Origin: an uncultured Nitrososphaerota archaeon | Lineage (GTDB): Archaea > Thermoproteota > Nitrososphaeria > Nitrososphaerales > Gagatemarchaeaceae | Assembly (NCBI GenBank): GCA_963718895.1 | Contig: CAVRAG010000007.1 | Span: forward strand, 512,001-576,000 | Reading direction: 5' to 3' | DNA length: 64,000 nucleotides | Shown: in pieces, positions 1 through 64,000 of the stretch | Layout of the letters: every line of letters starts with the position of its first letter | How positions within the stretch are numbered: the stretch's first letter is position 1 | Made by a program: the position numbers and the translations under genes | Notes under the pieces: model-generated | The model's input: the letters and a program-made list of their open reading frames with translations, nothing else | What the model was told of the DNA's origin: nothing | The model's database searches: none

Positions 1-230
1 ATGGTGGCGAGCATCGCATCCACGCTGGCTGGGTCGGAGACGTCCGCCTGGACGACGATCGCCTTCCCTCCGTCCGAGATGATGGATCCTGCCACGGACT
101 GGGCCTCGGCCTCGCTGTTCCGATGGTTCACCACGACCGTCGCTCCCTCCGCCGCGAACTTCCGTGCGATTGCGGCCCCGATCCCCCGGCTCGAACCGGT
201 GACCAGCGCGCGCTTGCCCTGAAGGCTCAT
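1..230 (-). CDS. SDR family NAD(P)-dependent oxidoreductase (FabG-like), 3' end runs off the window
   Basis: Manual minus-strand translation MSLQGKRALVTGSSRGIGAAIARKFAAEGATVVVN...QADVSD; TGxxxGIG Rossmann motif. Not in the ORF track. Confidence 0.9.
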   Translation of the reverse strand, partial: MSLQGKRALVTGSSRGIGAAIARKFAAEGATVVVNHRNSEAEAQSVAGSIISDGGKAIVVQADVSDPASVDAMLAT

Positions 231-274
231 CGAACCCTTAGCGGGCGACTTTCACTTAAGTTTTGTATCGGCGC

Positions 275-784
275 CTAGGGTCTCGGCATCCTGTCCTTCG
301 CCGTGCCGCCGACGGAGTACTCCTTCAGGAACTTCAGGTTGAAGAGCGATGCGGCGGCCGAGTTCCTCACCAGCTCGTCCTCGTCCTTCAGCGCGGCCTC
401 GAGGGTCGGCCTCGCGGACTGGCTGCCGATCGACCCGAGCGCCGCGGCCGACTCGTGCCTGACTATGGGCTCCTTGTCGTGCCTGACCGCCTCCTCGAGC
501 GCTGGGACCCCGGAGGCGAGCCCCATCTGGCCTAGGGTGAACGCGGCCTCGTGCTTCACGAGCGGGTCGGGATCGTGGAGTACGACGTCAGAGAGTACAG
601 GGACGGCCGTCTCCCCACCGAGCTCGGCTAGGATCGTCACAGCGTGGACGCGCAGGACCAGGCTTGGTTCGTTGACGAGGACGTCAACAAAGAACTGCTC
701 GTTCTTCTTCTCATACTCGTCCTCCATCTGCTTCATCATGGCGAGGCAGTGCTTCTCGTCATCGACGACGGAGCTTGTGTACAC
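275..784 (-). CDS. HEAT-repeat (PBS lyase-like) protein with two DOHH-like HE motifs
   Basis: Repeats LVKHEAAFTLGQMG, IVRHESAAALGSIG, LVRNSAAASL. Confidence 0.85.
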   Translation of the reverse strand: MYTSSVVDDEKHCLAMMKQMEDEYEKKNEQFFVDVLVNEPSLVLRVHAVTILAELGGETAVPVLSDVVLHDPDPLVKHEAAFTLGQMGLASGVPALEEAVRHDKEPIVRHESAAALGSIGSQSARPTLEAALKDEDELVRNSAAASLFNLKFLKEYSVGGTAKDRMPRP

Positions 785-830
785 GCCTCACGGCTCGAAT
801 CTCAGAATCTTATAACCTAAACGACGGGCT

Positions 831-1460
831 TTAGAGAAGCGTAAGCACAGCGGCGAGCGCGCCGTTCTCCGAGTCAGGTTCGCTGGACGATCCCGTCACG
901 ACCACGGCGTCCCCTTCACCGAGGCCTGACTTGCGAACCGTCGTCCACGGTTCGCTTGGTCCGTCCTTCTCGCAGTCCGTGCCCTCCCCTGGGACGGCGA
1001 AGCGGCCCGCCCTGAAGATTGCGGTGAATGCTCCGTCGGCGCCGGCCTTGATAGCGGCATCCCGCTGCTCTATCCCGTAGCGGACCTTCTTGGAGGCGCC
1101 GGCGACCACGACGGCCCAGCACCGTCCGCCAATCTCGAGTGATTCCCCATCCACAGGAGAGGACCAAAGCAGCAGCGATGATATCTTCGCGTACTCTCGC
1201 TCGCCCTTCTTGCTGAGCGCGCACCCGTTGGCTTCTATGATGATTAGGTCGTTGTCCTTCAGCCTCTTGATCAGAGTCCTCACCTCTCCCTGCCCCAGCC
1301 CCGTAAGGGCCCCCAGCCGGCCGCGGCCGACGGACCCTGTCCTCCCTATGGCGATCAGAGCCTTGAGGACGTGGATCTGCGTGAAGACGGCCCGTGGACC
1401 CCGGTATTCGGACTCCAGCACCTCGCGGAGAGTCTCCAGAACCATCTGGCGGGCGTGCAA
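831..1460 (-). CDS. Winged-HTH protein, DUF4443-like
   Basis: N-terminal HTH (GRGRLGALTGLGQGEVRTLIKRL); C-terminal GIEQRDAAIKAGADGA motif. Confidence 0.7.
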   Translation of the reverse strand: MHARQMVLETLREVLESEYRGPRAVFTQIHVLKALIAIGRTGSVGRGRLGALTGLGQGEVRTLIKRLKDNDLIIIEANGCALSKKGEREYAKISSLLLWSSPVDGESLEIGGRCWAVVVAGASKKVRYGIEQRDAAIKAGADGAFTAIFRAGRFAVPGEGTDCEKDGPSEPWTTVRKSGLGEGDAVVVTGSSSEPDSENGALAAVLTLL

Positions 1461-1508
1461 CTCGGAGTTATTTCTCCTTTTGTGAAAGGGTCCGAGGGGT
1501 CGTCATGC

Positions 1509-2096
1509 CTATGGGGAAGTGCATGTCGGAGCATAGCTCGCGGTAATGCCGCAGTAGCTCCAGGCGAAGACTGACCCGTTCGTGGCGGGGAGCTGGTCGG
1601 CGCCGGACTGCGCCACCTCCCATCGCGATGCGCTTCCGTAGGTCCAGAGGAACCACGAGCCCGACCGGGAGTTCTGCAGTCCGTCTATGCCGTTGACAAG
1701 ATGCTCTCCGTATTGCGGGTACCACGTATCATTCAGGTTCCCTCCTGTGACCACGACCGTGGCAAGATACGCGTTCCAGCCTGCCTGCACCGCGGTGTCG
1801 TTGTACCACCTCTGCGTCCCGTTGCCGAAGTCGAGTAGAATGTTGATCGTAGCCACGAACCCCCGCGTCCCGGTCGCAGTCGAAGTCACGGTGTTGGTCA
1901 CTCCACCGCTGACCACGGTGGTGGTTGCCGTCTGGACCGTCGCGCTGGAAGCCTGTTTGAGCTCGCCGAGATACAAGTTGGCGTTGTTCTGGGCCTCGTT
2001 GTACTGGTACAGATAGTAGGCTGCGATCGTCGAGGAAATCAGGATTCCGGCCAGAAGCGCCACGATGATGACGGTGAACGTTCTTGAATCTGTCAA
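1509..2096 (-). CDS. Membrane-anchored DUF4430 / transcobalamin C-terminal-like protein
   Basis: N-terminal TM helix, Thr-rich linker, then YGEHLVNGIDG...WFLW...GADQL...W motif. Confidence 0.65.
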   Translation of the reverse strand: MTDSRTFTVIIVALLAGILISSTIAAYYLYQYNEAQNNANLYLGELKQASSATVQTATTTVVSGGVTNTVTSTATGTRGFVATINILLDFGNGTQRWYNDTAVQAGWNAYLATVVVTGGNLNDTWYPQYGEHLVNGIDGLQNSRSGSWFLWTYGSASRWEVAQSGADQLPATNGSVFAWSYCGITASYAPTCTSP

Positions 2097-2163
2097 GCAG
2101 GCTGGATAATCCAGACAGGTCTTTAAACGTTACATAGGACTGCCGCAGGAGACAGGTCCGAAG

Positions 2164-2628
2164 TTGGCCAAGGAAAGACTTCGGATCGCGGATGCCGGCC
2201 ACAAGGGAAAAGGGGTATTCGCGACCGCAAGGATTGAACCGGGCGAGCTCGTCTGGGATTACGACGGTAAGGAACAGTGGATCTCCGAGATTCCTGAAGC
2301 GCTCTGGCAGTTTGCATTTCAAGTCGACTACGACCGGTACATCGTCCCTGAGAGGGAATCTATCGGCTGGTACCTCAACCACTCGTGCGAGCCGAACTGC
2401 GTCATTCTCGGAAGGACCAGGATAGTCGCGCTGAGCACGATAGAACCCGGAGACGAGGTCACATTCGATTACTCGACGAACGTCGGGTGGGACGGATTCA
2501 CGATGGAGTGCAGGTGCGGGGCACCCGGGTGCAGAAAGGTGGTCCGGAGCTACAGATACCTCAGCCCCGAACTGAGAGGGAGGTACGGAGCGTGCGTCTC
2601 GAGATTCCTCCTCCAGAAAGGGAGCTAG
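2164..2628 (+). CDS. SET-domain protein-lysine methyltransferase with post-SET
   Basis: GKGVFA, YLNHSCEPNC, EVTFDY and post-SET CRCGAPGCR motifs. Confidence 0.9.
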   Translation: MAKERLRIADAGHKGKGVFATARIEPGELVWDYDGKEQWISEIPEALWQFAFQVDYDRYIVPERESIGWYLNHSCEPNCVILGRTRIVALSTIEPGDEVTFDYSTNVGWDGFTMECRCGAPGCRKVVRSYRYLSPELRGRYGACVSRFLLQKGS

Positions 2629-2634
2629 CGAATC

Positions 2635-3396
2635 ATGCAGAAGAGAGCACTCTACTCCCAGTTGGCGCCGTACTACGACAGGATATACTGGGGCAAGGAC
2701 TATGGCAGGGAGGTAGAGTTCCTCGTCGAGCTCTTCCGCAGGAACGGGGTGTCTGGAAGACGCCTGTTGGAGGTCGGCTGCGGGACCGGCAACCACACGA
2801 AGCTCTTCGTTCGCCTAGGATATCAGGTGACCGGGGTCGACCTCAGCGAAGACGTCCTGAAGGTCGCGGCGGGGAAGGTGAGGCACGGCGCGAAGTTCAT
2901 CCGCGGCGACATGAGGGACCTCGGCTCCGCGGTCGAGGGGCAGTTTGACGAGGTCGTCTGTCTCTTCAGCACAATCTCCTACAACCTCACGAGGTCAGAC
3001 CTGAAGAAGACTTTGCGCGGCTTCTTTGACCACGTGACCGACGACGGGATCGTCGCTTTCGACACACACTTCACCAAGAAAGGGTTCCTTGACGGATATC
3101 GTGGCGAGGACATCTTCGATGACGGGAAGGTAATCGGCGCCAGGCTCAGCACCTCGAAGCGCCGCGGGGACATCGGAGAAATCTCCTTCACGTACCTGAT
3201 CAAGGACGGCCGAAAAGTGATTACGCTCAGGGATGACGTGCACAAGCTCGGGCTCTTCGTCCCCGAGGACTTCATTGAGGTTCTCAGAGATGTCGGATTC
3301 AAGACGACGGAGGCGTTCTCGGACTGGAAGTTCAGGAGAGGTAGCAACACCGCCCCATTCAAGGATACGATATTCGTGGGTCGCAAGGGCGATTAG
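2635..3396 (+). CDS. Class I SAM-dependent methyltransferase
   Basis: LLEVGCGTG motif I, GVDLS, GDMRD. Confidence 0.9.
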   Translation: MQKRALYSQLAPYYDRIYWGKDYGREVEFLVELFRRNGVSGRRLLEVGCGTGNHTKLFVRLGYQVTGVDLSEDVLKVAAGKVRHGAKFIRGDMRDLGSAVEGQFDEVVCLFSTISYNLTRSDLKKTLRGFFDHVTDDGIVAFDTHFTKKGFLDGYRGEDIFDDGKVIGARLSTSKRRGDIGEISFTYLIKDGRKVITLRDDVHKLGLFVPEDFIEVLRDVGFKTTEAFSDWKFRRGSNTAPFKDTIFVGRKGD

Positions 3397-3476
3397 GCGC
3401 TTCCGGGCGGACGACGACCGACTTGCACCGCAATCTGAAACATACCCTTTTTAGCACGAGTCAGGGATTCGAATTC

Positions 3477-4586
3477 ATGATTTGTCAAACTTGCGGGGCG
3501 CAACTGCCCGATGACGCCTCATTCTGCTACAAATGTGGAACCAAGGTCAACGCGCCCGCGAGCGGAGCCCAACCGGCCCAGGTCGGTTCCCCGGCCCCAC
3601 GGCCGTCGGGGGCACCCTCCTCTCAGAAGCAGGGACAGATAATCGCCCCGTCTGGTGTGACTTCGATCAAGTGCCCCAACTGCGGCGCACCGATCTCCCC
3701 CAAGTTCGGCGAGATGGTGATAACCTGCGAGTACTGCGGGAGCGGTATCACCCTTGGGACCCAAGGCTGGAGCAACATACAGAAGCAGACGATGCTCCCT
3801 CTAAAGATCGCAGACGCGGCTGGGGTGGATGCGATCATCAGGCCCCTCATGGACAAAGGGCTCCTGCACAGGCACCTCGAGGAGAACTCCACCCAAGAGG
3901 AGATGAGCCTCTCCTATGTGCCCTACTGGATAGTCAGCGTCTCGGCGCGCACGACGGTCGTCGCGACCAACGAGGCTGCACAGATCGGCCAGACGGCGAC
4001 CACCGCAGCGCTGATGGGCGTCATACTCGGCGGGATGGGCGGCGGTTTCGGCGGAGGCGGCGCGAGGGGCGGAGGGCGCAGGCGCGCCTTCGACCTGGCG
4101 GGGACGGGGATGTCGAGGTTGCTAGGCGGGGGCGTGGCGCTGGGCAGGTTCTCGGCCTTCGGCATGGGGATGGGATACGGCGGAGGTGGGATGAGAAGGA
4201 CGGAGCAGATGGACGCGAACTACAACTTTCCGGTGATTGCACTGAAGGCTCTCACGGAATACCAGCCGCGGGACTATCTGTTCGATCTCGCAGACAGGAC
4301 CCTCTTTGACATCGCGAAGCTTCCGAAGAGCATCAAGATCCTCAACGGGGACATCAGCGAGGATGTCGCAAGGTCACAGGCGAAGACCCTCGTCGACCAG
4401 CTTCAGTCGGCGAAGGCGCACGCGAAGTATCACATGATCCAGCAGATAAACACGCAATCAGACGTCGGGGATGTCGAGCTTCTCCACGCGCCCATCTGGT
4501 TCGCGAGGTTCGATCACAAGGGAAACAAGATCATCCTCGTGGTCGACGCAAATTCAGGCCGGGTAATCAACAGCCTTGGGTTGTAG
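3477..4586 (+). CDS. Double zinc-ribbon protein with Gly-rich central segment
   Basis: CQTCG..FCYKCG and CPNCG..CEYCG; YVPYW and LLHAPIW...VVDANSG conserved-looking blocks. Confidence 0.75.
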   Translation: MICQTCGAQLPDDASFCYKCGTKVNAPASGAQPAQVGSPAPRPSGAPSSQKQGQIIAPSGVTSIKCPNCGAPISPKFGEMVITCEYCGSGITLGTQGWSNIQKQTMLPLKIADAAGVDAIIRPLMDKGLLHRHLEENSTQEEMSLSYVPYWIVSVSARTTVVATNEAAQIGQTATTAALMGVILGGMGGGFGGGGARGGGRRRAFDLAGTGMSRLLGGGVALGRFSAFGMGMGYGGGGMRRTEQMDANYNFPVIALKALTEYQPRDYLFDLADRTLFDIAKLPKSIKILNGDISEDVARSQAKTLVDQLQSAKAHAKYHMIQQINTQSDVGDVELLHAPIWFARFDHKGNKIILVVDANSGRVINSLGL

Positions 4587-4702
4587 GGAAGTGTCATGAA
4601 CAGCCCGCGATCGCCCTCTCGCAGGTTCTCGCCGGGCGTGATGGTGGTGTTCACTGTCCGCGACGGCCAGGAGGACCAGCTTCCGACGAAGAGTGGCACT
4701 CG

Positions 4703-5785
4703 ATGAAGGCCTCGAGAATCGCGCTCGTGGTCGCCGTGATCGCTATAGCCACCCTGGTGGGCATCTACGCGTTCGACGCTCTACTCGCGCCCTCGACGAA
4801 GTCGACCAGTTCTCTGTGGAGCGGAGCAGCGGGATATCCCATCCAGGTCAGTGGCACCCCAGGAATTGCAGGAGAGCAGTGCTTCAACAGCACCTCGTAC
4901 ATAGTCTGCATCGGAGGCGGAGACGCCAACGGAGGGCCGCGCAGCGAGGTCTACACCTCCTCGGCCATCTCTCCGTCGTCCACCAACGTCACCTTCTGGA
5001 CGAGGGACACGAATGAGTATCCCCAGAGCATAAACGGGCAGTCGTGCGTGGCTTACTCAGGCTACGTCTATTGCGTCGGGGGAACCTACGATGACGGAGG
5101 AGACGACGTCGCCTCAGGCTACTATGCCCAACTGCGCGGCGACGGTGCCGTCGGTGCGTGGGGCCAAACCACGCCCTTCCCCATCCCCATAGACAGCCAG
5201 TCCTGCGTCGCGTCCTCCGGATACATCTACTGTGTGGGCGGGAACAACGAGACCGATGGCAGCAACGTCGACGCCGCCGAGAGCAGTTCGGTCTGGTACG
5301 CCCAGCTCTCCTCTTCGGGCATAGGCCCATGGAGTGCCTCGACGGCCTACCCAGGGGGCATCTACTTCCCTACGTGCTACACCTCGGACGGATTCATCTA
5401 CTGCGTTGGGGGAGCGGACAGCAACGACAACCCCGTGAACACAGACTTCTTCGCGCCACTCTCCTCCGCGGGCGTGGGAGCATGGACACAGACCACGGCG
5501 TACCCAGTCCAGGCGAGCGGTCAGGCCTGTGTCACCTCCTCAGGCGAAATCTACTGCGTGGGTGGCGAAGGGAGCTTGAACACCTACACTGGCGGAGTCT
5601 ACTATGCTTCGGTATCGTCCGGAGGGATAGGAGCCTGGAAGCAAGCCACAGGGTACCCGATCGAAGTCCAGACTGCCTGCGCAATCTCGTCCGGGCAGAT
5701 CTACTGCGTGGGAGGCTTTGATGCCAGCTCCTCAGGGGAGGACAACTCTGTATACTACGCCTCACTCGCTTCGCTCACGCGCTAG
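4703..5785 (+). CDS. Secreted or membrane-anchored Kelch-like beta-propeller protein
   Basis: N-terminal hydrophobic signal; six repeats of C-x5-YIYCVGG followed by W-x4-YP. Confidence 0.8.
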   Translation: MKASRIALVVAVIAIATLVGIYAFDALLAPSTKSTSSLWSGAAGYPIQVSGTPGIAGEQCFNSTSYIVCIGGGDANGGPRSEVYTSSAISPSSTNVTFWTRDTNEYPQSINGQSCVAYSGYVYCVGGTYDDGGDDVASGYYAQLRGDGAVGAWGQTTPFPIPIDSQSCVASSGYIYCVGGNNETDGSNVDAAESSSVWYAQLSSSGIGPWSASTAYPGGIYFPTCYTSDGFIYCVGGADSNDNPVNTDFFAPLSSAGVGAWTQTTAYPVQASGQACVTSSGEIYCVGGEGSLNTYTGGVYYASVSSGGIGAWKQATGYPIEVQTACAISSGQIYCVGGFDASSSGEDNSVYYASLASLTR

Positions 5786-5856
5786 CACCGGGTTCACCCG
5801 GGGCGAGTAAGATGGCGACGATCGAGTCTCGAGGACGGCTCTGGGATGGATGGGAG

Positions 5857-5985
5857 CGGGCCCGGTGGGATTTGAACTCGTGGGCGCTGTAGCGCCTCCC
5901 ACGACATGCTGGTTACTCCCACAAGCTCGCTAAGAGCCAGCCGCTTTGGTCGATGTACTCTCTAACCTGGCTGAGCCACGGGCCC
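5857..5985 (-). tRNA. tRNA-Lys(CTT) with three introns (about 22/23, 37/38, 53/54)
   Basis: Removing 5946-5961, 5914-5930 and 5877-5897 gives a 75-nt cloverleaf: GGGCCCG/CGGGCCC acceptor, GCTC/GAGC D stem, GCTGG-CTCTTAA-CCAGC anticodon arm, GTGGG-TTCAAAT-CCCAC T arm, discriminator G. Confidence 0.92.
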
Positions 5986-6009
5986 GCGGACACGCGGCCG
6001 CACGACTGG

Positions 6010-6019
6010 CAATTAAAGC
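6010..6019 (-). promoter_or_regulatory. Probable TATA box of tRNA-Lys
   Basis: CTTTAATTG on the minus strand about 25-33 nt upstream of the mature 5' end. Confidence 0.5.
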
Positions 6020-6115
6020 GTTGCTGACGGCGGGGGTTCCCGGTTTGAGCCCCTACGGTGAGGCTGAGCACGACGGATTATTAACGACCCGGTCGCAGCG
6101 ACGCCGGAAGAAATC

Positions 6116-7156
6116 TTGGCAAAGCTGACCTTCGTCGGGCTGGGGCTCGGAGATCAGGGGGCGAGCATCGCCGCCGTCAATGCGATCACGGAGTCTGACG
6201 TCGCGTACCTCGAGTACTACACCACACCACACGCGCCTCGCCTCCTCCAGGAATTGGAGCGTGCATCAGGGCACCCCCTCACGGTGGTCGACAGGTCATT
6301 CGTGGAGGACGGGAAACGAATCCTGCGGGAGGCAGCGGAGGGGAAGGTCGTGCTCGCGGTCCAGGGAGACCCCATGATTGCGACGACCCATGGCGATCTG
6401 AGGGTCAGGGCCATCACGAACGGAATTGAGACCTCGGTGATCCACGGGACCACCATCGCTGCGGCGGCTGCGAGCGCCAGCGGCCTGCACTACTACAAGT
6501 TCGGCGCGACCGTGACGTTTACCAAAGACAGCGTAAACTATCACCAGCAGGTCTACTCGAGGGTTCACAAGAACCTGCTCGAGGGATCGCATACGCTGCT
6601 CCTTCTGGAGTTCGACACCGAGAGGGGCGAAGGCGCGAGCCCTGCATCGCTGATGGAAGGCCTCCTCGCCGCGGAGAGGAATTTCAAGAGAGAGGTCATG
6701 AGCGAGCGGACCTTCATGCTCGTGCTGAGCAGGGTGGGCACCGAGGGCGAGAGGGTCCACGCTGGGACGATCGGGGAGCTCCAGACGGTCGAGTATGGTG
6801 AGCCCCCCCACGTCGCGATCGTCCCCGGAAGGCTGCACTTCAGCGAGGCCGAGTCGCTCGCCGCGGTCTGCGGGCGGGCACAGGCGGACATCCCAGACAA
6901 TTCAGCGTCGGTGATGAGGACCGCCCAGGTGCTCGTCCCAAGGTACGCTGAAAAGGCTAAGAAGGCCCTCGGGACTGCGAGGGCCACCTTGAAGGAGGAC
7001 CACGACGAACTCTTCGAGAACAGCGAGCTCTACATCAAGGACGCCGAGAGCTTCCTTGCGAACGGGCAGGACGAGCTAGCGATGCTCAGCGTCGGATATG
7101 CCGAGGGGCTGATTGACGCTCTCACTTTCACCGGGAAGATAAAGCTGGACTGGTAG
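6116..7156 (+). CDS. dph5: Diphthine synthase fused to C-terminal DUF357-like domain
   Basis: LTFVGLGL, YLEYYT, GDPMIATTH, GLHYYKFG, HTLLLL; C-terminal YIKDAESF...SVGYAEGLIDAL. Confidence 0.9.
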   Translation: MAKLTFVGLGLGDQGASIAAVNAITESDVAYLEYYTTPHAPRLLQELERASGHPLTVVDRSFVEDGKRILREAAEGKVVLAVQGDPMIATTHGDLRVRAITNGIETSVIHGTTIAAAAASASGLHYYKFGATVTFTKDSVNYHQQVYSRVHKNLLEGSHTLLLLEFDTERGEGASPASLMEGLLAAERNFKREVMSERTFMLVLSRVGTEGERVHAGTIGELQTVEYGEPPHVAIVPGRLHFSEAESLAAVCGRAQADIPDNSASVMRTAQVLVPRYAEKAKKALGTARATLKEDHDELFENSELYIKDAESFLANGQDELAMLSVGYAEGLIDALTFTGKIKLDW

Positions 7157-7160
7157 AATC

Positions 7161-7760
7161 ATGAACGGGAAAGATCTCCTGAGGGCGGTGTACGCGACCA
7201 GGCTGCGCGACGGCGCTGCCACCGTGAACGCGCTCTCGATCGTTCTAAGATCGACGCCTGTGGAGGTTCGCGAGCTGCTCGCGAGGGCGTCGGCCGATGG
7301 CACGGTGGAGGTCAGCGACCAGGGGGTGAACCTCACCGCGAAAGGGAGAGGCGAGCTGAAAGTGGTCATGATAGGCGGCGCCTTCGAGATAATACACCCT
7401 GGCCACGTCCACACCATAGAGGAGGCAAAGAGGCTCGGCGACACCCTAGTGGTCGTCGTGGCAGCCGACGGGACAGTTCTGAAGAACAAGGGGCGTGACC
7501 CTGTGACGCCCCAAGAATGGAGGGTCAAGCTCGTTTCTTCGCTGAGGGAGGTCGACGCCGCGCTCCCCGGCGGTCACGGAAGTATCTACGACACTCTGGA
7601 GAAGGTGAGGCCGGACTTCGTGGCCCTGGGATACGACCAGAAGCACAATCCGCAGGACATAGAGAACGAGGCCAGAAGGAGGGGCATGGAGCTGAGCGTC
7701 GTCAGGCTGAACTCGCCCATACCCGGCGTCAAGACCTCGAAGATAGTAAGCACTCTGTGA
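7161..7760 (+). CDS. ribL: FAD synthase (cytidylyltransferase family) with N-terminal HTH-like extension
   Basis: GGAFEIIHPGHV (HxGH), ALGYDQ, KTSKI; convergent with ribK. Confidence 0.75.
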   Translation: MNGKDLLRAVYATRLRDGAATVNALSIVLRSTPVEVRELLARASADGTVEVSDQGVNLTAKGRGELKVVMIGGAFEIIHPGHVHTIEEAKRLGDTLVVVVAADGTVLKNKGRDPVTPQEWRVKLVSSLREVDAALPGGHGSIYDTLEKVRPDFVALGYDQKHNPQDIENEARRRGMELSVVRLNSPIPGVKTSKIVSTL

Positions 7761-7761
7761 G

Positions 7762-8440
7762 CTAGGCGGAGACCGTCACCGTCACCTCGTCGCCCTCCCT
7801 TACCCCTAGGTCCTTCCTGAAGTTGACCGGCGAGATGATCTCCAGGACGCTGTCGTCGTAGTGGGTCCTGTCGATCACGAGCACGGCAGCGGGGATACCT
7901 CCCGTTCACGAGGGCCCTGTAGCACCTCGCTCCGCCGTAGGTGCGCGTCCCGTTCTCGAAGCCCTGTATCCTGAGCCCCTCGCGTGAGCGGAGCTCGCGC
8001 TTCTGCTCCATCTGGATCGGCGACTCGAGCTTCACGTTGAATGTCCCTGGAAACGGGTCGAACCCTAGGACCTTTACGAACTGGCTCTTGTAACCCTCTA
8101 GACCGATGTAGTAAGCTCCCTCGCCGAGACCCTGGAAGACGCGACCCTTGAAGACGACGTCCTTGCCCTTCTCCTCCACAGCGGCCTTCAGCTGTGAGTA
8201 GTGCGAGCGCACAAGATCATAACCCTTCGGGGTGAGCTTGATCGCGAAGCGGAGACCCGCCCTCTTCCTTTCAATCAGGCCCAGCTTCTCGAGCTTCTGG
8301 AGGTGCTGCGAGGCGGCCTGCTGGCTCTGGCCCATCTTGGACGCGAGGTCTTCGGAGGACACATTCACGAACCTTGTGTGTGCCTTCAGCTTCACTAGCT
8401 CAAAGAGCTCCGACATTAGGATTGGGCTAAGCTTCTCCAT
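7762..8440 (-). CDS. ribK: CTP-dependent riboflavin kinase with N-terminal HTH (RbkR-like); +1 frameshift near 7892
   Basis: SQQAASQHL HTH, GLGEGAYY, PFPGTFNV; after removing one C of CCCC the frame continues ...IDRTHYDDSVLEIISPVNFRKDLGVREGDEVTV to TAG at 7762. Confidence 0.9.
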
Positions 8441-8549
8441 ATCAAATCATCTCCGGGGTCTGTCAGAGCAAGCCTTCAGCCCGACGTATAAGACCGTATT
8501 TACACATCTTTGGCCCGGCCTCCGCACCCCAGGAGACGGTCCATGTCGC

Positions 8550-9194
8550 TCACTCTGGGGCATCTTTGTGTCTCCGGATGTCCTTCTGAAGGCTCCGGAT
8601 CGAGGAGAGGAGCGCCTCCCTTCTGGTCTCTTCGGCGATGACGCCACGGGTGTCCTCGGTGATCATCCTCGCCACGTCTATCTTCCTCCGGACCCCATTT
8701 ACCACGTTGTCGAAGACGGCGAAAGGCGAGAGGTGGGCGTAGAGCTCCTCGATGGCGGCGAAGTACTCTTTGGTCTTCTTCGTCCTGCCCTCGGTTATCG
8801 TCACGAGCAGGAGCCTTTTCAGTTCCCCGACAGTGTCCAAGAGACCCAGGAGATAGGCCTCGTCGGAGACTCCGAGTGCGTGAGGATCCTTGAATGGCCT
8901 CCCCAGAACTATCGACTCGACGGTCGAGGCCTCCACGAACTCGGTCTCCGGGGAGATCAGGTACCGCGAGAGGTTGCCCAGCCCGTCCTTCCTGAGGCCC
9001 TTGAGCACCTTCTCGGCGTCGGCTATCTCGCCGTGCGCCTCCTTGGTCTTCCCAGAATGAAGGTGGACGATCGCCCTTGAGCAGGAGAGGATCACGTCCC
9101 TGCTCTCCTTGAGGATTCGTTCTCTGCGGTCGAGTGTCAGCTGCAGGTTTCCCTGTATCCTGTCGAGGGAGCCTTCAACGCTCTTGAGGTCCAT
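8550..9194 (-). CDS. Translin/TRAX-like (C3PO) protein
   Basis: RERILKESRD, ETEFVEA, YLLGLLDTVGELKR, RRKIDVAR motifs. Confidence 0.85.
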   Translation of the reverse strand: MDLKSVEGSLDRIQGNLQLTLDRRERILKESRDVILSCSRAIVHLHSGKTKEAHGEIADAEKVLKGLRKDGLGNLSRYLISPETEFVEASTVESIVLGRPFKDPHALGVSDEAYLLGLLDTVGELKRLLLVTITEGRTKKTKEYFAAIEELYAHLSPFAVFDNVVNGVRRKIDVARMITEDTRGVIAEETRREALLSSIRSLQKDIRRHKDAPE

Positions 9195-9403
9195 GGACGT
9201 TCACCCCGGTCCGCAGGTGCCACGACATAAGCTTACTCAGTGGGAAAGAACCTATCTATCAACAGAAAGACCACCGGGCGGGGCAAGCGTGGTAAGCCGC
9301 TATCAACTCGTGAGGACAGCGCACCCTCCTCTCTCCTCTGCCTCGCGGACCATAACGGTGAAGAGGGAAGAGCCGCGTCTCCCACCCGGAAGGCCCGTCA
9401 AGA

Positions 9404-9703
9404 TTGGTTAACCGACTCTACAACAGAGGTCGCGCGAAGGAGTACAGGTGCATGGAGATTCTTAGGGCCGAGGGATGGGTGGTCGGCAGGAGCGCGGCCT
9501 CCCACAGCCCGGTCGACCTTTTCGCCGCGAAGGAGGGCAAGGTGCTGCTCGTCCAGGTCAAGAGCGGGAAGGCCCGCATAAAGAGCGAAGAGCTGAGGGA
9601 ATTAGTTAAATGGGCTGAGGCGTTCGACGCAGACGCTGAAGTTTGGCATTTCAAGGAGAAAGGGAATCTCCAGAAGAGGCGCGTTTCGAGGGCCCGAGGG
9701 TGA
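9404..9703 (+). CDS. hjc: Holliday junction resolvase Hjc-like PD-(D/E)XK nuclease
   Basis: GRAKEY..L..EGW.V.RSAAS..PVDLFA....VLLVQVKS. Confidence 0.75.
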   Translation: MVNRLYNRGRAKEYRCMEILRAEGWVVGRSAASHSPVDLFAAKEGKVLLVQVKSGKARIKSEELRELVKWAEAFDADAEVWHFKEKGNLQKRRVSRARG

Positions 9704-9707
9704 GACT

Positions 9708-9851
9708 TTGGAAGTGAGGTGCTATCTCTGCGACGAAGAACTCGACAAGGACGCCAAACCGTTCAGGGTGGGGATTAAGGAGGAGTTGGTCTGCAACGAG
9801 TGCTACCAGAAGACGATGAACCGGCGAAGAGCTCTCGACAAGTCAAAGTAG
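9708..9851 (+). CDS. Small zinc-finger protein (47 aa)
   Basis: Manual translation MEVRCYLCDEELDKDAKPFRVGIKEELVCNECYQKTMNRRRALDKSK; two CxxC; TTG start 4 nt after the hjc stop. Confidence 0.65.
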   Translation: MEVRCYLCDEELDKDAKPFRVGIKEELVCNECYQKTMNRRRALDKSK

Positions 9852-9888
9852 CCCGGCCCACCTATTGCGGCGACCTCCTAGGAACGGT

Positions 9889-10261
9889 TCAGGAGGCTGC
9901 GTAGCTGTGCTTCAGTTCGTCGATAATCTGGAGGCATTTCAGTATCGATTCTTCGTCCTCTCCCTGCTCGTGACAGGAAAGGGCCTTTTCGTACTGCTCG
10001 AGCGCCATCAGGGCGTTGATCGAGCTCGGATCCCGTCTCGGAGAGGGAAAGAAGCCCGGCCATCTCGTACCACTCTGCCGCCTGCTCGTAGTCGTTCAGG
10101 TTCTCGAAGCAGCTCGCTATCCATTCGCAGAGCTGGACCTTGTGTTCGGACGACTGCAGCCTCTGGAACTCCTGCTTCAGAACGGAGACAGCGGTGGCGC
10201 GTTCGCCGCTCCTCGCCAGGTCGAAGACCTCGGATACGCTCACCATCGCTCCATCAACCAT
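9889..10261 (-). CDS. TPR-like helical protein; frameshift near 10022
   Basis: CFENLNDYEQAAEWYEMAG; the shifted frame continues INALMALEQYEKALSC...HSYAAS to TGA at 9889. Confidence 0.55.
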
Positions 10262-10306
10262 CCCCCCGGTTAATAGAGGAATGCTCTACATTTGTTGAGC
10301 CGATAA

Positions 10307-10807
10307 TCAAACTCCCAATCTCCGAATCTCGGCCCTTTCAACCTCTCTCAGCTTCCGACGGGTCTCCGCCTCTCGGTACCGTCTCTTCTCGTCGGCGGTC
10401 ACGGGCACCACTGGTTCCACGGGCGTCGGCTTCCCGTGGTCATCGATGGCCACATAGGTCAGGAAGCATGACCCCACGTGTGTGGACTTTCCCGACAGCA
10501 GATTCTCCGCCTCCATCCTGACCCCGACCTCCATCGACGTCCTCCCGACGTAGTTTATCGAGGCCTTCATCACGAGAAGGTCGCCGAGGTAGACGGGCGC
10601 GATGAAGTTCATGCGGTCTATCGAGGCCGTGACTACCGGCTTCTTGGCGTGTCGGAACGCGGTCACGGCTGCGATCTCGTCCATGTACTTCATAATGGCG
10701 CCGCCGAAGACGTTCCCCCGGATGTTCGCGTCGGCGGGCATCATTATCCGGACCGAGGTCGTGGTGGACTCGGAGACGGGTCTACCCGCCTGCTTGCTCT
10801 CTGGCAT
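10307..10807 (-). CDS. Acyl-CoA thioesterase (hotdog fold)
   Basis: PADANIRGNVFGGAIMKYMDE, VVTASID, GRTSMEVGV. Confidence 0.92.
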   Translation of the reverse strand: MPESKQAGRPVSESTTTSVRIMMPADANIRGNVFGGAIMKYMDEIAAVTAFRHAKKPVVTASIDRMNFIAPVYLGDLLVMKASINYVGRTSMEVGVRMEAENLLSGKSTHVGSCFLTYVAIDDHGKPTPVEPVVPVTADEKRRYREAETRRKLREVERAEIRRLGV

Positions 10808-10865
10808 AGTTCGTCTGAAGCGACACGGAGAGATTGATAAAGGTAGTTTCCTCGGATTACCTCGG

Positions 10866-11507
10866 TTGGACTACGTCACGCCAGAGGAGATGCGGGAGGC
10901 GGAGGGGAGGGCTGCCTCCTACGGTCTCGATGCTGCGGCGCTGATGGAGAACGCAGGCGCGGCCGTCGTCAGGGTCGTCGAGGAGAGATTCGCCCAGCTC
11001 AAGGGAGGGAGGATCCTCGTTGTCTGCGGGCTCGGCAACAACGGGGGTGACGGCTTTGTCGCAGCGAGGCTCTTTAGCAGAGCTTGGAAAGTGCGCGTCC
11101 TGCTCCTGGGACCGGCGAGCGAGATAAAGACGGACGAGGCGGCGAAGAACTGGAGAAGACTCGGAGCCCACATCGAGAAGGCGGAGGCGCGAGACGAGGC
11201 CTCGGTCATCGGCCACCACGAGTGGTTCGAGCGCGCTGGGATAGTGCTCGACGCCGTTCTGGGGACCGGGGTGAAGGGTGATGTGAGGCAGCCCATGGCC
11301 GCCGCGATTCATATGATCAACAGCTCGCGTGCGGTCAAGGTTGCCGTCGACATACCCTCAGGCCTCGACCCCCTGAGCGGAGAGGCAGGTCCCGCCACCG
11401 TACGGGCCGACCTAACCGTCACGCTTCACAGGGCGAAGACGGGGCTCCGTGGCAAAGATGAATATACCGGGGAGGTCCTCGCCGTCCCGATAGGGATCAG
11501 AGAGTAG
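10866..11507 (+). CDS. nnrE: NAD(P)H-hydrate epimerase (YjeF N-terminal domain)
   Basis: LMENAG, CGLGNNGGDG, DAVLGTG, AVDIPSG; TTG start inferred. Confidence 0.9.
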   Translation: MDYVTPEEMREAEGRAASYGLDAAALMENAGAAVVRVVEERFAQLKGGRILVVCGLGNNGGDGFVAARLFSRAWKVRVLLLGPASEIKTDEAAKNWRRLGAHIEKAEARDEASVIGHHEWFERAGIVLDAVLGTGVKGDVRQPMAAAIHMINSSRAVKVAVDIPSGLDPLSGEAGPATVRADLTVTLHRAKTGLRGKDEYTGEVLAVPIGIRE

Positions 11508-11508
11508 G

Positions 11509-12114
11509 ATGAACGTCAGACAGATTCCAGTCGGACCGATGAAGAACTTCGACTACCTGCTGATGGACGAGGCCTCAGGGGAGGCAATCGCCATCGACTC
11601 GGGGTGGGAGACCGCCCCCGTCATCACGGCTGCCCGAGAAGGCGGCATGAAGGTCAGGTACGTCGTTGCCACGCACGGGCACTTCGACCACGTCGAAACC
11701 ATGGCCGAGCTCGCCAAGAAGCTCGGCGCACAGACCGTCTCACACGAGGCCTCGGAGTTGAAGACCGATCTTCGGGTCAGAGACGGCGACACGCTCAGCC
11801 TAGGGCGGGAGAGCGTGAGGGTTATCCACACCCCCGGACACACCCCCGACAGCATATGCCTCTTTGACGGGAAGAACGTCTTCACGGGCGACACGCTCTT
11901 CATAGGCAACTGCGGGCGGACCGACCTGCCCGGAGGGTCGACCAGCGAGCTCTTCCACAGCCTTCATGCCGTGCTCCTGGCTTTGCCTGGTGAGACCATT
12001 ATCTACCCGGGGCACGACTACGGCGAGGTCCGGAGCAGGAGACTGGCCGAGGAGGCGAGACTCAACCCCACCCTCCTCGCGAGGAACCTCGTGGAGTTCG
12101 GCGGGATAAAGTAG
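11509..12114 (+). CDS. MBL-fold hydrolase (glyoxalase II-like)
   Basis: THGHFDHV, HTPGHT, FTGDTLF, YPGHDY. Confidence 0.9.
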   Translation: MNVRQIPVGPMKNFDYLLMDEASGEAIAIDSGWETAPVITAAREGGMKVRYVVATHGHFDHVETMAELAKKLGAQTVSHEASELKTDLRVRDGDTLSLGRESVRVIHTPGHTPDSICLFDGKNVFTGDTLFIGNCGRTDLPGGSTSELFHSLHAVLLALPGETIIYPGHDYGEVRSRRLAEEARLNPTLLARNLVEFGGIK

Positions 12115-12118
12115 GGGA

Positions 12119-13144
12119 CTAGCCGAACCACTTCTCGAGGGACTCGTTCCGCGTGCTCTCCAGGCCGGCCAGGCGCTTGGCAGCGGCGTCGACCCTCTCC
12201 GGCGAGAAGGAGTGCTCGTCGACCAGGAAGGCCCTCACGGCGTCAGGCTTGAACTCCTTCCAGACGGGTTTGACGCCGCGGTCGGCCGGAGGAGAAAGGA
12301 ACAGCTTCCTGATTTCAGGATAATTGACCTTGGCCAGCTCGTCCTTTATCGGCTCGATCTTCTCAAGCGACCCGTAGGTCCTGAGGAACTTAAGTGCGCG
12401 CGCGGGGCCGATGCCCTTGAAGCCGTCCGGATTGAAGTCAGTGCCGACGAGGATGCCGAGATCGATGAGCTGCTCGCGGGTGAGCTGGAGCTCGCGGAGC
12501 GTCTCGGTCTCGCTGATGGTCTCGGGTTCGACGTCGATGAAGATGTTCTTGCTTGGGAGGCGCCTCCTTCCCGATATCGTGACGTTCCTTACAAGGAGAG
12601 GGGCGCCGAAGAGCAGCGAATCGTGGTCCTGGGACGCGACCCCGTCGACAGTTCCTTCGGCCGCCATTACCGAGGCCTGCGCCTCGCCCTCGGAGGGCGC
12701 GTCCATCCACGGTATGCCCATGGCGTCGAGGAGCCGCTTCGAGTCGGAGACCATGTCGTACCTCAGGGAGGTCGATGCCTCGGCGTACTTCCTGGCGTTC
12801 GCCATGTCCCCCGCCGCCACCGCTTCGACGTAGTGTCTTCCTGCCTCCTCGCGGACCTTGCGCCTGCGCTGGATCTCCTCCGTCTTAAGCTCCGGAGGGG
12901 CGCCGTCGAAGACGTAGACCAACTTGATGTTGAGCTCCATCAGGTTGATGTTCCTGTAGAAGAGCCCACTAAGATGGCTCGTGACCCGTCCGCTGGAATC
13001 CTTGAGGTGCTCCCCTCCGACGCCCCTGATTATCGCGAGGAACTGGTACAGCGTGTTGTAGGCGTCGACGGCGAGCTTCTTGTTCGAGAGGCTGGCCAGC
13101 TCGACTCTGCGTCGAGGGATGATATCTCCGAAATCTACGCCCAT
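12119..13144 (-). CDS. fen: Flap endonuclease 1
   Basis: MGVD, DAYNTLYQFL, VFDG, SEGEAQA, GTDFN, C-terminal PIP-like ESLEKWF. Confidence 0.97.
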   Translation of the reverse strand: MGVDFGDIIPRRRVELASLSNKKLAVDAYNTLYQFLAIIRGVGGEHLKDSSGRVTSHLSGLFYRNINLMELNIKLVYVFDGAPPELKTEEIQRRRKVREEAGRHYVEAVAAGDMANARKYAEASTSLRYDMVSDSKRLLDAMGIPWMDAPSEGEAQASVMAAEGTVDGVASQDHDSLLFGAPLLVRNVTISGRRRLPSKNIFIDVEPETISETETLRELQLTREQLIDLGILVGTDFNPDGFKGIGPARALKFLRTYGSLEKIEPIKDELAKVNYPEIRKLFLSPPADRGVKPVWKEFKPDAVRAFLVDEHSFSPERVDAAAKRLAGLESTRNESLEKWFG

Positions 13145-13175
13145 GTAACGACAGCCGTCCCTGCGCTGAGAATGA

Positions 13176-13415
13176 CTAACCCTCGCCGTATCGGGTTGTC
13201 TCTAGCGGCGTCTCGACGAACTCGACCCTCCGCTTCTCCTTCGCCACCCACCTGATGCTGACCGCGCCGAGGATCTCGAGATCCATGAGGCACTTGTTGA
13301 GGTCGTGGATCGAGTAGGTATCCGACTTTTTCAGGAAGTCCATTATCTCGTCGTCCGTCACGGCCTTCTTCTCCTTGACGAACTCGAACACCTGATACTT
13401 GAGAGGAGGTTTCAT
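13176..13415 (-). CDS. Small winged-helix hypothetical protein
   Basis: DLNKCLMDLEILGAVSIRW; co-oriented between ef1b and fen. Confidence 0.7.
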   Translation of the reverse strand: MKPPLKYQVFEFVKEKKAVTDDEIMDFLKKSDTYSIHDLNKCLMDLEILGAVSIRWVAKEKRRVEFVETPLETTRYGEG

Positions 13416-13474
13416 TAGTCATTCAGTCCCGAGGAGATGGCCAACGGCACGGGCAGCTCGTATTAAGTCTTCGG

Positions 13475-13762
13475 CTACACGTTCTTCAGCTGACTGGAGA
13501 GCCTGCTCGCGCCCACGAGCTCGGATTGGGCCGCAAGAGGCGCGCTGGCCACGGCGGCCTCGACCTTGTCGATCATGCCCTCCTCCTCGGGGACGACTAT
13601 GTCGATCGTCAGCGAGTAGAGTCCGAATGCAATAGGCTCCTCTCTGCTGTTCTTGAAGACCATCTCATCCCCAAGACGGCTCTTCACGGAGTCGAGGAGC
13701 TGCTGCGAGGGCACCTCGGGGCCCGTCGGGAGCACCTTAAGCCGCACTAGATAGGAACCCAT
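13475..13762 (-). CDS. ef1b: Elongation factor 1-beta
   Basis: LKVLP...EEPIAFGL. Confidence 0.92.
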   Translation of the reverse strand: MGSYLVRLKVLPTGPEVPSQQLLDSVKSRLGDEMVFKNSREEPIAFGLYSLTIDIVVPEEEGMIDKVEAAVASAPLAAQSELVGASRLSSQLKNV

Positions 13763-13774
13763 CTCGCGGACTCA

Positions 13775-13957
13775 CTAGGGCCCTTCAAACCCGCAACTAA
13801 TGCACTTGTACCTTCTGGAGAACTTCCTGCACCTCTCGCAGCGCCAGATGAAGACTTGGTGGCAGTTTGGGCAGTAGAATCTGGACGCCTTCTCGCGAGG
13901 CATTATCGGCCTGTTGCATGAAGTACAGGTCGGGAGGGTGATGCTCTTCTGCGACAA
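13775..13957 (-). CDS. Zinc-finger protein (DUF1610/HVO_2753 family)
   Basis: CTSC..CPNC..RCERCR..YKCISCGFEGP, in its usual position upstream of ef1b. Confidence 0.9.
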   Translation of the reverse strand: MSQKSITLPTCTSCNRPIMPREKASRFYCPNCHQVFIWRCERCRKFSRRYKCISCGFEGP

Positions 13958-14019
13958 ACTGCCGAGGCCTCTCCGGCACTACCACATATACCTTGCTGAG
14001 AACGAGGCGAACCAGAGGC

Positions 14020-15186
14020 CTAGGCCAGGGACGAGAGGACCTGCCGGGCCTCTGCCGAGAGCAGGATGCTGGCCAGCTGGAGGGTCCCTTTGGCGCCCAA
14101 CGCCGAGAGAAACGCCGTGGCGTGGAAGTCGAAGTCTGCGGTGGCGAGCCTCTCGGCGACCCTCTTCGACCCGAGGGCCGCGACCATCTTGTCGACGTCG
14201 CCGTTGGAGAGACCCTCGTAGAGGTGTCTGAGCCGTCTCATCACTTTGAACTCGTTCCCGAACTCCTCCGACCACTCCCTCTGGTAGTTCTGGAGGAGCG
14301 AGGCATCGCCGATATCCATGGACTCGGCGACCCATCTGGCGGCAATCGATCCCCCGGCCACTGAGCTGAGTATCCCGCCGGCGGTCGTCGGCTTGACCTG
14401 GCCCGCAGATTCGCCGACCAGTATGGTCCGACCTGCAACGAACTCATCCACCGGTCCTCCTAGGTAGATCGGCGCGGCCACCTTCGTGAGGGTCCTGAAG
14501 GTCCGGCCCTCCAGGAAGGAGTCCAGCGTCTTGAAACTGTTTATCCCGAAACCGGCGGCCCCCACCTTCGCCATCCCGTTCCCCCGCGGTATCACCCAGG
14601 CGAAGAACCCGGGATACTTCTTCTGGTCGATGAAGACCTGTACCTCACCGTCCTCGAACCAGTCCCCCTGGATCTCGTACTTGGCGGCAGGCACGAGCCT
14701 AAGCCTGTTGCGCCTCAGAATACCCGCAGGCCCGGTCGCATCCACGTAGTAGGAGCAGGTATAGGTCGAACCGGCTCTGACCTTCATGACGCCACCGTCC
14801 TCCACTGTCGCCTCCACTCTCTCTCCCGTCCTGATGCTGGCCCCGGCCGAGACGGCCATCGACGCCAGCTGCTTCTCATAGGCGCTCCTGTCGAGGACCA
14901 CGACCTCGAACCTTGAAGCGTCGAGTGAGGCCACCAGCCCCGAGGGTGAGTGGACAACGCCGGAGGTCACCCGACTCTGTATGCAGCCCTCCTCGGGCGG
15001 TAGGTAGCGCCTCATCGCCCTCAGCGAGACCAGCCCGTCGCACTTCTCGGGCTCTCCTACCTCTCCGTCCTCCTCGAGGATGAGGACCCTGAGGCCCTTC
15101 GAGGCAGCGCCGATGGCGAAGCTCAGTCCGCCGACGCTCCCGCCCCCCACAACGATATCGTAGTCGGAGGTCAACCTTGGAGCCAA
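14020..15186 (-). CDS. Geranylgeranyl reductase-family flavoprotein
   Basis: YDIVVGGGSVGG, KCDGLVS, PGFFAWVIP, VGESAGQVKPTTAGGI. Confidence 0.85.
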   Translation of the reverse strand: MAPRLTSDYDIVVGGGSVGGLSFAIGAASKGLRVLILEEDGEVGEPEKCDGLVSLRAMRRYLPPEEGCIQSRVTSGVVHSPSGLVASLDASRFEVVVLDRSAYEKQLASMAVSAGASIRTGERVEATVEDGGVMKVRAGSTYTCSYYVDATGPAGILRRNRLRLVPAAKYEIQGDWFEDGEVQVFIDQKKYPGFFAWVIPRGNGMAKVGAAGFGINSFKTLDSFLEGRTFRTLTKVAAPIYLGGPVDEFVAGRTILVGESAGQVKPTTAGGILSSVAGGSIAARWVAESMDIGDASLLQNYQREWSEEFGNEFKVMRRLRHLYEGLSNGDVDKMVAALGSKRVAERLATADFDFHATAFLSALGAKGTLQLASILLSAEARQVLSSLA

Positions 15187-15212
15187 ACCCTTAACCGGTT
15201 CCGCTATAACCC

Positions 15213-15593
15213 TTGCACCGAACCGAGAAGAAGAAAGTGGTCGAGATCAAGCAGGTGATCGTTGTAAGGACGGACCTGAAGATGGGCAAGGGCAAGCTGG
15301 CGGCCCAGGTCGCCCACGCGGCACTTGCCTCGGCGGAGGAAGGCATGGAGAGGCACGCTTCGTGGTACCGGGAGTGGAAGGTCCAGGGCCAGGCGAAGGT
15401 GGTGGTGAAGGGGGCTGACGAATCTGTACTGCAGGAGCTCTTCAAGAAGGCGAAGTCTATCGGACTGCCGTCCTCGCTCATACAGGACGCGGGGCGGACA
15501 CAGCTCGAACCAGGGACGGTCACCTGCCTGGGGGTCGGGCCCGCGCCCGCCGAACTAATCGACAGGGTGACGGGGCAGCTTAAGCTACTATGA
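15213..15593 (+). CDS. pth2: Peptidyl-tRNA hydrolase 2
   Basis: KQVIVVRTDLKMGKGKLAAQVAHA, IQDAGRTQ, GVGP. Confidence 0.97.
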   Translation: MHRTEKKKVVEIKQVIVVRTDLKMGKGKLAAQVAHAALASAEEGMERHASWYREWKVQGQAKVVVKGADESVLQELFKKAKSIGLPSSLIQDAGRTQLEPGTVTCLGVGPAPAELIDRVTGQLKLL

Positions 15594-16855
15594 CGGTTGC
15601 GCCGCCATCCTTGGACGTCGCGTCCGGGATGACCGTATACGCGACGACCGCCGCGGGGAGCTCGGGCGTTCTGAGGTCAAGCAGAGAGGACTTCCAGGTC
15701 AACGAGATTCTCGATCTTGGAGTGGTTGAGCAGGAGCGGAAGGCCGGTTACGTCCCCGTGTACAGCGTCAGGAAGCACGGGGTCGACACACCGCACGCGG
15801 CGGACGAGCTGGCGGAGAGCCTCAAGAGCAAGGTGAACTTCGCGGGTCTCAAGGACAGCAACGCGGTCACTGTGCAGTACGCGAGCGCACGCAGCAGCCG
15901 GGCCCACGACCCGCAGGTCGTCCATGGGAAGATGTTCGAGGCCGAGAGGGTCGGCTACCTCCCTCGCCCCATAAGCAGGGGCATGATGACGGGGAACCGT
16001 TTCCGGATAGTCATACGGACCGAGGAGGACATCACCCCTTCGGTCGATGCAACCTACGCTGCCTGCGCCGGGGGTAGGATTCCCAATTTCTTCGGGTACC
16101 AACGGTTCGGGCTTCGGGGGATGGTCAACCACAGGGTGGGCCGGGCGCTACTGGGTCGGGACTTTCGGGCCGCAGTCCGGATCTTCCTGGGTGAGCCTAG
16201 GGAAGGCGAGGGCCCACAGGCGGGCGAAGCCCGGAGGCTCGCCGGCGAAGAGCGGTACCGAGAGGCCCTGGCGCTGATGTCCCCGAGACAGGACATCGAG
16301 AGGAAGGTCGCGGCGCGCCTTGCGGAGAAGCCCGGCGATTACCTGGGCGCGATTAGGAGAATCCCGATAGTCCCCAGGAGGCTCTTCGTCCAGGCGTACC
16401 AGGCGTACATCTTCAACCGCACTGCCAGCGACGCCGTCGCGTCGGGGCTCGACCTCTCCAGCGCTGAACGCGGCGATAACTGGGCGACGCTAGCCCCCGA
16501 TCGGCTCCGACCGACCAGGACCCACGGCGTCAGAGAACCGATAGTCGGTGAGACGGTCCCTCTCATCCAGATAGTGGGGTACGGTTTCAGGGATTACGGG
16601 TCGCGGTTCGACACGCTCATGATGTCTGTGCTCAAGGAGGAGTCGGCTGAGCCCAGGAGGTTCTACATCAAAGAGGCAGAGGAGCTGAGCAACGAGGGTG
16701 GGTTCAGGCACGCCCCCCTCCTCGCCAAGGACATGGCCCGGGAGTCGAGTCCCGGGAGCACCACGCTCTCGTTCAGCCTCGGGAAGGGGGAGTACGCGAC
16801 GACGCTTCTCAGGGAGGTGCTGAAGCCCGAGGATCCCCTCCGCGCGGGATTCTGA
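15590..16855 (+). CDS. truD: tRNA pseudouridine(13) synthase
   Basis: EDFQVNE, AGLKD (catalytic Asp), GNRF, PNFFGYQRFG, YATTLLRE. Confidence 0.93.
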   Translation: MTVAPPSLDVASGMTVYATTAAGSSGVLRSSREDFQVNEILDLGVVEQERKAGYVPVYSVRKHGVDTPHAADELAESLKSKVNFAGLKDSNAVTVQYASARSSRAHDPQVVHGKMFEAERVGYLPRPISRGMMTGNRFRIVIRTEEDITPSVDATYAACAGGRIPNFFGYQRFGLRGMVNHRVGRALLGRDFRAAVRIFLGEPREGEGPQAGEARRLAGEERYREALALMSPRQDIERKVAARLAEKPGDYLGAIRRIPIVPRRLFVQAYQAYIFNRTASDAVASGLDLSSAERGDNWATLAPDRLRPTRTHGVREPIVGETVPLIQIVGYGFRDYGSRFDTLMMSVLKEESAEPRRFYIKEAEELSNEGGFRHAPLLAKDMARESSPGSTTLSFSLGKGEYATTLLREVLKPEDPLRAGF

Positions 16856-16905
16856 AAAACCCAATCCGTTTATATCGCATCGAAAGAGGCCTGAATTAGA
16901 GGACG

Positions 16906-17907
16906 ATGTCCGAGAGGGACGTTTACGACATCACTATCGTCGGCGGCGGTCCAACGGGCCTCTTCGCCTCCTTCTACGCCGGCCTCCGACAAATGCGGAC
17001 CAAGCTCGTGGACGCTCTCGAGGAACTCGGGGGGCAGGTCGAGGTGCTCTATCCCGAGAAGTACATCTACGACGTTGGGGGATTCGCCAAGGTGACAGGG
17101 AAGGAGTTGGTCAAGGGGATGATCGAGCAGGCTCTGAAGTTCAATCCGACCGTCATCCTAGGAGAGAGAATTGTCTCCATCAAGCCAATCGACGGGGGGC
17201 TCATTCAGCTCGAGTCAGCCAACGGACGCCAGCACTTCTCAAGGACGGTGCTCGTGGCAGCGGGTGTCGGGGCCTTCTCGCCCAACCGGACGGAGGCCTT
17301 GGGCGCCATCGAGTACGAGGGTCGCGGGGTCTACTACTTCCTCAAGGATAAGAACATCATGAAGAGCAGGCGAGTCCTCATAGTCGGCGGAGGGGATTCG
17401 GCCGTCGACTGGGCGCTGAACCTGAACCAATGGTCGGAGAAGATCACCCTTGTCCACAGGCGCGACGTCTTCAGGGCCCACGAGGAGAGCGTCGCAGAGC
17501 TCATGAGGTGCGGAGTTGAGGTGAAGCTCTTCTACGAACTCAAGGAGGTTATCAGTGACGGAAAGAAGGTCACCGGGGCGATCCTCTATGACAGCAGGAA
17601 CAAGACCCAGAGCAGGATAGAGGTGGACGCCATCCTGGTGAACATCGGCTTCAGGGCCGACCTAGGGCCAATCAAGGACTGGGGGCTCCGGATCGAGGGG
17701 CGGGAGATAGGCGCCACCGGGAGGATGGAGACGAACATCCCCGGCGTCTTCGTGGCCGGCGACATCGCGGCACCTCAGGGGACCGTCAAGCTCAACCTGA
17801 TTGCGGTGGGCTACGCCCAGGCCGCTGTAGCGGTGAACGTGGCGAAGAACTACATCGACCCCAAGGCGAGAATCTTCCCGGGGCACAGCAGCGAGATGAA
17901 GGTCTAG
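16906..17907 (+). CDS. Thioredoxin-reductase-type ferredoxin-NADP+ reductase
   Basis: GGGPTG, LYPEKYIYDV, GGGDSAVDWA, HRR, C-terminal PGHSS; no CxxC. Confidence 0.85.
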   Translation: MSERDVYDITIVGGGPTGLFASFYAGLRQMRTKLVDALEELGGQVEVLYPEKYIYDVGGFAKVTGKELVKGMIEQALKFNPTVILGERIVSIKPIDGGLIQLESANGRQHFSRTVLVAAGVGAFSPNRTEALGAIEYEGRGVYYFLKDKNIMKSRRVLIVGGGDSAVDWALNLNQWSEKITLVHRRDVFRAHEESVAELMRCGVEVKLFYELKEVISDGKKVTGAILYDSRNKTQSRIEVDAILVNIGFRADLGPIKDWGLRIEGREIGATGRMETNIPGVFVAGDIAAPQGTVKLNLIAVGYAQAAVAVNVAKNYIDPKARIFPGHSSEMKV

Positions 17908-18356
17908 TTCAGACCGAGGACTCGCCTGTAGTTATAGTCGCTCGAGATCGAAGGGTTGAGCGGGTCTATCAGGATGCACTCGAACCACTTGTGCTTTCCG
18001 TCCTTGTAGTAGATATATGAGCCGAGGAGCTTCAGGTTGGGAAACTTCTCTCGGACGCGCCTCTCCGCGACGCCCTGGACCGGTTCGTCGGACCTCATCT
18101 TCAGGACACCGAGGTGCTTCGGCCGACGGCCCGAGGTCGGCCTCTTCCTCCTCATCCCTCCGCTGGAGACCTTGATCCTGACTACCACTACGCCCTCTTT
18201 GGCCTTGTACCCGAGCATTCTTGCGCGGTCAAGCCTCGACGGCCTCTCCAGTCTCTCGATCGTGGGGCCCTTGCGGAGCAGCACCGCCCGGGCGGAGATG
18301 TCCCCCGCCTTCTCGTGGAAGACCTTATGCCAGGACTTCCCAATCTCGACGTACAA
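17904..18356 (-). CDS. rpl15e: 50S ribosomal protein L15e
   Basis: ERPSRLDRARMLGYKAKEG, AERRV..KFPNL..LGSY, WFECILIDP. Confidence 0.95.
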   Translation of the reverse strand: MYVEIGKSWHKVFHEKAGDISARAVLLRKGPTIERLERPSRLDRARMLGYKAKEGVVVVRIKVSSGGMRRKRPTSGRRPKHLGVLKMRSDEPVQGVAERRVREKFPNLKLLGSYIYYKDGKHKWFECILIDPLNPSISSDYNYRRVLGLN

Positions 18357-18398
18357 GATAAACGGAGGCCCGTTTCGGCAGGAGCAGATAAATCTTCT

Positions 18399-19322
18399 CT
18401 ATACCCGTCTCTGAAAGAACTGGGCTATCTTGGCTCCGGTCACAGAAATCGCCATCCTCTGCGCCTCAGTAGTCTGGCCACCGATGTGCGGCGTCGCGAT
18501 GAGATTGGGGGCGGCAAGTATCTCCGGGCCCGGCGGCTCCGTCTCGAAGACGTCGAGGGCGGCGCCTCCTATGGACCCGGCCGTGAGCGCCTGCGCGAGG
18601 GCGGGCTCCTCGATGACCTCTCCCCGGGACGTATTAATGAGAAAAGCCCCCTTCTTCATTAGAGAGAGGCGCCTCGAGTCCACGAGGTGGCGAGTCTCTG
18701 GTGAGAGCGGGACGTGCAGCGTCACAAAGTCGGATGAGGAGAAGAGCGTGTCGAGGTCGACCATAGTGCAGCCGATCGAAGACAGGACCTCTCTGCTGAT
18801 CTCGATGATATCGTAACCGAGCACGGACATGCCGAGCACCTTGGCCACCTCTCCGACCCGCCTCCCGATCCGGCCCATCCCGGCTATGCCGATCGTCCTC
18901 CCCCTGAGCTCGACCCCGACGAACTTCTCCTTCTCCCATCTCCCGGAGCGCGTGGAGGCGTCGGCCGCAGGAGTCTTCCGAGCGAGGGCGAGCATGAGGC
19001 CGACCACCTGCTCAGCCACGGCCTCGACGAGTGCCTCCGGGCTGTTGACGACCTCGATCCCCCTGGCGTTGGCCGCGCGCAGGTCGATGTTGTCGAGACC
19101 CGTTCCGGGGCGCGCTATGATCTTCAGCTTCGTGGCCCTGTCGATCACACCAGGGTCTATCTTGGTCCTGCTCCTGACGACGACGACGTCGTAGTTTGCT
19201 ACCAGGTCCAGCAGCTCCTCGTGGGTAATCTTGGGCACGTAGTCGACCTCGAAATCCTCCGAAAGAGCGAGTGCGGCCACATCGACCGTGTCGCAGACAA
19301 GGACTTTGCGGTTCGCCAACAA
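18399..19322 (-). CDS. D-2-hydroxyacid dehydrogenase (phosphoglycerate dehydrogenase-like, no ACT domain)
   Basis: GTGLDNID, GMGRIG, LHVPL, INTSRG, ALDVF, TPHIG. Confidence 0.9.
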   Translation of the reverse strand: MLANRKVLVCDTVDVAALALSEDFEVDYVPKITHEELLDLVANYDVVVVRSRTKIDPGVIDRATKLKIIARPGTGLDNIDLRAANARGIEVVNSPEALVEAVAEQVVGLMLALARKTPAADASTRSGRWEKEKFVGVELRGRTIGIAGMGRIGRRVGEVAKVLGMSVLGYDIIEISREVLSSIGCTMVDLDTLFSSSDFVTLHVPLSPETRHLVDSRRLSLMKKGAFLINTSRGEVIEEPALAQALTAGSIGGAALDVFETEPPGPEILAAPNLIATPHIGGQTTEAQRMAISVTGAKIAQFFQRRV

Positions 19323-19323
19323 C

Positions 19324-20589
19324 CTACCCTCTTGTTCGGGCGAGCGCCCGGCCTGCTGTTAAGGATATTGGAGACTTCTCCCTGTTAAAACTCGGCAGAT
19401 ATGGAGATTCGTGGTAGGCGAGGTCGTCGAGGGTCGCTCGAGAGGATACCGCGAGGGAGATGTACTCGGAGAGAGCGAGGGCTCCCTGACCCGCCATCTG
19501 GACGCCGTAGAGCCTCCTTGTGACCCGGTCATAGACGATGGACGTGTCGGGCCCGCCACCCTCGCCGTCTGTCTCGAACTCGACCGCGTCGAAGCCTACC
19601 TTCTTCGCTCCTTCTGCGTCGAGCCCGGCCGAGCAGAGTTCAACCCCGAAGAAGTCCAGAGTGAGACACCTGGACATCGAGACTCTCGCCATCCCGCCGG
19701 CCGCGTTTACCCCGGCGGTCTCTCCCATGGCGAGCGAAGAGGAATGGAGCCTCGAGGGGAGGGAACCCGAGCCGCATCTTAACTCCGCGCAGTCGCCGGC
19801 GGCGTAGACGGCCTCGCACGAAGTTCTCATCGACTCGTCGACCAACACTCCGCCGTGGTCCCCCTTGGCGCAATCCAGGGCGGGGACGCAGGGGAAGCTC
19901 CGCGGGAGTATCACGACCCCGTCGCACGGGTGCACCACTCCGCCCGACATCACGGCCTCCGCCCTATCCACCCCGACTATCGTGTCCACCCTTTCGTAGA
20001 GCAGGCTGACCCCGCGGGAGGCCGCGGGGTCGGACATCGCGTCGAGAGCGCGTCTCGCGAACCTCGAAAGGTTCCCATCACCTATGAAGACGGACACGCG
20101 TGAGGTGCGAGACATGGCCTGTGCGAAGGTCAGCGAGACTGTGAGTGGACCGACCAAGGCGACGCGCGAGAGCCCGCCCAGAGCTCTGGAGAGGGCTAGG
20201 TAGTCCTCGAGAGACCTCATGGCAAAGACGCCCTGCTTTGAAGCCCCGCGCAGGTCGTCGAACACCTGCAGGGAGCCCGAGCAGAGCACCGCGCTGTCGA
20301 ATTCGATGCGGCCTCTCGGGGTGCGGGCGGTTCCGGCCGCGGCATCGACCGACAACACCGGTTCGCTCAGCCGGACCTCGATCCCGAATCGAGAGTTGAG
20401 CTCGCGGGGGTCAGCCAGGCTCAGCTCGGCGGCGGGAACCTCGCCAGAAATGAGGAGAGGGAGGAGGCTCTTGTTGGTGGCAAGGTGCTCGGAGCCCTCC
20501 GCGACGAGAACTTCGGCGCCCATCAGGCTCGCCGAGATGGCCGCGGTGACGCCTGCGACCCCGCCACCTGCGACGAGTACCCTGTTCAT
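19324..20589 (-). CDS. FAD-dependent oxidoreductase, NADH oxidase/CoA-disulfide reductase-like but degenerate
   Basis: GGGVAG, VYAAGDCAE, C-terminal YLPSF..EKSPI dimerisation domain. Confidence 0.7.
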   Translation of the reverse strand: MNRVLVAGGGVAGVTAAISASLMGAEVLVAEGSEHLATNKSLLPLLISGEVPAAELSLADPRELNSRFGIEVRLSEPVLSVDAAAGTARTPRGRIEFDSAVLCSGSLQVFDDLRGASKQGVFAMRSLEDYLALSRALGGLSRVALVGPLTVSLTFAQAMSRTSRVSVFIGDGNLSRFARRALDAMSDPAASRGVSLLYERVDTIVGVDRAEAVMSGGVVHPCDGVVILPRSFPCVPALDCAKGDHGGVLVDESMRTSCEAVYAAGDCAELRCGSGSLPSRLHSSSLAMGETAGVNAAGGMARVSMSRCLTLDFFGVELCSAGLDAEGAKKVGFDAVEFETDGEGGGPDTSIVYDRVTRRLYGVQMAGQGALALSEYISLAVSSRATLDDLAYHESPYLPSFNREKSPISLTAGRALARTRG

Positions 20590-20739
20590 TGTGGGGAGGG
20601 CGGGCCCCGAGGGCTATAGAGATGCACGCGTCCCCATCGGAGCGTGGAGGAGAGAGCTGAACGAAACTGCGGCGGGCGCTCCACGAGACCCCACCCATCC
20701 GAAGACTTCTTTACGGTCCGCCAGACGGACCGCCCCGTA

Positions 20740-21942
20740 TTGCTAGTTGGAATCGTAGGGAAACCAAACGTGGGCAAGTCGACCTTTTTCTCGGCTGCGA
20801 CGCTGAAGAACGTCCCGATCGCCGACTATCCGTTCACGACGATAAACCCGAATCTCGGGATGGGTTACCTAAGGACGAAGTGCGTCTGCAAGGAGATGGG
20901 GGTCACCGACACCCCCAAGAACTCGGTCTGCAGCGACGGCGTCAGGCTGATCCCGGTCAAGCTGGTCGACGTCGCCGGCCTCGTCTCTGGCGCCGCCGCG
21001 GGGAGGGGCAGGGGGAACCAGTTCCTGGACGAACTGAGGCAGGCCGACGCCCTCATCCACGTGGTTGACGCTTCCGGGGGGACGGACGAGGAGGGGAGGA
21101 AGGTCGAGGTGGGGAGCAACGATCCCGTCGAGGACGTCCGGATGGTCGAGAACGAGCTCGACCTCTGGGTCCTCGGAATCATCGGCAAGGACTGGGAGAA
21201 GTCGGCCAGGCTGGCCGAACAGACCGGCTCGAGCATAGTCGCGCACCTGGCCCAGAGGTTGTCTGGGCTGGGCATCGACGAGGAGGGGATCGAAGGAGCC
21301 ATCCTGCATCTCAAACTGAAGCCGGAGAAGCCGGCCGGATGGACAGAGGGAGATCTGATGAACCTCGTGAAGGCCTTTCGGGAGACGAACAAGCCCAGCC
21401 TGATCGCGGCCAACAAGTCGGACCTCCAGGGGGCCCAGGAAAGGATCGAAGGACTGCGGGGGACCGGGAAGACCGTCGTCCCGTGCGCGGCCGAGGCCGA
21501 GCTCCTGCTAAGGAGGGCCTCAGAACACGGCCTGATTAGGTACACCCCCGGGGACAGCTCCTTCGAGGTCGTCAAGCCGGACCTCACCCCTCAGCAGATG
21601 AGGGCATTACAGCTAGTCAAGGAGAGGATCTTGGACATCTACGGATCGACCGGCGTGCAGCAGACGATCGACCAGGCTTACTTCGGCCTCCTGAAGGCCA
21701 TCGTCGCCTATCCCGTCGAGGACGAGACCAGGCTCGCAGACAAGAACGGAAACGTGCTCCCCGACGCGCACGTGATGAGAGGGGGTTCCACGGCACTCGA
21801 CCTCGCAAGGAGGATCCACACCGACCTCGCAAAGGGGTTCCTCTACGCCGTGGACGCGAGGACGGGGATGAGGGTCTCGGCAGACTATGTGCTGAAGAAC
21901 GGGGACATTCTGAAGATAGTCTCAGGCAGCAGGCGCGGCTAG
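20740..21942 (+). CDS. ychF: OBG-family GTPase/ATPase (YchF/Ygr210-type) with TGS domain
   Basis: GKPNVGKST, YPFTTI, DVAGL, GRGNQFL, ANKSD, IHTDL. Confidence 0.92.
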   Translation: MLVGIVGKPNVGKSTFFSAATLKNVPIADYPFTTINPNLGMGYLRTKCVCKEMGVTDTPKNSVCSDGVRLIPVKLVDVAGLVSGAAAGRGRGNQFLDELRQADALIHVVDASGGTDEEGRKVEVGSNDPVEDVRMVENELDLWVLGIIGKDWEKSARLAEQTGSSIVAHLAQRLSGLGIDEEGIEGAILHLKLKPEKPAGWTEGDLMNLVKAFRETNKPSLIAANKSDLQGAQERIEGLRGTGKTVVPCAAEAELLLRRASEHGLIRYTPGDSSFEVVKPDLTPQQMRALQLVKERILDIYGSTGVQQTIDQAYFGLLKAIVAYPVEDETRLADKNGNVLPDAHVMRGGSTALDLARRIHTDLAKGFLYAVDARTGMRVSADYVLKNGDILKIVSGSRRG

Positions 21943-22560
21943 GACCTCGGGCGCCGGAGCCGCGGGGACCGCCGCAGGCTTGCTCACGAGCTTCGTCTTT
22001 CGGACTCCCACGTGCCTGAGCCTTGTGACCTTCTTGGCTTCGTTGTAGACGTCGGACGCGACCTTCTGGAGGACAGTCTCCTGGACGAACTGGTCGTAGG
22101 TCAGGGAAGCCGCCCTCTCCGCGATGGTCCTGTCCATGACCGCCCTGATCCCGTGCTTCTTGGACGAGTTCATCCTTCCCTGGGACAGGGCGATGCAGTA
22201 GACCCGGACGACGTACCCGTCCTTGGTCGTGTAGTCCTTGATGAAGTCAGACATGGAAGAGCCCCGCCTCATGAGGCTCCTGAGATACTCCCTGGAGTAC
22301 TCGTGGCCCTTGAGGACCGTGTAGGCGGTGTCGCCCTCCACCCTGTCAATCTGGAAGTAGAGCTTGAAGCTGTAGTGCTGGGGGTCCTGCTTCAGGATGT
22401 CGTAGAGCGTCGTCTCCACGACCCGTCCTCCCGGGTTCTCGACGTCGCTCAGCGGGACCCGCCCGATGGGAGCGTTGCCGAAGGACGGCGAAGCGAGCAC
22501 CGTGACCCATTGCTTCGCCTTCCACTTGTCCTTTACCTTACCCGCTCCTTTCTTTACCAA
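21922..22560 (-). CDS. rps3ae: 30S ribosomal protein S3Ae
   Basis: KDKWKAKQW, GRVVETTL, YLRSLMRRGSS, TKDGY; TTG start inferred. Confidence 0.95.
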   Translation of the reverse strand: MVKKGAGKVKDKWKAKQWVTVLASPSFGNAPIGRVPLSDVENPGGRVVETTLYDILKQDPQHYSFKLYFQIDRVEGDTAYTVLKGHEYSREYLRSLMRRGSSMSDFIKDYTTKDGYVVRVYCIALSQGRMNSSKKHGIRAVMDRTIAERAASLTYDQFVQETVLQKVASDVYNEAKKVTRLRHVGVRKTKLVSKPAAVPAAPAPEVLAAPAA

Positions 22561-22604
22561 GCTAGGAAGCGCCCCCCGATTCTCCCGCCTTAAAAACTCA
22601 GCCT

Positions 22605-23879
22605 TTACCCGATCCTCTCCTTGCCCCCCATGTAGGGGACGAGAGGTTCTGGTATGACGATCGAACCGTCGGCCTGCTGGAAATTCTCGACGACCGCCAC
22701 GAGCGCCCTCGTGGTCACCGCGGTGGAGTTGAGGATGTGGACCAGGCGTGGGTCGGCCCCCGGCTTCTCCCTGTAGCGTATCATGAGCCGGCGGGCCTGA
22801 TAGTCGGTCGTGTTGCTGCAGGAGACCATCTCCCTGAACTTCTGCTGGGCCGGCATCCAAGCCTCCAGGTCGTACTTCTTCGCGGCCACGGTCCCCATGT
22901 CGCCGGTGCAGACGTTCACGACGCGGTAGTGCAGACCCAGGCTTTGGTATATCGCCTCGGCGTTCGAGATCAGCTGCTCGTGGATAGTCCAGCTCTCCTC
23001 GGGCCTCGAGAAGACGATCTGCTCGACCTTGTAGAACTGGTGCGTCCTGAAGATCCCCTTCGTGTCCTTTCCGTGCGCTCCGGCCTCCACCCTGAAGTTC
23101 GGGCTGAAGCCGCAGTACCTCAGGGGGAGTGAGCCTCCGTCGAGAATCTCGTCCATATGCATCGAGACGAGGGGGTGCTCGGACGTCGCGATCAGGTAGA
23201 GGTCCTCGCCTTCGACCTTGTAGATCACCGGCCCGAAGTCGTTCAGATCGACCACGCCCTGGTAGGCCTCCCTCTTCATCATCAACGGGGGCTCGACGGG
23301 AGTGAACCCCTTCCGCACCAGCGTGTCGACCGCGAAACGCATAATCGATTGCTCCAGGAGCACCGCGTCCCCCTTCAGGAAGAAGAAACGGGCGCCGGCC
23401 ACCTTGGCGGCCCGCTCCATGTCTACCAGCCCCAGGGCCGTGAGGATATCGATGTGGTCGCGCAGCGGGAAATCTGCCGACCTCGGTGCGCCGAACGTGC
23501 GCACGGTTACGTTCCCGCTGTCGTCTGGACCGACGGGGACGGACTCATCGAGGATATTCGGCAGCCCCATGAGGATCTCCCGGACCCTCCCCTGGGCCCC
23601 ATCCGCCTTCGTGTCAAGCTCCTTGATCCGCTGGGGGATCCCCTTGACCTCGCTTAGCTTCTCTGCGGTGTCAGCCCCGGACCGCTTCAGGGCGGCTATC
23701 TCGGCCGTGAGCTGGTTCTGCCTGTGCCTCGCGTCGTCGACCTCCTTCTTGAGGAGCCGCCATTCGCGGTCGAGGGCGACGGCCTCGTCCACCAGGGGAA
23801 GCTTGTCGTCCCATCCCCTTCTGCGCAGGTCGTGCCGTATGACGTCCGGGGCATCCCGGACCAGTTTCACGTCGAGCAT
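22605..23879 (-). CDS. serS: Serine-tRNA ligase
   Basis: MLDVKLVR, LIATSEHP, FRVEAGAHGKDTKGIFRTHQF, EMVSCSN. Confidence 0.97.
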   Translation of the reverse strand: MLDVKLVRDAPDVIRHDLRRRGWDDKLPLVDEAVALDREWRLLKKEVDDARHRQNQLTAEIAALKRSGADTAEKLSEVKGIPQRIKELDTKADGAQGRVREILMGLPNILDESVPVGPDDSGNVTVRTFGAPRSADFPLRDHIDILTALGLVDMERAAKVAGARFFFLKGDAVLLEQSIMRFAVDTLVRKGFTPVEPPLMMKREAYQGVVDLNDFGPVIYKVEGEDLYLIATSEHPLVSMHMDEILDGGSLPLRYCGFSPNFRVEAGAHGKDTKGIFRTHQFYKVEQIVFSRPEESWTIHEQLISNAEAIYQSLGLHYRVVNVCTGDMGTVAAKKYDLEAWMPAQQKFREMVSCSNTTDYQARRLMIRYREKPGADPRLVHILNSTAVTTRALVAVVENFQQADGSIVIPEPLVPYMGGKERIG

Positions 23880-23913
23880 TGTACAGCACACCCCGGAGAA
23901 GCCCTGGAGATAA

Positions 23914-24156
23914 TCATGACGCCACCGACCAGACCTCTTCGAAGAGTTGGGCATCCGAGAGCAGGCTCTGGGCAGAAGCGATGCAGCTGGAAGGGCGCCC
24001 CGAGTCTATCCTGAAGACAAGGACTCTGCCTACCCTGCTTGACGAGAGCCGCTGGTCCCTGGGTAGCCGGTGGTTATCCGGGTCCAACGCCGCTTCCAGC
24101 GAGGCAGCCTCGTTCTCCCCGAGGCATTCGATCGTGATCTCGACCGTGAGGGTCAA
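23914..24156 (-). CDS. pcc1: KEOPS complex subunit Pcc1
   Basis: ALDPDN motif, 80 aa, expected position in the rps15-DHH-pcc1-rps3ae neighbourhood; reads as fused to DHH in this sequence. Confidence 0.75.
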   Translation of the reverse strand: MTLTVEITIECLGENEAASLEAALDPDNHRLPRDQRLSSSRVGRVLVFRIDSGRPSSCIASAQSLLSDAQLFEEVWSVAS

Positions 24157-25560
24157 CCCGAGACGCCTCTTGAGGACGGCCCTCGTGAACTCGTCCCTCT
24201 TTGCCATCGGAATCTTCGCGCCCGCCGCCATGCTATGGCCACCGCCCACGCCTCCGACGAGCTCCGCCGCCTGCTGCATTATGAGGCCCAGGTTGACCTC
24301 CTTGGGGAAGGAGTCTCCGAGCCTTGAGGAGAACTTCAGCTCTGTCTCTCCCGAGCGGGCTCGGACGAGGACCATCTTGTCCTTGTACCTCTCGGAGGAC
24401 GCCAGGAGAGACGATATCGAGCCGGTCATCCTCTCCTCGATGAACTCATCGCCCACTACGACTGCGACGTCCCCCTGGGTCGAGACCCTCTCACCCGGGG
24501 TCTGAAGGATCTGGAGCGCCTTGCCGATCTTGACCCGGTACTCACCTGTCAGCCTGAGGGACTCTGAGAGCGCCCCATCCCTGTCTCCCAGGGCGATGGC
24601 GATGCCGACATCCGTCGCGTCCATCCTGCCACAGGCGTTGATGAGCGTCGCGAACTCTCTGGCGTCGTGAAGTGGGGTCAGCGAGTCCTCGTCGCGCAGC
24701 GAGTACACCTCGCCTATCATCTCCGCGATGAGCGCCGAGCCGCCCCCGTCCACGCTGACGAAGCTCGTAAGGACCTCAAGCAGCTTCTGCTTCTCCTCTT
24801 CTGAGAGCTCGGCGAGGTTGCGCCACCTCCCGTGCTCCTTCAGGATGAAGCCGGAGTTCGAGAGGGCCGAGAGGCACGCGTCCTTGGCCCCGGAGAGGCC
24901 GGGGATGTACGGGGTATATGTCATGGCGATCGCCTCGTGAATAGGGCGCGTCTCCCGCCCGTGGAACAGGAAGTCCTTCGAGACCGTGATGAGGCCCTTC
25001 TCCTGTGCGTCCTGCAGAACCGCCCTGTTGAGACCCGCCAGCGACCGGCCCGGACCGTTGTCCTGACGGTCCCCGAGCGCGCCGATGATCGCGATAGGCG
25101 ACAGATCCTTGTTCTCTTCGTCCAGGGAGAGAGCCAGGAAATAGGCCATGGTCGAGGAGCTGGCATCGATTCCGCCGTCGTAGCCGAACCCCCAGGCGTT
25201 CATCACGTTCGGATGGCCGTAGCTCTCGGGGGGCAGCTGATGATGGTCGACGACGAGGAAGTTGGCCCCGAAGGCGGTCGTCAACTGACCGATGAGCCCG
25301 GATCCGAGGTCGGTGAAGAGGTAGAAGTCGAACCTGTCGTTCTTTAGGGCGTCTATCGCCCTCCCATCCAGGTCTGGCAGGGCCCTCACCGAGGCGATAG
25401 CTCCGATCCTCTCGAGAGCCTGAAAGGCAATCGATCCGCTGGAGAGGCCGTCCGCGTCAATGTGGGTGACGACGAGTATCCGCTTCCTCTCCTTGGACAG
25501 GCGCGACAGGAGCTTCGAGGCCTCCGATGCCCTCGCCGTGAGCGCCTCGAGGTCGGGCAT
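24153..25560 (-). CDS. RecJ/GAN-like DHH phosphoesterase
   Basis: HIDADG, TDLGSG, VDHH, GALGDRQ, GGGHSMAAGA (DHHA1); 3' end inferred. Confidence 0.9.
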
Positions 25561-25579
25561 ACCTGATGCCAGGCCTCCC

Positions 25580-26029
25580 CTAGGTCAGTTGAGCTACAAC
25601 CGCTGCGTACTTGAAGTCGGCGGGGATGGCTCCCACTTTCTTGTAGTGCTTGGAGAGCCGATAGATCTTGGCCTCTATTAGCTCCAGGGAGCGGACGTTC
25701 CTTCTGTCCGATTTGAAGGTGGCAAGATGAAGCTGGACGCGCTTCGCCCTCTCCAGAAGGTTCTGAAGGTCCTCGGGGATCGCTGGCGCGAGCTTGTTCT
25801 CCTTCAAGAGAGTCGAGATCGACTTGCCGATGATAGGTTTGACCAGCGGGATGCCGTATTCGTCCCTCAGCCTGACACCAATCTGACTCGGTGTGAGGCC
25901 TTCCTTTCCCATCTTTATCGTCATCGAGCTTACCTCGTCGGCACTATAGGTGAGCCAGCTCGGAGGCCTCTTGCTCGTGGGCCTGGTCTGGTGGCTCTTG
26001 CCGTGCCGATGGGAATGAATTCTTGCCAA
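25580..26029 (-). CDS. rps15: 30S ribosomal protein S15 (uS15)
   Basis: MARIHSHRHGKS, PSQIGVRLRD, IPEDL, IEAKIYRLSKHY. Confidence 0.97.
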   Translation of the reverse strand: MARIHSHRHGKSHQTRPTSKRPPSWLTYSADEVSSMTIKMGKEGLTPSQIGVRLRDEYGIPLVKPIIGKSISTLLKENKLAPAIPEDLQNLLERAKRVQLHLATFKSDRRNVRSLELIEAKIYRLSKHYKKVGAIPADFKYAAVVAQLT

Positions 26030-26062
26030 TCCTAAACAGCCGCGACTCCGAAGCCGGCCTGT

Positions 26063-26649
26063 TTAAAACAGTTGCCCAGTCTCTGAGCCGGCGTACCACC
26101 CGGCGAACTTCCTGAGAGCCTCTCCCCTGTGGGATACAGCACACTTCTCCTCCAGGGTCAGCTCTCCCATCGACTTCCTCCCCCTGAGGGCACGAAGACT
26201 GGGTCGAAACCGAAGCCGTTCTCGCCCGAGGGCGACCTCGAGATCCGCCCGGTCACGGTGCCTTCGAAGACGCGGGGTTCTCCCTTCGGTTCGCAGAAGG
26301 CGACCGCGCTCCTGAAGCAGGCACGCCTCGATCTCGCTCGCTGCAGGAGCGATAGGAGCCCGGCGATCCCCACGGTCTTGAACACGTAGGAAGAGGACGG
26401 GCCTGGGAAACCGTGCAGCGCGTCGACGAACAGCCCCGCGTCCTCAACGATCAGGGGCCTCTGGTACCTTCGGGAGGCGGCCCTGGCCGAAAAGGCGGCG
26501 ACCTCGGAGACCGTTTCAGCCTGTATCTCCACGCCCTTCCCGTCAAACGGCCTCACCTCTATCCTAGAGGGAGAGAGTATGATGCGGGCCTCCGCGATCT
26601 TCCCCCGGTTGGATGTGGCGAAGGATATCTGTCTACTCGAGTCTGGCAT
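26063..26649 (-). CDS. rdgB: Non-canonical purine NTP pyrophosphatase (RdgB/HAM1); frameshift near 26182
   Basis: ATSNRGK, VEDAGL, GFPGP, GFGFDPVF; adding one G to a G5 run restores ...EEKCAVSHRGEALRKF to TAA at 26063. Confidence 0.92.
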
Positions 26650-27262
26650 AACGTCCCCTCCTCTCGATCTCGACGAGCTTCTTGGCGACGGCTCGGGCCC
26701 TGGCCTCGCCGACCTCGCTGGCGTAGCCCCCCATGAAGGAAGACATCACCATAGCGGCTATCCCGGAGTGGGCGCCGGCCAGAGTCTCCTTGATTAGCCT
26801 GAGGTCAACCGCATGATCCTCCAACTTGACGGAGTGTGAGGAGAGCCCGAAGTCTATCAGCCGGATGCCGCCCAGGTCTATGAGAACATTGGAAGTGGTC
26901 AGGTCGCCGTGCATGATCCCGCCGCGATGGAGCATCCCGACGGCGGCCCCGAAATCGGACGAGACTCTCGCGGCGTCGGTCTCGGGCGACTCCAAGAGCG
27001 ACTTGAGCCTAGGTCCCTCGACCTCTTCCATCACGATCAGCGACTCGGGTTGAGAGACATAGTAGAGGTAGGGGGCGTTCACGCCTACGGCCTTGGCGTC
27101 GTGGAGGATTTCGGCCTCGTGCACGGTGCGCTGGGCCCTTATCTCAGCGTCGAGCTCCGGGTGCCTGTACGGGAGTGGCTTCCTGAACTTGAAGATTGCC
27201 CTCTCTCCCGCCCATTCGTCCGAGAAGATGTCCGCTTCCGCGCCGCGGTAGACCAGTTTCAA
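26633..27262 (-). CDS. bud32: KEOPS kinase Bud32
   Basis: GAEA, YRHPELD, HGDLTTSN, IDFGL, AVDL, RRGRY. Confidence 0.95.
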   Translation of the reverse strand: MKLVYRGAEADIFSDEWAGERAIFKFRKPLPYRHPELDAEIRAQRTVHEAEILHDAKAVGVNAPYLYYVSQPESLIVMEEVEGPRLKSLLESPETDAARVSSDFGAAVGMLHRGGIMHGDLTTSNVLIDLGGIRLIDFGLSSHSVKLEDHAVDLRLIKETLAGAHSGIAAMVMSSFMGGYASEVGEARARAVAKKLVEIERRGRYARLE

Positions 27263-28263
27263 GCGCCCGCCCTCCAGGGGAGCGGTACTGTGTCCAATCT
27301 CCACGACTGTCTTGTCACGCTGTTCTCGACAGGCACGGTGACGCCCGCCCTGAAGGCGAGGAGACCTGTCCACGCGATCTGCGCGCCGCAGTCGCCGCTG
27401 TAGCGAAGGGGCACGACGGAGAGCCTTGCGGAATGCCTCTCGACCATCACGTTTAGCATCTCCGAGAGCCTTTTGTTGGCGGCGACCCCTCCCACCACCA
27501 TGACCTCCTTGCTCCCGGTGAAGGCGAGCGCCCTCTCCGTGACCTCCACAGTGGTCGCGAAGGCACTCTCCTGCACAGAGAAGCAGACGTCCTCGAAGGG
27601 CTCGCCAAGGTCGACCAGTCGCTTCGCCGCCGTGACCAGTCCCGAAAAGGAGACGTCGTTGCCCTTCACGGTGTAGGGGAGCCTGATGTACCTGTGCGAA
27701 CGGGAGGCGGCCTCCTCTATCCGTCTTCCGCACGGCGAGGAGTAGCCGTGGTGTCGACCGAGCTGGTCGAGCAACTGTCCGAGCGTGAGGTCGAGCGTCT
27801 CGCCGAGCACGCGCCACATCCCCGCTGAGCACGATATCACCATCGTGTGCCCCCCTGAGATTAGGAGGACCAGGGGCGAGACGGCGCCAGTCAGCATACA
27901 GCCGAGTTCGATGTGACCGATGGCGTGGTTCACTGGGACGAGTGGTTTGTTGATGGCGAGGGCCATCGTGCGCGCCGAGACCGCTCCCACCCTTAGGCAA
28001 GGACCCAGGCCGGGGCCCATCGCGTAGGCAACGGCGTCCAGGTCCCCCGCCTCAAGACCGGACTCGGCCAGGGCAGACCCGACTATCCCAGCGGCCACAG
28101 CCTTGTGGTGGTTGGCGGCCTCGGTCGGATGGATGCCGGAGCCTTCAGGCGGCACGTAGACGTCCTTGACGTCGCTGAGGAGCCTCTCCTTCTCGGTGAC
28201 GACCGACGCAGAGAAAGTGTGGGCCGTGCTCTCGATCCCGAGGACGCAGAGGTTTCCCCTCAC
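27259..28263 (-). CDS. kae1: tRNA threonylcarbamoyltransferase Kae1
   Basis: GIESTAHT, GPGLGPCL, VNHAIGHIE, SGGHT, GETLD, VGGVAAN. Confidence 0.97.
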   Translation of the reverse strand: MRGNLCVLGIESTAHTFSASVVTEKERLLSDVKDVYVPPEGSGIHPTEAANHHKAVAAGIVGSALAESGLEAGDLDAVAYAMGPGLGPCLRVGAVSARTMALAINKPLVPVNHAIGHIELGCMLTGAVSPLVLLISGGHTMVISCSAGMWRVLGETLDLTLGQLLDQLGRHHGYSSPCGRRIEEAASRSHRYIRLPYTVKGNDVSFSGLVTAAKRLVDLGEPFEDVCFSVQESAFATTVEVTERALAFTGSKEVMVVGGVAANKRLSEMLNVMVERHSARLSVVPLRYSGDCGAQIAWTGLLAFRAGVTVPVENSVTRQSWRLDTVPLPWRAGA

Positions 28264-28344
28264 GGTTGAATCCTCTCGGCCAGCTCACCGGAGTGCTGAT
28301 AAAGTTATCAACGGAGCCGTCGGCTCCGCTGGGAGAATTGCTTC

Positions 28345-28776
28345 ATGCAGAGAGAAATCCAGGCCCTCGAGATCTCTTGTTTCGTCCAGGCCACCGAGGA
28401 CGAAGGGAAGGTACGCGACGCGATCCTAGGAGCCCTGGGCATCCAGCAGGAACCCGAGATAGCGGACCTGGAGGGGCACTTTGGAAACCGCATCATCGAT
28501 CTCCAGTGGCACCTCACCGGGGAACAGGCCTGGGCGTCGTTTCGGGCGCTGACTTCGCTCCTTGGAGAGACGGGGAGGAGGGAGATCCTCAGAGAACTCG
28601 ACACATACCTTGACAAACACGGAGCTCTCTACATCCGGTTGAACAAGCAGATCCTCATCAGCGGGATGGCCTTCCTTTCGCCGAGCGACCCGGTCAGGGT
28701 CAGGGTCAAGCCCAGGCACTTCATGATGAAGGGATCGACCCGGACAGTTCTACGAGAGTCTCATGGGGGCCTCTGA
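28345..28776 (+). CDS. Predicted RNA-binding protein (COG1325-like, exosome/RNase P neighbourhood)
   Basis: ATEDEGKV, EGHFGNRI, LYIRLNKQ; a frameshift near 28738 may alter the C-terminus. Confidence 0.8.
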   Translation: MQREIQALEISCFVQATEDEGKVRDAILGALGIQQEPEIADLEGHFGNRIIDLQWHLTGEQAWASFRALTSLLGETGRREILRELDTYLDKHGALYIRLNKQILISGMAFLSPSDPVRVRVKPRHFMMKGSTRTVLRESHGGL

Positions 28777-28779
28777 CCG

Positions 28780-29061
28780 CTGACAGCGCCGCACGGGAGG
28801 AAGAGATACCTCCTGCTCTCGAGCGATCGTCCCATAGACCCGGAGGCACAGAAGGAGTTCACGCGGATGATATTCGAGAGGTATCCCGACATGGGTAAGA
28901 ACAGGGTGGTCTGGGTGAACGGGAGCCTGATTGTGAGGACCGACCATCTTCATCTTGCGGAGATGGAACAGACTCTCGCAATGAAGGTGGGCGAGTCGGA
29001 GCTGGCCGCCAGGCGCGTCTCGGGATCAATCAGCAAGCTCAAAAGACTGGTGGAACGGTAG
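28780..29061 (+). CDS. Rpp14/Pop5-like RNase P protein, short and divergent
   Basis: Upstream in-frame extension gives RKRYLL; also LIVRTD and RVSGSISKLK; CTG start inferred. Confidence 0.6.
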   Translation: MTAPHGRKRYLLLSSDRPIDPEAQKEFTRMIFERYPDMGKNRVVWVNGSLIVRTDHLHLAEMEQTLAMKVGESELAARRVSGSISKLKRLVER

Positions 29062-29071
29062 CCGGCGCTGG

Positions 29072-29470
29072 ATGGCCAAGTACTTCACCGAAGAATACTT
29101 CAAAGAGGTCGAGCAGAAGCTCGCAACCGACCCGAAGTGGCAGCAGGACACCAAGGGGATCAAGACAACGATCCTCCTGAGTGCCCCTGACCGGAGTGCA
29201 CTCTTCCTCATCAAGGTCGAGGAGGGGACGACGACCATCTCCGAGACCGAGCCGGGCGTCAGCGTCGAGTTCTCGTTCGAGGGCAGCTACGATGTCTGGA
29301 CGAAGGTCGCTAAGGGCGAGGTCGACCTTCAGTCCGCGGTCCTGAAGGGACAGCTGAAGTTCAGAGGTTCGATAACGAAGATCCTCTTCTACAAAGACCG
29401 TTTCACAAGGATAGCCGAGGTAATCCGCTCGGTCCCCGTGGAGTTCGAGGTCGCGGGGACGAACACGTAG
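29072..29470 (+). CDS. SCP2 sterol/lipid-binding domain protein
   Basis: W..VAKGEVDLQSAVLKGQLKFRGSI. Confidence 0.85.
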   Translation: MAKYFTEEYFKEVEQKLATDPKWQQDTKGIKTTILLSAPDRSALFLIKVEEGTTTISETEPGVSVEFSFEGSYDVWTKVAKGEVDLQSAVLKGQLKFRGSITKILFYKDRFTRIAEVIRSVPVEFEVAGTNT

Positions 29471-29886
29471 TAGGGCGACCCGTCGTCGCTCCTCCGGGAC
29501 TCGAGCCTCAGCTTCATTCCCGCGTCCAGCTTCTCGAGGGTGGTCCCCTCGATCCATGCGAGGACCTTCAGGCCCTGGCCCAGACGACCGATGCCCACCA
29601 GGTAAGGGTCGTTCTCCACGAAGCTAGTCGGAGTGACTTGCACTAGGGTGAAAGTTACCAGTTCGGCATCCGTACCCAGGTCGACCCACTCGACGGCACC
29701 ACCCATACACCTCGGGCAGTCAGACTGAGGCGGGAAGCTGACCGTTCCGCAGTCCCCGCACTTCGTGGTTACGAATCTGCCGTCCTTCAGTGAGTCCCAG
29801 AACTGGTGGGTCTTGGAGATCGGGAGGTTGAATCGGAGGCTGAGGGTCCTCCTCGAATGCATCGTAGGCGGTTCTGAGTCCATCAT
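29389..29886 (-). CDS. DUF35 Zn-ribbon/OB-fold protein (thiolase partner)
   Basis: FWDSL, KCGDCG..FPPQSDCPRC, LVTFT, PY; ATGA overlap with the thiolase stop. Confidence 0.92.
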   Translation of the reverse strand: MMDSEPPTMHSRRTLSLRFNLPISKTHQFWDSLKDGRFVTTKCGDCGTVSFPPQSDCPRCMGGAVEWVDLGTDAELVTFTLVQVTPTSFVENDPYLVGIGRLGQGLKVLAWIEGTTLEKLDAGMKLRLESRRSDDGSPYYVFVPATSNSTGTERITSAILVKRSL

Positions 29887-31049
29887 CGTTGGTCCCTCGA
29901 CAAGACGGTCACGTAGCAGTAGTGCCCCGTGCCACCCACGTTGTGGACGAGCCCGTTTCCTTTCTTGATGGGGACCTGATGTCGCCCCGCCTCGCCCCTG
30001 AGCTGCTTCGATATCTCGACCATCATCGAGACCCCGGTCGCGCCCACGGGGTGCCCCTTCGCCTTGAGGCCGCCGTCGACGTTGACCGGTATCGTTCCCC
30101 CGATCTCGGTCTGACCATCCCTCAAAAGCTTCGGGCCCTCGCCCTTGGCGCAAAATCCGAGGTCCTCGTAGGCCATCAGCTCGGCTATCGTGAAGCAGTC
30201 ATGACAGGTCGCGACGTCCAGGTCGGTAGGTGCGATCTTCGCCCGCGAGTAGGCCTTGCGCGACGCGTCCACGGTGGCAGCGAGTCCGACGTAGTCGTCC
30301 CTCTTGCTGAGGTTCGCCGAGTCCGACGAGACCCCCATCCCCTTGATCCAGACAGGGGTGTCGGAGAGCTTGCGCGCAACGTCCTCGCTAGCGAGGACGA
30401 CAGCAGCCGACCCGTCGGTTATGGGGCAGGCGTCGTAGAGCTTGAGGGGCCAGGAGACGACCTGGGAAGAGAGCGCCTTCTCGAGGGTTATCTCCTTCTG
30501 GAACTGGGCGAGGGGGTTCATCGACGCGTAGTGGTGCGCTTTCACGGCGACCCTCGCCATGTCTTCCTCGGTCGTCCCGAACCTCTTCATGTGGGCGACC
30601 GCGAAGAGGGCGTAGTACGCCGGGAACGTCATCCCGAAGTTCTCAAATTCCCAGAGATAGGAGCCCGCCCGTCCCATCAGCTCGACGGAGGTCAGGGTGT
30701 CCACCTCGGTCATCTTCTCGAGCCCCACCGCGAGCGCGATCTCTGCTTCGCCGCTCGCTATGCTCAGGTAGGCGGACCGGACGGCGGCGCTCCCGCTGGC
30801 GCACGCGGCCTCAACCCTCATAGTTCCAACCTTCTCGAAGCCCGCGTACTCGTTGACTATCACGGCAGGGAGCGACTCCTCATACCAGCCGCCCGCGCTC
30901 CCCACCGTCACGTTCTCAATCTGCTTCTTCTCAACACCTGCGTCCTGCACGGCCTGCTTGATCGACTCGAAGGCGAGCTCTCCAAGGTTGACGTCGGTCC
31001 TCCTCCCGAACTTCGAGTGGCCTATCCCGACGACGGCTACCTGCCTCAA
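29883..31049 (-). CDS. Thiolase (SCP-x/archaeal type)
   Basis: VEAACASG, CPITDG, HDCFTIAE, VNVDGGLKAKGHPVGATG, HNVGG. Confidence 0.95.
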   Translation of the reverse strand: MRQVAVVGIGHSKFGRRTDVNLGELAFESIKQAVQDAGVEKKQIENVTVGSAGGWYEESLPAVIVNEYAGFEKVGTMRVEAACASGSAAVRSAYLSIASGEAEIALAVGLEKMTEVDTLTSVELMGRAGSYLWEFENFGMTFPAYYALFAVAHMKRFGTTEEDMARVAVKAHHYASMNPLAQFQKEITLEKALSSQVVSWPLKLYDACPITDGSAAVVLASEDVARKLSDTPVWIKGMGVSSDSANLSKRDDYVGLAATVDASRKAYSRAKIAPTDLDVATCHDCFTIAELMAYEDLGFCAKGEGPKLLRDGQTEIGGTIPVNVDGGLKAKGHPVGATGVSMMVEISKQLRGEAGRHQVPIKKGNGLVHNVGGTGHYCYVTVLSRDQR

Positions 31050-31058
31050 CCCTGACCC

Positions 31059-32213
31059 CTAATCCTCGATCAGCTCCCTCGCGATTATCCATTTCTGCAC
31101 CTCCGAGGCGCCCTCGATGATGTCCAAGACCTTGGCGTCCCTCAGGTACCTCTCTATGGGCAACTGCTTGCTCAGGCCGATTCCCCCGTGAATTTGGATG
31201 GCGCGCTCGCTCGCCCAGACCGCCGTCTCCGTAGCGAAGAGCTTCGCCATCGACGCCTCCTTGATGAAGTCGCCCCCCTTATCGCTGACGTAGGCGGCGT
31301 GGTAGGTCAGGAGCTTCGCGGCCTCTATCCTGGTCGCCATTTCCGCGATGAGGAATCGAATCGCCTCCAGCTTGCTTAGTGGCCTGTTGAAGAGCGCCCT
31401 CTTCTTGGAGTACGAGACGCTCGCCTCCAAGGCAGCCTCGGCGACCCCGAGAGCACCCGCCGCGGCTCCGACTCTGCCCTGGTTCAGGACAGCCATGGCG
31501 ATCAGGAACCCGTCGCCCGGGGAGCCGAGCATGTTCGTCGCGGGCACCACGCAGTCGCTGAAGACAAGCTCCGCCGTTCCTGTGCCTCGCGCGCCGACCA
31601 CCTCGAGCTTGCCTCCGACATCGAAGCCCTCGGTCCCCTTCTCGACTATGAAGGCGCTCATCCCGGCGGCCTTGTCTTCGACCGTACCGGTCCTCGTGAA
31701 GATGACGCCGACATCTGCGTAGAACGCCTGTGAAATCCAGATCTTCGACCCGTTGATCCGGTAGGAATCGCCCACCTTCTCGGCCCTCGTCTGAATGTTG
31801 GCAGCGTCCGAGCCTGCGCCCGGCTCGGTCAGGCCGTAGCACCCGACGGTCTCACCTCGGACCAGCCTGGGAAGGAACTTTTCCTTCTGTTCCGGGGTTC
31901 CGAAGTGAGCGATGGGGTACCCTACAAGTCCGTTCTGGACACCGATCAGGAGACCCGCGGAGAGGCTGACCTTCGCTATCTCCTCTCCAACGACTACGGA
32001 GCTAATCAGGTCGAGGCCCAGCCCCCCGTACTCCACAGGTGCGTTTATCCCTAGCAGCCCGTACTCGCCCATCTTCCTAAGGAGCTCCCTGGGATACTGG
32101 TCGTTCCTGTCCATCCCTTCAGCGAGCGGCGCAATCTCTCGGGCAGCGAAATCCCTGGCCCACTTCCTCAGCTCCTCATGCTCCGGCTTGAGGAGAATCT
32201 CCAGAGAAGTCAT
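31059..32213 (-). CDS. Acyl-CoA dehydrogenase
   Basis: GLTEPGAGSD, NGSKIWIS, QIHGG, IIEGASEVQ. Confidence 0.96.
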   Translation of the reverse strand: MTSLEILLKPEHEELRKWARDFAAREIAPLAEGMDRNDQYPRELLRKMGEYGLLGINAPVEYGGLGLDLISSVVVGEEIAKVSLSAGLLIGVQNGLVGYPIAHFGTPEQKEKFLPRLVRGETVGCYGLTEPGAGSDAANIQTRAEKVGDSYRINGSKIWISQAFYADVGVIFTRTGTVEDKAAGMSAFIVEKGTEGFDVGGKLEVVGARGTGTAELVFSDCVVPATNMLGSPGDGFLIAMAVLNQGRVGAAAGALGVAEAALEASVSYSKKRALFNRPLSKLEAIRFLIAEMATRIEAAKLLTYHAAYVSDKGGDFIKEASMAKLFATETAVWASERAIQIHGGIGLSKQLPIERYLRDAKVLDIIEGASEVQKWIIARELIED

Positions 32214-32301
32214 GTTTCGAAAAAACCCGCGAATGAGTCTATTTATCAGTTAGGTTCTCGACGAGGGAGTTCGACAGCCCGGTCGAGGGCAGGAAACCCC
32301 T

Positions 32302-34278
32302 TCACTCGCCCTTGAACTCGGGCTCTTTCTTGGACAGGAAGGAGGCGATCCCCTCGGAGGCGTCCTCCGTGGAGAGCAGCATCGCGAACCCTCCGGCCTC
32401 GAAGGACTGGCCGACGTCAGGGGGAGACTGCGTCGCGACGTTCAACGCGTGCTTGGAGAACTTGAGCGAAAGCGGCGCCCGCTTCGCAAGACGGCTCGCA
32501 AACTCCTCGACGCCTGAGCGAAACTCTGCGTTTGCGAAGACTCTGTCCACAAGCCCGGCCCCGAGCGCCTCGCCCGAAGAGAGCCTGCTCCCGAAGTAGA
32601 TCATCTCTCTCGCCTTGGCCAACCCGACGAGCTTCAGGAGCCTCTGCGTCCCCCCGGCGCCGGGGATTATGCCGAGGTCCGTCTCGGTCAGGCCAATCTG
32701 ACTCGAGTCGGACGCGAGCCTGAAGTCACAGGCGAGGGCAAGCTCGCACCCCCCGCCGAAGGCGAACCCGTTTATCGCCGCGATCACCGGCTTGGGCATC
32801 CTCTCGAACGTGGTGAACACCTCGTACATCCTCCTCGAAGCATCGAACGCCTTCACAGGTGAGCTGAACCCGAAACTGGTAAGGTCTGCCCCGGCGCTGA
32901 AGGCCCTCCCTCCCTCACCCGTCAGGATGACGACCCTTATCGACCTATCCGAGGCGACCTCCTTTGCAGCCGCTTCCAGCTCCTCTGTCATCTTTGGGGT
33001 TATGGTGTTGAGCCTGTGCGGCCTGTTCAGCGAAATCCAGGCAAGAGGGGGAACCTTCCTGAGGATGAGCTCCTCCAGCGTCCTCGTGCTGGAGGAGTAC
33101 TCGTAGAACCCCTTGCCTGAAGCCACGCCCAGGGACCCATTCTTGACCATCTCTTCCAGGAGGGGATCAGGCGTATACTCGGACCCGTAGCGGGTCTGCT
33201 TCTCCTTCAGGACCGCCACAATCCTGTCGAGTCCCCACCTGTCCGCCATCTGGAGCAATCCGTCGGGGAAGCCCAGCCCGAGCTTGACCGAGACGTCAAG
33301 GTCCTCCTTTGAGCAGACCTGGTTCCTGAGCAGCCAGGCCGCAGCGTTCACGGCCGCACTGAAGAATAGGAGCGGGTCAGTGCTCTCCCCCGTCTCCTTG
33401 CTTAACCGAGGCCTGTCGCCCGCGGCCCCATAGACGTAGAAGCCCTCGCCTGACTTCTTCCCAAGCTTCCCTTGCTTGAACTTCTCGCTGAAGAGGGGAG
33501 CTGTGTCAAGTGCCGAAGGCTCCCGAGACTTCACTGCCACTGCAGCTTTGCAGATCACATCGATGCCTGTGTAGTCGGCCAGCTCGAAGAGGCCCATTGG
33601 AAGGCCGACCTTATGGACGGTTGCCGAGTCCACCTGCTCGATCGAGGCCTGACCCCGGTCAACCATCCATGCAGCTTCATTCAGCAGGGGCCCCAGAATC
33701 CTATTGACGATAAAACCCGGGACGTCCTTCTTGCACAGGACGACCTGTTTCCCCAGAGCCTTCGAGAACGAGATTGCGGCATCGACTGTCTTCTCGTCGG
33801 TCAGGTCCCCCCGGATCACCTCGACCAGGGGCATCAAGACGGGCGGATTGAAGAAGTGCATCCCTACGACACTCTCCGGCCTCGAGGTCGCCGCGGCTAT
33901 TTCGGTGATCGGTATCGTGCTCGTGTTCGACGCGAATATGGCGCGCTTGTTCTCTCGGTCGATTTCCTGGAAGACCTTGGTCTTGACCGAGAGCTCCTCG
34001 GGGACGGCCTCAATGATCAGGTCGAGGGGAGCCATGGAGCGCAGGTCGAGCGTTGTGTGGATCCGACCGAGCACCTCTTGGCTCTTTCCCGGGGCGAGCA
34101 CGCCCTTCTCCTCCAGCTTCGAGACGCTCCAACGGATCTTGTCGAGCCCTGCGTCCAAGAAGTCCTGCTGGACGTCAAAGATGGTGACCTCGAAACCTGC
34201 GAGAGCCGCGGCCTCGGATATCCCGTGGCCCATGGTGCCAGCGCCCAGCACTCCGACACTCCGAATCTGAGTTACCAA
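32302..34278 (-). CDS. Bifunctional 3-hydroxyacyl-CoA dehydrogenase / enoyl-CoA hydratase
   Basis: GAGTMG, EAVPE, SNTST, GMHFFNP, then LNRP, FSAGAD, FGGGCELALACD. Confidence 0.95.
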   Translation of the reverse strand: MVTQIRSVGVLGAGTMGHGISEAAALAGFEVTIFDVQQDFLDAGLDKIRWSVSKLEEKGVLAPGKSQEVLGRIHTTLDLRSMAPLDLIIEAVPEELSVKTKVFQEIDRENKRAIFASNTSTIPITEIAAATSRPESVVGMHFFNPPVLMPLVEVIRGDLTDEKTVDAAISFSKALGKQVVLCKKDVPGFIVNRILGPLLNEAAWMVDRGQASIEQVDSATVHKVGLPMGLFELADYTGIDVICKAAVAVKSREPSALDTAPLFSEKFKQGKLGKKSGEGFYVYGAAGDRPRLSKETGESTDPLLFFSAAVNAAAWLLRNQVCSKEDLDVSVKLGLGFPDGLLQMADRWGLDRIVAVLKEKQTRYGSEYTPDPLLEEMVKNGSLGVASGKGFYEYSSSTRTLEELILRKVPPLAWISLNRPHRLNTITPKMTEELEAAAKEVASDRSIRVVILTGEGGRAFSAGADLTSFGFSSPVKAFDASRRMYEVFTTFERMPKPVIAAINGFAFGGGCELALACDFRLASDSSQIGLTETDLGIIPGAGGTQRLLKLVGLAKAREMIYFGSRLSSGEALGAGLVDRVFANAEFRSGVEEFASRLAKRAPLSLKFSKHALNVATQSPPDVGQSFEAGGFAMLLSTEDASEGIASFLSKKEPEFKGE

Positions 34279-34400
34279 TGTCCTTTCCAACGGGTTCCCT
34301 GTCCGCGGGGTTTGTAAACATGATGCGCCCTCACTGACTGGTGACCGGTCCCCGGCGATGAGCAGGTGATCAGAGCTTCAATGCCGACCGGGTGCCCCCG

Positions 34401-35540
34401 TCACGCCACGGCGCCGGCCCTGCGTAGACGCTCTATCTGTTGAGGTCCGTAGCCGAGCCGGCGCAGGACAGGATTCGTGTGCTCCCCTAGCGAAGGCGAG
34501 CCTCTCTCGGTCCCTGCGGAGGCGAAGCGGAGAGGCTGGTTCACCACCGGCGTGCCGCCCAGCTTCGTCACGGCCCCGGTCTCCCTAGCCCACTCCGAGT
34601 CCAGCGCCTCGCCGATGTTCAGAACGGGCGTGACGCAGGTCTCCACCCCCATCAGGAGTTCCGACCAGACCTCCTGGGTCCTGGAAGCAAAGACCCTCCT
34701 CATCTCCCTTGCCAGCCTAGACCGGTCGCGCTCTGTCCCGTCTCGCAGGTGTGCGAGGCGAGAGAGACCGAGAGCGCGCATCAGGTTCTCCCAGAAGCGG
34801 GGCTCGACGGCAGCGACCGCCAGATACTTCCGGTCGGCCGTCTGATAGATTCTGTAGTAGGGCTCGGAGCCGAAGACCATTCCCTTCCCGCGCAGAGCGG
34901 ACTCCCCCGTCGCGAAGTACGACGAGGCAGGGAGGATGAGCAGCGACATCAGCGACTGGACCATGGGCACGTCGATGTACTCCGCCCTCCTGTCCCTACC
35001 CTTCTGGAGGACCGCCAGAATCCCCAGCGCCGCGTACATCCCCGAAACATAGTCCCCAAGTTGAACGAACGGGACCTCGGGCCTTCTCGCCGAGCCCAGC
35101 AGTCCGCTCATGGCCTCGATGTTCAGGTCGTGGGCGGGCATGGAGCTCAGAGGGGACGTGTGGCCGAAGGACGAGATGGAACAGTAGACGATCCTCCTAT
35201 TGAGCTTCCTCACCTCTTCAAAGGAGAAGCCCAGCCTCTCCGCGGCCCCGGGCCGAAAGCCCTCCAAGAAGACGTCGGAGCGCCTGATGAGCCTCCGGAG
35301 GACCTCCTTGCCTTCCTTCTTCTTCAGGTCGATCCCGACGCTCAGTTTACCACTGTTCACCACGGTGTTGGCGAGACTGGAGCCGTCGACGAGGGGTGGT
35401 AGGTCGCGCATGTAGTCACCGAGTCCGGGCTCTTCGACTTTCACGACCTCGGCTCCGTAGGAAGAGAGCAGATGAGTGCAGAATCCGCCCGGAAGGAGCC
35501 GGGTTATGTCGAGGACTTTGATTCCCTTCAGGGGAAGCAT
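34401..35540 (-). CDS. CaiB/BaiF family III CoA-transferase / alpha-methylacyl-CoA racemase-like
   Basis: LLPGGF, GAEVVKVE, EGFRPG, AHDLN, GDYVSG. Confidence 0.9.
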   Translation of the reverse strand: MLPLKGIKVLDITRLLPGGFCTHLLSSYGAEVVKVEEPGLGDYMRDLPPLVDGSSLANTVVNSGKLSVGIDLKKKEGKEVLRRLIRRSDVFLEGFRPGAAERLGFSFEEVRKLNRRIVYCSISSFGHTSPLSSMPAHDLNIEAMSGLLGSARRPEVPFVQLGDYVSGMYAALGILAVLQKGRDRRAEYIDVPMVQSLMSLLILPASSYFATGESALRGKGMVFGSEPYYRIYQTADRKYLAVAAVEPRFWENLMRALGLSRLAHLRDGTERDRSRLAREMRRVFASRTQEVWSELLMGVETCVTPVLNIGEALDSEWARETGAVTKLGGTPVVNQPLRFASAGTERGSPSLGEHTNPVLRRLGYGPQQIERLRRAGAVA

Positions 35541-35594
35541 GGCGGGGGGGCCGCTGCGCCGCGCATAAAACCTAAAAGAAGCGAATAAGCGGTC

Positions 35595-35687
35595 TCAGAA
35601 GACGATGAGGTTTACGCCGTCCCAGTCTGATCCCGGGATAGCTCCATGGGAAAATGATGAACTCGCGACGATACTGAGTCGTTCTGA
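35595..35687 (+). ncRNA. Box C/D guide sRNA (predicted 23S rRNA 2'-O-methylation guide)
   Basis: C ACGATGA 35602-35608, D' CTGA 35627-35630, TCCC/GGGA spacer stem, C' ATGATGA 35654-35660, D CTGA 35674-35677, terminal complementarity TCAGAAGAC/GTC(G)TTCTGA; D' guide complements the conserved 23S P-loop; AT-rich promoter-like tract at 35565-35578. Confidence 0.85.
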
Positions 35688-36897
35688 TAACTCCGGAGGG
35701 AGGCTCGTGTCTCCCTCCGAGTTAGCTTCGAGGCATCGACTCTAAGGATTAGGGGCTCTCCCACACTAGCCACATTCCCCTTCATTGCTTCAACTGCCCC
35801 GCCTTTCGCCTCCTCAGGCAGGGAACGGTCGAACGTCAACCGCCCCCTCCGAGCTTGATTCACTGCCGCCACCACATCTCGGTCCCTCCATCTCTTGCAT
35901 CCAGGACACCACAGCCGTCTGTGTCTCTCTCTGCTATCTTGGAGTCTCTCCCCGCATCGATAGCAAGTTGTTGACGTACCCCTTGTCTCCCCCTTGGTCA
36001 GGTGGATAATGGGCACTCCATCCCATGCAGCCTTGTATTCTATCTGCCTCTGCGCTTCGCGAAAGGTCCATGAATTCATTCTGCGCCTGTGTGTCACCCC
36101 TTGCCGATTGCCACGTCTGTACAGCGCCCGAATACCGGTGATATTTTCCAGAACGATGGCCTCTCCATTGGCATGTGCCTCATTGACTATGAATCTGGTC
36201 GCACAATGGAGGAGGTGGTTGATTCTGTTCCTTCTGCGAGTACCGTACTTGGAGGCAATTGCCTTCAACACTCGCGGTCGTTCCGCTTGAACGATCCGAC
36301 TACTTCCCCAGTTGTTTCTGCTATCTCCACCGCCTTTCCAAGATCAAGATGGACAACCCTCTCTCCATTGCCGTAGGTTAGGTTGCGCAGATTTCTATCC
36401 AGGCCTGATGTGGTCTTGAAGTCCATCGGTTCCACAACTTTCGAGAAAGTTATGCTTACTGCGTGCTCCGTAAGCGTGAAAGATCGAATCCTCGAATCTA
36501 GGCTTGACAGCATTTCTTGAGTGTGAGCATCGAGTTCGATGACATATCGTTCCCTTTTTCGAATCGGTATCTTCAGCATTCCATTCTCTACGGAGAAACC
36601 GTAACAAGACGTGACCATCAGCCTAAGAGCGTAAGGGTCTCTTGTCCTAATGCCTCTCCTAATCGACTTCTTCCTCGATGACAGTATTCCAGCAGCTCTT
36701 GATATCGCACAGAGCTTGTAATAGGATAGGCAGTCATATCGCCCAAGGGCTTTGTAGCTCAGCCTAGAGAGTCTCCTAAGGGTAGAAGCATCGTTAGCAA
36801 GTCCAATTCTGATGCAGTCGTTGGTCATGCACCTGAACGTCTCGAGCAAAGGAAGGAGTTCTTTCGGTAGATCGCATCGTTGTTTGACCGATTTCAT
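35612..36897 (-). CDS. tnpB: RNA-guided endonuclease TnpB; frameshift near 36273
   Basis: RuvC-I GLDRN, RuvC-II IVLENI, QIEYKA, Zn finger CYRCG..CPGC, RuvC-III DRDVVAAVN; split over ORFs 36265-37092 and 35612-36271. An in-frame ATG also exists at 37074. Confidence 0.92.
35669..35680 (+). repeat. 12-bp direct repeat, copy 1 (CGATACTGAGTC)
   Basis: Identical to 37139-37150; contains the sRNA D box. Confidence 0.95.
35681..35855 (-). ncRNA. Predicted TnpB omegaRNA/reRNA scaffold overlapping the tnpB 3' end
   Basis: Hairpin GGGCGGTTGA-CGT-TCGACCGTTC, pairing GGGGCA/TGCCTC, terminal hairpin AACTC-GGAGGGAG/CTCCCTCC-G-GAGTT ending ...ATCAGAAC; position typical of omegaRNA; boundaries inferred. Confidence 0.6.
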
Positions 36898-37138
36898 TGC
36901 CACCAAAGGCAGAGAACACTTGACTTTCGAATCGGCGGGTGCAGATGAGGACCTGTGCTCTCCTCTAATCGGTGGGTCGCACGAGCCGCCTGCAAGAGTT
37001 GGAAAGGAGGTAGGCTCTGGGAGTCGCTTGCCCGTTTCGGAGCACCGAGTCCTTGGCTCGCGGGCGTCGTTCATGGATAGTGATAATTGCAATCAATAAA
37101 AGGACAGCGGAGTCGATTTTGATCTGCGACTCGCTTTT
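35681..37138 (-). mobile_element. TnpB-only IS200/IS605-like element flanked by a 12-bp direct repeat
   Basis: Visibly lower GC; tnpB; subterminal hairpins at 35689-35723 and 37106-37135; CGATACTGAGTC on both sides; no tnpA. Confidence 0.75.
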
Positions 37139-37150
37139 CGATACTGAGTC
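37139..37150 (+). repeat. 12-bp direct repeat, copy 2 (CGATACTGAGTC)
   Basis: Identical to 35669-35680; ACTCGC also recurs upstream of both copies, 2 nt versus 4 nt away. Confidence 0.95.
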
Positions 37151-37187
37151 AATAAAGTATTCAAGAGGCCCCTGGGAAACACCAGGG

Positions 37188-37376
37188 ATGCTCGTAATCA
37201 AAAGTGTGAAGGTCCACGGCGATACCCACAAGGTCCTCAAGCTGATCAAGGAACAGAGGCGGGCCAAGAGCATGGACGAGGTCGTCAGGGACCTGGTCAG
37301 GGGTGCCACGGGCAAGAGCGTCGAGCAGTTCGCGTCGCAGAAGAAGAACTCGAAGCTCACGTCCTTCATAGAGTAG
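37188..37376 (+). CDS. Small ribbon-helix-helix / antitoxin-like DNA-binding protein
   Basis: KSVKVHGDTHKVLKLIKEQRRAKSMDEVVRDL beta-alpha-alpha pattern; ATG 37188. Confidence 0.7.
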   Translation: MLVIKSVKVHGDTHKVLKLIKEQRRAKSMDEVVRDLVRGATGKSVEQFASQKKNSKLTSFIE

Positions 37377-37419
37377 CGACGCAAGACAGAAATATCAAGT
37401 TGGGAGAGTGTCCAACTCG

Positions 37420-37566
37420 ATGGCCAAGTTCGACGGCATAGTCGAGAAGAGGCTCCTCACGGTGACGGAGAAGGAGAACGAGTTGACGCTGGTCTTTGAG
37501 GACAACAGGTACCTCTTCCTCTCACTGAAGGACGGAAAGCTTCACTCCGAGAGTGTCCCGGAGTAA
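37420..37566 (+). CDS. Small hypothetical protein (48 aa)
   Basis: Manual translation MAKFDGIVEKRLLTVTEKENELTLVFEDNRYLFLSLKDGKLHSESVPE; host-like GC3 codon bias. Confidence 0.65.
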   Translation: MAKFDGIVEKRLLTVTEKENELTLVFEDNRYLFLSLKDGKLHSESVPE

Positions 37567-37645
37567 GCCTCGCTGTCCGCGCGGCAGGGCTCCGCGAGAT
37601 GACTCTTAGGCACTGAGGTTCCTCTTGCAGGCGGGCGAGTCGGAC

Positions 37646-38245
37646 CTAGACTTCCGCTTCGTCTTCCTTGATCCCGGACTTGTCGATGGTGAGTATGTCG
37701 ATGCCGTTCCCGCTCATCGAGTCCCTTGCGATCGCCGCCCTAATCGAGGTGATCAGAAGCTCCTTTGCATCTTTGTAGGAGAGTGACGGAGCGAAGCCGC
37801 CCTCGATGACACCCACGGCCATCTCTGCGCCCGTCCCGACCGCTGCATAGTCGTCGGCGATTACGCTCCCGAGCGGGTCCAGGACCCAGACCTTGGGCTT
37901 TACGTCGATCCCGCCCAGGATGACCTGGGTGATGAACGGGGCGTACCGCTGCTCGAACATTATGACTGACATCAGCTTCGCCACCGCCCCCGGCCTCAGA
38001 GTCCTCTTGACCTCGAGCTCCTTCAGCTTTGTGTAGACTCCTACCTGACGTACGAGGTTCTGCATGTCGCCCACCATCCCGGCGCAGACGGCTCCCGTGC
38101 TGTCGGTGACCTTGAAGACCTTCCGTCCAGACTTGCTGAGCACGTAGTTGGCGAGCGTTATCCTCCTCTCCGCACCGAGCACTACCCCGTCCTTGTAGGT
38201 GATTCCAACCGCGGTGGCGCCGGGGATGTAAGCATCGAATGACAA
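37646..38245 (-). CDS. psmB: Proteasome beta subunit, probably non-catalytic
   Basis: PGATAVGI (Ala where the catalytic Thr1 is expected), AGMVGD, DPLGS, VGTGA, RDSMSG. Confidence 0.92.
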   Translation of the reverse strand: MSFDAYIPGATAVGITYKDGVVLGAERRITLANYVLSKSGRKVFKVTDSTGAVCAGMVGDMQNLVRQVGVYTKLKELEVKRTLRPGAVAKLMSVIMFEQRYAPFITQVILGGIDVKPKVWVLDPLGSVIADDYAAVGTGAEMAVGVIEGGFAPSLSYKDAKELLITSIRAAIARDSMSGNGIDILTIDKSGIKEDEAEV

Positions 38246-38280
38246 TTAAACGACCGAGATAAGCCGCCGTCGGCACCTTA

Positions 38281-39327
38281 TTAGCTATTTTGCTCGTTCG
38301 GCCTGATCGACAGAATCCAGGCGGGTCCTGAGGGCTCGACCGAGTAATCCACCTTCATGAACTGTTGCGCTACGTGGAGGCTCGTCCTGAGGTGTTCGGT
38401 GACCTCCGGCGTCACCAGCGAGGACGGGCCCTTGGCGAGGCAGAGGAGCGGGGCCAGCATGTCGGCTAGGTGTGGGTCGACGCAGGCACCGGTGGTGAAG
38501 AACTTTCCGAATCTCCACGCCGCCTCAGACCCCACTCTCAGAGCTGGTTTCCCCCGGGCCCCGATCGAGTCCGCTCCGACGAAGCACGAGTCGTCGACCG
38601 CGCTGACGAGAATCGAACTCCCCGGCGAGAGTGATTCCTCCAGACGGACGTCGACCGTATCCGCCGACAGGCCGAAGCGACCCAGCTCCGAGACCGCCGC
38701 AGACACCTGCTGCTCGGGCACCCGCTTCGGCAGCATGCCGGCTCTGCTGACCAGGGAGATGGGAGGGTCTTTCGTCCTTGTCGGCAGGTCCAGGGGCACG
38801 ACCCCGCGGCACGGTTCTATGCGAATCACCGCCCTGCCGCCTCCGCTCGGGTAGTACCCCCTCTTTGAGACCTCCAGCGAGAAGGTGATTCCGATCTGTC
38901 TCAGGCTCGGCGACAGCACGGTGCTGACGTAGTCCGAGGTCGGGCTCCAGGGAACATCCGTACCTCCGATGAGCTCGAGCTCGAGTCCGACCCCGGAGAG
39001 CGAGATGGCTGGGATCAGCGCCTGGAGTACGAGCGTGACGCTTGCCGCCGTCCCCATGTCGAGGGTGAGGGACCTGTTCTCGGGTCGGCCGGGTGTGAAG
39101 GTGAACTCGGTGGACCCTATCCCCCCGCCCTGGAGTGTCCCTCCGCAGACCTTGCGGAGTATCTCGAGTGTCGCGGCGTGCTGCGGCCTCAGGCCCGGCA
39201 CTCTTCGCCCGGCCCTGACCTTGGTCACCCGGATTGGTCTATCGAGGATTATCGAGAAGAACGTCGCCGTTCGAACAGTCTGTCCGCCGCCCTCGCCGAA
39301 CGAACCATCGATCTCAAGGACCGTCAA
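38281..39327 (-). CDS. rtcA: RNA 3'-terminal phosphate cyclase
   Basis: IDGSFGEGGGQ, GLRPQH, GGTDVPWSP, RGYYPSGGG, DPHLAD, TEH. Confidence 0.95.
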   Translation of the reverse strand: MTVLEIDGSFGEGGGQTVRTATFFSIILDRPIRVTKVRAGRRVPGLRPQHAATLEILRKVCGGTLQGGGIGSTEFTFTPGRPENRSLTLDMGTAASVTLVLQALIPAISLSGVGLELELIGGTDVPWSPTSDYVSTVLSPSLRQIGITFSLEVSKRGYYPSGGGRAVIRIEPCRGVVPLDLPTRTKDPPISLVSRAGMLPKRVPEQQVSAAVSELGRFGLSADTVDVRLEESLSPGSSILVSAVDDSCFVGADSIGARGKPALRVGSEAAWRFGKFFTTGACVDPHLADMLAPLLCLAKGPSSLVTPEVTEHLRTSLHVAQQFMKVDYSVEPSGPAWILSIRPNEQNS

Positions 39328-39406
39328 CCCGCGCCTCCAAGAAAGACTGCCGGGTCCGGCCACCCCGAAAACCGCTTAAATAGTCAACGAAACTCGGTTT
39401 GAAGAG

Positions 39407-39943
39407 ATGCCCAAGACAGGGGTGGGGCTCTTCGTGGGGAGGTTTCAGCCCTTTCACAACGGACACCTCGCCGCGGTGAAGTACGCCCTCAAGCACGTCG
39501 ACTACTTGTACATAGTCGTGGGGAGCGCGCAGAGGAGTCACGAGCGCGACAACCCGTTCACCGCAGGCGAGAGGATAATGATGATCAAGGCGGCCCTAGA
39601 CGAGGCGGGGGTAGACGCTAGGAGGTGGATGCTGATACCAATCAACGACGCGCAGTCGCACTCGGTCTGGACGGCGACGCTGAAGTCCACGGTCCCGAAG
39701 TTCGACACCGTCTATTCCAACGACACACTCACCATACGCCTCCTGAAGGAGGAAGGCATCACGGTCACACCCATACCTTACCTCAACAGGAGCGAGTACT
39801 CAGCGACGAACATCAGGACCAGGATCCTGGAGAGGAAGGACTGGAAGACCCTCGTGCCTCCCGCGGTGGAGCGGATGGTGAAGGACCTTGACGGGGTCGG
39901 CAGGGTCCGGAGCATGATCACGAAGGACACGGAGGCGTCATAG
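39407..39943 (+). CDS. nadM: Nicotinamide-nucleotide adenylyltransferase
   Basis: GRFQPFHNGH, GSAQ, NPFTAGER, SATNIR. Confidence 0.95.
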   Translation: MPKTGVGLFVGRFQPFHNGHLAAVKYALKHVDYLYIVVGSAQRSHERDNPFTAGERIMMIKAALDEAGVDARRWMLIPINDAQSHSVWTATLKSTVPKFDTVYSNDTLTIRLLKEEGITVTPIPYLNRSEYSATNIRTRILERKDWKTLVPPAVERMVKDLDGVGRVRSMITKDTEAS

Positions 39944-39944
39944 C

Positions 39945-41090
39945 ATGGAATTCCCGAAGAGGAAGCTGATAATGCTCCCCGGCCCCACGAACGTCCCCGA
40001 CAGGGTGATGGACGCTATGATCAAGCCTATGATCAACCACAGGGGCGAGACGTTCACGAATCTCCTGAAGGATGTGACCGAGAAATCGAAGCATCTCTTC
40101 CAGACGGCCGAGAGCCCCCTGATCCTGAGCGCCTCGGGTACGGGAGGTGTCGAGGCCGCGGTCTGGAACTTCGTCCGACCTGGCGACAAGGTCGTGGTCC
40201 CGGTCTACGGAGAGTTCGGCTCACGCCTCTCGGAGGCGGTAGAGCTGGCGGGCGGCGAGGCTATCAGGGTCACATCGGAGTTCGGGACGGTCCCGAGCCT
40301 GGACGCAGTCGAGGACGCCATCAGGAGGACGAGCAACCTCAAGGCGGTCTATCTGGTCCACAACGAGACGAGCACCGGATGCACCGCCCCCTACGTCCAG
40401 GAGCTGGGGGAGATCACGGCCGAGAAGGACGCCTTCTACGTCGTCGACGCGATCTCGAGCCTCGGTGGCTACGCGATTCCGGTTGACAGGTGGGGTGTCG
40501 ACGTCTGCGTGACGGGAAGCCAGAAGTGCCTTGCGGCGCCGCCCGGGCTCTCCCTTCTGTCACTGAGCAAGAAGGCCTCCGAGTACGTAAGGAAGGACCC
40601 TCCGAAGGTGAGGTACTTCGACCTTGCGCGCCAGCTAGACTTCCTGGCCCATGGCGAGACGCCTTTCACGCCGGCAATCCCGCTCTACTATGCGCTCGAC
40701 GTGGCGCTCGACATGCTTCTGGAGGAGGGGCTCGAGAAGAGGGTCGAGAGGCACGCTCGGCTCGCCGGCAGGTTCTATTCGGTCCTCGAGGCCCTGGGCC
40801 TGAAAGCGTTCGCCGACCCGAGGTACAGGTCGAACACCGTGATAGCGGGGCTCTACCCCGACGGCACCGACGATAAGCTGTTCAGGAAGAGGATGAACGA
40901 GGAGCACGACATCGTAATGGGCGCGGGGTTCGGGGCCATGAAGACCAAGATGTTCAGGATAGGCAACATGGGCGAGGTGAGCACGGCTCACATGAATAGG
41001 ACGTCCGCGGCGATGGCCCTGACGTTGACCAAGATGGGTCATCCGGTGGACATGCAGCGGCTCGCCGGAGTCCTCGAGGCTGGCAGTTAA
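39945..41090 (+). CDS. Class V aminotransferase (serine-pyruvate/alanine-glyoxylate type)
   Basis: PGPTNV, HRG, SGTGG, HNETSTG, DAISS, GSQKCLAAPPG. Confidence 0.93.
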   Translation: MEFPKRKLIMLPGPTNVPDRVMDAMIKPMINHRGETFTNLLKDVTEKSKHLFQTAESPLILSASGTGGVEAAVWNFVRPGDKVVVPVYGEFGSRLSEAVELAGGEAIRVTSEFGTVPSLDAVEDAIRRTSNLKAVYLVHNETSTGCTAPYVQELGEITAEKDAFYVVDAISSLGGYAIPVDRWGVDVCVTGSQKCLAAPPGLSLLSLSKKASEYVRKDPPKVRYFDLARQLDFLAHGETPFTPAIPLYYALDVALDMLLEEGLEKRVERHARLAGRFYSVLEALGLKAFADPRYRSNTVIAGLYPDGTDDKLFRKRMNEEHDIVMGAGFGAMKTKMFRIGNMGEVSTAHMNRTSAAMALTLTKMGHPVDMQRLAGVLEAGS

Positions 41091-41134
41091 AGGATTTAAA
41101 GCGAGCCAAAAGCACGGTGGTGCTTCAAACGAAA

Positions 41135-41914
41135 ATGTCATTTGAGAAAGGCACCCTAATCTATGTGAATTACACGGCCAAGGTGAAGGACACCGGCGAG
41201 GCCATTGAGAGCACCGTAGAGGAGGAGGCCAAGAAGCTCAACATCTACGATTCTGAGAGGAGGTACGAGCCCAGATTGGTATCCATAGGCGAGGACTGGG
41301 TGCTCAAGGGGCTCGACGAGCAGATAAGCAAGATGGGTGTCGGGGAGCGCAAGACGGTCGAGCTCTCCCCCGAGAAGGCCTGGGGTGACAGGGACCCCTC
41401 GCTGCTCCGCATGATACCGATCAGGAAGTTCGGCGAGAAGGCGGGCGAGCTGACGGTGGGCGATGCCGTGGAGGTCGACAACAGGATGGGGGTCGTGAGG
41501 TTCATCGGGTCGGGCAGGGCGCAAGTGGACTTCAACCATCGCCTCGCAGGAAAGACCCTGATCTATGACGTTGAGGTAGTCAGGAAGGTAGAGACCGACG
41601 ACGAGAAGGTCCGCTCGCTCATCAAGCGGAGGTTCCCGGGCGAGCTCGGCGAGAAGATGGAGTTCACCCTGCAGCCGGACGACCTGACCATCGAGGTCCC
41701 GGAGCCGGCTTTCATGGCTGAGGGGCTCCAGATTACGAAGCGGGGGATAGCCAACGACGCCGTGCACTTCCTCCCCTCGGTCAAGAAGGTGACCTTCAAG
41801 GAGGTATACGCCAAGAAGGGGGAGCCCAAGTCAGAGAAGGCGGCGGAAGTGAACGAGACAGCGGCCCAGCCCGAAGAGAAGACGGAAGAAACCGCTGTGG
41901 AATCGAAGGCTTAG
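41135..41914 (+). CDS. Long-type FKBP peptidyl-prolyl isomerase (SlyD-like)
   Basis: PEKAWG, VDFNHRLAGKTL. Confidence 0.92.
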   Translation: MSFEKGTLIYVNYTAKVKDTGEAIESTVEEEAKKLNIYDSERRYEPRLVSIGEDWVLKGLDEQISKMGVGERKTVELSPEKAWGDRDPSLLRMIPIRKFGEKAGELTVGDAVEVDNRMGVVRFIGSGRAQVDFNHRLAGKTLIYDVEVVRKVETDDEKVRSLIKRRFPGELGEKMEFTLQPDDLTIEVPEPAFMAEGLQITKRGIANDAVHFLPSVKKVTFKEVYAKKGEPKSEKAAEVNETAAQPEEKTEETAVESKA

Positions 41915-42948
41915 ATAACGCCGGTGTCTTCCGCCAGGGCGCGCGCAGTACGACTCGTAAGCCCGACCCTTGAGAGTATGGTGTACCGGTCCGGGCGTAT
42001 CTCGGATGCCCTGACCAACGCCTCCACGACCTGATCGTCCGATACTGCTATCTCTTCGGCCGTCGTGGGAGCCTTGACGTCCTTCAGGGCGGAACGTATT
42101 GCGCGCCAGTCGAGACCCTGAAGCTTCGCGACCAGTATGGTCCCGATACCACACTTCTCGCCGTGCAATCCCTTCCCGGGGGAGATCACGTCCAGCGCGT
42201 GGCTGAAGAGGTGCTCTGAGCCGCTGCAGGGCCTGCTGCTCCCAGCGATGCCGGCGGCCACGCCCGTGCTGATGAGGGCCTCGACCAGCTCGCGGACGGC
42301 GGATCTGTCCCCTCTTCCCATCTTCTCCGAGTTGTCGATTATCAGACGTCCGCTCATCAGGGCCAGGTTCGCCGCGTACTCCCCGTAGTACTCCCCGGTC
42401 GCTTCGTGACCTAGCTGCCAGTCCTTGACCGCCGTCAGCTTCGCGACCAAATCCCCGCAACCCGCCGAGAAGAGCCTCGGGGGCGCGTCCGCAATGACTT
42501 CGACGTCGGCGAGTATCCCGAGTGGGGGTTTGGACTTTATCGAGTAGTGCTTCTCTGTCCCTCTAATCGAGGCGAAGGGGCTCGCGATGCCGTCGTGGGA
42601 GGCGCTCGTCGGGACAGAGAAGAACGGGAGCTTCAGCTTCGACGCCGCGAGTTTCCCGACGTCTACCGACTTGCCTCCTCCCAGGCCGATTATACATCTC
42701 GCCTCTCTCGAGGCCCTCATGACGGCGCGGACGTTCTTCATGTCCGAGAGCTGCACGTCGACCCAGTTCACCCTCCCCTCAAGGGAAGAGGCAACGACCT
42801 CCCGGACCTTCTGCTGGACGTTGAGCCCGGAGGCGACCACGATCCTTGCGCTCCGCGGCATCTCTATGAAGGTCCCCAGGAGCCTGAGGACGTCCTCCCC
42901 AATCAGAATCCTGTGTGGGAGCTCCATCAGGTGCAGGTGGGAACGCAC
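41911..42948 (-). CDS. egsA: sn-glycerol-1-phosphate dehydrogenase
   Basis: GGGKSVDVGK, PTSASHDGIAS, SRPCSGSEHLFSHALD, LHGE, RPDRYTIL. Confidence 0.96.
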   Translation of the reverse strand: MRSHLHLMELPHRILIGEDVLRLLGTFIEMPRSARIVVASGLNVQQKVREVVASSLEGRVNWVDVQLSDMKNVRAVMRASREARCIIGLGGGKSVDVGKLAASKLKLPFFSVPTSASHDGIASPFASIRGTEKHYSIKSKPPLGILADVEVIADAPPRLFSAGCGDLVAKLTAVKDWQLGHEATGEYYGEYAANLALMSGRLIIDNSEKMGRGDRSAVRELVEALISTGVAAGIAGSSRPCSGSEHLFSHALDVISPGKGLHGEKCGIGTILVAKLQGLDWRAIRSALKDVKAPTTAEEIAVSDDQVVEALVRASEIRPDRYTILSRVGLTSRTARALAEDTGVI

Positions 42949-43243
42949 GAGGCCGCGCGGGGAAGACGAGATATAAGCTTCGTCAGAACGTTCCTTCAGA
43001 GATCTGGGCATCCTGGCGGACGAGTTCGGGTCGAGACGATCTATCGGATTGTTTGCCGGTGCTGAGAACGCCCGGGGTGGCCTGCGTCGATCAGGAGCCG
43101 CGAAGGTGAATCCCCGGTCGGGATCCATCACAGGCGTCCCGAAACCGATCCAAGGACGGCGTGGATTGGGACCGACGAAAATGGCCGCGAATCAGAAGCC
43201 CTGCCTCGAGCATTCTCGCGGCGTGCCCTTCTCGGGACCGCGC

Positions 43244-45199
43244 TCAACCCAAGGGGGTCATATTCTCGTCAGCCGAGACGGTCTCGGGCTCAGGGGCGAG
43301 GTACGGCTCTCTTCTGAGAACAAAGTAGAGGTTCACCAGGAGGGTGAGTGCCGCCCCAGCCCAGACGAGCCAGATGCCCGGTATGGTTTGGACCGTGATT
43401 CCGACGAGGATGGGGTTTGCCGAACCTCCGTTCTCGAAGACCTGGCTGGTCGCTTGGTCGACACTCGCCGAAGGGCTGGCCACCACATATACGTCCTGAG
43501 TCAAGGAGGAGTAGATGGACGGAATGGAGAAGAACACGTCTTGAACGGGGAAGAACTTGAGAAGGGTGCGGGATGCCCCCGTCTGCCCGTTTATGGAGTA
43601 GGTCACCAGCGTGTCTGTCGTCGCGCGGACAATCCCGTGTCCGGGCATGTCAACCGTGCCAGCCCCAGGCGTCGTCGTGATGCTGATAACCGTGAGCGTG
43701 GTCCCGCCGACGGTCACGCTGTCCCCGACCCCCATCTCGCCCGAGAAGGTGGTCCTCGTCGAAGCGCTGACGAACACGCCTATCAACATGATGCCGAGGC
43801 CTAGCACGGTCAGGTACCTGACCGTTGACGCGGTTGGCGCTCTCTTCGGAAGAGAAGAGAGAGTGCCTGCGACACCAATCCCGGCGCCGGCAGAGAGGGC
43901 AAGCAAGAATGGAAGTCCGACCGCGAGGTAGGGGCTCGCGGTCAGAACATTCGCGAACCAGAGCCCCGCGCCGACCGCCAGGAGGATTGGGCCCAGGATC
44001 ACGACGTACTTCATCGAGGGTCTCTCCATGCCGCCCTCCACGGAGAGCAGTGTCGAGAGGGCCAAAACGAACAGAAAGCTGACGTAGTTGTGCAGCGCCG
44101 GGCTGGTCGCGAACATTACTCCAAAGTCACTGGCGAAGACTTCGAGGAGCAACAGCACCAGGTTTGCGACTGAGAGGAGCACGAGACACCAGAACTCGAG
44201 GAGGTAGAACTCGCCTTTGACCGGTGCCGTCCTGAGGACAGGGGACGACCGGGACTTGAAGGCTGCCCCCAACGAGAAGATGACCGGGAAGAGGGCCAGG
44301 ACGATGAAGGGGAGCCCCGTCGCCAGGTCTCCGTAGGAGTGAAGCGATTCGACCGAGGAGCCCCTCGCGACGTACGAGATGAGGAGCAGCGTGGAGGTAG
44401 CCAGTGTCATCCCGAAGAGTTCGAGGTTCCCGCTGCCCAGCCGTCTCGCGAAGAGGACGGCGGACAGAGCGAGCCACGGAATGAGCGCGGAGGTCTCTAT
44501 CGGGTCCCACGACCAGTAACCGCCCCACCCGAGTGTCTGATAGGCCCAGACTCCCCCCAGAGCTATTCCTGCTCCCAGAAGGACCCAGGCCCCCGTGAGC
44601 AGTCTGCCATCCCCAAGGCGGGAGCCCTTGTTGGAGGAACGGTTGCTCAGGACGCTGCAGTATGCGAACAACACCACCACGTACGCGCCAAGAACCGTAG
44701 GAGGGTGGATGGCCGCCCAGTAGCTCTGAAGCGAGGGGGTCAGACCCAACCCGTTGGACGGAGAGGAACCGAGCTGCGTGAAAGGGCCGACCATGACAAC
44801 AGCGACTAGGAAGTAGAAGATGAGGAAGGAGACGACCATGCTCGTCACGCGGCCCTCGTCGCGGGTAGACAGCGCTTTCAGCTCGTGGATTAGCAGTCCG
44901 ACCCCCATCATCACGACGAGAAGGAGAATCGACCCACCCGCGGTCGTCCACGATGCCGTCAGCTTGTAGAGCTGCGGAAGACCCGACGAACTGCTCTTGT
45001 AGACATCCTCCAGGGAGAAGTTGTTGGTCAGAAACGCGTAGACATAATCGAGGAGAAGGGCAAGACTGGGGATCAAACCAATCGAGAGGAGGTAGCGTGC
45101 TGGCTTGACCCTCTTGGCGATGAGGAGGGCCAGCCCAGCCAGATAAATCGCCATTGCAGCGTAGACGACCGCGACTTCCCACAAGGTGAACTTTCCCAC
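43244..45199 (-). CDS. ccmF: Cytochrome c maturation heme lyase CcmF/NrfE
   Basis: GLTPSLQ, IHPP, WAYQTLGWGGYWSWDPIE (WWD motif), SLHSY; many TM helices. Confidence 0.9.
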   Translation of the reverse strand: MGKFTLWEVAVVYAAMAIYLAGLALLIAKRVKPARYLLSIGLIPSLALLLDYVYAFLTNNFSLEDVYKSSSSGLPQLYKLTASWTTAGGSILLLVVMMGVGLLIHELKALSTRDEGRVTSMVVSFLIFYFLVAVVMVGPFTQLGSSPSNGLGLTPSLQSYWAAIHPPTVLGAYVVVLFAYCSVLSNRSSNKGSRLGDGRLLTGAWVLLGAGIALGGVWAYQTLGWGGYWSWDPIETSALIPWLALSAVLFARRLGSGNLELFGMTLATSTLLLISYVARGSSVESLHSYGDLATGLPFIVLALFPVIFSLGAAFKSRSSPVLRTAPVKGEFYLLEFWCLVLLSVANLVLLLLEVFASDFGVMFATSPALHNYVSFLFVLALSTLLSVEGGMERPSMKYVVILGPILLAVGAGLWFANVLTASPYLAVGLPFLLALSAGAGIGVAGTLSSLPKRAPTASTVRYLTVLGLGIMLIGVFVSASTRTTFSGEMGVGDSVTVGGTTLTVISITTTPGAGTVDMPGHGIVRATTDTLVTYSINGQTGASRTLLKFFPVQDVFFSIPSIYSSLTQDVYVVASPSASVDQATSQVFENGGSANPILVGITVQTIPGIWLVWAGAALTLLVNLYFVLRREPYLAPEPETVSADENMTPLG

Positions 45200-45346
45200 T
45201 TCCTCTCTCGTTGTGAAGGTATTAATCCACAGAGACGATTCCTGCATTTGAGAATCAGGAGGGCGGAACCCTGGCTGGCGGAAGGTACACGCAGCCCACT
45301 GGCGTGCTAAGACTTAACAACCGAGCACGGGCGCGGATACAGCGCT

Positions 45347-45907
45347 TTGAGGGCCAACGTCAGGGGAGCGATCTTCTACGTCTTCCTTGTGGCGTTGATA
45401 GTTCTAGGTGCCGAACTCATACTCGACGACTCCTCAGCCGGCTCGCCGGTGTACGTCGTCGTTTCCGCGAGCATGACGCCGACGCTCCAAGTCGGGGACC
45501 TAGTGCTGGTCAGGCCCGTGCCCTTCAGCAGCATCCATGTTGGTGACGTGATTGTCTTCTCCAGACCCACAGCTGGCGGGACTTGCGCGGGGGAGATAAT
45601 TGTCCATAGAGTGGTGGGAATCGCGAGCGACGGCGGCCTCATCACACAGGGCGACAACAGGGGGTCGAACCCGATGCCCGATGAGCCTACGGAGTGGCCC
45701 TACGTTACGCCAGAGTGTGTGAAGGGGGAGGTCATATTGTCGCTCCCATACCTTGGGTCGGTTTCCACATCCTTCCCACCTCCCTACGACTATGCCCTGC
45801 TGGCTGCGATCCTAATCCTGATCTTCTTGGTGGAGCTTCTCGGCGGCAGGGATGACTCGAGTGAATCTGCTCCTCCACAGCGACCGGCGCGGTCTATCCG
45901 GTCATGA
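45347..45907 (+). CDS. Signal peptidase I (archaeal Sec11/SipW type)
   Basis: SASMTPTL..GD, IVHRV, TQGDN. Confidence 0.9.
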   Translation: MRANVRGAIFYVFLVALIVLGAELILDDSSAGSPVYVVVSASMTPTLQVGDLVLVRPVPFSSIHVGDVIVFSRPTAGGTCAGEIIVHRVVGIASDGGLITQGDNRGSNPMPDEPTEWPYVTPECVKGEVILSLPYLGSVSTSFPPPYDYALLAAILILIFLVELLGGRDDSSESAPPQRPARSIRS

Positions 45908-45979
45908 CGCCAGGCGCTTGGGCCACTTCCAGCGTCGTCGACTCCGAATCTCGGCGGTGCGCGCCCGGAGAGGAACCAG

Positions 45980-46336
45980 CTACCTCGCGAAGAGTCTTGC
46001 GAGATCGGTCGTGGTCAGGATGCCCACGGGCTGTCCGCCGGCCATTACGACCAGCCTACCTATCCCGTTCTTCACCATGATCCTGGCGGCCTCGGAGACC
46101 GACTCTTCAGGCCCGATGGTGATCAACTCCTTCGTCATGACTCGCGAGACCTCGAGCGCATCGGGTGGGAGATTAGGTGCCAGAACCTTGTGAACTAGGT
46201 CCCATTGCGTGAGGATGCCGACGGGTCGCGCTCCCTCTACCACCAGGAGGCATCCCTTTTGGACTTCGCTCATCTTCGTGGCGGCCTCCGCGACAGTGGC
46301 ATGTGGTCCGATTGCTCGTATCACGCGCTTCGTCAT
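45980..46336 (-). CDS. CBS-pair domain protein
   Basis: VGILTQWDL and VGILTTTDL; start uncertain. Confidence 0.85.
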   Translation of the reverse strand: MTKRVIRAIGPHATVAEAATKMSEVQKGCLLVVEGARPVGILTQWDLVHKVLAPNLPPDALEVSRVMTKELITIGPEESVSEAARIMVKNGIGRLVVMAGGQPVGILTTTDLARLFAR

Positions 46337-46717
46337 CAAGTCCGAGACACGCGTCGACGACGCCTTTGTCGATGGAGGCCCGTAGTCATGGTCAAACTGA
46401 ACATGGGGCCGCAAATCTCTTTTCCTTCAACGGATTGGAGAAGAGCAGGTACTTAACGAAGATGTAACGGACGCACCTAAGATGCTTGCACTTGACACCA
46501 CAGCGGATGGCGATACGGCCGTGCCCCTACCTGGTCCCACCTGCTCCCATCTGGCCCCGTTTTGCGATCGTGGTGATCCTACGGCTTGGACCGATGCCGC
46601 CCTATGATTCCCAAGATTGAGAAAGGTATTCCACGTTTATTACTCTGATTGAGGGGTCATTCAAACTACAGTGATAACCCTTGCAAAATAGGTGTTCACC
46701 AGAGGAGGACAAAGCTC

Positions 46718-47254
46718 GTGTTCGAGATAGAACATGACCAACCGAAGAGGACCGCCTCTGCAACCTTCAGGATCAGCGAGAAGGCGTATCACGCTCTCCA
46801 GAACGAGGCCAAGAAGCAGGACACCAGCCTCAACACGCTGGTGAATCAGGTCTTCGACACCCACATCAACGACCGAGTCTTCAGCGAGAAGCTGGACTTC
46901 ATGAGGGTCAACAAGCTCAGTTTCCGAAGAATACTAGAAGGGACGAGCGACGAGGCGCTCAGTGAGGCCGGCCGATCTTCAGGGACGGAGACCGTCAGGA
47001 CCGTAACGCTCGGAAGAAGCGGGGTGATAACTCTGGAGAGCGTATTGGAAACGATCTCTGAGCTCTCGGAGTTCAGTGACTTTGCACGGTACAGCGAGAT
47101 CGAGTCCACGGGCAGACGGGTCATCGTCCTGACGCACGAACTCGGTCCCAAGTGGTCGGTGTTCATCCGAAGCTTCGTGAACGCCGCCTTGAGGCTTGTC
47201 AATCGCGAAGCGAAAACGACCGTGGGCGATCGGTCTGTAGTCGTCGAGATCTAG
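46718..47254 (+). CDS. Hypothetical protein with N-terminal ribbon-helix-helix
   Basis: ATFRISEKAYHALQNEAKKQDTSLNTLVNQV; C-terminal HELGPKWS. Confidence 0.7.
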   Translation: MFEIEHDQPKRTASATFRISEKAYHALQNEAKKQDTSLNTLVNQVFDTHINDRVFSEKLDFMRVNKLSFRRILEGTSDEALSEAGRSSGTETVRTVTLGRSGVITLESVLETISELSEFSDFARYSEIESTGRRVIVLTHELGPKWSVFIRSFVNAALRLVNREAKTTVGDRSVVVEI

Positions 47255-47544
47255 TCTCGCCCACGACCATAGAAATGGAGCCCCCCGAGGACCGCCAGAG
47301 TCATCTGGAAAGGCCTACCGTCACCTTCTGAATCTCGACAGGTTGATGGCACTCGTGCGCTCCAGAAGAGAGCGACCGCCGCCGAGTTTCTGTTGCAAGA
47401 GAACTCTCATTAATATACACTTTTCGGATTCTTACTTCATCTCGTGATTGACGGCGCGTTCTGGACACCAGAAAGTTAATTAAGCGACCTCGTTTCACGG
47501 TCTTCGTCCCTCCGGGGCGACCTGTCGGGTTATCGTGAAACAAG

Positions 47545-48204
47545 TTGAATAGATTGAGCCAGGAACAGCCAAACAACGCGACGTACCACGGGACGACGAC
47601 CGTGGGTCTCGTCTGCTCAGACGGAGTCATACTGGCCACCGATACGAGGGTCACCGCTGGCGGATTCATAGCGCACAAGAGGGGCAAGAAGCTCCTTCAG
47701 GTCTCCGACAACCTCGCAGTCACGATTTCTGGGGGGGTTGCGGACGCGCAGAACGTCATCGACACGCTGAAGTACTATTCGCGGAGCTACCAGATCGAGA
47801 AGGGAGTGCCACTCCCGGTCAAGTCGGCGGCGAGGATCGTCTCGAACATCCTCTTCTCCTCACGCTACTACCCCTACATCGCGTCGGTGATCGTCGGCGG
47901 GTACGACAAGGTCGGAGGGTCGATCTACAACCTGGACTTCTTCGGCTCTATTCTAAAGGAGAACGTGACCTCCACCGGGTCCGGCTCCCCCGTAGCGCTC
48001 GGGGTCCTTGAGGAGGGGTACCAACAGGGGATGACGGTTGCAAAGGCGTTGCCTGTGGCGGCGAACGCGATCATCGCAGCCATGCGGAGGAACGTCTTCA
48101 CGGGAGACCACTTCGACATCGCCATAATTGACAAGTCGGGTTTCAGGGAGGTCTCAGAGCAGGACAAGGACAAGCTCCTGGCTCAGTTCTCGGATCGCAG
48201 TTAG
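47545..48204 (+). CDS. psmB: Proteasome beta subunit, catalytic
   Basis: Propeptide then HG-TTTVG, D.RVT, SGGVAD, TGSGS. Confidence 0.96.
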   Translation: MNRLSQEQPNNATYHGTTTVGLVCSDGVILATDTRVTAGGFIAHKRGKKLLQVSDNLAVTISGGVADAQNVIDTLKYYSRSYQIEKGVPLPVKSAARIVSNILFSSRYYPYIASVIVGGYDKVGGSIYNLDFFGSILKENVTSTGSGSPVALGVLEEGYQQGMTVAKALPVAANAIIAAMRRNVFTGDHFDIAIIDKSGFREVSEQDKDKLLAQFSDRS

Positions 48205-48207
48205 TCT

Positions 48208-50121
48208 TTGGCACAGAAGGCAAGTCAGGTCAGTCTCATGAGTACGATACTCAACAGTATCCCAGCGGAGGCTCAGATCACAAGGATCGAGTACGAGGGC
48301 CCGCGAATAGCACTCTACACGAAGAACCCCAGGTACCTCCACCAGAACAACTACATCATCTCAGAGATAGTGAACTCGGTCAAGAAGAGGGTAGTGACAA
48401 GGACCGAGAAGTCGATCAGGAAGCCGGAGCAGGACGTAAGGTCGATCCTCGACAAGGCCCTCCCAGTCGAGGCCGGCGCGACGAACTACTTCTTCGACGA
48501 CGCCACGGGCGAGATCACCGTGGAGGCCAACGCGCCGAGGCTGCTGGCCTCAGAGAACGGATACGACGTCGCTGGGCTGATGGAGCAGACGGGATGGAAG
48601 GTGAAGGTGAGGAAGTCGCCCCACGTGGCTTCCAGCGCGATCCAGACAATCTACTACGCCCTGAAGACCGGCGCCGACGAGAGGGAGAGGTTCTACAGGG
48701 ACCTGGGAGAGACGATCTTCAGGCCGCGGTTCACGACTTCCGAACAGATCACGATAAAGTGCCTGGGGGCGGGCCAGGAGGTGGGCCGATCCTGCTTCCT
48801 GGTGGAGACCTCCGAGTCCAAGATACTCCTGGACGCGGGCATCCACCCCGGCTCGAGGAACGCCTGGGACGCGTACCCGAGGCTCGACTGGGCCGATGTG
48901 CAGCTCAACGAGCTCGACGCAGTGATCATCAGCCACGCTCACCTCGACCACATGGGGTTCCTGCCCGCGCTCTTCAAGTTCGGGTACGCGGGGCCTGTCT
49001 ACTGCACGGAACCGACGCTCCCCCTGATGACGCTCCTCCAGACCGATTACATCAAAATCGCACAGATCGAGGGCGGAAGGATACTCTACGACCAGAAGGA
49101 CATCCGTGACATGATTCAGCACACGGTCACGCTGCAGTACGGGACGGTGACGGACGTCTCGCCCGACATCAAGCTGGTCTTCAACAACGCCGGGCACATC
49201 CTCGGCTCCGCGACGGTCCATCTCCACATCGGAGAGGGGGTCCACAACATAGTCTACACGGGAGACTACAAGTACGGCCGCACCCAGCTCTTCGATTCGG
49301 CCAGCTGGAACTACCCGAGGGTCGAGACGCTCATCACCGAAGGAACCTACGGGAACAAGGAGGACATCATGCCACCTCGGGAGGAGGTGGAGATGAACTT
49401 CGTGAACGCGATCAACCGCACACTCTCGGAGGGAGGCAAGGTCATTATCCCGATCCCTGCGGTCGGCAGGGCTCAGGAGATAATCCTCGTCCTCGACCAC
49501 TACATGAGGAACAAGGTACTGACCGAGGCGCCGGTCTTCCTCGAAGGAATGATCTCGGAGGCCACCGCGATCCACGTCTCGTACGCGGACTACCTCTCAA
49601 GGGAGCTCAGGACGAAGATGCTCGACCAGGGAATCAACCCCTTCGTCTCGGAGTACTTCACGTCGATAGAGCATCCGTCGGGAAGGGAGGAGGCGCTCAG
49701 GGAGGGACCGGCCGTCATAATGGCCACCTCCGGGATGCTCGAGGGCGGCCCCGTGCTCCAGTACTTCGAGCAGGTAGCGCCCTCGGAGAGGAACAAGATC
49801 CTCTTCGTGTCCTACCAGGTCCAGGGGACCCTGGGTAGGAGGGTGCTCGACGGCGCCCACCAGGCGAGCATGCTCGGAGACAACGGCAAAATCAAGATCG
49901 TCGACGTCAGGTGCCAGGTCCAGAAGGTCGAGGGCTTCAGCGGTCACAGCGACTACAACCAGATAATACGGTTCATCGGGAAGATGAGACCGAAGCTGCA
50001 GCAGGTCATCGTGAACCACGGGGAGAAGAGGAAGCTCGAGAATCTAGCCTACGTGATACAGAGGATCTACAGGGTCCCGACCCTGAGACCCGCCGTCCAA
50101 GAAGCGATCAGACTCTACTAG
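48208..50121 (+). CDS. aCPSF1/FttA beta-CASP ribonuclease with KH domains
   Basis: EYEGP, GQEVGRS, SHAHLDH, AGHILGS, TSGMLEGG, GFSGHSD, NHGE; follows psmB as usual. Confidence 0.96.
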   Translation: MAQKASQVSLMSTILNSIPAEAQITRIEYEGPRIALYTKNPRYLHQNNYIISEIVNSVKKRVVTRTEKSIRKPEQDVRSILDKALPVEAGATNYFFDDATGEITVEANAPRLLASENGYDVAGLMEQTGWKVKVRKSPHVASSAIQTIYYALKTGADERERFYRDLGETIFRPRFTTSEQITIKCLGAGQEVGRSCFLVETSESKILLDAGIHPGSRNAWDAYPRLDWADVQLNELDAVIISHAHLDHMGFLPALFKFGYAGPVYCTEPTLPLMTLLQTDYIKIAQIEGGRILYDQKDIRDMIQHTVTLQYGTVTDVSPDIKLVFNNAGHILGSATVHLHIGEGVHNIVYTGDYKYGRTQLFDSASWNYPRVETLITEGTYGNKEDIMPPREEVEMNFVNAINRTLSEGGKVIIPIPAVGRAQEIILVLDHYMRNKVLTEAPVFLEGMISEATAIHVSYADYLSRELRTKMLDQGINPFVSEYFTSIEHPSGREEALREGPAVIMATSGMLEGGPVLQYFEQVAPSERNKILFVSYQVQGTLGRRVLDGAHQASMLGDNGKIKIVDVRCQVQKVEGFSGHSDYNQIIRFIGKMRPKLQQVIVNHGEKRKLENLAYVIQRIYRVPTLRPAVQEAIRLY

Positions 50122-50420
50122 GAGAGAGAGCCTCTCCAGATGCGGACCCCGGGAGGGGTGATTACAATCCTCTCCTCGCCGAGCCTCGCCATGTCCCCGC
50201 CTATCGAGGTCGAGAACTCGTAGAGCTGCTCGACGGCGCCCTTTAGCTCCTCGATGTTCTTCTGGGCCAGCGGGGTCACCCTCAGGATCACGATGACCTT
50301 CTTCGCGACGTCCTCCTGGATCTTCGGAATATCGTCAAGGCTCTTGAGCTGTAGCGCCTTCAGTAGGATGTCGCCGCTCTTCTCCCGCGAGTCCGTCTCT
50401 TCACTCAAACCTGATTCCAA
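50118..50420 (-). CDS. sepF: Cell division protein SepF
   Basis: VIVILRVTPL, IGGDMARLGEERIVITP. Confidence 0.85.
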   Translation of the reverse strand: MESGLSEETDSREKSGDILLKALQLKSLDDIPKIQEDVAKKVIVILRVTPLAQKNIEELKGAVEQLYEFSTSIGGDMARLGEERIVITPPGVRIWRGSLS

Positions 50421-50476
50421 CTACTGTTGTCACCGCTAAAGAACCCCGCCCCCTTTTTAAACCTAGACGAACCCGT

Positions 50477-50959
50477 TCATATCAGCTTGTAGGACTCCCA
50501 GAACCCGTCCCCCGCGTGGTGGAGGTTCTTTATGGAGACCCCCTTGCTAAGGCCGGCCATCTCTTCGCTCGGGACGCTCGTCCTGCCGACCGCCAGACCG
50601 CGGCCCTTCTTGTCGTCCCGTACGACGACGAGCGCGTCCTTCTCGCCCCACTGGTCGTATCTGACGATCCCCGGTCGCATCACGTCGGCCCCCTTCAGGA
50701 TGTACTTGATCGCCCCTTCATCGATGTAGGCCGACGGGAGGAGCGCGAGCGTCGGCTGGGACCCGACGAACGGGATGATCGAGCCGTCCTTCTCCACGAA
50801 GGTGTGCCTGCCGTCTATCACCAGGAACCTGAAGCCGGGCTGAGGCTCTACGATCTCGACCTGTGATGAGCGCGATACGTCGAGCTTCATCCCAGAGGAA
50901 CTCTGCACCCGTTCGATGTAATCGCGGGAGTCGTGCTTGGATGCGACCTGTCTCTTCAA
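50477..50959 (-). CDS. PUA-domain RNA-binding protein (DUF1947/Tma20-like)
   Basis: DEGAIKYILKGADVMRPGI, NLHHAGD..W. Confidence 0.88.
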   Translation of the reverse strand: MKRQVASKHDSRDYIERVQSSSGMKLDVSRSSQVEIVEPQPGFRFLVIDGRHTFVEKDGSIIPFVGSQPTLALLPSAYIDEGAIKYILKGADVMRPGIVRYDQWGEKDALVVVRDDKKGRGLAVGRTSVPSEEMAGLSKGVSIKNLHHAGDGFWESYKLI

Positions 50960-51030
50960 GCTCGGCGCGCGTTACCCATCAGTTTAATAAAGCCACTCTC
51001 GAAAGCCACGAAGCAATCAGTGATACCCTA

Positions 51031-51261
51031 GTGTCCGTCGATATGGCAATCAAGGTGCTCGACCAGAGCCTCGGGAAGGTCGTACTGATCAAGCTGAAGG
51101 GCAGCAAGATCATCCGGGGTTCCCTCCAGGGATTCGATCAGCACATGAACCTCTCCCTCGAGAACGCGGAGGAGGTCTCGGAGGACGGCACCTCGACGAC
51201 CCTCGGCACGCTCATCGTCCGGGGGGACAACATAATCATGATCTCCCCTCCTCCCGGTTAG
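51031..51261 (+). CDS. Sm-like (Lsm/SmAP) protein
   Basis: G.LQGFDQHMNL, IVRGDNIIMISP. Confidence 0.95.
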   Translation: MSVDMAIKVLDQSLGKVVLIKLKGSKIIRGSLQGFDQHMNLSLENAEEVSEDGTSTTLGTLIVRGDNIIMISPPPG

Positions 51262-51345
51262 CTCAAACTTAATATTCTCAGCAATGGCTCGTCGCGAGCG
51301 CATGATGCCATACCCATCTTTACTCATCGGAGCGGGGTTGGACTC

Positions 51346-52056
51346 TTGTCGCTAGACCCAGCCACGCTTGCGGTCGGCATCGCCGGCGGCGCGGCCGCCG
51401 GCCTCGTCGTCTCGTACTTCGTCTTCTACCGCAGGGGAGGCAGGACCAAGGTTCAGGTAATCCAGCGCGACGAGGCGGGCCAGATGAGGAGGAAGACCGT
51501 CACCGTCGACGAGCTCGATGGCTCGAAGAGGGAGATGCGGACGCTCATGCTCGAGAGGGACCTGCTCTCATCGGCCTTGACCAAGGTCTACGAGGCAGAG
51601 AGCGACGGTCAGATAACGAGAGAGGAGAGGGAGCTGATCGCGAGGAAGTACAGTTCCCAGATAAGGGATTTCGAGGCTAAGCTGAGAGACAAGGAGCTGA
51701 TCGTGGAGGTGGGAGAGCTCGAGAGGCTGAGGGACGAGCTCGTCTCCCTCTTCAGGGAGAAGATCCAGAACATCGAGTCGCGCCTGGACCAGGCCAAGGA
51801 GAGGCTGCAGCCGATGAGGCAGGAGCTCCGGGCAGAACTCAGGCCTGAACTCAGGCAGGAGCAGCCCAGGTCCGCGCGGGTCACCTCGTCGATCGCCCAG
51901 ACCGAGGACCTGGAGAGGGTCGTCGAGAGGAAGGCGCCGGTCAAGAAGGACGACACCGAGGGTGAGAAGAGGGTCAAGGCCCTCCGCGATGAAGTGATGG
52001 ATGCGCTCGCTGAACTAGAGCAGATCGACACGAGGAAAGAGAACGAGACCGCTTGA
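51346..52056 (+). CDS. Membrane-anchored coiled-coil hypothetical protein
   Basis: N-terminal TM helix then a long E/R/K/L heptad-rich region. Confidence 0.75.
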   Translation: MSLDPATLAVGIAGGAAAGLVVSYFVFYRRGGRTKVQVIQRDEAGQMRRKTVTVDELDGSKREMRTLMLERDLLSSALTKVYEAESDGQITREERELIARKYSSQIRDFEAKLRDKELIVEVGELERLRDELVSLFREKIQNIESRLDQAKERLQPMRQELRAELRPELRQEQPRSARVTSSIAQTEDLERVVERKAPVKKDDTEGEKRVKALRDEVMDALAELEQIDTRKENETA

Positions 52057-52748
52057 AGGACCGCAGGGCGGAGAGCCTGGAGAAGATAGGGAAGGCGATA
52101 TCCTCTGAGATTGCCCGTGGCGCGCTGGTGGGTCTGGGCAGCGGGTCCACGATGGCGAGCCTCGTCCCGGTCATAGTCACCGGGCTCAGGGAGAGAAGGG
52201 TGAGACCGCGCTGGGTTCCAACTTCACTGCAGATTCAACTGGTCGCCCAGGGGCTGGGCCAGGAGATAGCTGCGATCGATAGGCCTGTCCTGGACCTCGT
52301 CGTGGACGGCGCCGACCAGATAGACGCTGACCTTAACCTGGTCAAGGGGGGCGGAGGCGCGCTCTTCAGGGAGAAGGTCGTCATCGGGAGCTCTCGGAGG
52401 ACGATGATCGTCGCCGACGAGAGGAAGCTCGCTGAGAGGCTCTGCAGCGGAGGGGTGAAGATTCCGGTCGAGGCACACCCGTTCGCGAGGGTCCCCGTCG
52501 CCGAGAGGCTCCGCCTGCTCGGAGGCGATCCGAAGATTAGACTCGGGGAGAGGGGCTTCCCATTCTACACAGAGAACGGGAACATCTTGTTCGATGTGGG
52601 CTTCGAGCCCATCGAGAGGCCCTCGGTACTCGAGCGCGAGCTAAAGTCGATAGCGGGAGTCGTCGAGTCAGGGATCTTCACGCCGAACCCGGTCGAGGTC
52701 TACGTCATACAGCAGGACGGCGGGTACAGGGTCCTGAAGAAGGACTAG
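52053..52748 (+). CDS. rpiA: Ribose-5-phosphate isomerase A
   Basis: GLGSGST, DGADQ, KGGGGALFREK, GVVESG. Confidence 0.95.
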   Translation: MKDRRAESLEKIGKAISSEIARGALVGLGSGSTMASLVPVIVTGLRERRVRPRWVPTSLQIQLVAQGLGQEIAAIDRPVLDLVVDGADQIDADLNLVKGGGGALFREKVVIGSSRRTMIVADERKLAERLCSGGVKIPVEAHPFARVPVAERLRLLGGDPKIRLGERGFPFYTENGNILFDVGFEPIERPSVLERELKSIAGVVESGIFTPNPVEVYVIQQDGGYRVLKKD

Positions 52749-52831
52749 TCCCAGGACAGCCCGTCTTCCGCGTGAGACGCGCTGGGACAAATTTATAACT
52801 GGGCGGAGGCGACCGGCGCCAGACAACCGCA

Positions 52832-53260
52832 ATGGTTCATGAAGTCGATTATAAGACCAAGGCCATAGACCCGAACTTCCTCCAGAAGCCCGACGAGTTC
52901 CCCGTGACTGGTACGCACGCGGGCCACACGGTCAGGGCCGCGGGCAAGGCGCGGCCCGATGCCGACGGCAAGCCATACCCTACCACCAACGGCATCCACG
53001 GGACGGCCGTTGCGGTGGACTTCGAGGCCTGCATAGCCGACGGGGTGTGCATGGACGTCTGTCCCGTCTTCGTGTTCGAGTGGCTCCTCAACCCAGGCCA
53101 GTCAGGGACGGGCAAGGAGAAGATAGTCGACAAGGGGACTCCGGAGTGGGACACCCTCAGGACCGACAAGTCCGACCCTGCAAGAGAAGCAGACTGCATA
53201 TTTTGCATGGCCTGTGAGACTAGCTGCCCAACGCTCTCAATAAAAATCTCGCAACCTTAA
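52832..53260 (+). CDS. Zinc-containing-type dicluster ferredoxin
   Basis: His-containing N-extension (GTHAGH, GIHG); CIADGVC..VCP and CIFCMAC..CP. Confidence 0.88.
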   Translation: MVHEVDYKTKAIDPNFLQKPDEFPVTGTHAGHTVRAAGKARPDADGKPYPTTNGIHGTAVAVDFEACIADGVCMDVCPVFVFEWLLNPGQSGTGKEKIVDKGTPEWDTLRTDKSDPAREADCIFCMACETSCPTLSIKISQP

Positions 53261-53369
53261 GATATTTTCATCTTTGCAGGGGCTATCGCAGGGTAGGGTC
53301 GACGCGCTCTCACTCTCGCCCAGACCAGAGCAATGTCGAACTAGGGAACTAGTTGGTCTGTGAAGTACG

Positions 53370-54922
53370 CTAGGTCGCCGCAGGTCCTGGCGGGGCCGGC
53401 GCCATCCGCCCGTTCTTCGGTCCTCTGAAGGTGTAGTTCTTGCTGACGGCAGCCAGCACGATCACTATCACAGTCAATGCGAGTCCCACCTCGAAGATCA
53501 GGTTGAACGCAGTAGCGGAAGGGAACACCACCCCTGGGACGGCGCGCCCGTTCACGAGCAGGGGAGTCGTGTAGGTCGTCATTATCACGGTCGCGACCAC
53601 AGGCCCGATGGCGCCTCCGAGGTTCCTGAGCATCGTGTTGATGCCGAGCCCAACCGCTATGGTATCGCGGGGCAGCGACACGGAGATCATGTTGACGATG
53701 GGGATTATTGTGCAGACGACGCCTATGAGCGAGAAGACGATGTCGACCGTGAGGTCCATGGTGGTCCCCCTGTGCAAGATGAACAGCACCAGGCCCACTA
53801 TCATCGCGCCGGCGCTCACGAAGAGTATGGGCTTGGGCCCCTGCCTGGCCACCATCCTTCCCGCGAACGGGCCCACGACGAGCATCGCCAGCGTCGCAGG
53901 GGCCATCGTCAGCCCTGTCGCGATTATCCCGAGGCCGAACCCGAACGGCTTCGGAAGCTCGGCGTAGTAGACGACGGCGAAGAAGACGAGGAACATGACG
54001 AACCCCCGAGACGATGCCGATTAGGTTCGCCACCAGGACGTTCCTTATCCGGAGGAGGTCCAGGCGGATGAGCGGTTCTGGTCTGCTCCTCTCGAAGACG
54101 AAGAAGAGGGCAGTCAGGGCGGCACCGGGAAGCAGGAAGGCGAGTTCCTCAGCGGCCAGCCAGCCCAGCGTGGGTCCCTCGGTCGCGTAGATGAGGAGGA
54201 GCGTGACTCCGGACATGAGGATCAGGGCCCCGAGATAGTCGATCTTCCCTTTCGGTCCGGGCGTATCGCGCTTTATGACCCTCCAGACGAGAACGAAGAG
54301 GACGATGCTCAGGACGAACGCGCTGTGGAATGCGTACTGCCAGCCCAGGTCCTGGACGACGTAGGAGCCAATTATCAGTCCGGCGGCCGCGCCTATCGCA
54401 AACGTCCCGCTTATGACTCCCTGCGCGCGGTGCGATCTTCTCGCGCGGGAAGGTGTCGGTGATGATGGCGATGGATAGCGGGACTATGGCGAACCCTACC
54501 CCCTGGACCGCCCTCGAGAATAGCAGGAAGTATATCGAGGGCGAGAAGCCCGCGATTCCGACCCCGAACGTGTAGAACGTGAGGGAGACCAGGACCATCC
54601 TCTTCTTCCCGTAGGCATCCCCCAGCTTCCCGAAGAGAGGCGCGACTGCGCTCCCGACGATTAGGAAGGCCGAGGTTATCCAGGAGGCTATGGTGGATGT
54701 GGTCGCGAAGTCCTTCTGGATGACTGGCACGCCTGGGATGACCATCGTCTCGACGTAGTTGACGAGCAGAGCGACCGCAGTGACCGTGACGAGGACCTTC
54801 GTGGCGTATCGTGAGTCCCGGACGGGCGCATCACCGGTCCTCTCTGCCCCGGATTCCGTCAGCGGAGATACGGAGCCCGAGGGACTCGACATGCCCGACG
54901 GTCTGGCGCTGGCGCTTGCCAT
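53370..54922 (-). CDS. MFS transporter (DHA2-like); frameshifts near 54427 and 54005
   Basis: Three overlapping ORFs form one MFS: GKLGDAYGKKR, SRAVQG, PLIRLDLL, RNLGGAIG. Confidence 0.85.
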
Positions 54923-55011
54923 TTAACTCAGGCGGTGCCTTCTCCTCGTAGGGTGGGCATCGTCACTCCCGCCAGCTTGATTAACGGTGCGACACCGCTT
55001 GCCGGGCGGCC

Positions 55012-55320
55012 GTGGCCGCGAGAGGAACCAGGAAGGGGTCGGAGACCGTGGAGGGCAACTGCGTGGTGTGCAACACGAGGACACGCCACGTCATCCGGTC
55101 CGCGGGCGAGCGGAACGAATACTTCGAGTGCATGGAATGCGGGAACAGGGTGGACGTCAAGGCCTTCGTGTATGACAATCTGGACGCCCTATCTTCGCCT
55201 GACCGGGATAGTCCCATCACTGCCCCCACGACGACTCCCCACTCGAGGAGTACCCGCCCGGGAACCTCGACCCACCCTCCGCGGGCTCGATCCCGCACTC
55301 GGGGCAGACGGACTTTTTGA
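55012..55320 (+). CDS. Small zinc-ribbon protein (true end probably near 55202)
   Basis: CVVC...CMECG; the sequence after about 55200 looks non-coding in this frame. Confidence 0.5.
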   Translation: MAARGTRKGSETVEGNCVVCNTRTRHVIRSAGERNEYFECMECGNRVDVKAFVYDNLDALSSPDRDSPITAPTTTPHSRSTRPGTSTHPPRARSRTRGRRTF

Positions 55321-55440
55321 ATATCCAGCCCACCCTCTTCTGGCAGCAGCTGTCACAGTAGAGGTTCCTGCACCTGTGGCACTGCCACGGCGTGGGGTGT
55401 CTGAAACCCCGACCCCCTTCTTGCACCTGACGCAGTAACC
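55217..55440 (-). CDS. Cys-rich zinc-finger protein, probably frameshifted near 55410
   Basis: YCVRCKK (other frame) then WQCHRC..YCDSCC..VCPECG; start unclear. Confidence 0.45.
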
Positions 55441-55562
55441 GCGAAGAATCGCACCAAGAGCAATGGATGGCGTGTAAGCCCCAATGACCGGAGGAGAGCG
55501 ACGGCGATTCTGCGAGCAGGAACTGCGGACCTGCGGCCGCGAGAAAGGGATTTAACTGAAGC

Positions 55563-55976
55563 TTGGTCGGTCCTACGACTGCCTTGGAAGAAGACGCCGA
55601 GCTCCGGAGGATCAACGCGAAGAAGATGGCCCAGCTGAAGAGGAGGGTCGAGATAGCTACCGCTCCGAAGCCGCAGGAGAAGTCGAACAGGGAGGCAGTG
55701 ATGGAGAGCCTCTACGACAGGGGAGACGAGGTGCTCCAGACGGCTTACTCTTACTACCCAAAGGAGACCCCCATCGTCGTTGACTACCTGGCGAAGTACA
55801 TCAAGGAGCACAAAGAGACCGAGAAAATAAGCGGAGGCGAACTGCTGGCAATCTTCAGGTCCCTCGGCCTCAGGTTCAGCCTGAAGACGTCGATAAAGGT
55901 CCAGGAGAAGGGCAAGTTCGTCGACCTCAAGGACAAATTCAAATTCAACAGGGAAGCTGAGCAAGTTGGAGAATGA
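55563..55976 (+). CDS. PDCD5-like double-stranded DNA-binding protein
   Basis: EDAELRRINAKKMAQL N-terminus; DRGDEVL..A, ISGGELL, TSIKV. Confidence 0.6.
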   Translation: MVGPTTALEEDAELRRINAKKMAQLKRRVEIATAPKPQEKSNREAVMESLYDRGDEVLQTAYSYYPKETPIVVDYLAKYIKEHKETEKISGGELLAIFRSLGLRFSLKTSIKVQEKGKFVDLKDKFKFNREAEQVGE

Positions 55977-56739
55977 GCAGGGAGAGGTAGCCCTGCGTAC
56001 CCTCTACGAGCCCAAGGTGAAGAGCCCCATCCTGGTCTGCGGGCTACCCGGGAGCGGCTACGTCGGGAAGCTTGCTGTCGACCAGCTGATAGAGTCCTTC
56101 AAGGGCGAGCTCTTCGAGGAGTTCTACTCCGGAAGCTTCCCGCCTCACGCGAACGTGGACGACCAAGGCGTGGGCCGGTCGATTAGGGGCGAGCTCTACC
56201 ACTGCGAGACAGGGCAGCGCAACGACCTACTGATCTTCACCGCCGATGCCCAGCCGACCACGTCCGAGGGAGAGTACGAACTCTCAGAGGTCGTCCTCAG
56301 GGCCGCGATGAGGCGGGGAGCGACGGCGGTCTTCTCGTTGGCGGCGTACATCACGGGGGCGTTTACCGCGGAGCAGCGCGTCTTCGGCGCGGCGACCTCG
56401 CAGGAGCTGCTATCGGAACTTACGGAGAACGGGGTGAGGGCGATGAGGGAGGGAGGGATAAGCGGGATGAACGGGATAATCATAGCGACGGCCGGACTGC
56501 TGGGACTGGACGGCGCTTGCCTGCTTGGGGAGACCTCAGGGTACCTTGTCGACCCCGTCGCATCGCAGGTGGTTCTGGAGGCGCTCTCACGGGTTCTGAA
56601 GCTCAACATCGACCTCCGCGCCCTCAAGGACAGGGCCGTAGAAGCCAAGGAGCTGATGGGCCAGATACAGAGCATGACCGAGAAAGGCGGTGACCCGCGC
56701 GGCGCCATCCGCTCGGGACAGCCTGGCTACATCGGCTAG
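55966..56739 (+). CDS. PAC2-family proteasome assembly chaperone
   Basis: GLPGSGYVGKLA, FPP, ISGMNG, CLLGETSGY..DP, C-terminal YIG. Confidence 0.9.
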   Translation: MENEQGEVALRTLYEPKVKSPILVCGLPGSGYVGKLAVDQLIESFKGELFEEFYSGSFPPHANVDDQGVGRSIRGELYHCETGQRNDLLIFTADAQPTTSEGEYELSEVVLRAAMRRGATAVFSLAAYITGAFTAEQRVFGAATSQELLSELTENGVRAMREGGISGMNGIIIATAGLLGLDGACLLGETSGYLVDPVASQVVLEALSRVLKLNIDLRALKDRAVEAKELMGQIQSMTEKGGDPRGAIRSGQPGYIG

Positions 56740-56784
56740 TCTCAAGAAGACCCGCTCTTTGACAAGAGAAAGGCTCGGCCGGGC

Positions 56785-56876
56785 GGCGGGGTCCGGTTCC
56801 AAAGGCGAACATGAGACCCAAGCCACCATATCGCCGAGACGATGTGAAGCCAGGCGAGGACACCTGTTACCAGCAA
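56785..56876 (-). pseudogene. Degraded fragment of a CopD/DUF2269-like membrane protein
   Basis: LLVTGVLAWLHIVSAIWWLG then a shifted LMFAFGTGP; no continuation. Confidence 0.35.
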
Positions 56877-57018
56877 ACTCTAACGCAACAAGGTTCAGAT
56901 CAGATAGAAATTGGCGGGGGTGTAGCCGTCGGACAGAGCTTCCGCCTCGGGGAACAGGTTCCACGCGCCCTGCGGTAGCCGTCAATCCTGGATGGCCTGC
57001 ACACCTTCGCGGCTCGCC

Positions 57019-58476
57019 CTAACCCTTGATGTTCCCGATCGGCCTCAGGGCAGCGACCTTCAGCGAGATACCTGCCGAGTCCATGGTCTCGACGACTTCC
57101 GAGATGTCCTTGTAGGCCAGGCCCGCCTCCTCGGCGAGCCCGTCGTAGGTAGCTGCCTTCACGTAGATGCCCTTCTTCTCCATGCTCTTCTGGAGGGCCT
57201 CGCCGTTGACCTCCCTCCTCGCCGCGGTCCTGGACATCGTCCTCCCCGAGCCGTGCGCCGTAGACCCGAAGGTGTCGGTCATCGCCTTTGCCGTGCCGAG
57301 CAGCAGGTACGAGCCAGTCTCCATCGAGCCGCCTATGATGACGGGCTGGCCGATCTGACGGTAGGGAGCGGGGATGTCCTGGTGGCCGGGGCCGAAGCTC
57401 CTCGTCGCCCCCTTCCTGTGGACCACGAGCTCCCTGGTTGCCCCGTCGAGTGCGTGCTTCTCCACCTTGGCGATGTTGTGACAGACGTCGTAGATGATGT
57501 GCATGTCGAGCGCCTCGGGGTCTCGATGGAAGACCTTCTGGAACGCCTCCCTGACACGGTGGACTATGACCTGGCGGTTCGCGAAGGCCATGTTCGCCGC
57601 GCAGGCCATCGCGCCGTAGTAGTCCTGCCCCTCGTTCGATGAGAACGGCGCGCACGCCAGCTCCCTGTCCCTCACCTCAATGCCGTATCGCTTCATCGCG
57701 CCGTCGAAGACCCTGAGATAATCAGACCCAATCTGGTGTCCGAATCCTCTGGACCCGCAGTGGATCATGACGACGACCTGATCGTCGTGGACCAGCCCGA
57801 AGTTCTTCCCCATCTTTGCGTCGAAGAACCGGACCGGGTCGACGACCTGTATCTCCAGGTAGTGGTTGCCTGAGCCGAGCGTCCCGAGCTGCTGGATCCC
57901 ACGGCTCGATGCCTGCCTGCTGACCTTCGCGGGGTTCGAGCCCTTGATGAAGCCGCCCTCCTCCACCATCTTCGCGTCCTCTTCCCAGCCGTATCCGTTC
58001 TCGCCGCACCACTTGACCCCCCAGCGCATGACGTCCTCGAAGCTGGACTGGTTGACCTTCACGAAGCCCTTGACACCCACTCCGGTCGGGACGAGCTGGA
58101 AAAGGAGGTCTACAAGCTCCTTGACCTTAGGCTTGACCTCCTTTAGCCGTAGATTCGTCCTAATGAGCCGCATACCGCAATTTATGTCAAATCCGATTCC
58201 GCCAGGCGAAATAACTCCCATTTCGGGGTCGAAAGCCGCAACGCCGCCTATCGGGAACCCGTATCCCCAGTGGGCGTCAGCCATGGCGTAGGAGTACCGC
58301 TGGATCCCCGGAAGCGACGCTACGTTCGTGACCTGCTCGATTACTCCCTGGTCCATCCCCTCGAGCAGCTTCTTGGTCGCATAGATGCGCGCGGGCACCC
58401 TCATCCCTTCCTTGAAGCTCGTCGGGATCTCCCAGACGACCTCTGAGACCTGCTTGGTTTGTGGGGGCACTGGCAT
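57019..58476 (-). CDS. rtcB: RNA-splicing ligase RtcB
   Basis: DAHWGYGFPIGG, DINCG, LGSGNHYLE, HCGSRG, HRKGAT, HGSGR, EEA..AYK. Confidence 0.97.
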   Translation of the reverse strand: MPVPPQTKQVSEVVWEIPTSFKEGMRVPARIYATKKLLEGMDQGVIEQVTNVASLPGIQRYSYAMADAHWGYGFPIGGVAAFDPEMGVISPGGIGFDINCGMRLIRTNLRLKEVKPKVKELVDLLFQLVPTGVGVKGFVKVNQSSFEDVMRWGVKWCGENGYGWEEDAKMVEEGGFIKGSNPAKVSRQASSRGIQQLGTLGSGNHYLEIQVVDPVRFFDAKMGKNFGLVHDDQVVVMIHCGSRGFGHQIGSDYLRVFDGAMKRYGIEVRDRELACAPFSSNEGQDYYGAMACAANMAFANRQVIVHRVREAFQKVFHRDPEALDMHIIYDVCHNIAKVEKHALDGATRELVVHRKGATRSFGPGHQDIPAPYRQIGQPVIIGGSMETGSYLLLGTAKAMTDTFGSTAHGSGRTMSRTAARREVNGEALQKSMEKKGIYVKAATYDGLAEEAGLAYKDISEVVETMDSAGISLKVAALRPIGNIKG

Positions 58477-58536
58477 CTGGATCGACTGGACTTGGTCTCG
58501 ACGCCTCCGGAGGGACTTTAAGTCTTTGTCGGGCGA

Positions 58537-58968
58537 TCAGATGTCCAGCACGACGGTGGCCTTCCACCAGTCATCCTGATGCTTCACTCCGAACATGTAC
58601 ATCGTCACGGCCTTGACGTCGTTCCTTAGCCGATGGCGCTCTCTGTCGATGGTCTCTCCTCTCATCTTGCAGACCAGGCTGCGCCCGTTCTGCGAGAGAT
58701 GCAGCTCGAAGGTCTTGAAGAGGAGCGAGTCCACGTCCTTGAGGACGATCAGTTCGGTAAGAAAGTCATAGAGGAGCCCGTCGATGTCACCGGTCTCAAT
58801 CTTCACCTCTCTCTGAATCGCAGGTCGCAGACTCCTCCGGTCCACCATCACGTCGGTGAGGGCCCTGGCGCAGGACTCGAAGAGCTCCTCCCTAGAGTCA
58901 CCCCTAGCGGCGAAGGCGACGTCTGCGAGTGCGACGTTCGGGAGGAAGCGGTAGGAGGGTCTCTTCAA
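58537..58968 (-). CDS. Archease
   Basis: ADVAF, LYDFL.EL, DVKAVT, ATVVLDI; directly upstream of rtcB. Confidence 0.93.
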   Translation of the reverse strand: MKRPSYRFLPNVALADVAFAARGDSREELFESCARALTDVMVDRRSLRPAIQREVKIETGDIDGLLYDFLTELIVLKDVDSLLFKTFELHLSQNGRSLVCKMRGETIDRERHRLRNDVKAVTMYMFGVKHQDDWWKATVVLDI

Positions 58969-59029
58969 GAACGGAAGAGGGCGCGTCCACTCCCTTTAAA
59001 GATGCGGCGGGTGAGAAATTCTTTTGAGG

Positions 59030-59812
59030 ATGTTTACCTCGGAGACGAGCCCCTTGGTGTCGAGGCTCATCATTGACGGAGCCGAAGGAGCCCCCGCGAA
59101 CCTTGCGCTCGAGGAGGCGTTGCTGCGGGAGAACAGTGGGCTGGTGCTCCGGCTCTGGAACAACGAGAGGTCGGTCATAATCGGGAGGGCGCAGCTCGCG
59201 CGCTTCGAGACCGACGTCGACAGGTGCACGGCAGGTGGGATTCCCGTAGTTAGGAGGGTGACTGCGGGCGGGGCGATATACAACGGCCCCGGGAACATCA
59301 ACTGGTCACTCTTCGTGGGCAGGGAGTTCGGCGAAGGGAGCATCAGATACCTCTGGGGCGTCCGCGAGGTATTCAGGATGGCGGCCGACCTGGTCGTGAG
59401 GGCCGCTGGCTCCTGCGGGGTCAGAGTCTGGCTGGACGAGCCCAACAGGATCCTCTCAGCCGAGGGGAAGGTCAGCGGCATGGCAGCTTACCTCTCCAGG
59501 GGAGGGTTGCTCTGCCACGGCACGCTGCTCCTCGGGGCGGACCTTGACGAGGCTGATTCGCTGACCAGGCCGTCAGAGGCGCTGCTCGAAAGGAGATACA
59601 CGAGGTCCAAGGCGATGAAGGTGGCGAACACCGGGATCACGTCAGATGCATTTATCGCCTCGATGCAGAGTGTGGTTGAGGAGGAGATTAAGGGGGGGAT
59701 TGAGCCCGAGCAGCCCAGCGAATCGGAACGCCGGACGGCGGAGTCACTGCTACCGAAGTACAAGGACCCGGCCTGGAACCTCGGTGATCCGTTCGAGTGG
59801 AGATCAGGTTGA
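59030..59812 (+). CDS. lplA: Lipoate-protein ligase A catalytic domain
   Basis: NLALEEA, VIIGR.Q, RRVTAGGAIY, KVSG.A, HGTLL. Confidence 0.88.
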   Translation: MFTSETSPLVSRLIIDGAEGAPANLALEEALLRENSGLVLRLWNNERSVIIGRAQLARFETDVDRCTAGGIPVVRRVTAGGAIYNGPGNINWSLFVGREFGEGSIRYLWGVREVFRMAADLVVRAAGSCGVRVWLDEPNRILSAEGKVSGMAAYLSRGGLLCHGTLLLGADLDEADSLTRPSEALLERRYTRSKAMKVANTGITSDAFIASMQSVVEEEIKGGIEPEQPSESERRTAESLLPKYKDPAWNLGDPFEWRSG

Positions 59813-61029
59813 GTGAGCAGGACGTCACGCTGAAGGACGTCGAGGAGGCCGCGAAGGTCCTCGAAGGCGTGACGAGGAGGACCCCTCTGGACACATCGCG
59901 GACGCTGAGCGAACTGTCTGGGATGGACCTCTACCTGAAGATGGAGAACCTGCAGAGGACCGGGTCTTTCAAGCTCAGGGGGGCGTACAACAAGATCTAC
60001 TCGCTCTCGGACTCTGAGCGGAGGAAGGGCGTCGTCGCCTCATCGGCGGGAAACCACGCCCAGGGGGTGGCCCACGCCGCGACGCTCCTCGACACGAGGT
60101 CCACGATCGTCATGCCCGAGAGCGCGTCACCGGCGAAGATCGACGCGACCAAGGGATACGGGGCGAAGGTGGTTCTGTACGGGTCCTCCTTCGACGAGAC
60201 TCTCGAGATGGCCAGGCGGATATCCTCGAAGGAGGGGAGCACCTTCGTACACCCCTTCGACGACCCGAAGGTGATAGCGGGACAGGGTACCGTCGGACTG
60301 GAGATGCTGGACACCCAGCCGGATCTGGGCACGCTGATCGTCCCGGTCGGGGGCGGGGGCCTGGTGGCAGGCGTCTCGGTCGCCGCCAAGGCGGTCAACC
60401 CGAAGGTGAGGGTCGTCGGTGTCCAGTCTCAGGCGTTCCCAGGGATGTACATGGCGTTCAAGACGGCCCGCCTGGTCCCTTTCAGGGGACAGGAGACCAT
60501 CGCGGACGGGATAGCCGTGAAGCACCCGGGGAAGCTGGACTACAAGCTCATAAGACGGCTGGTCGACGATGTCGTCCTCGTCAGCGACAGCGAGATTGCA
60601 GAAGCCGAGTTTCTGATGCTCGAGAGGATGAAGACCGTCGCGGAGCCGGCGGGGGCGGTCGGGGTCGCGGCTTGTCTCGCGGGTCTGGTGAAGGCCAAGG
60701 GAGAGAGGTGCGGGGTGGTGGTCAGCGGTGGTAACATCGACATGTACATCCTCGACCAGATAGTCGCGAAGGGGCTCGAGAGGGCCCACAGGCTCCTCAA
60801 GGTCAGGATCACACTGTCTGACAAGCCTGGTGCGCTGAGCGACCTGCTGGCGGTCGTCGCCCAGGCGAGGGCGAACGTCGTCAGCGTCGTGCACGAGAGG
60901 GTGGGGCGCGACGTCCCCATAGGCAGGGCCGAGGTCACGCTTAACCTCGAGACCCAGAACATCGAGCACACCCGGTCCCTGGTCTCGGCGCTGGCGAAGG
61001 CGCGCCTGAAGTACAAGCTCATCAACTGA
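59809..61029 (+). CDS. ilvA: Threonine ammonia-lyase with ACT domain
   Basis: ENLQRTGSFKLRG, SAGNHAQG, HPFDD, VGGGGL, SGGNID, DKPGAL. Confidence 0.93.
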   Translation: MSEQDVTLKDVEEAAKVLEGVTRRTPLDTSRTLSELSGMDLYLKMENLQRTGSFKLRGAYNKIYSLSDSERRKGVVASSAGNHAQGVAHAATLLDTRSTIVMPESASPAKIDATKGYGAKVVLYGSSFDETLEMARRISSKEGSTFVHPFDDPKVIAGQGTVGLEMLDTQPDLGTLIVPVGGGGLVAGVSVAAKAVNPKVRVVGVQSQAFPGMYMAFKTARLVPFRGQETIADGIAVKHPGKLDYKLIRRLVDDVVLVSDSEIAEAEFLMLERMKTVAEPAGAVGVAACLAGLVKAKGERCGVVVSGGNIDMYILDQIVAKGLERAHRLLKVRITLSDKPGALSDLLAVVAQARANVVSVVHERVGRDVPIGRAEVTLNLETQNIEHTRSLVSALAKARLKYKLIN

Positions 61030-61030
61030 T

Positions 61031-62374
61031 TCAAGCTAGAGAGGTCGGCTCGGGGTCCTTCGAGTGGCGTTTAGTGTACCCGAAGCTCTTGAGAGACGCC
61101 TCCAGCACGAAGAAGGAGACCAACATCACAGCAGCCGCGGTCGTGAACGTGGTCGAGTATCCCTGATAGTACGAGATGTAGCCCGTGAAGAGGGAGCCCA
61201 CGACAGTGCCGAGGGCGCCTAGAGCGGCGTAGCCGCCCAGCACGTTGCCCTGCCTCGCCTGGCCGAGGTTCGACATGAGGGTGACCGACGTGGCCGAGTT
61301 CCAGAACGCGTATACAATCCCGATCATCCCGTAGAATATGGCGGCCACCAAGAAGAGCGGGGTCCCCCGGAACACGAGCGCCGAAGCCGCGAACACCATG
61401 TAGAGCGCGGCGCGGACGAGCACGGCGTAGGAGCCGAGCCTTACACCGCCGAACCTGTTGATGATGTCGCCTACCCACCTGTATATCCCGGTCTGGATCA
61501 CGATGTTGATCAGCGAGACTGCGAAGATCTCGTTGTCCACGACCCCAGATTCCGAAAGGAAGGGCGTGAACGAGGTGTTCAGCAGAGCGCTAGAGGTGGT
61601 GAAGAGGAACATCGAGAGGAAGAGAAGGGCCCGGCCGGTCATGGCTCCGGCTCGCGTGGCACGGATAGCCCGAAGGATGCCCTTTGTCGAGGGCGGGGAG
61701 AGGACGAGGTGCCCCAGGACGAAGGTCATGCTCTGGTAGACTCTGGAGAAATATCCTGACGGGTGGAAGGAGAGCTGGGTCGTCTCGAGGGGGATCGCCG
61801 GCTCTGGGATGCGGTAGTATGACAGCAGGATCCCGACCGCCGTCGCGCCGGCGCAGAAGAGCAGGAACGCCTCGAGCGGGAGCGCGCTCGTCCAGACGAA
61901 GCCTACTGCGAGGCCGATTATCGATCCGGCGCTCGCCACCAGGTTCACCCTCGAGAATGACGAGATCCATTTCTTCTTCTCCGAAGTCTCCATCACGAGG
62001 AGGTTCGTCGAAGCAGAGTTCGCGCTTATCACGAACCCCAGCGCAGCGTAGAGTACGGTCAGGGCCCTCAGGTCCGGGACCAGGAACATCAGGATGAAGA
62101 TGGCCGTGCACCCCGAGCAGGTCACTACGAAGAAGAATCGTCTCCTGGCCAGACGGTCGGTCATCCGTCCCCAGAAGATTGAGGATGGAATCAGCACGAA
62201 GTTGTAAAGTGTGGTCATCAGCGCGACATCGACGACGGTTCCGCCGAGGCTCAGGATGTAGAGGGGGACCATGGTGCTGAAGCCCTGGACGCCCGCGTTC
62301 AGCGGCAGGAGCGTCAGGGTCCAACCGCCTCTGCTCGGTCTATTCTCGGGGATCACGGGTTCGGGGCTGCTCAT
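61031..62374 (-). CDS. MFS transporter
   Basis: About 12 TM segments; WGRMTDRLARRR motif A. Confidence 0.88.
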   Translation of the reverse strand: MSSPEPVIPENRPSRGGWTLTLLPLNAGVQGFSTMVPLYILSLGGTVVDVALMTTLYNFVLIPSSIFWGRMTDRLARRRFFFVVTCSGCTAIFILMFLVPDLRALTVLYAALGFVISANSASTNLLVMETSEKKKWISSFSRVNLVASAGSIIGLAVGFVWTSALPLEAFLLFCAGATAVGILLSYYRIPEPAIPLETTQLSFHPSGYFSRVYQSMTFVLGHLVLSPPSTKGILRAIRATRAGAMTGRALLFLSMFLFTTSSALLNTSFTPFLSESGVVDNEIFAVSLINIVIQTGIYRWVGDIINRFGGVRLGSYAVLVRAALYMVFAASALVFRGTPLFLVAAIFYGMIGIVYAFWNSATSVTLMSNLGQARQGNVLGGYAALGALGTVVGSLFTGYISYYQGYSTTFTTAAAVMLVSFFVLEASLKSFGYTKRHSKDPEPTSLA

Positions 62375-62451
62375 CTGGGTGGGGCTCGGGGGGTGATTGT
62401 GGGCACGGCCGGGACGTCTATCTCCTTTTCTGTGTTCGATGAGGCCGCCGT

Positions 62452-63540
62452 CTATCCCAAAGAGCCGAACTCGTGAATCACGCCTTTCAGTACCTTGATG
62501 GAGCTGAGGTAGTCGGACGCTTCGACGTACTCCCCTTCCGTGTGCTCGAGCTTCGAGTCTCCCGGACCGTACGTGACGCAGGGAATCCCCATGAGCTGAG
62601 CTAGGGTGTTCATGTCCCCGGTGCCAGTCTTGTGGGTCAGCACGGGCCTGGCAGCAAGGTTCTTGATTATCGAACGCTGGAACGCCCTGACTATCAGCGA
62701 GTCCTTGGGCGCCTCGTACGCCTCCGTGGCTTCGTCGAAGCGGAGCTGAAATCGTGCGCCGGATCTGGTCAGGGCGTGGTCCTCGAGCAGCCTTGCGAGT
62801 TCCGCCTCGACGGCGGACGAGGTCGATCCGGGAGGTATCCTCACGTCGAGCGTGACGGTGCAGGACTTCGGGATGACGTTTGAGTACGAGCCTCCGCGGA
62901 TCATCGTTACCGAGACGTTCACAGAGCGGTAGTGGTCGTCCCCTGCTGCGCGCGCTTTCTCGTAGTCTCTCATCTTGAGGACAGCCCCCATCGCCTCGTC
63001 AACTGCGCTGACGTGGGCCCAGGAGGAGGACGCATGCCCTCCGCTGGTCCTGGCGGTCAGCACACCCTCCACCCTGCCACGGTAACCGACCGCGACGCGA
63101 TGCGCCCCTCCGGGCTCTCCGAAGACCGCAGCCTCATAGTCACCGCCGTCTTCTATGATCGTCTTGACGCCGAGGCTGTCCCCCTCCTCCCTGGTCACGC
63201 AGGCCATAGTCACGCGGATCGAGGGGTCCGCCGAGGCCGCGGCCGCAGTTATCATCGCACACATGGGGGCCTTGGCGTCCGCGGCGCCTCGGCCGTAGAT
63301 CCTGTCCCCATCCCTCCGGACCCTTATCACACCGGGGACGGTGTCCATGTGGCCACAGAGGAGCAGGTGCCTCTTCCCCGTCCCTCTCTCGCCTATGGCG
63401 TTCCCGGCCCTGTCGGTGCGGACGTTCTTGAATCCCAGGTCCCGCATCCTGGACTGAATCAGCCGCGACAGCCGGGACTCCTTGTTGGAGGGGGAGTAGA
63501 CCCGGAGCGCGTCTAGGAGGAGCCGGACCTCATCTTCCAC
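62452..63540 (-). CDS. lysK: [LysW]-lysine/ornithine hydrolase (M20 family)
   Basis: [39 protein letters not shown]; the true ATG may be 63548 with an indel. Confidence 0.92.
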
Positions 63541-63544
63541 TGGC

Positions 63545-64000
63545 TCATCTCTTCTCCAGCGAGGCGAGGTACTCGACGATGAGCCCCGGGATGTCCACCC
63601 CGGTCGCGGGGACGGTGTTCTTGAACTCGGTCGTGTTGTTGACCTCGTGGACCACGAGGCCGTCGGGGGACTCCATGAGATCGACGCCGACTATCTCTCC
63701 ATCCACCGCCCTGCGCGGACCTGAGCGAGAGCTCGTTGAGCTCCGGAGTTATCGGGCAGGCCTCGGCCTTGCCACCTCTCGCTGTGTTCGTCCTCCAGTC
63801 GGATGCCGATGACCGGTAGATTGCGGCCACGGTCTGGTCTCCCACGACGAAGGACCTGATGTCCCTCGGGGGGCGCTTGACGAACTCCTGGAGATAGTAC
63901 ACCTGGTACATCGGGTACATGTACTCCCTGTCCTCCAAGATGGCCGTGGCAAAGTCGCTGTCTTTCAGGAGAGCGGAGAGCCGACCCCAGCTCCCGACCA
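63545..64000 (-). CDS. lysX: LysX/ArgX ATP-grasp ligase (RimK family), partial; frameshift near 63713
   Basis: [26 protein letters not shown]; the shifted frame gives [19 protein letters not shown] to TGA at 63545. Confidence 0.9.

Follow-up and report, generated by a model that had tools for sequence, protein, structure and literature searches.

Elements of the IS200/IS605 group are described in the available text of PMC13565253 and PMC3119063 as having neither terminal inverted repeats nor target duplications, and as being inserted directly 3′ of a target of 4-5 nt. TnpB is also carried by DDE-type transposons, and the text of Altae-Tran et al. 2023 (PMC10691335) reports associations with IS630, ISL2 and IS1031, as well as solo TnpBs with transposon-like ends, presumably mobilised in trans. 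Fanzor1 is presented in PMC13565253 and PMC10530073 as located inside a DDE element with inverted repeats and target duplications, with a guide RNA that spans the right inverted repeat; according to the first of these sources, the 5′ duplication belongs to the TAM and the 3′ duplication to the scaffold. For repressors derived from TnpB, guide lengths of 9-16 nt and a seed of about 6 nt are given (10.1101/2023.11.30.569447).

The element described here is a solo, frameshifted tnpB located in a 64-kb window, that is, the whole stretch of DNA that was analysed. A direct repeat flanks the element, and we consider it probable, on balance, that this repeat is a duplicated target around a decayed, non-autonomous, inserted TnpB element. 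The features of the locus are the following.

35594..35684 (ends approximate), plus strand: C/D box sRNA-like gene, boxes in order, weak Rfam matches
35612..36271, minus strand: tnpB C-terminal frame with RuvC Glu, zinc finger and RuvC Asp (ORF and Pfam)
35661..35680: right copy of the direct repeat, plus-strand letters ACTCGC-GA-CGATACTGAGTC
35681..35725, minus strand: right end of the element, terminal hairpin CTAACTCGGAGGGAG...CTCCCTCCGGAGTTA and single-stranded tail TCAGAAC (fold and relatives)
36265..37074, minus strand: tnpB N-terminal frame, ATG at 37074 (ORF; tblastn gives two frames)
36965..37000, minus strand: internal inverted copy of the right-end hairpin region, 26/36 identical
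37095..37101, minus strand: TTTTATT, TATA-like box, centre about 24 nt upstream of ATG 37074
37102..37128, minus strand: left terminal segment of the element, placed by promoter, N-terminal extension and flanking repeat
37129..37150: left copy of the direct repeat, plus-strand letters ACTCGC-TTTT-CGATACTGAGTC
37150..37157, minus strand: CTTTATTG, containing TTG (37152-37150) and overlapping the TATA-like AATAAAG
37188..37376, plus strand: 62-aa ORF without a Pfam family at E <= 0.01

The tnpB element and the repeat at its edges

The reading frame of tnpB is interrupted near 36262-36276, where the frameshift already proposed from the letters alone separates two ORFs and two tblastn frames. The C-terminal frame matches Cas12f1-like_TNB (PF07282, E = 5.5e-14), is 58-75% identical to homologues (65-75% for P0001-P0007, the closest proteins), and has no stop codon of its own, continuing across the right end into the flank. 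All three RuvC acidic residues named by the sequence-only reading were found (GLDRN 36391-36405, VLEN 36143-36154, and RDRD 35873-35887), in columns that are invariant in the homologues. The N-terminal frame begins about 60 codons ahead of the usual MKSVKQ start (36897); this extension is in frame, and weakly alignable with the extensions of P0009, P0018, P0011, and P0024. BLASTP detected no homology between the extension of P0001 and that of the window, and support from the multiple alignment is weak. Within the unit bounded by the repeat tnpB is the sole gene, and no tyrosine or serine integrase gene is present. In agreement with the sequence-only reading, no tnpA was found inside or adjoining the element, nor in the flanks of its relatives.

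Eighty related loci were retrieved, and the right end could be placed in 71 loci, the window copy included. In all 71, DNA conservation stops at AGAAC plus one base, and the protein similarity to 15 homologues stops at ...SYQN (corresponding to TATCAGAAC), with diverging tails beyond. The right end of the relatives consists of a hairpin followed by [CT]AGAAC-C. Six or seven of the seven stem pairs are kept in 55/71 loci, with 44 different 5′ arms, which represent compensatory changes. Judged by its fold and by this conservation, the segment 35681-35725 is the 3′ end of a putative omegaRNA-like scaffold, overlapping the 3′ end of the tnpB ORF, and both the scaffold end and the guide position first proposed agree with it. 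The base past AGAAC is C in 66, T in 3, and G in 2 of the 71 loci, the window being in the last group. Depending on whether this base is counted with the element, the repeat of the window therefore measures 11 nt (past AGAACG) or 12 nt (past AGAAC).

The left terminus of the element is located somewhere between 37102 and 37138. The subfamily of the window has a long left part: the ORF extension is conserved in L001, L002, P0009, P0011, P0018, and P0024, and in L002 it extends for at least 1455 nt from the right end; the repeat of the window lies 1448-1470 nt from it. The TTTTATT box is, from its spacing, the probable element-borne promoter of tnpB. As this box and ATG 37074 both lie inside the repeat, the repeat is found where the left terminus is expected. 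The internal inverted copy at 36965-37000 has a score of 32, which was reached by 1/1000 dinucleotide shuffles. It was considered as the left terminus and rejected, because relatives retain the sequence upstream of it in frame, which makes it subterminal. At the far left of the window element, L001, and L002, terminal inverted repeats did not score above shuffles.

The 12-mer CGATACTGAGTC occurs exactly twice, at 35669-35680 and 37139-37150 on the plus strand, with a spacing of 1470 nt. A second block, ACTCGC, accompanies both copies (35661-35666 and 37129-37134); the letters between this block and the 12-mer are GA in the right copy and TTTT in the left one. The exact duplication with six further matches past a 2x4 loop was thus reproduced as first noted. 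The right copy begins at the conserved right end of tnpB, and on the minus strand it directly follows ...GAGTTATCAGAAC (35681-35725). The left copy follows CTTTATT on the same strand, which agrees with the AT-rich motif reported in front of it, and in guide-sense orientation it reads, with its partner block, GACTCAGTATCG...GCGAGT at the left end of the element. No further copy of element or repeat was found in the 64-kb window by self-BLAST and tblastn.

The 3′ end of the C/D box sRNA-like gene adjoins the element on the right, and a CoA-transferase is located beyond this gene at 34401-35540. This gene possesses boxes C (ACGATGA, 35602-35608), D′ (CTGA, 35627-35630), C′ (ATGATGA, 35654-35660), and D (CTGA, 35674-35677), with a D guide of 13 nt and a D′ guide of 18 nt, where C/D box sRNAs have guides of about 12 nt. 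The matches to Rfam are all below gathering (SNORD31, 22 bits; GlsR4, 20.8 bits; snoPyro_CD, 16.1 bits), and no match at gathering was obtained in the 64-kb window; in the Rfam alignments, SNORD31 and GlsR4 have a guide consensus to which the D′ guide is near-identical. The right copy of the repeat corresponds to the D guide plus D box of this gene, and its minus strand to the first 20 nt of the predicted guide. On the left, the ORF at 37188 had been taken for a divergent RHH gene. Pfam confirmed no such label; its only match for this ORF is to DUF7889, with a non-significant E = 0.07. The positions previously given for this side were accurate, namely AATAAAG at 37151-37157, which is the TATA-like tract of the ORF, ATG at 37188, and TTTTATT at 37095-37101 on the minus strand.

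A chance origin of the repeat is unlikely. Exact matches of at least 12 nt to the own upstream 850 nt, anchored at the first base past AGAAC, were found in 2/58 loci and in 1/3306 cross-locus control comparisons, and the gapped alignment of both copies has a score of 13.5, reached by 0/1000 shuffles. For the exact 6-mer beyond the 12-mer, with loops of 0-5 by 0-5 nt allowed, the null probability is 0.012. These control and shuffle values also count against an origin of the repeat unrelated to the element, be it chance or an earlier event in which the sRNA 3′ end was partly duplicated, the element having landed by accident between the two copies. The left copy could indeed correspond to a decayed sRNA fragment, its spacer being 15 nt long and that of the intact gene 13 nt, and a possible TGAT is located upstream of both copies. 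However, the copies start exactly at the two edges of the element, and the 8-bp duplication that the element itself would then be expected to have made (see below) is not present at the junctions. We regard such an unrelated origin as extremely improbable.

Relatives have inverted-repeat ends and 8-bp target duplications

In many relatives the left end is an inverted repeat of the right end (GGTTCTGTTAAC...). In 19 of the 59 loci with enough upstream sequence, the right end recurs about 1265-1380 nt upstream as a strong inverted copy that starts no more than 5 nt from the tip (GGTTCTGTTAACTTATCGTCGG is an example). When the 8 nt outside both ends were compared in these 19 loci, 5 showed no differences, 3 showed one, and 3 showed two; the remaining 8/19 showed 3-8 differences, which counts against the duplicated-target reading. 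Exact matches of at least 8 nt anchored one base past AGAAC were present in 18/58 loci, compared with 45/3306 cross-locus controls. The recurrence of the guide upstream of tnpB, which the sequence-only reading had proposed to look for in homologous loci, was also found with one mismatch allowed: an 8-nt copy with at most one mismatch lies 1200-1480 nt upstream in 27/60 loci, where about 0.11 per locus is expected by chance.

Unoccupied sites with a single copy of the 8 bp were found in three related genomes. In L007 the unoccupied site contains one CCCATA-GAAAAACT-ATTTC, at 2534, and the occupied L052 reads ...CCCATA-GAAAAAGT, left end, right end, GAAAAAGT-ATTTC. The comparisons of L069 with L007 and of L003 with L023 gave the same pattern of occupied and unoccupied sites, with more divergence. 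These three sites confirm the inverted-repeat ends and 8-bp duplications of the relatives. The premise of the first reading, that insertion proceeds without target duplication, is therefore wrong for this family. Its second proposal, a non-canonical insertion that duplicates the guide seed, is on the same grounds essentially correct as a family property. Its further suggestion that the 3′ end of an ncRNA gene serves as attachment site does not hold in general, since the flanks differ between loci and only in the window and L036 is an ncRNA gene involved in the repeat.

The base at position -2 of the left copy is T in 22/27 loci (binomial P = 9e-11), and the base at -1 is a purine in 23/27 (G in 14, A in 9). 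No mirrored motif was found 3′ of the right copy in the 27 loci, so that T-purine is restricted to the left side. The window fits this motif with its TTG (37152-37150) if the base past AGAAC is counted as part of the element. What recurs immediately 5′ of the duplication is T-purine, and not TTTATT as such, the motif of the first reading.

Apart from a few orthologous pairs, the genes flanking the relatives are not conserved. No linked transposase was identified: among 244 flank ORFs of at least 200 aa from 80 loci tnpB alone recurs, no DDE transposase was found in the roughly 4 kb around each of the 80 loci, and no IS6-like element sharing the termini was found in the flanks of relatives. These results leave room for a transposase acting in trans.

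Origin of the window repeat

The copy in the window departs from most of its relatives. Its repeat matches in 12 + 6 nt over 20-22 nt, with the internal difference of 2 against 4 nt, whereas most duplications of relatives are 8 bp, and the last base of its right end is G rather than the usual C. The matches beyond 8 nt are unlikely to be due to chance, and a fixed 8-bp staggered cut does not yield them. L001 and L002, the nearest relatives with full upstream sequence, show no flanking repeat; the evidence for inverted repeats and duplications therefore stems from more distant subfamilies, with roughly 49-63% protein identity (best-segment values). A flank match of 7-10 nt in L001 was rejected as a flanking repeat, because it falls within the element's conserved part. 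A similarity of the L030 flank to its own MTNDC coding stretch (score 13, control maximum 15) was taken as chance.

Longer repeats were found at two other loci. In L036, 19 identical nt start one base past AGAAC, 23 nt then replace 5 nt, and 27 identical nt follow. This repeat corresponds to a tRNA-Val from about position 27 to the 3′ end, with the intact gene upstream, and between its left copy and the recognisable left end lie the remainder of the tRNA and about 50 nt. L022 has a 17/20 repeat starting at the right end, with a score of 12.5, the 99th percentile of controls.

Such repeats could have arisen by recombination rather than by a transposase. In one variant a circular element carrying a stretch of a related sRNA gene would have integrated by a single crossover in the identical block of 11-12 nt; in the other, an unoccupied allele would be cut by TnpB at a distance of about 20 nt from the TAM, and an unmatched flap would be kept during repair on an occupied copy. 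Both variants account for a guide-length repeat directly against both ends and allow an internal difference between the copies. The extent of 19-20 nt from the right end is about the length of a guide, for which about 16 nt is stated in the available text of 10.1101/2023.11.30.569447. The 19 identical nt of L036 with the further tRNA-Val copy and its intact gene, the repeat of L022, and the imprecise appearance of the window termini (no terminal inverted repeat, last base G instead of C) point in the same direction, as does the preservation of an intact ncRNA gene copy in both strong cases, the window and L036. Nonetheless, the pattern is limited to 2 or 3 of about 59 loci, with L022 not beyond the 99th percentile of controls, and neither a circular form nor a donor locus was seen. 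The flap variant does not fit L036, where the left copy is away from the recognisable left end, and the internal difference of the window is at positions 12-13 and not at the expected cut site. Recombination is in our judgement a rather unlikely origin.

The first reading had also considered that a seed-only match serves autoregulation or repression of the neighbour. A putative TnpB-omegaRNA complex would bind the TAM and a seed of 11-12 nt at 37139-37152 uncut, repressing its own promoter or the ORF at 37188. The orientation is right for this, as on the guide-sense strand the motif precedes the match at its 5′ side, and it overlaps the AATAAAG of the ORF; binding at a match of 11-12 nt is plausible given that TnpB-derived repressors work with guides and seeds of the lengths cited above. 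However, the tnpB of the window is frameshifted, its catalytic triad is intact, unlike that of known repressor derivatives, and L001 and L002 have no such match. Motif and 8-nt seed also occur at the left junction beside unrelated genes in relatives; as both follow from the duplication, no selective explanation is needed. RNA-guided autoregulation by the window element is physically possible but unsupported, and with flanking genes not conserved and a self-match that results from insertion, no positive evidence for repression was obtained. We consider it very unlikely.

The preferred reading thus remains a duplicated target around an inserted and decayed element. This element would be about 1.45 kb long, with its right end at 35681 and its left end between 37102 and 37138, and it would have been inserted at the 3′ edge of the C/D sRNA gene, upstream of the 37188 ORF. 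It belongs to a TnpB lineage of Nitrososphaerota and Bathyarchaeia records in which the right end, a predicted omegaRNA hairpin plus CAGAACC, and the left end are inverted repeats of each other. Insertion in this lineage duplicates the target, the duplication being 8 bp long for most copies. The omegaRNA guide would be transcribed from whatever adjoins the right end, and its first bases would be the right copy of the duplication. Because the guide sequence comes from the DNA immediately beyond the right end and the target is duplicated, the first guide bases would recur at the left junction, where they would sit behind the left-only T-purine motif, which is probably the TAM, the short motif that TnpB requires next to its target. 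We infer that the subfamily of the window inserts like its relatives, and that the duplication left the sRNA intact.

Implications and comparison with known systems

No new regulatory mechanism is needed for the match between guide and left flank, as it follows from target duplication. The interest lies in the family, which comprises widespread solo TnpB elements; the records that contain them are labelled Nitrososphaerota/Thaumarchaeota and Bathyarchaeia, and some complete genomes, such as those with the contigs of L004, L042 and L049, carry many copies. The family differs from textbook IS200/IS605 by inverted-repeat ends, 8-bp duplications, a one-sided T-purine motif, and predicted first 8 guide bases that equal the duplication. 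This arrangement alters the prediction of guides, TAMs, and element boundaries at such loci, raises the question of the mobilising enzyme, and offers a natural case for RNA-guided homing where excision is not scarless. The literature searched contained no description of it, and supplementary tables, notably those of PMC10691335, may cover it.

A wider proposal is that an archaeal TnpB nuclease is coupled to duplication-making transposition. If so, T-purine would be the TAM, and the omegaRNA guide, made of the 8-bp duplication and downstream bases, would target the unoccupied allele, and the insertion would thereby be driven to spread in chromosome copies or populations. The 8-nt seed at its own left junction would protect the occupied allele from cutting, and the rare repeats of 19-20 nt in ncRNA genes (window, L036, perhaps L022) would be scars of RNA-guided, recombination-based insertion and not of a transposase. 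The claims on TAM, junction protection, and ncRNA scars are, taken jointly, unlikely to hold.

Among known systems, the window element shares with solo tnpB genes of the IS1341 type (IS200/IS605) the Cas12f1-like_TNB nuclease with its RuvC D-E-D triad, an omegaRNA-like scaffold that terminates at the right end and shares sequence with the 3′ end of the ORF, a guide taken from the flank, and the absence of a transposase gene from the element. Unlike IS200/IS605, the relatives have inverted-repeat ends and 8-bp duplications, the window has a 20-nt flanking repeat, and in the relatives the duplicated 8 bp come between the T-purine motif and the left end.

Similar to TnpBs borne by DDE transposons, 19/59 relatives possess symmetrical inverted repeats, and in the window only the internal one is significant. 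The text of PMC10691335 does not describe an 8-bp duplication, GG(Y)(W)CTGT termini, or archaeal hosts, though its supplements may list this branch. Unlike in DDE-borne TnpBs, no linked DDE transposase was found at the 80 loci. The IS6/IS26 family has a DDE transposase, GG..CTGTT termini, and an 8-bp duplication. The termini of the relatives begin with GGTTCTGT, GGCTCTGT or GGCACTGT and the target duplication is also of 8 bp, a likeness that extends to about 9 terminal bases only; unlike IS6/IS26, the cargo is tnpB with a guide RNA instead of a DDE transposase, and no IS6-type gene was found in the flanks.

Similar to integrase elements with attL/attR at tRNA genes, the 3′ part of an ncRNA is repeated and one intact gene is kept (the sRNA in the window, tRNA-Val in L036). 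Unlike them, the unit measures 1.4-1.5 kb and lacks an integrase gene, and most relatives are located away from ncRNA genes. With TldR, the TnpB-like repressors that are nuclease-dead, the locus shares a short TAM-proximal match near a promoter, which could in principle be bound; it differs in the intact RuvC triad, the frameshifted gene, the lack of a conserved neighbour or target among relatives, and a match that insertion explains.

As far as Fanzor1 is described in the sources above, the family resembles it as an RNA-guided TnpB relative within an inverted-repeat, duplication-making element. Unlike in Fanzor1, the duplication of the relatives varies in sequence and the conserved motif lies outside it. 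Located after the conserved scaffold, the duplication would therefore constitute the first 8 nt of the guide.

The tnpB gene and the right end of its relatives

The window possesses one tnpB gene on the minus strand, which is split over two frames:

36265-37074/37092, minus: tnpB, N-terminal frame (ORF)
35612-36271, minus: tnpB, C-terminal frame (ORF), with a Pfam match to Cas12f1-like_TNB

The shift between the frames lies near 36262-36276, and a full-length homologue covers both of them in tblastn. The RuvC residues Asp, Glu and Asp are all kept, as the sequence-only reading had noted. Ahead of the usual MKSVKQ start, the window subfamily carries an in-frame extension, also present in the related loci L001 and L002 and in the homologous proteins P0009, P0011, P0018 and P0024; in L002 it extends 1455 nt or more from the right end. 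This extension (36897-37074, minus, in the window) comprises 40-85 codons, is rich in Ser, Pro and Gly, and includes the right-end hairpin in inverted orientation. It may be coding, or may be conserved end DNA.

The search for homologues revealed 653 proteins at E <= 1e-5. In an alignment of 15 of the 653, conservation continues through ...LRVDASKL...SYQN, and the tails diverge beyond it. The QN of SYQN is encoded by CAG AAC, and the homologue ORFs, which contain no stop codon themselves, run on into the flank. Eighty related loci were obtained from genome contigs labelled Thaumarchaeota/Nitrososphaerota, Bathyarchaeota and a few others, excluding the source genome (best protein identity to the window, 67%). 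The right end could be placed in seventy of them, which gives 71 loci with the window. All 71 show the same order, namely the RVDA(S/P)K codons, a hairpin, [CT]AGAAC and one further base (C in 66, T in 3, G in 2). In 55 of the 71 loci the stem keeps all seven of its pairs or all but one (6-7 of 7), despite 44 different 5' arms, which points to a conserved structure. The end of the omegaRNA-like scaffold, and with it the start of the predicted guide, had thus been placed correctly to within one base.

Inverted-repeat ends and 8-bp duplications

The sequence following AGAAC recurs upstream of tnpB in relatives too, and not in the window alone. An exact own-upstream copy of at least 8 nt, anchored one base past AGAAC, was found in 18 of 58 loci versus 45 of 3306 controls, and a copy with at most one mismatch in 27 of 60 loci (chance expectation 0.11 per locus). 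After the left copies comes GGTTCTGTTAACTYATCGTCGG or a similar sequence, which is the right end in inverted orientation. A strong inverted repeat begins within 5 nt of the tip in 19 of 59 loci; the 8-mers flanking these 19 have no mismatch in five, one in three, two in three, and 3-8 differences in the remaining eight.

Comparison of flanks among related loci revealed three unoccupied sites, whose single 8-bp copy directly confirms target duplication. L007 (at 2534) has a single CCCATA-GAAAAACT-ATTTC; in L052 the element is flanked by the 8-mer left and right. The same pattern, with more divergence, was found in L007 at 5808 compared with L069, and on the reverse strand of L023 (~2650-2950) compared with L003. 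The copies and the unoccupied sites contradict the earlier premise that these elements insert without target duplication.

In the right flank of L005 and L025, the 8-bp copy is followed by GTTCTGTG, which resembles a left-end start and may be a tandem or nested remnant. A GCAGTAGAAT motif ~1640-1660 nt upstream of the right end of L002 resembles the right-end tail of another subfamily, and may belong to an adjacent older element.

Directly 5' of the left 8-bp copy, T occupies position -2 in 22 of 27 loci and a purine (G or A) occupies position -1 in 23 of 27; each holds in 19 of 21 once two orthologous duplicates and four doubtful matches are removed. No mirrored motif was found after the right copy. 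Because a symmetric transposase preference would be mirrored, this T-purine motif outside the duplication is a candidate TAM. The window has TTG, provided that the G after AGAAC belongs to the element. A common motif ahead of the upstream match, which the sequence-only reading had proposed to look for, is present in most of the 27 loci, its role as TAM being putative.

The repeat in the window and adjacent RNA genes

The exact 12-mer CGATACTGAGTC is present in the window at 35669-35680 and 37139-37150. ACTCGC precedes both copies, separated by GA in one and by TTTT in the other. Chance is a very poor explanation of this match. Of 3306 cross-locus controls, one contained an anchored 12-mer match; for the second block, the null probability is 0.012; and the gapped repeat score was reached by 0 of 1000 shuffles. 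Both blocks described in the sequence-only reading, the first 12 guide nt and the matches after the loop, are thereby confirmed. The repeat spans 20-22 nt, the family norm being 8.

A terminal inverted repeat was not found at the left edge of the window element. The inverted hairpin copy at 36965-37000 is significant (matched by 1 of 1000 shuffles) but is not taken as the left terminus, as the conserved in-frame extension of the subfamily continues upstream of it. Because of this extension, and of the TTTTATT at 37095-37101 that is properly spaced ahead of ATG 37074, the left terminus must lie between 37102 and 37138, and the repeat directly flanks the element. Among relatives whose upstream sequence is complete, the two nearest lack a flanking repeat. 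We infer, in a step from the family to the window, that the window element inserted as its family does.

Downstream of tnpB, the window harbours a C/D-box sRNA-like gene:

35602-35608, 35627-35630, 35654-35660, 35674-35677, plus: boxes of the C/D-box sRNA-like gene

Its Rfam matches are to C/D families, all below threshold. In the Rfam alignments, the D' guide (35608-35630, plus; UUUACGCCGUCCCAGU before CUGA) hardly differs from the guide consensus of eukaryotic SNORD31 and Giardia GlsR4, a similarity that suggests a conserved rRNA target. Its spacer of 18 nt is long for an archaeal sRNA. The right-end tail ATCAGAAC (35681-35690, plus; also found at right ends of relatives) reads GTTCTGAT on the opposite strand, where a D-box-like CTGA closely follows, on the 3' side, the D box of the sRNA itself, and could lengthen the pairing with AGAAGAC just 5' of the C box; both features are probably coincidence. 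ARAGORN called a tRNA-Ser(CGA) of 92 nt at 62778-62869 (plus), and no Rfam match at gathering score was found anywhere in the window, this stretch included.

A long repeat at an ncRNA gene was also found in the related locus L036:

L036:3143-3219, upstream of the element: intact tRNA-Val(CAC)
L036:4595-4663, right after the right end: its partial copy

The sequence after AGAACC corresponds to the tRNA from about nucleotide 27 onward, through its 3' end, with 19 identical nt, 23 nt replacing the 5-nt variable loop, and 27 identical nt. About 50 nt lie between the intact gene and the recognisable left end. The 23-nt insert ends ...CGCTAGAAT, resembling the tail of another right end. L022 has a weaker repeat: 35 nt beyond the left end lies a sequence that matches the right flank at 17/20 positions, and the real left end is adjoined by another copy of this flank, partial and degenerate; the positions concerned are ~1335-1315 nt and ~1308-1280 nt upstream of the right end.

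Both strong cases, the window and L036, leave the ncRNA gene intact, and their repeats are about as long as a guide up to the first difference, as a recombination-based or guide-dependent origin would have it. We consider such an origin unlikely but a live rival, for these two loci, of ordinary insertion with later local change.

A probable insertion footprint, regulation and known TnpB elements

The window repeat is fairly likely to be an insertion footprint in a target-duplicating TnpB lineage. The element would insert and the target would be duplicated, so that the right copy would become the start of the guide and the left copy would stand behind the T-purine motif. The footprint reading leaves the 20-22-nt length unexplained.

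The guide is read from the sequence that adjoins the right end, in this family the right duplication copy. A TAM-like motif with a matching seed is therefore bound to stand at the left junction of the element, and is by itself uninformative on regulation. The geometry would allow the RNA-guided autoregulation proposed earlier: the motif shares bases with the TATA-like tract of the 37188 ORF, a small divergent plus-strand ORF beyond the left side, and TnpB-derived repressors are described as working with 9-16-nt guides and a ~6-nt seed (10.1101/2023.11.30.569447). However, the window tnpB is broken, its catalytic residues are kept, the neighbour genes are not conserved among relatives, and the footprint offers a simpler cause for the match. 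Autoregulation is therefore disfavoured.

The termini and 8 bp of the relatives may resemble those of IS6-type elements. No transposase linked to the element was found. In the article text searched, solo TnpBs of archaea were not described as having an 8-bp duplication. A survey of thaumarchaeal insertion sequences places such TnpBs under IS200/IS605 (PMC6563490). Rare TnpBs with inverted-repeat ends are described as associated with the DDE types IS630, ISL2 and IS1031 (PMC10691335, PMC13565253). IS200/IS605 elements are characterised, in PMC13565253 and PMC3119063, as having neither terminal inverted repeats nor target duplications; contrary to this family description, the relatives of the window element possess both inverted-repeat ends and 8-bp duplications.
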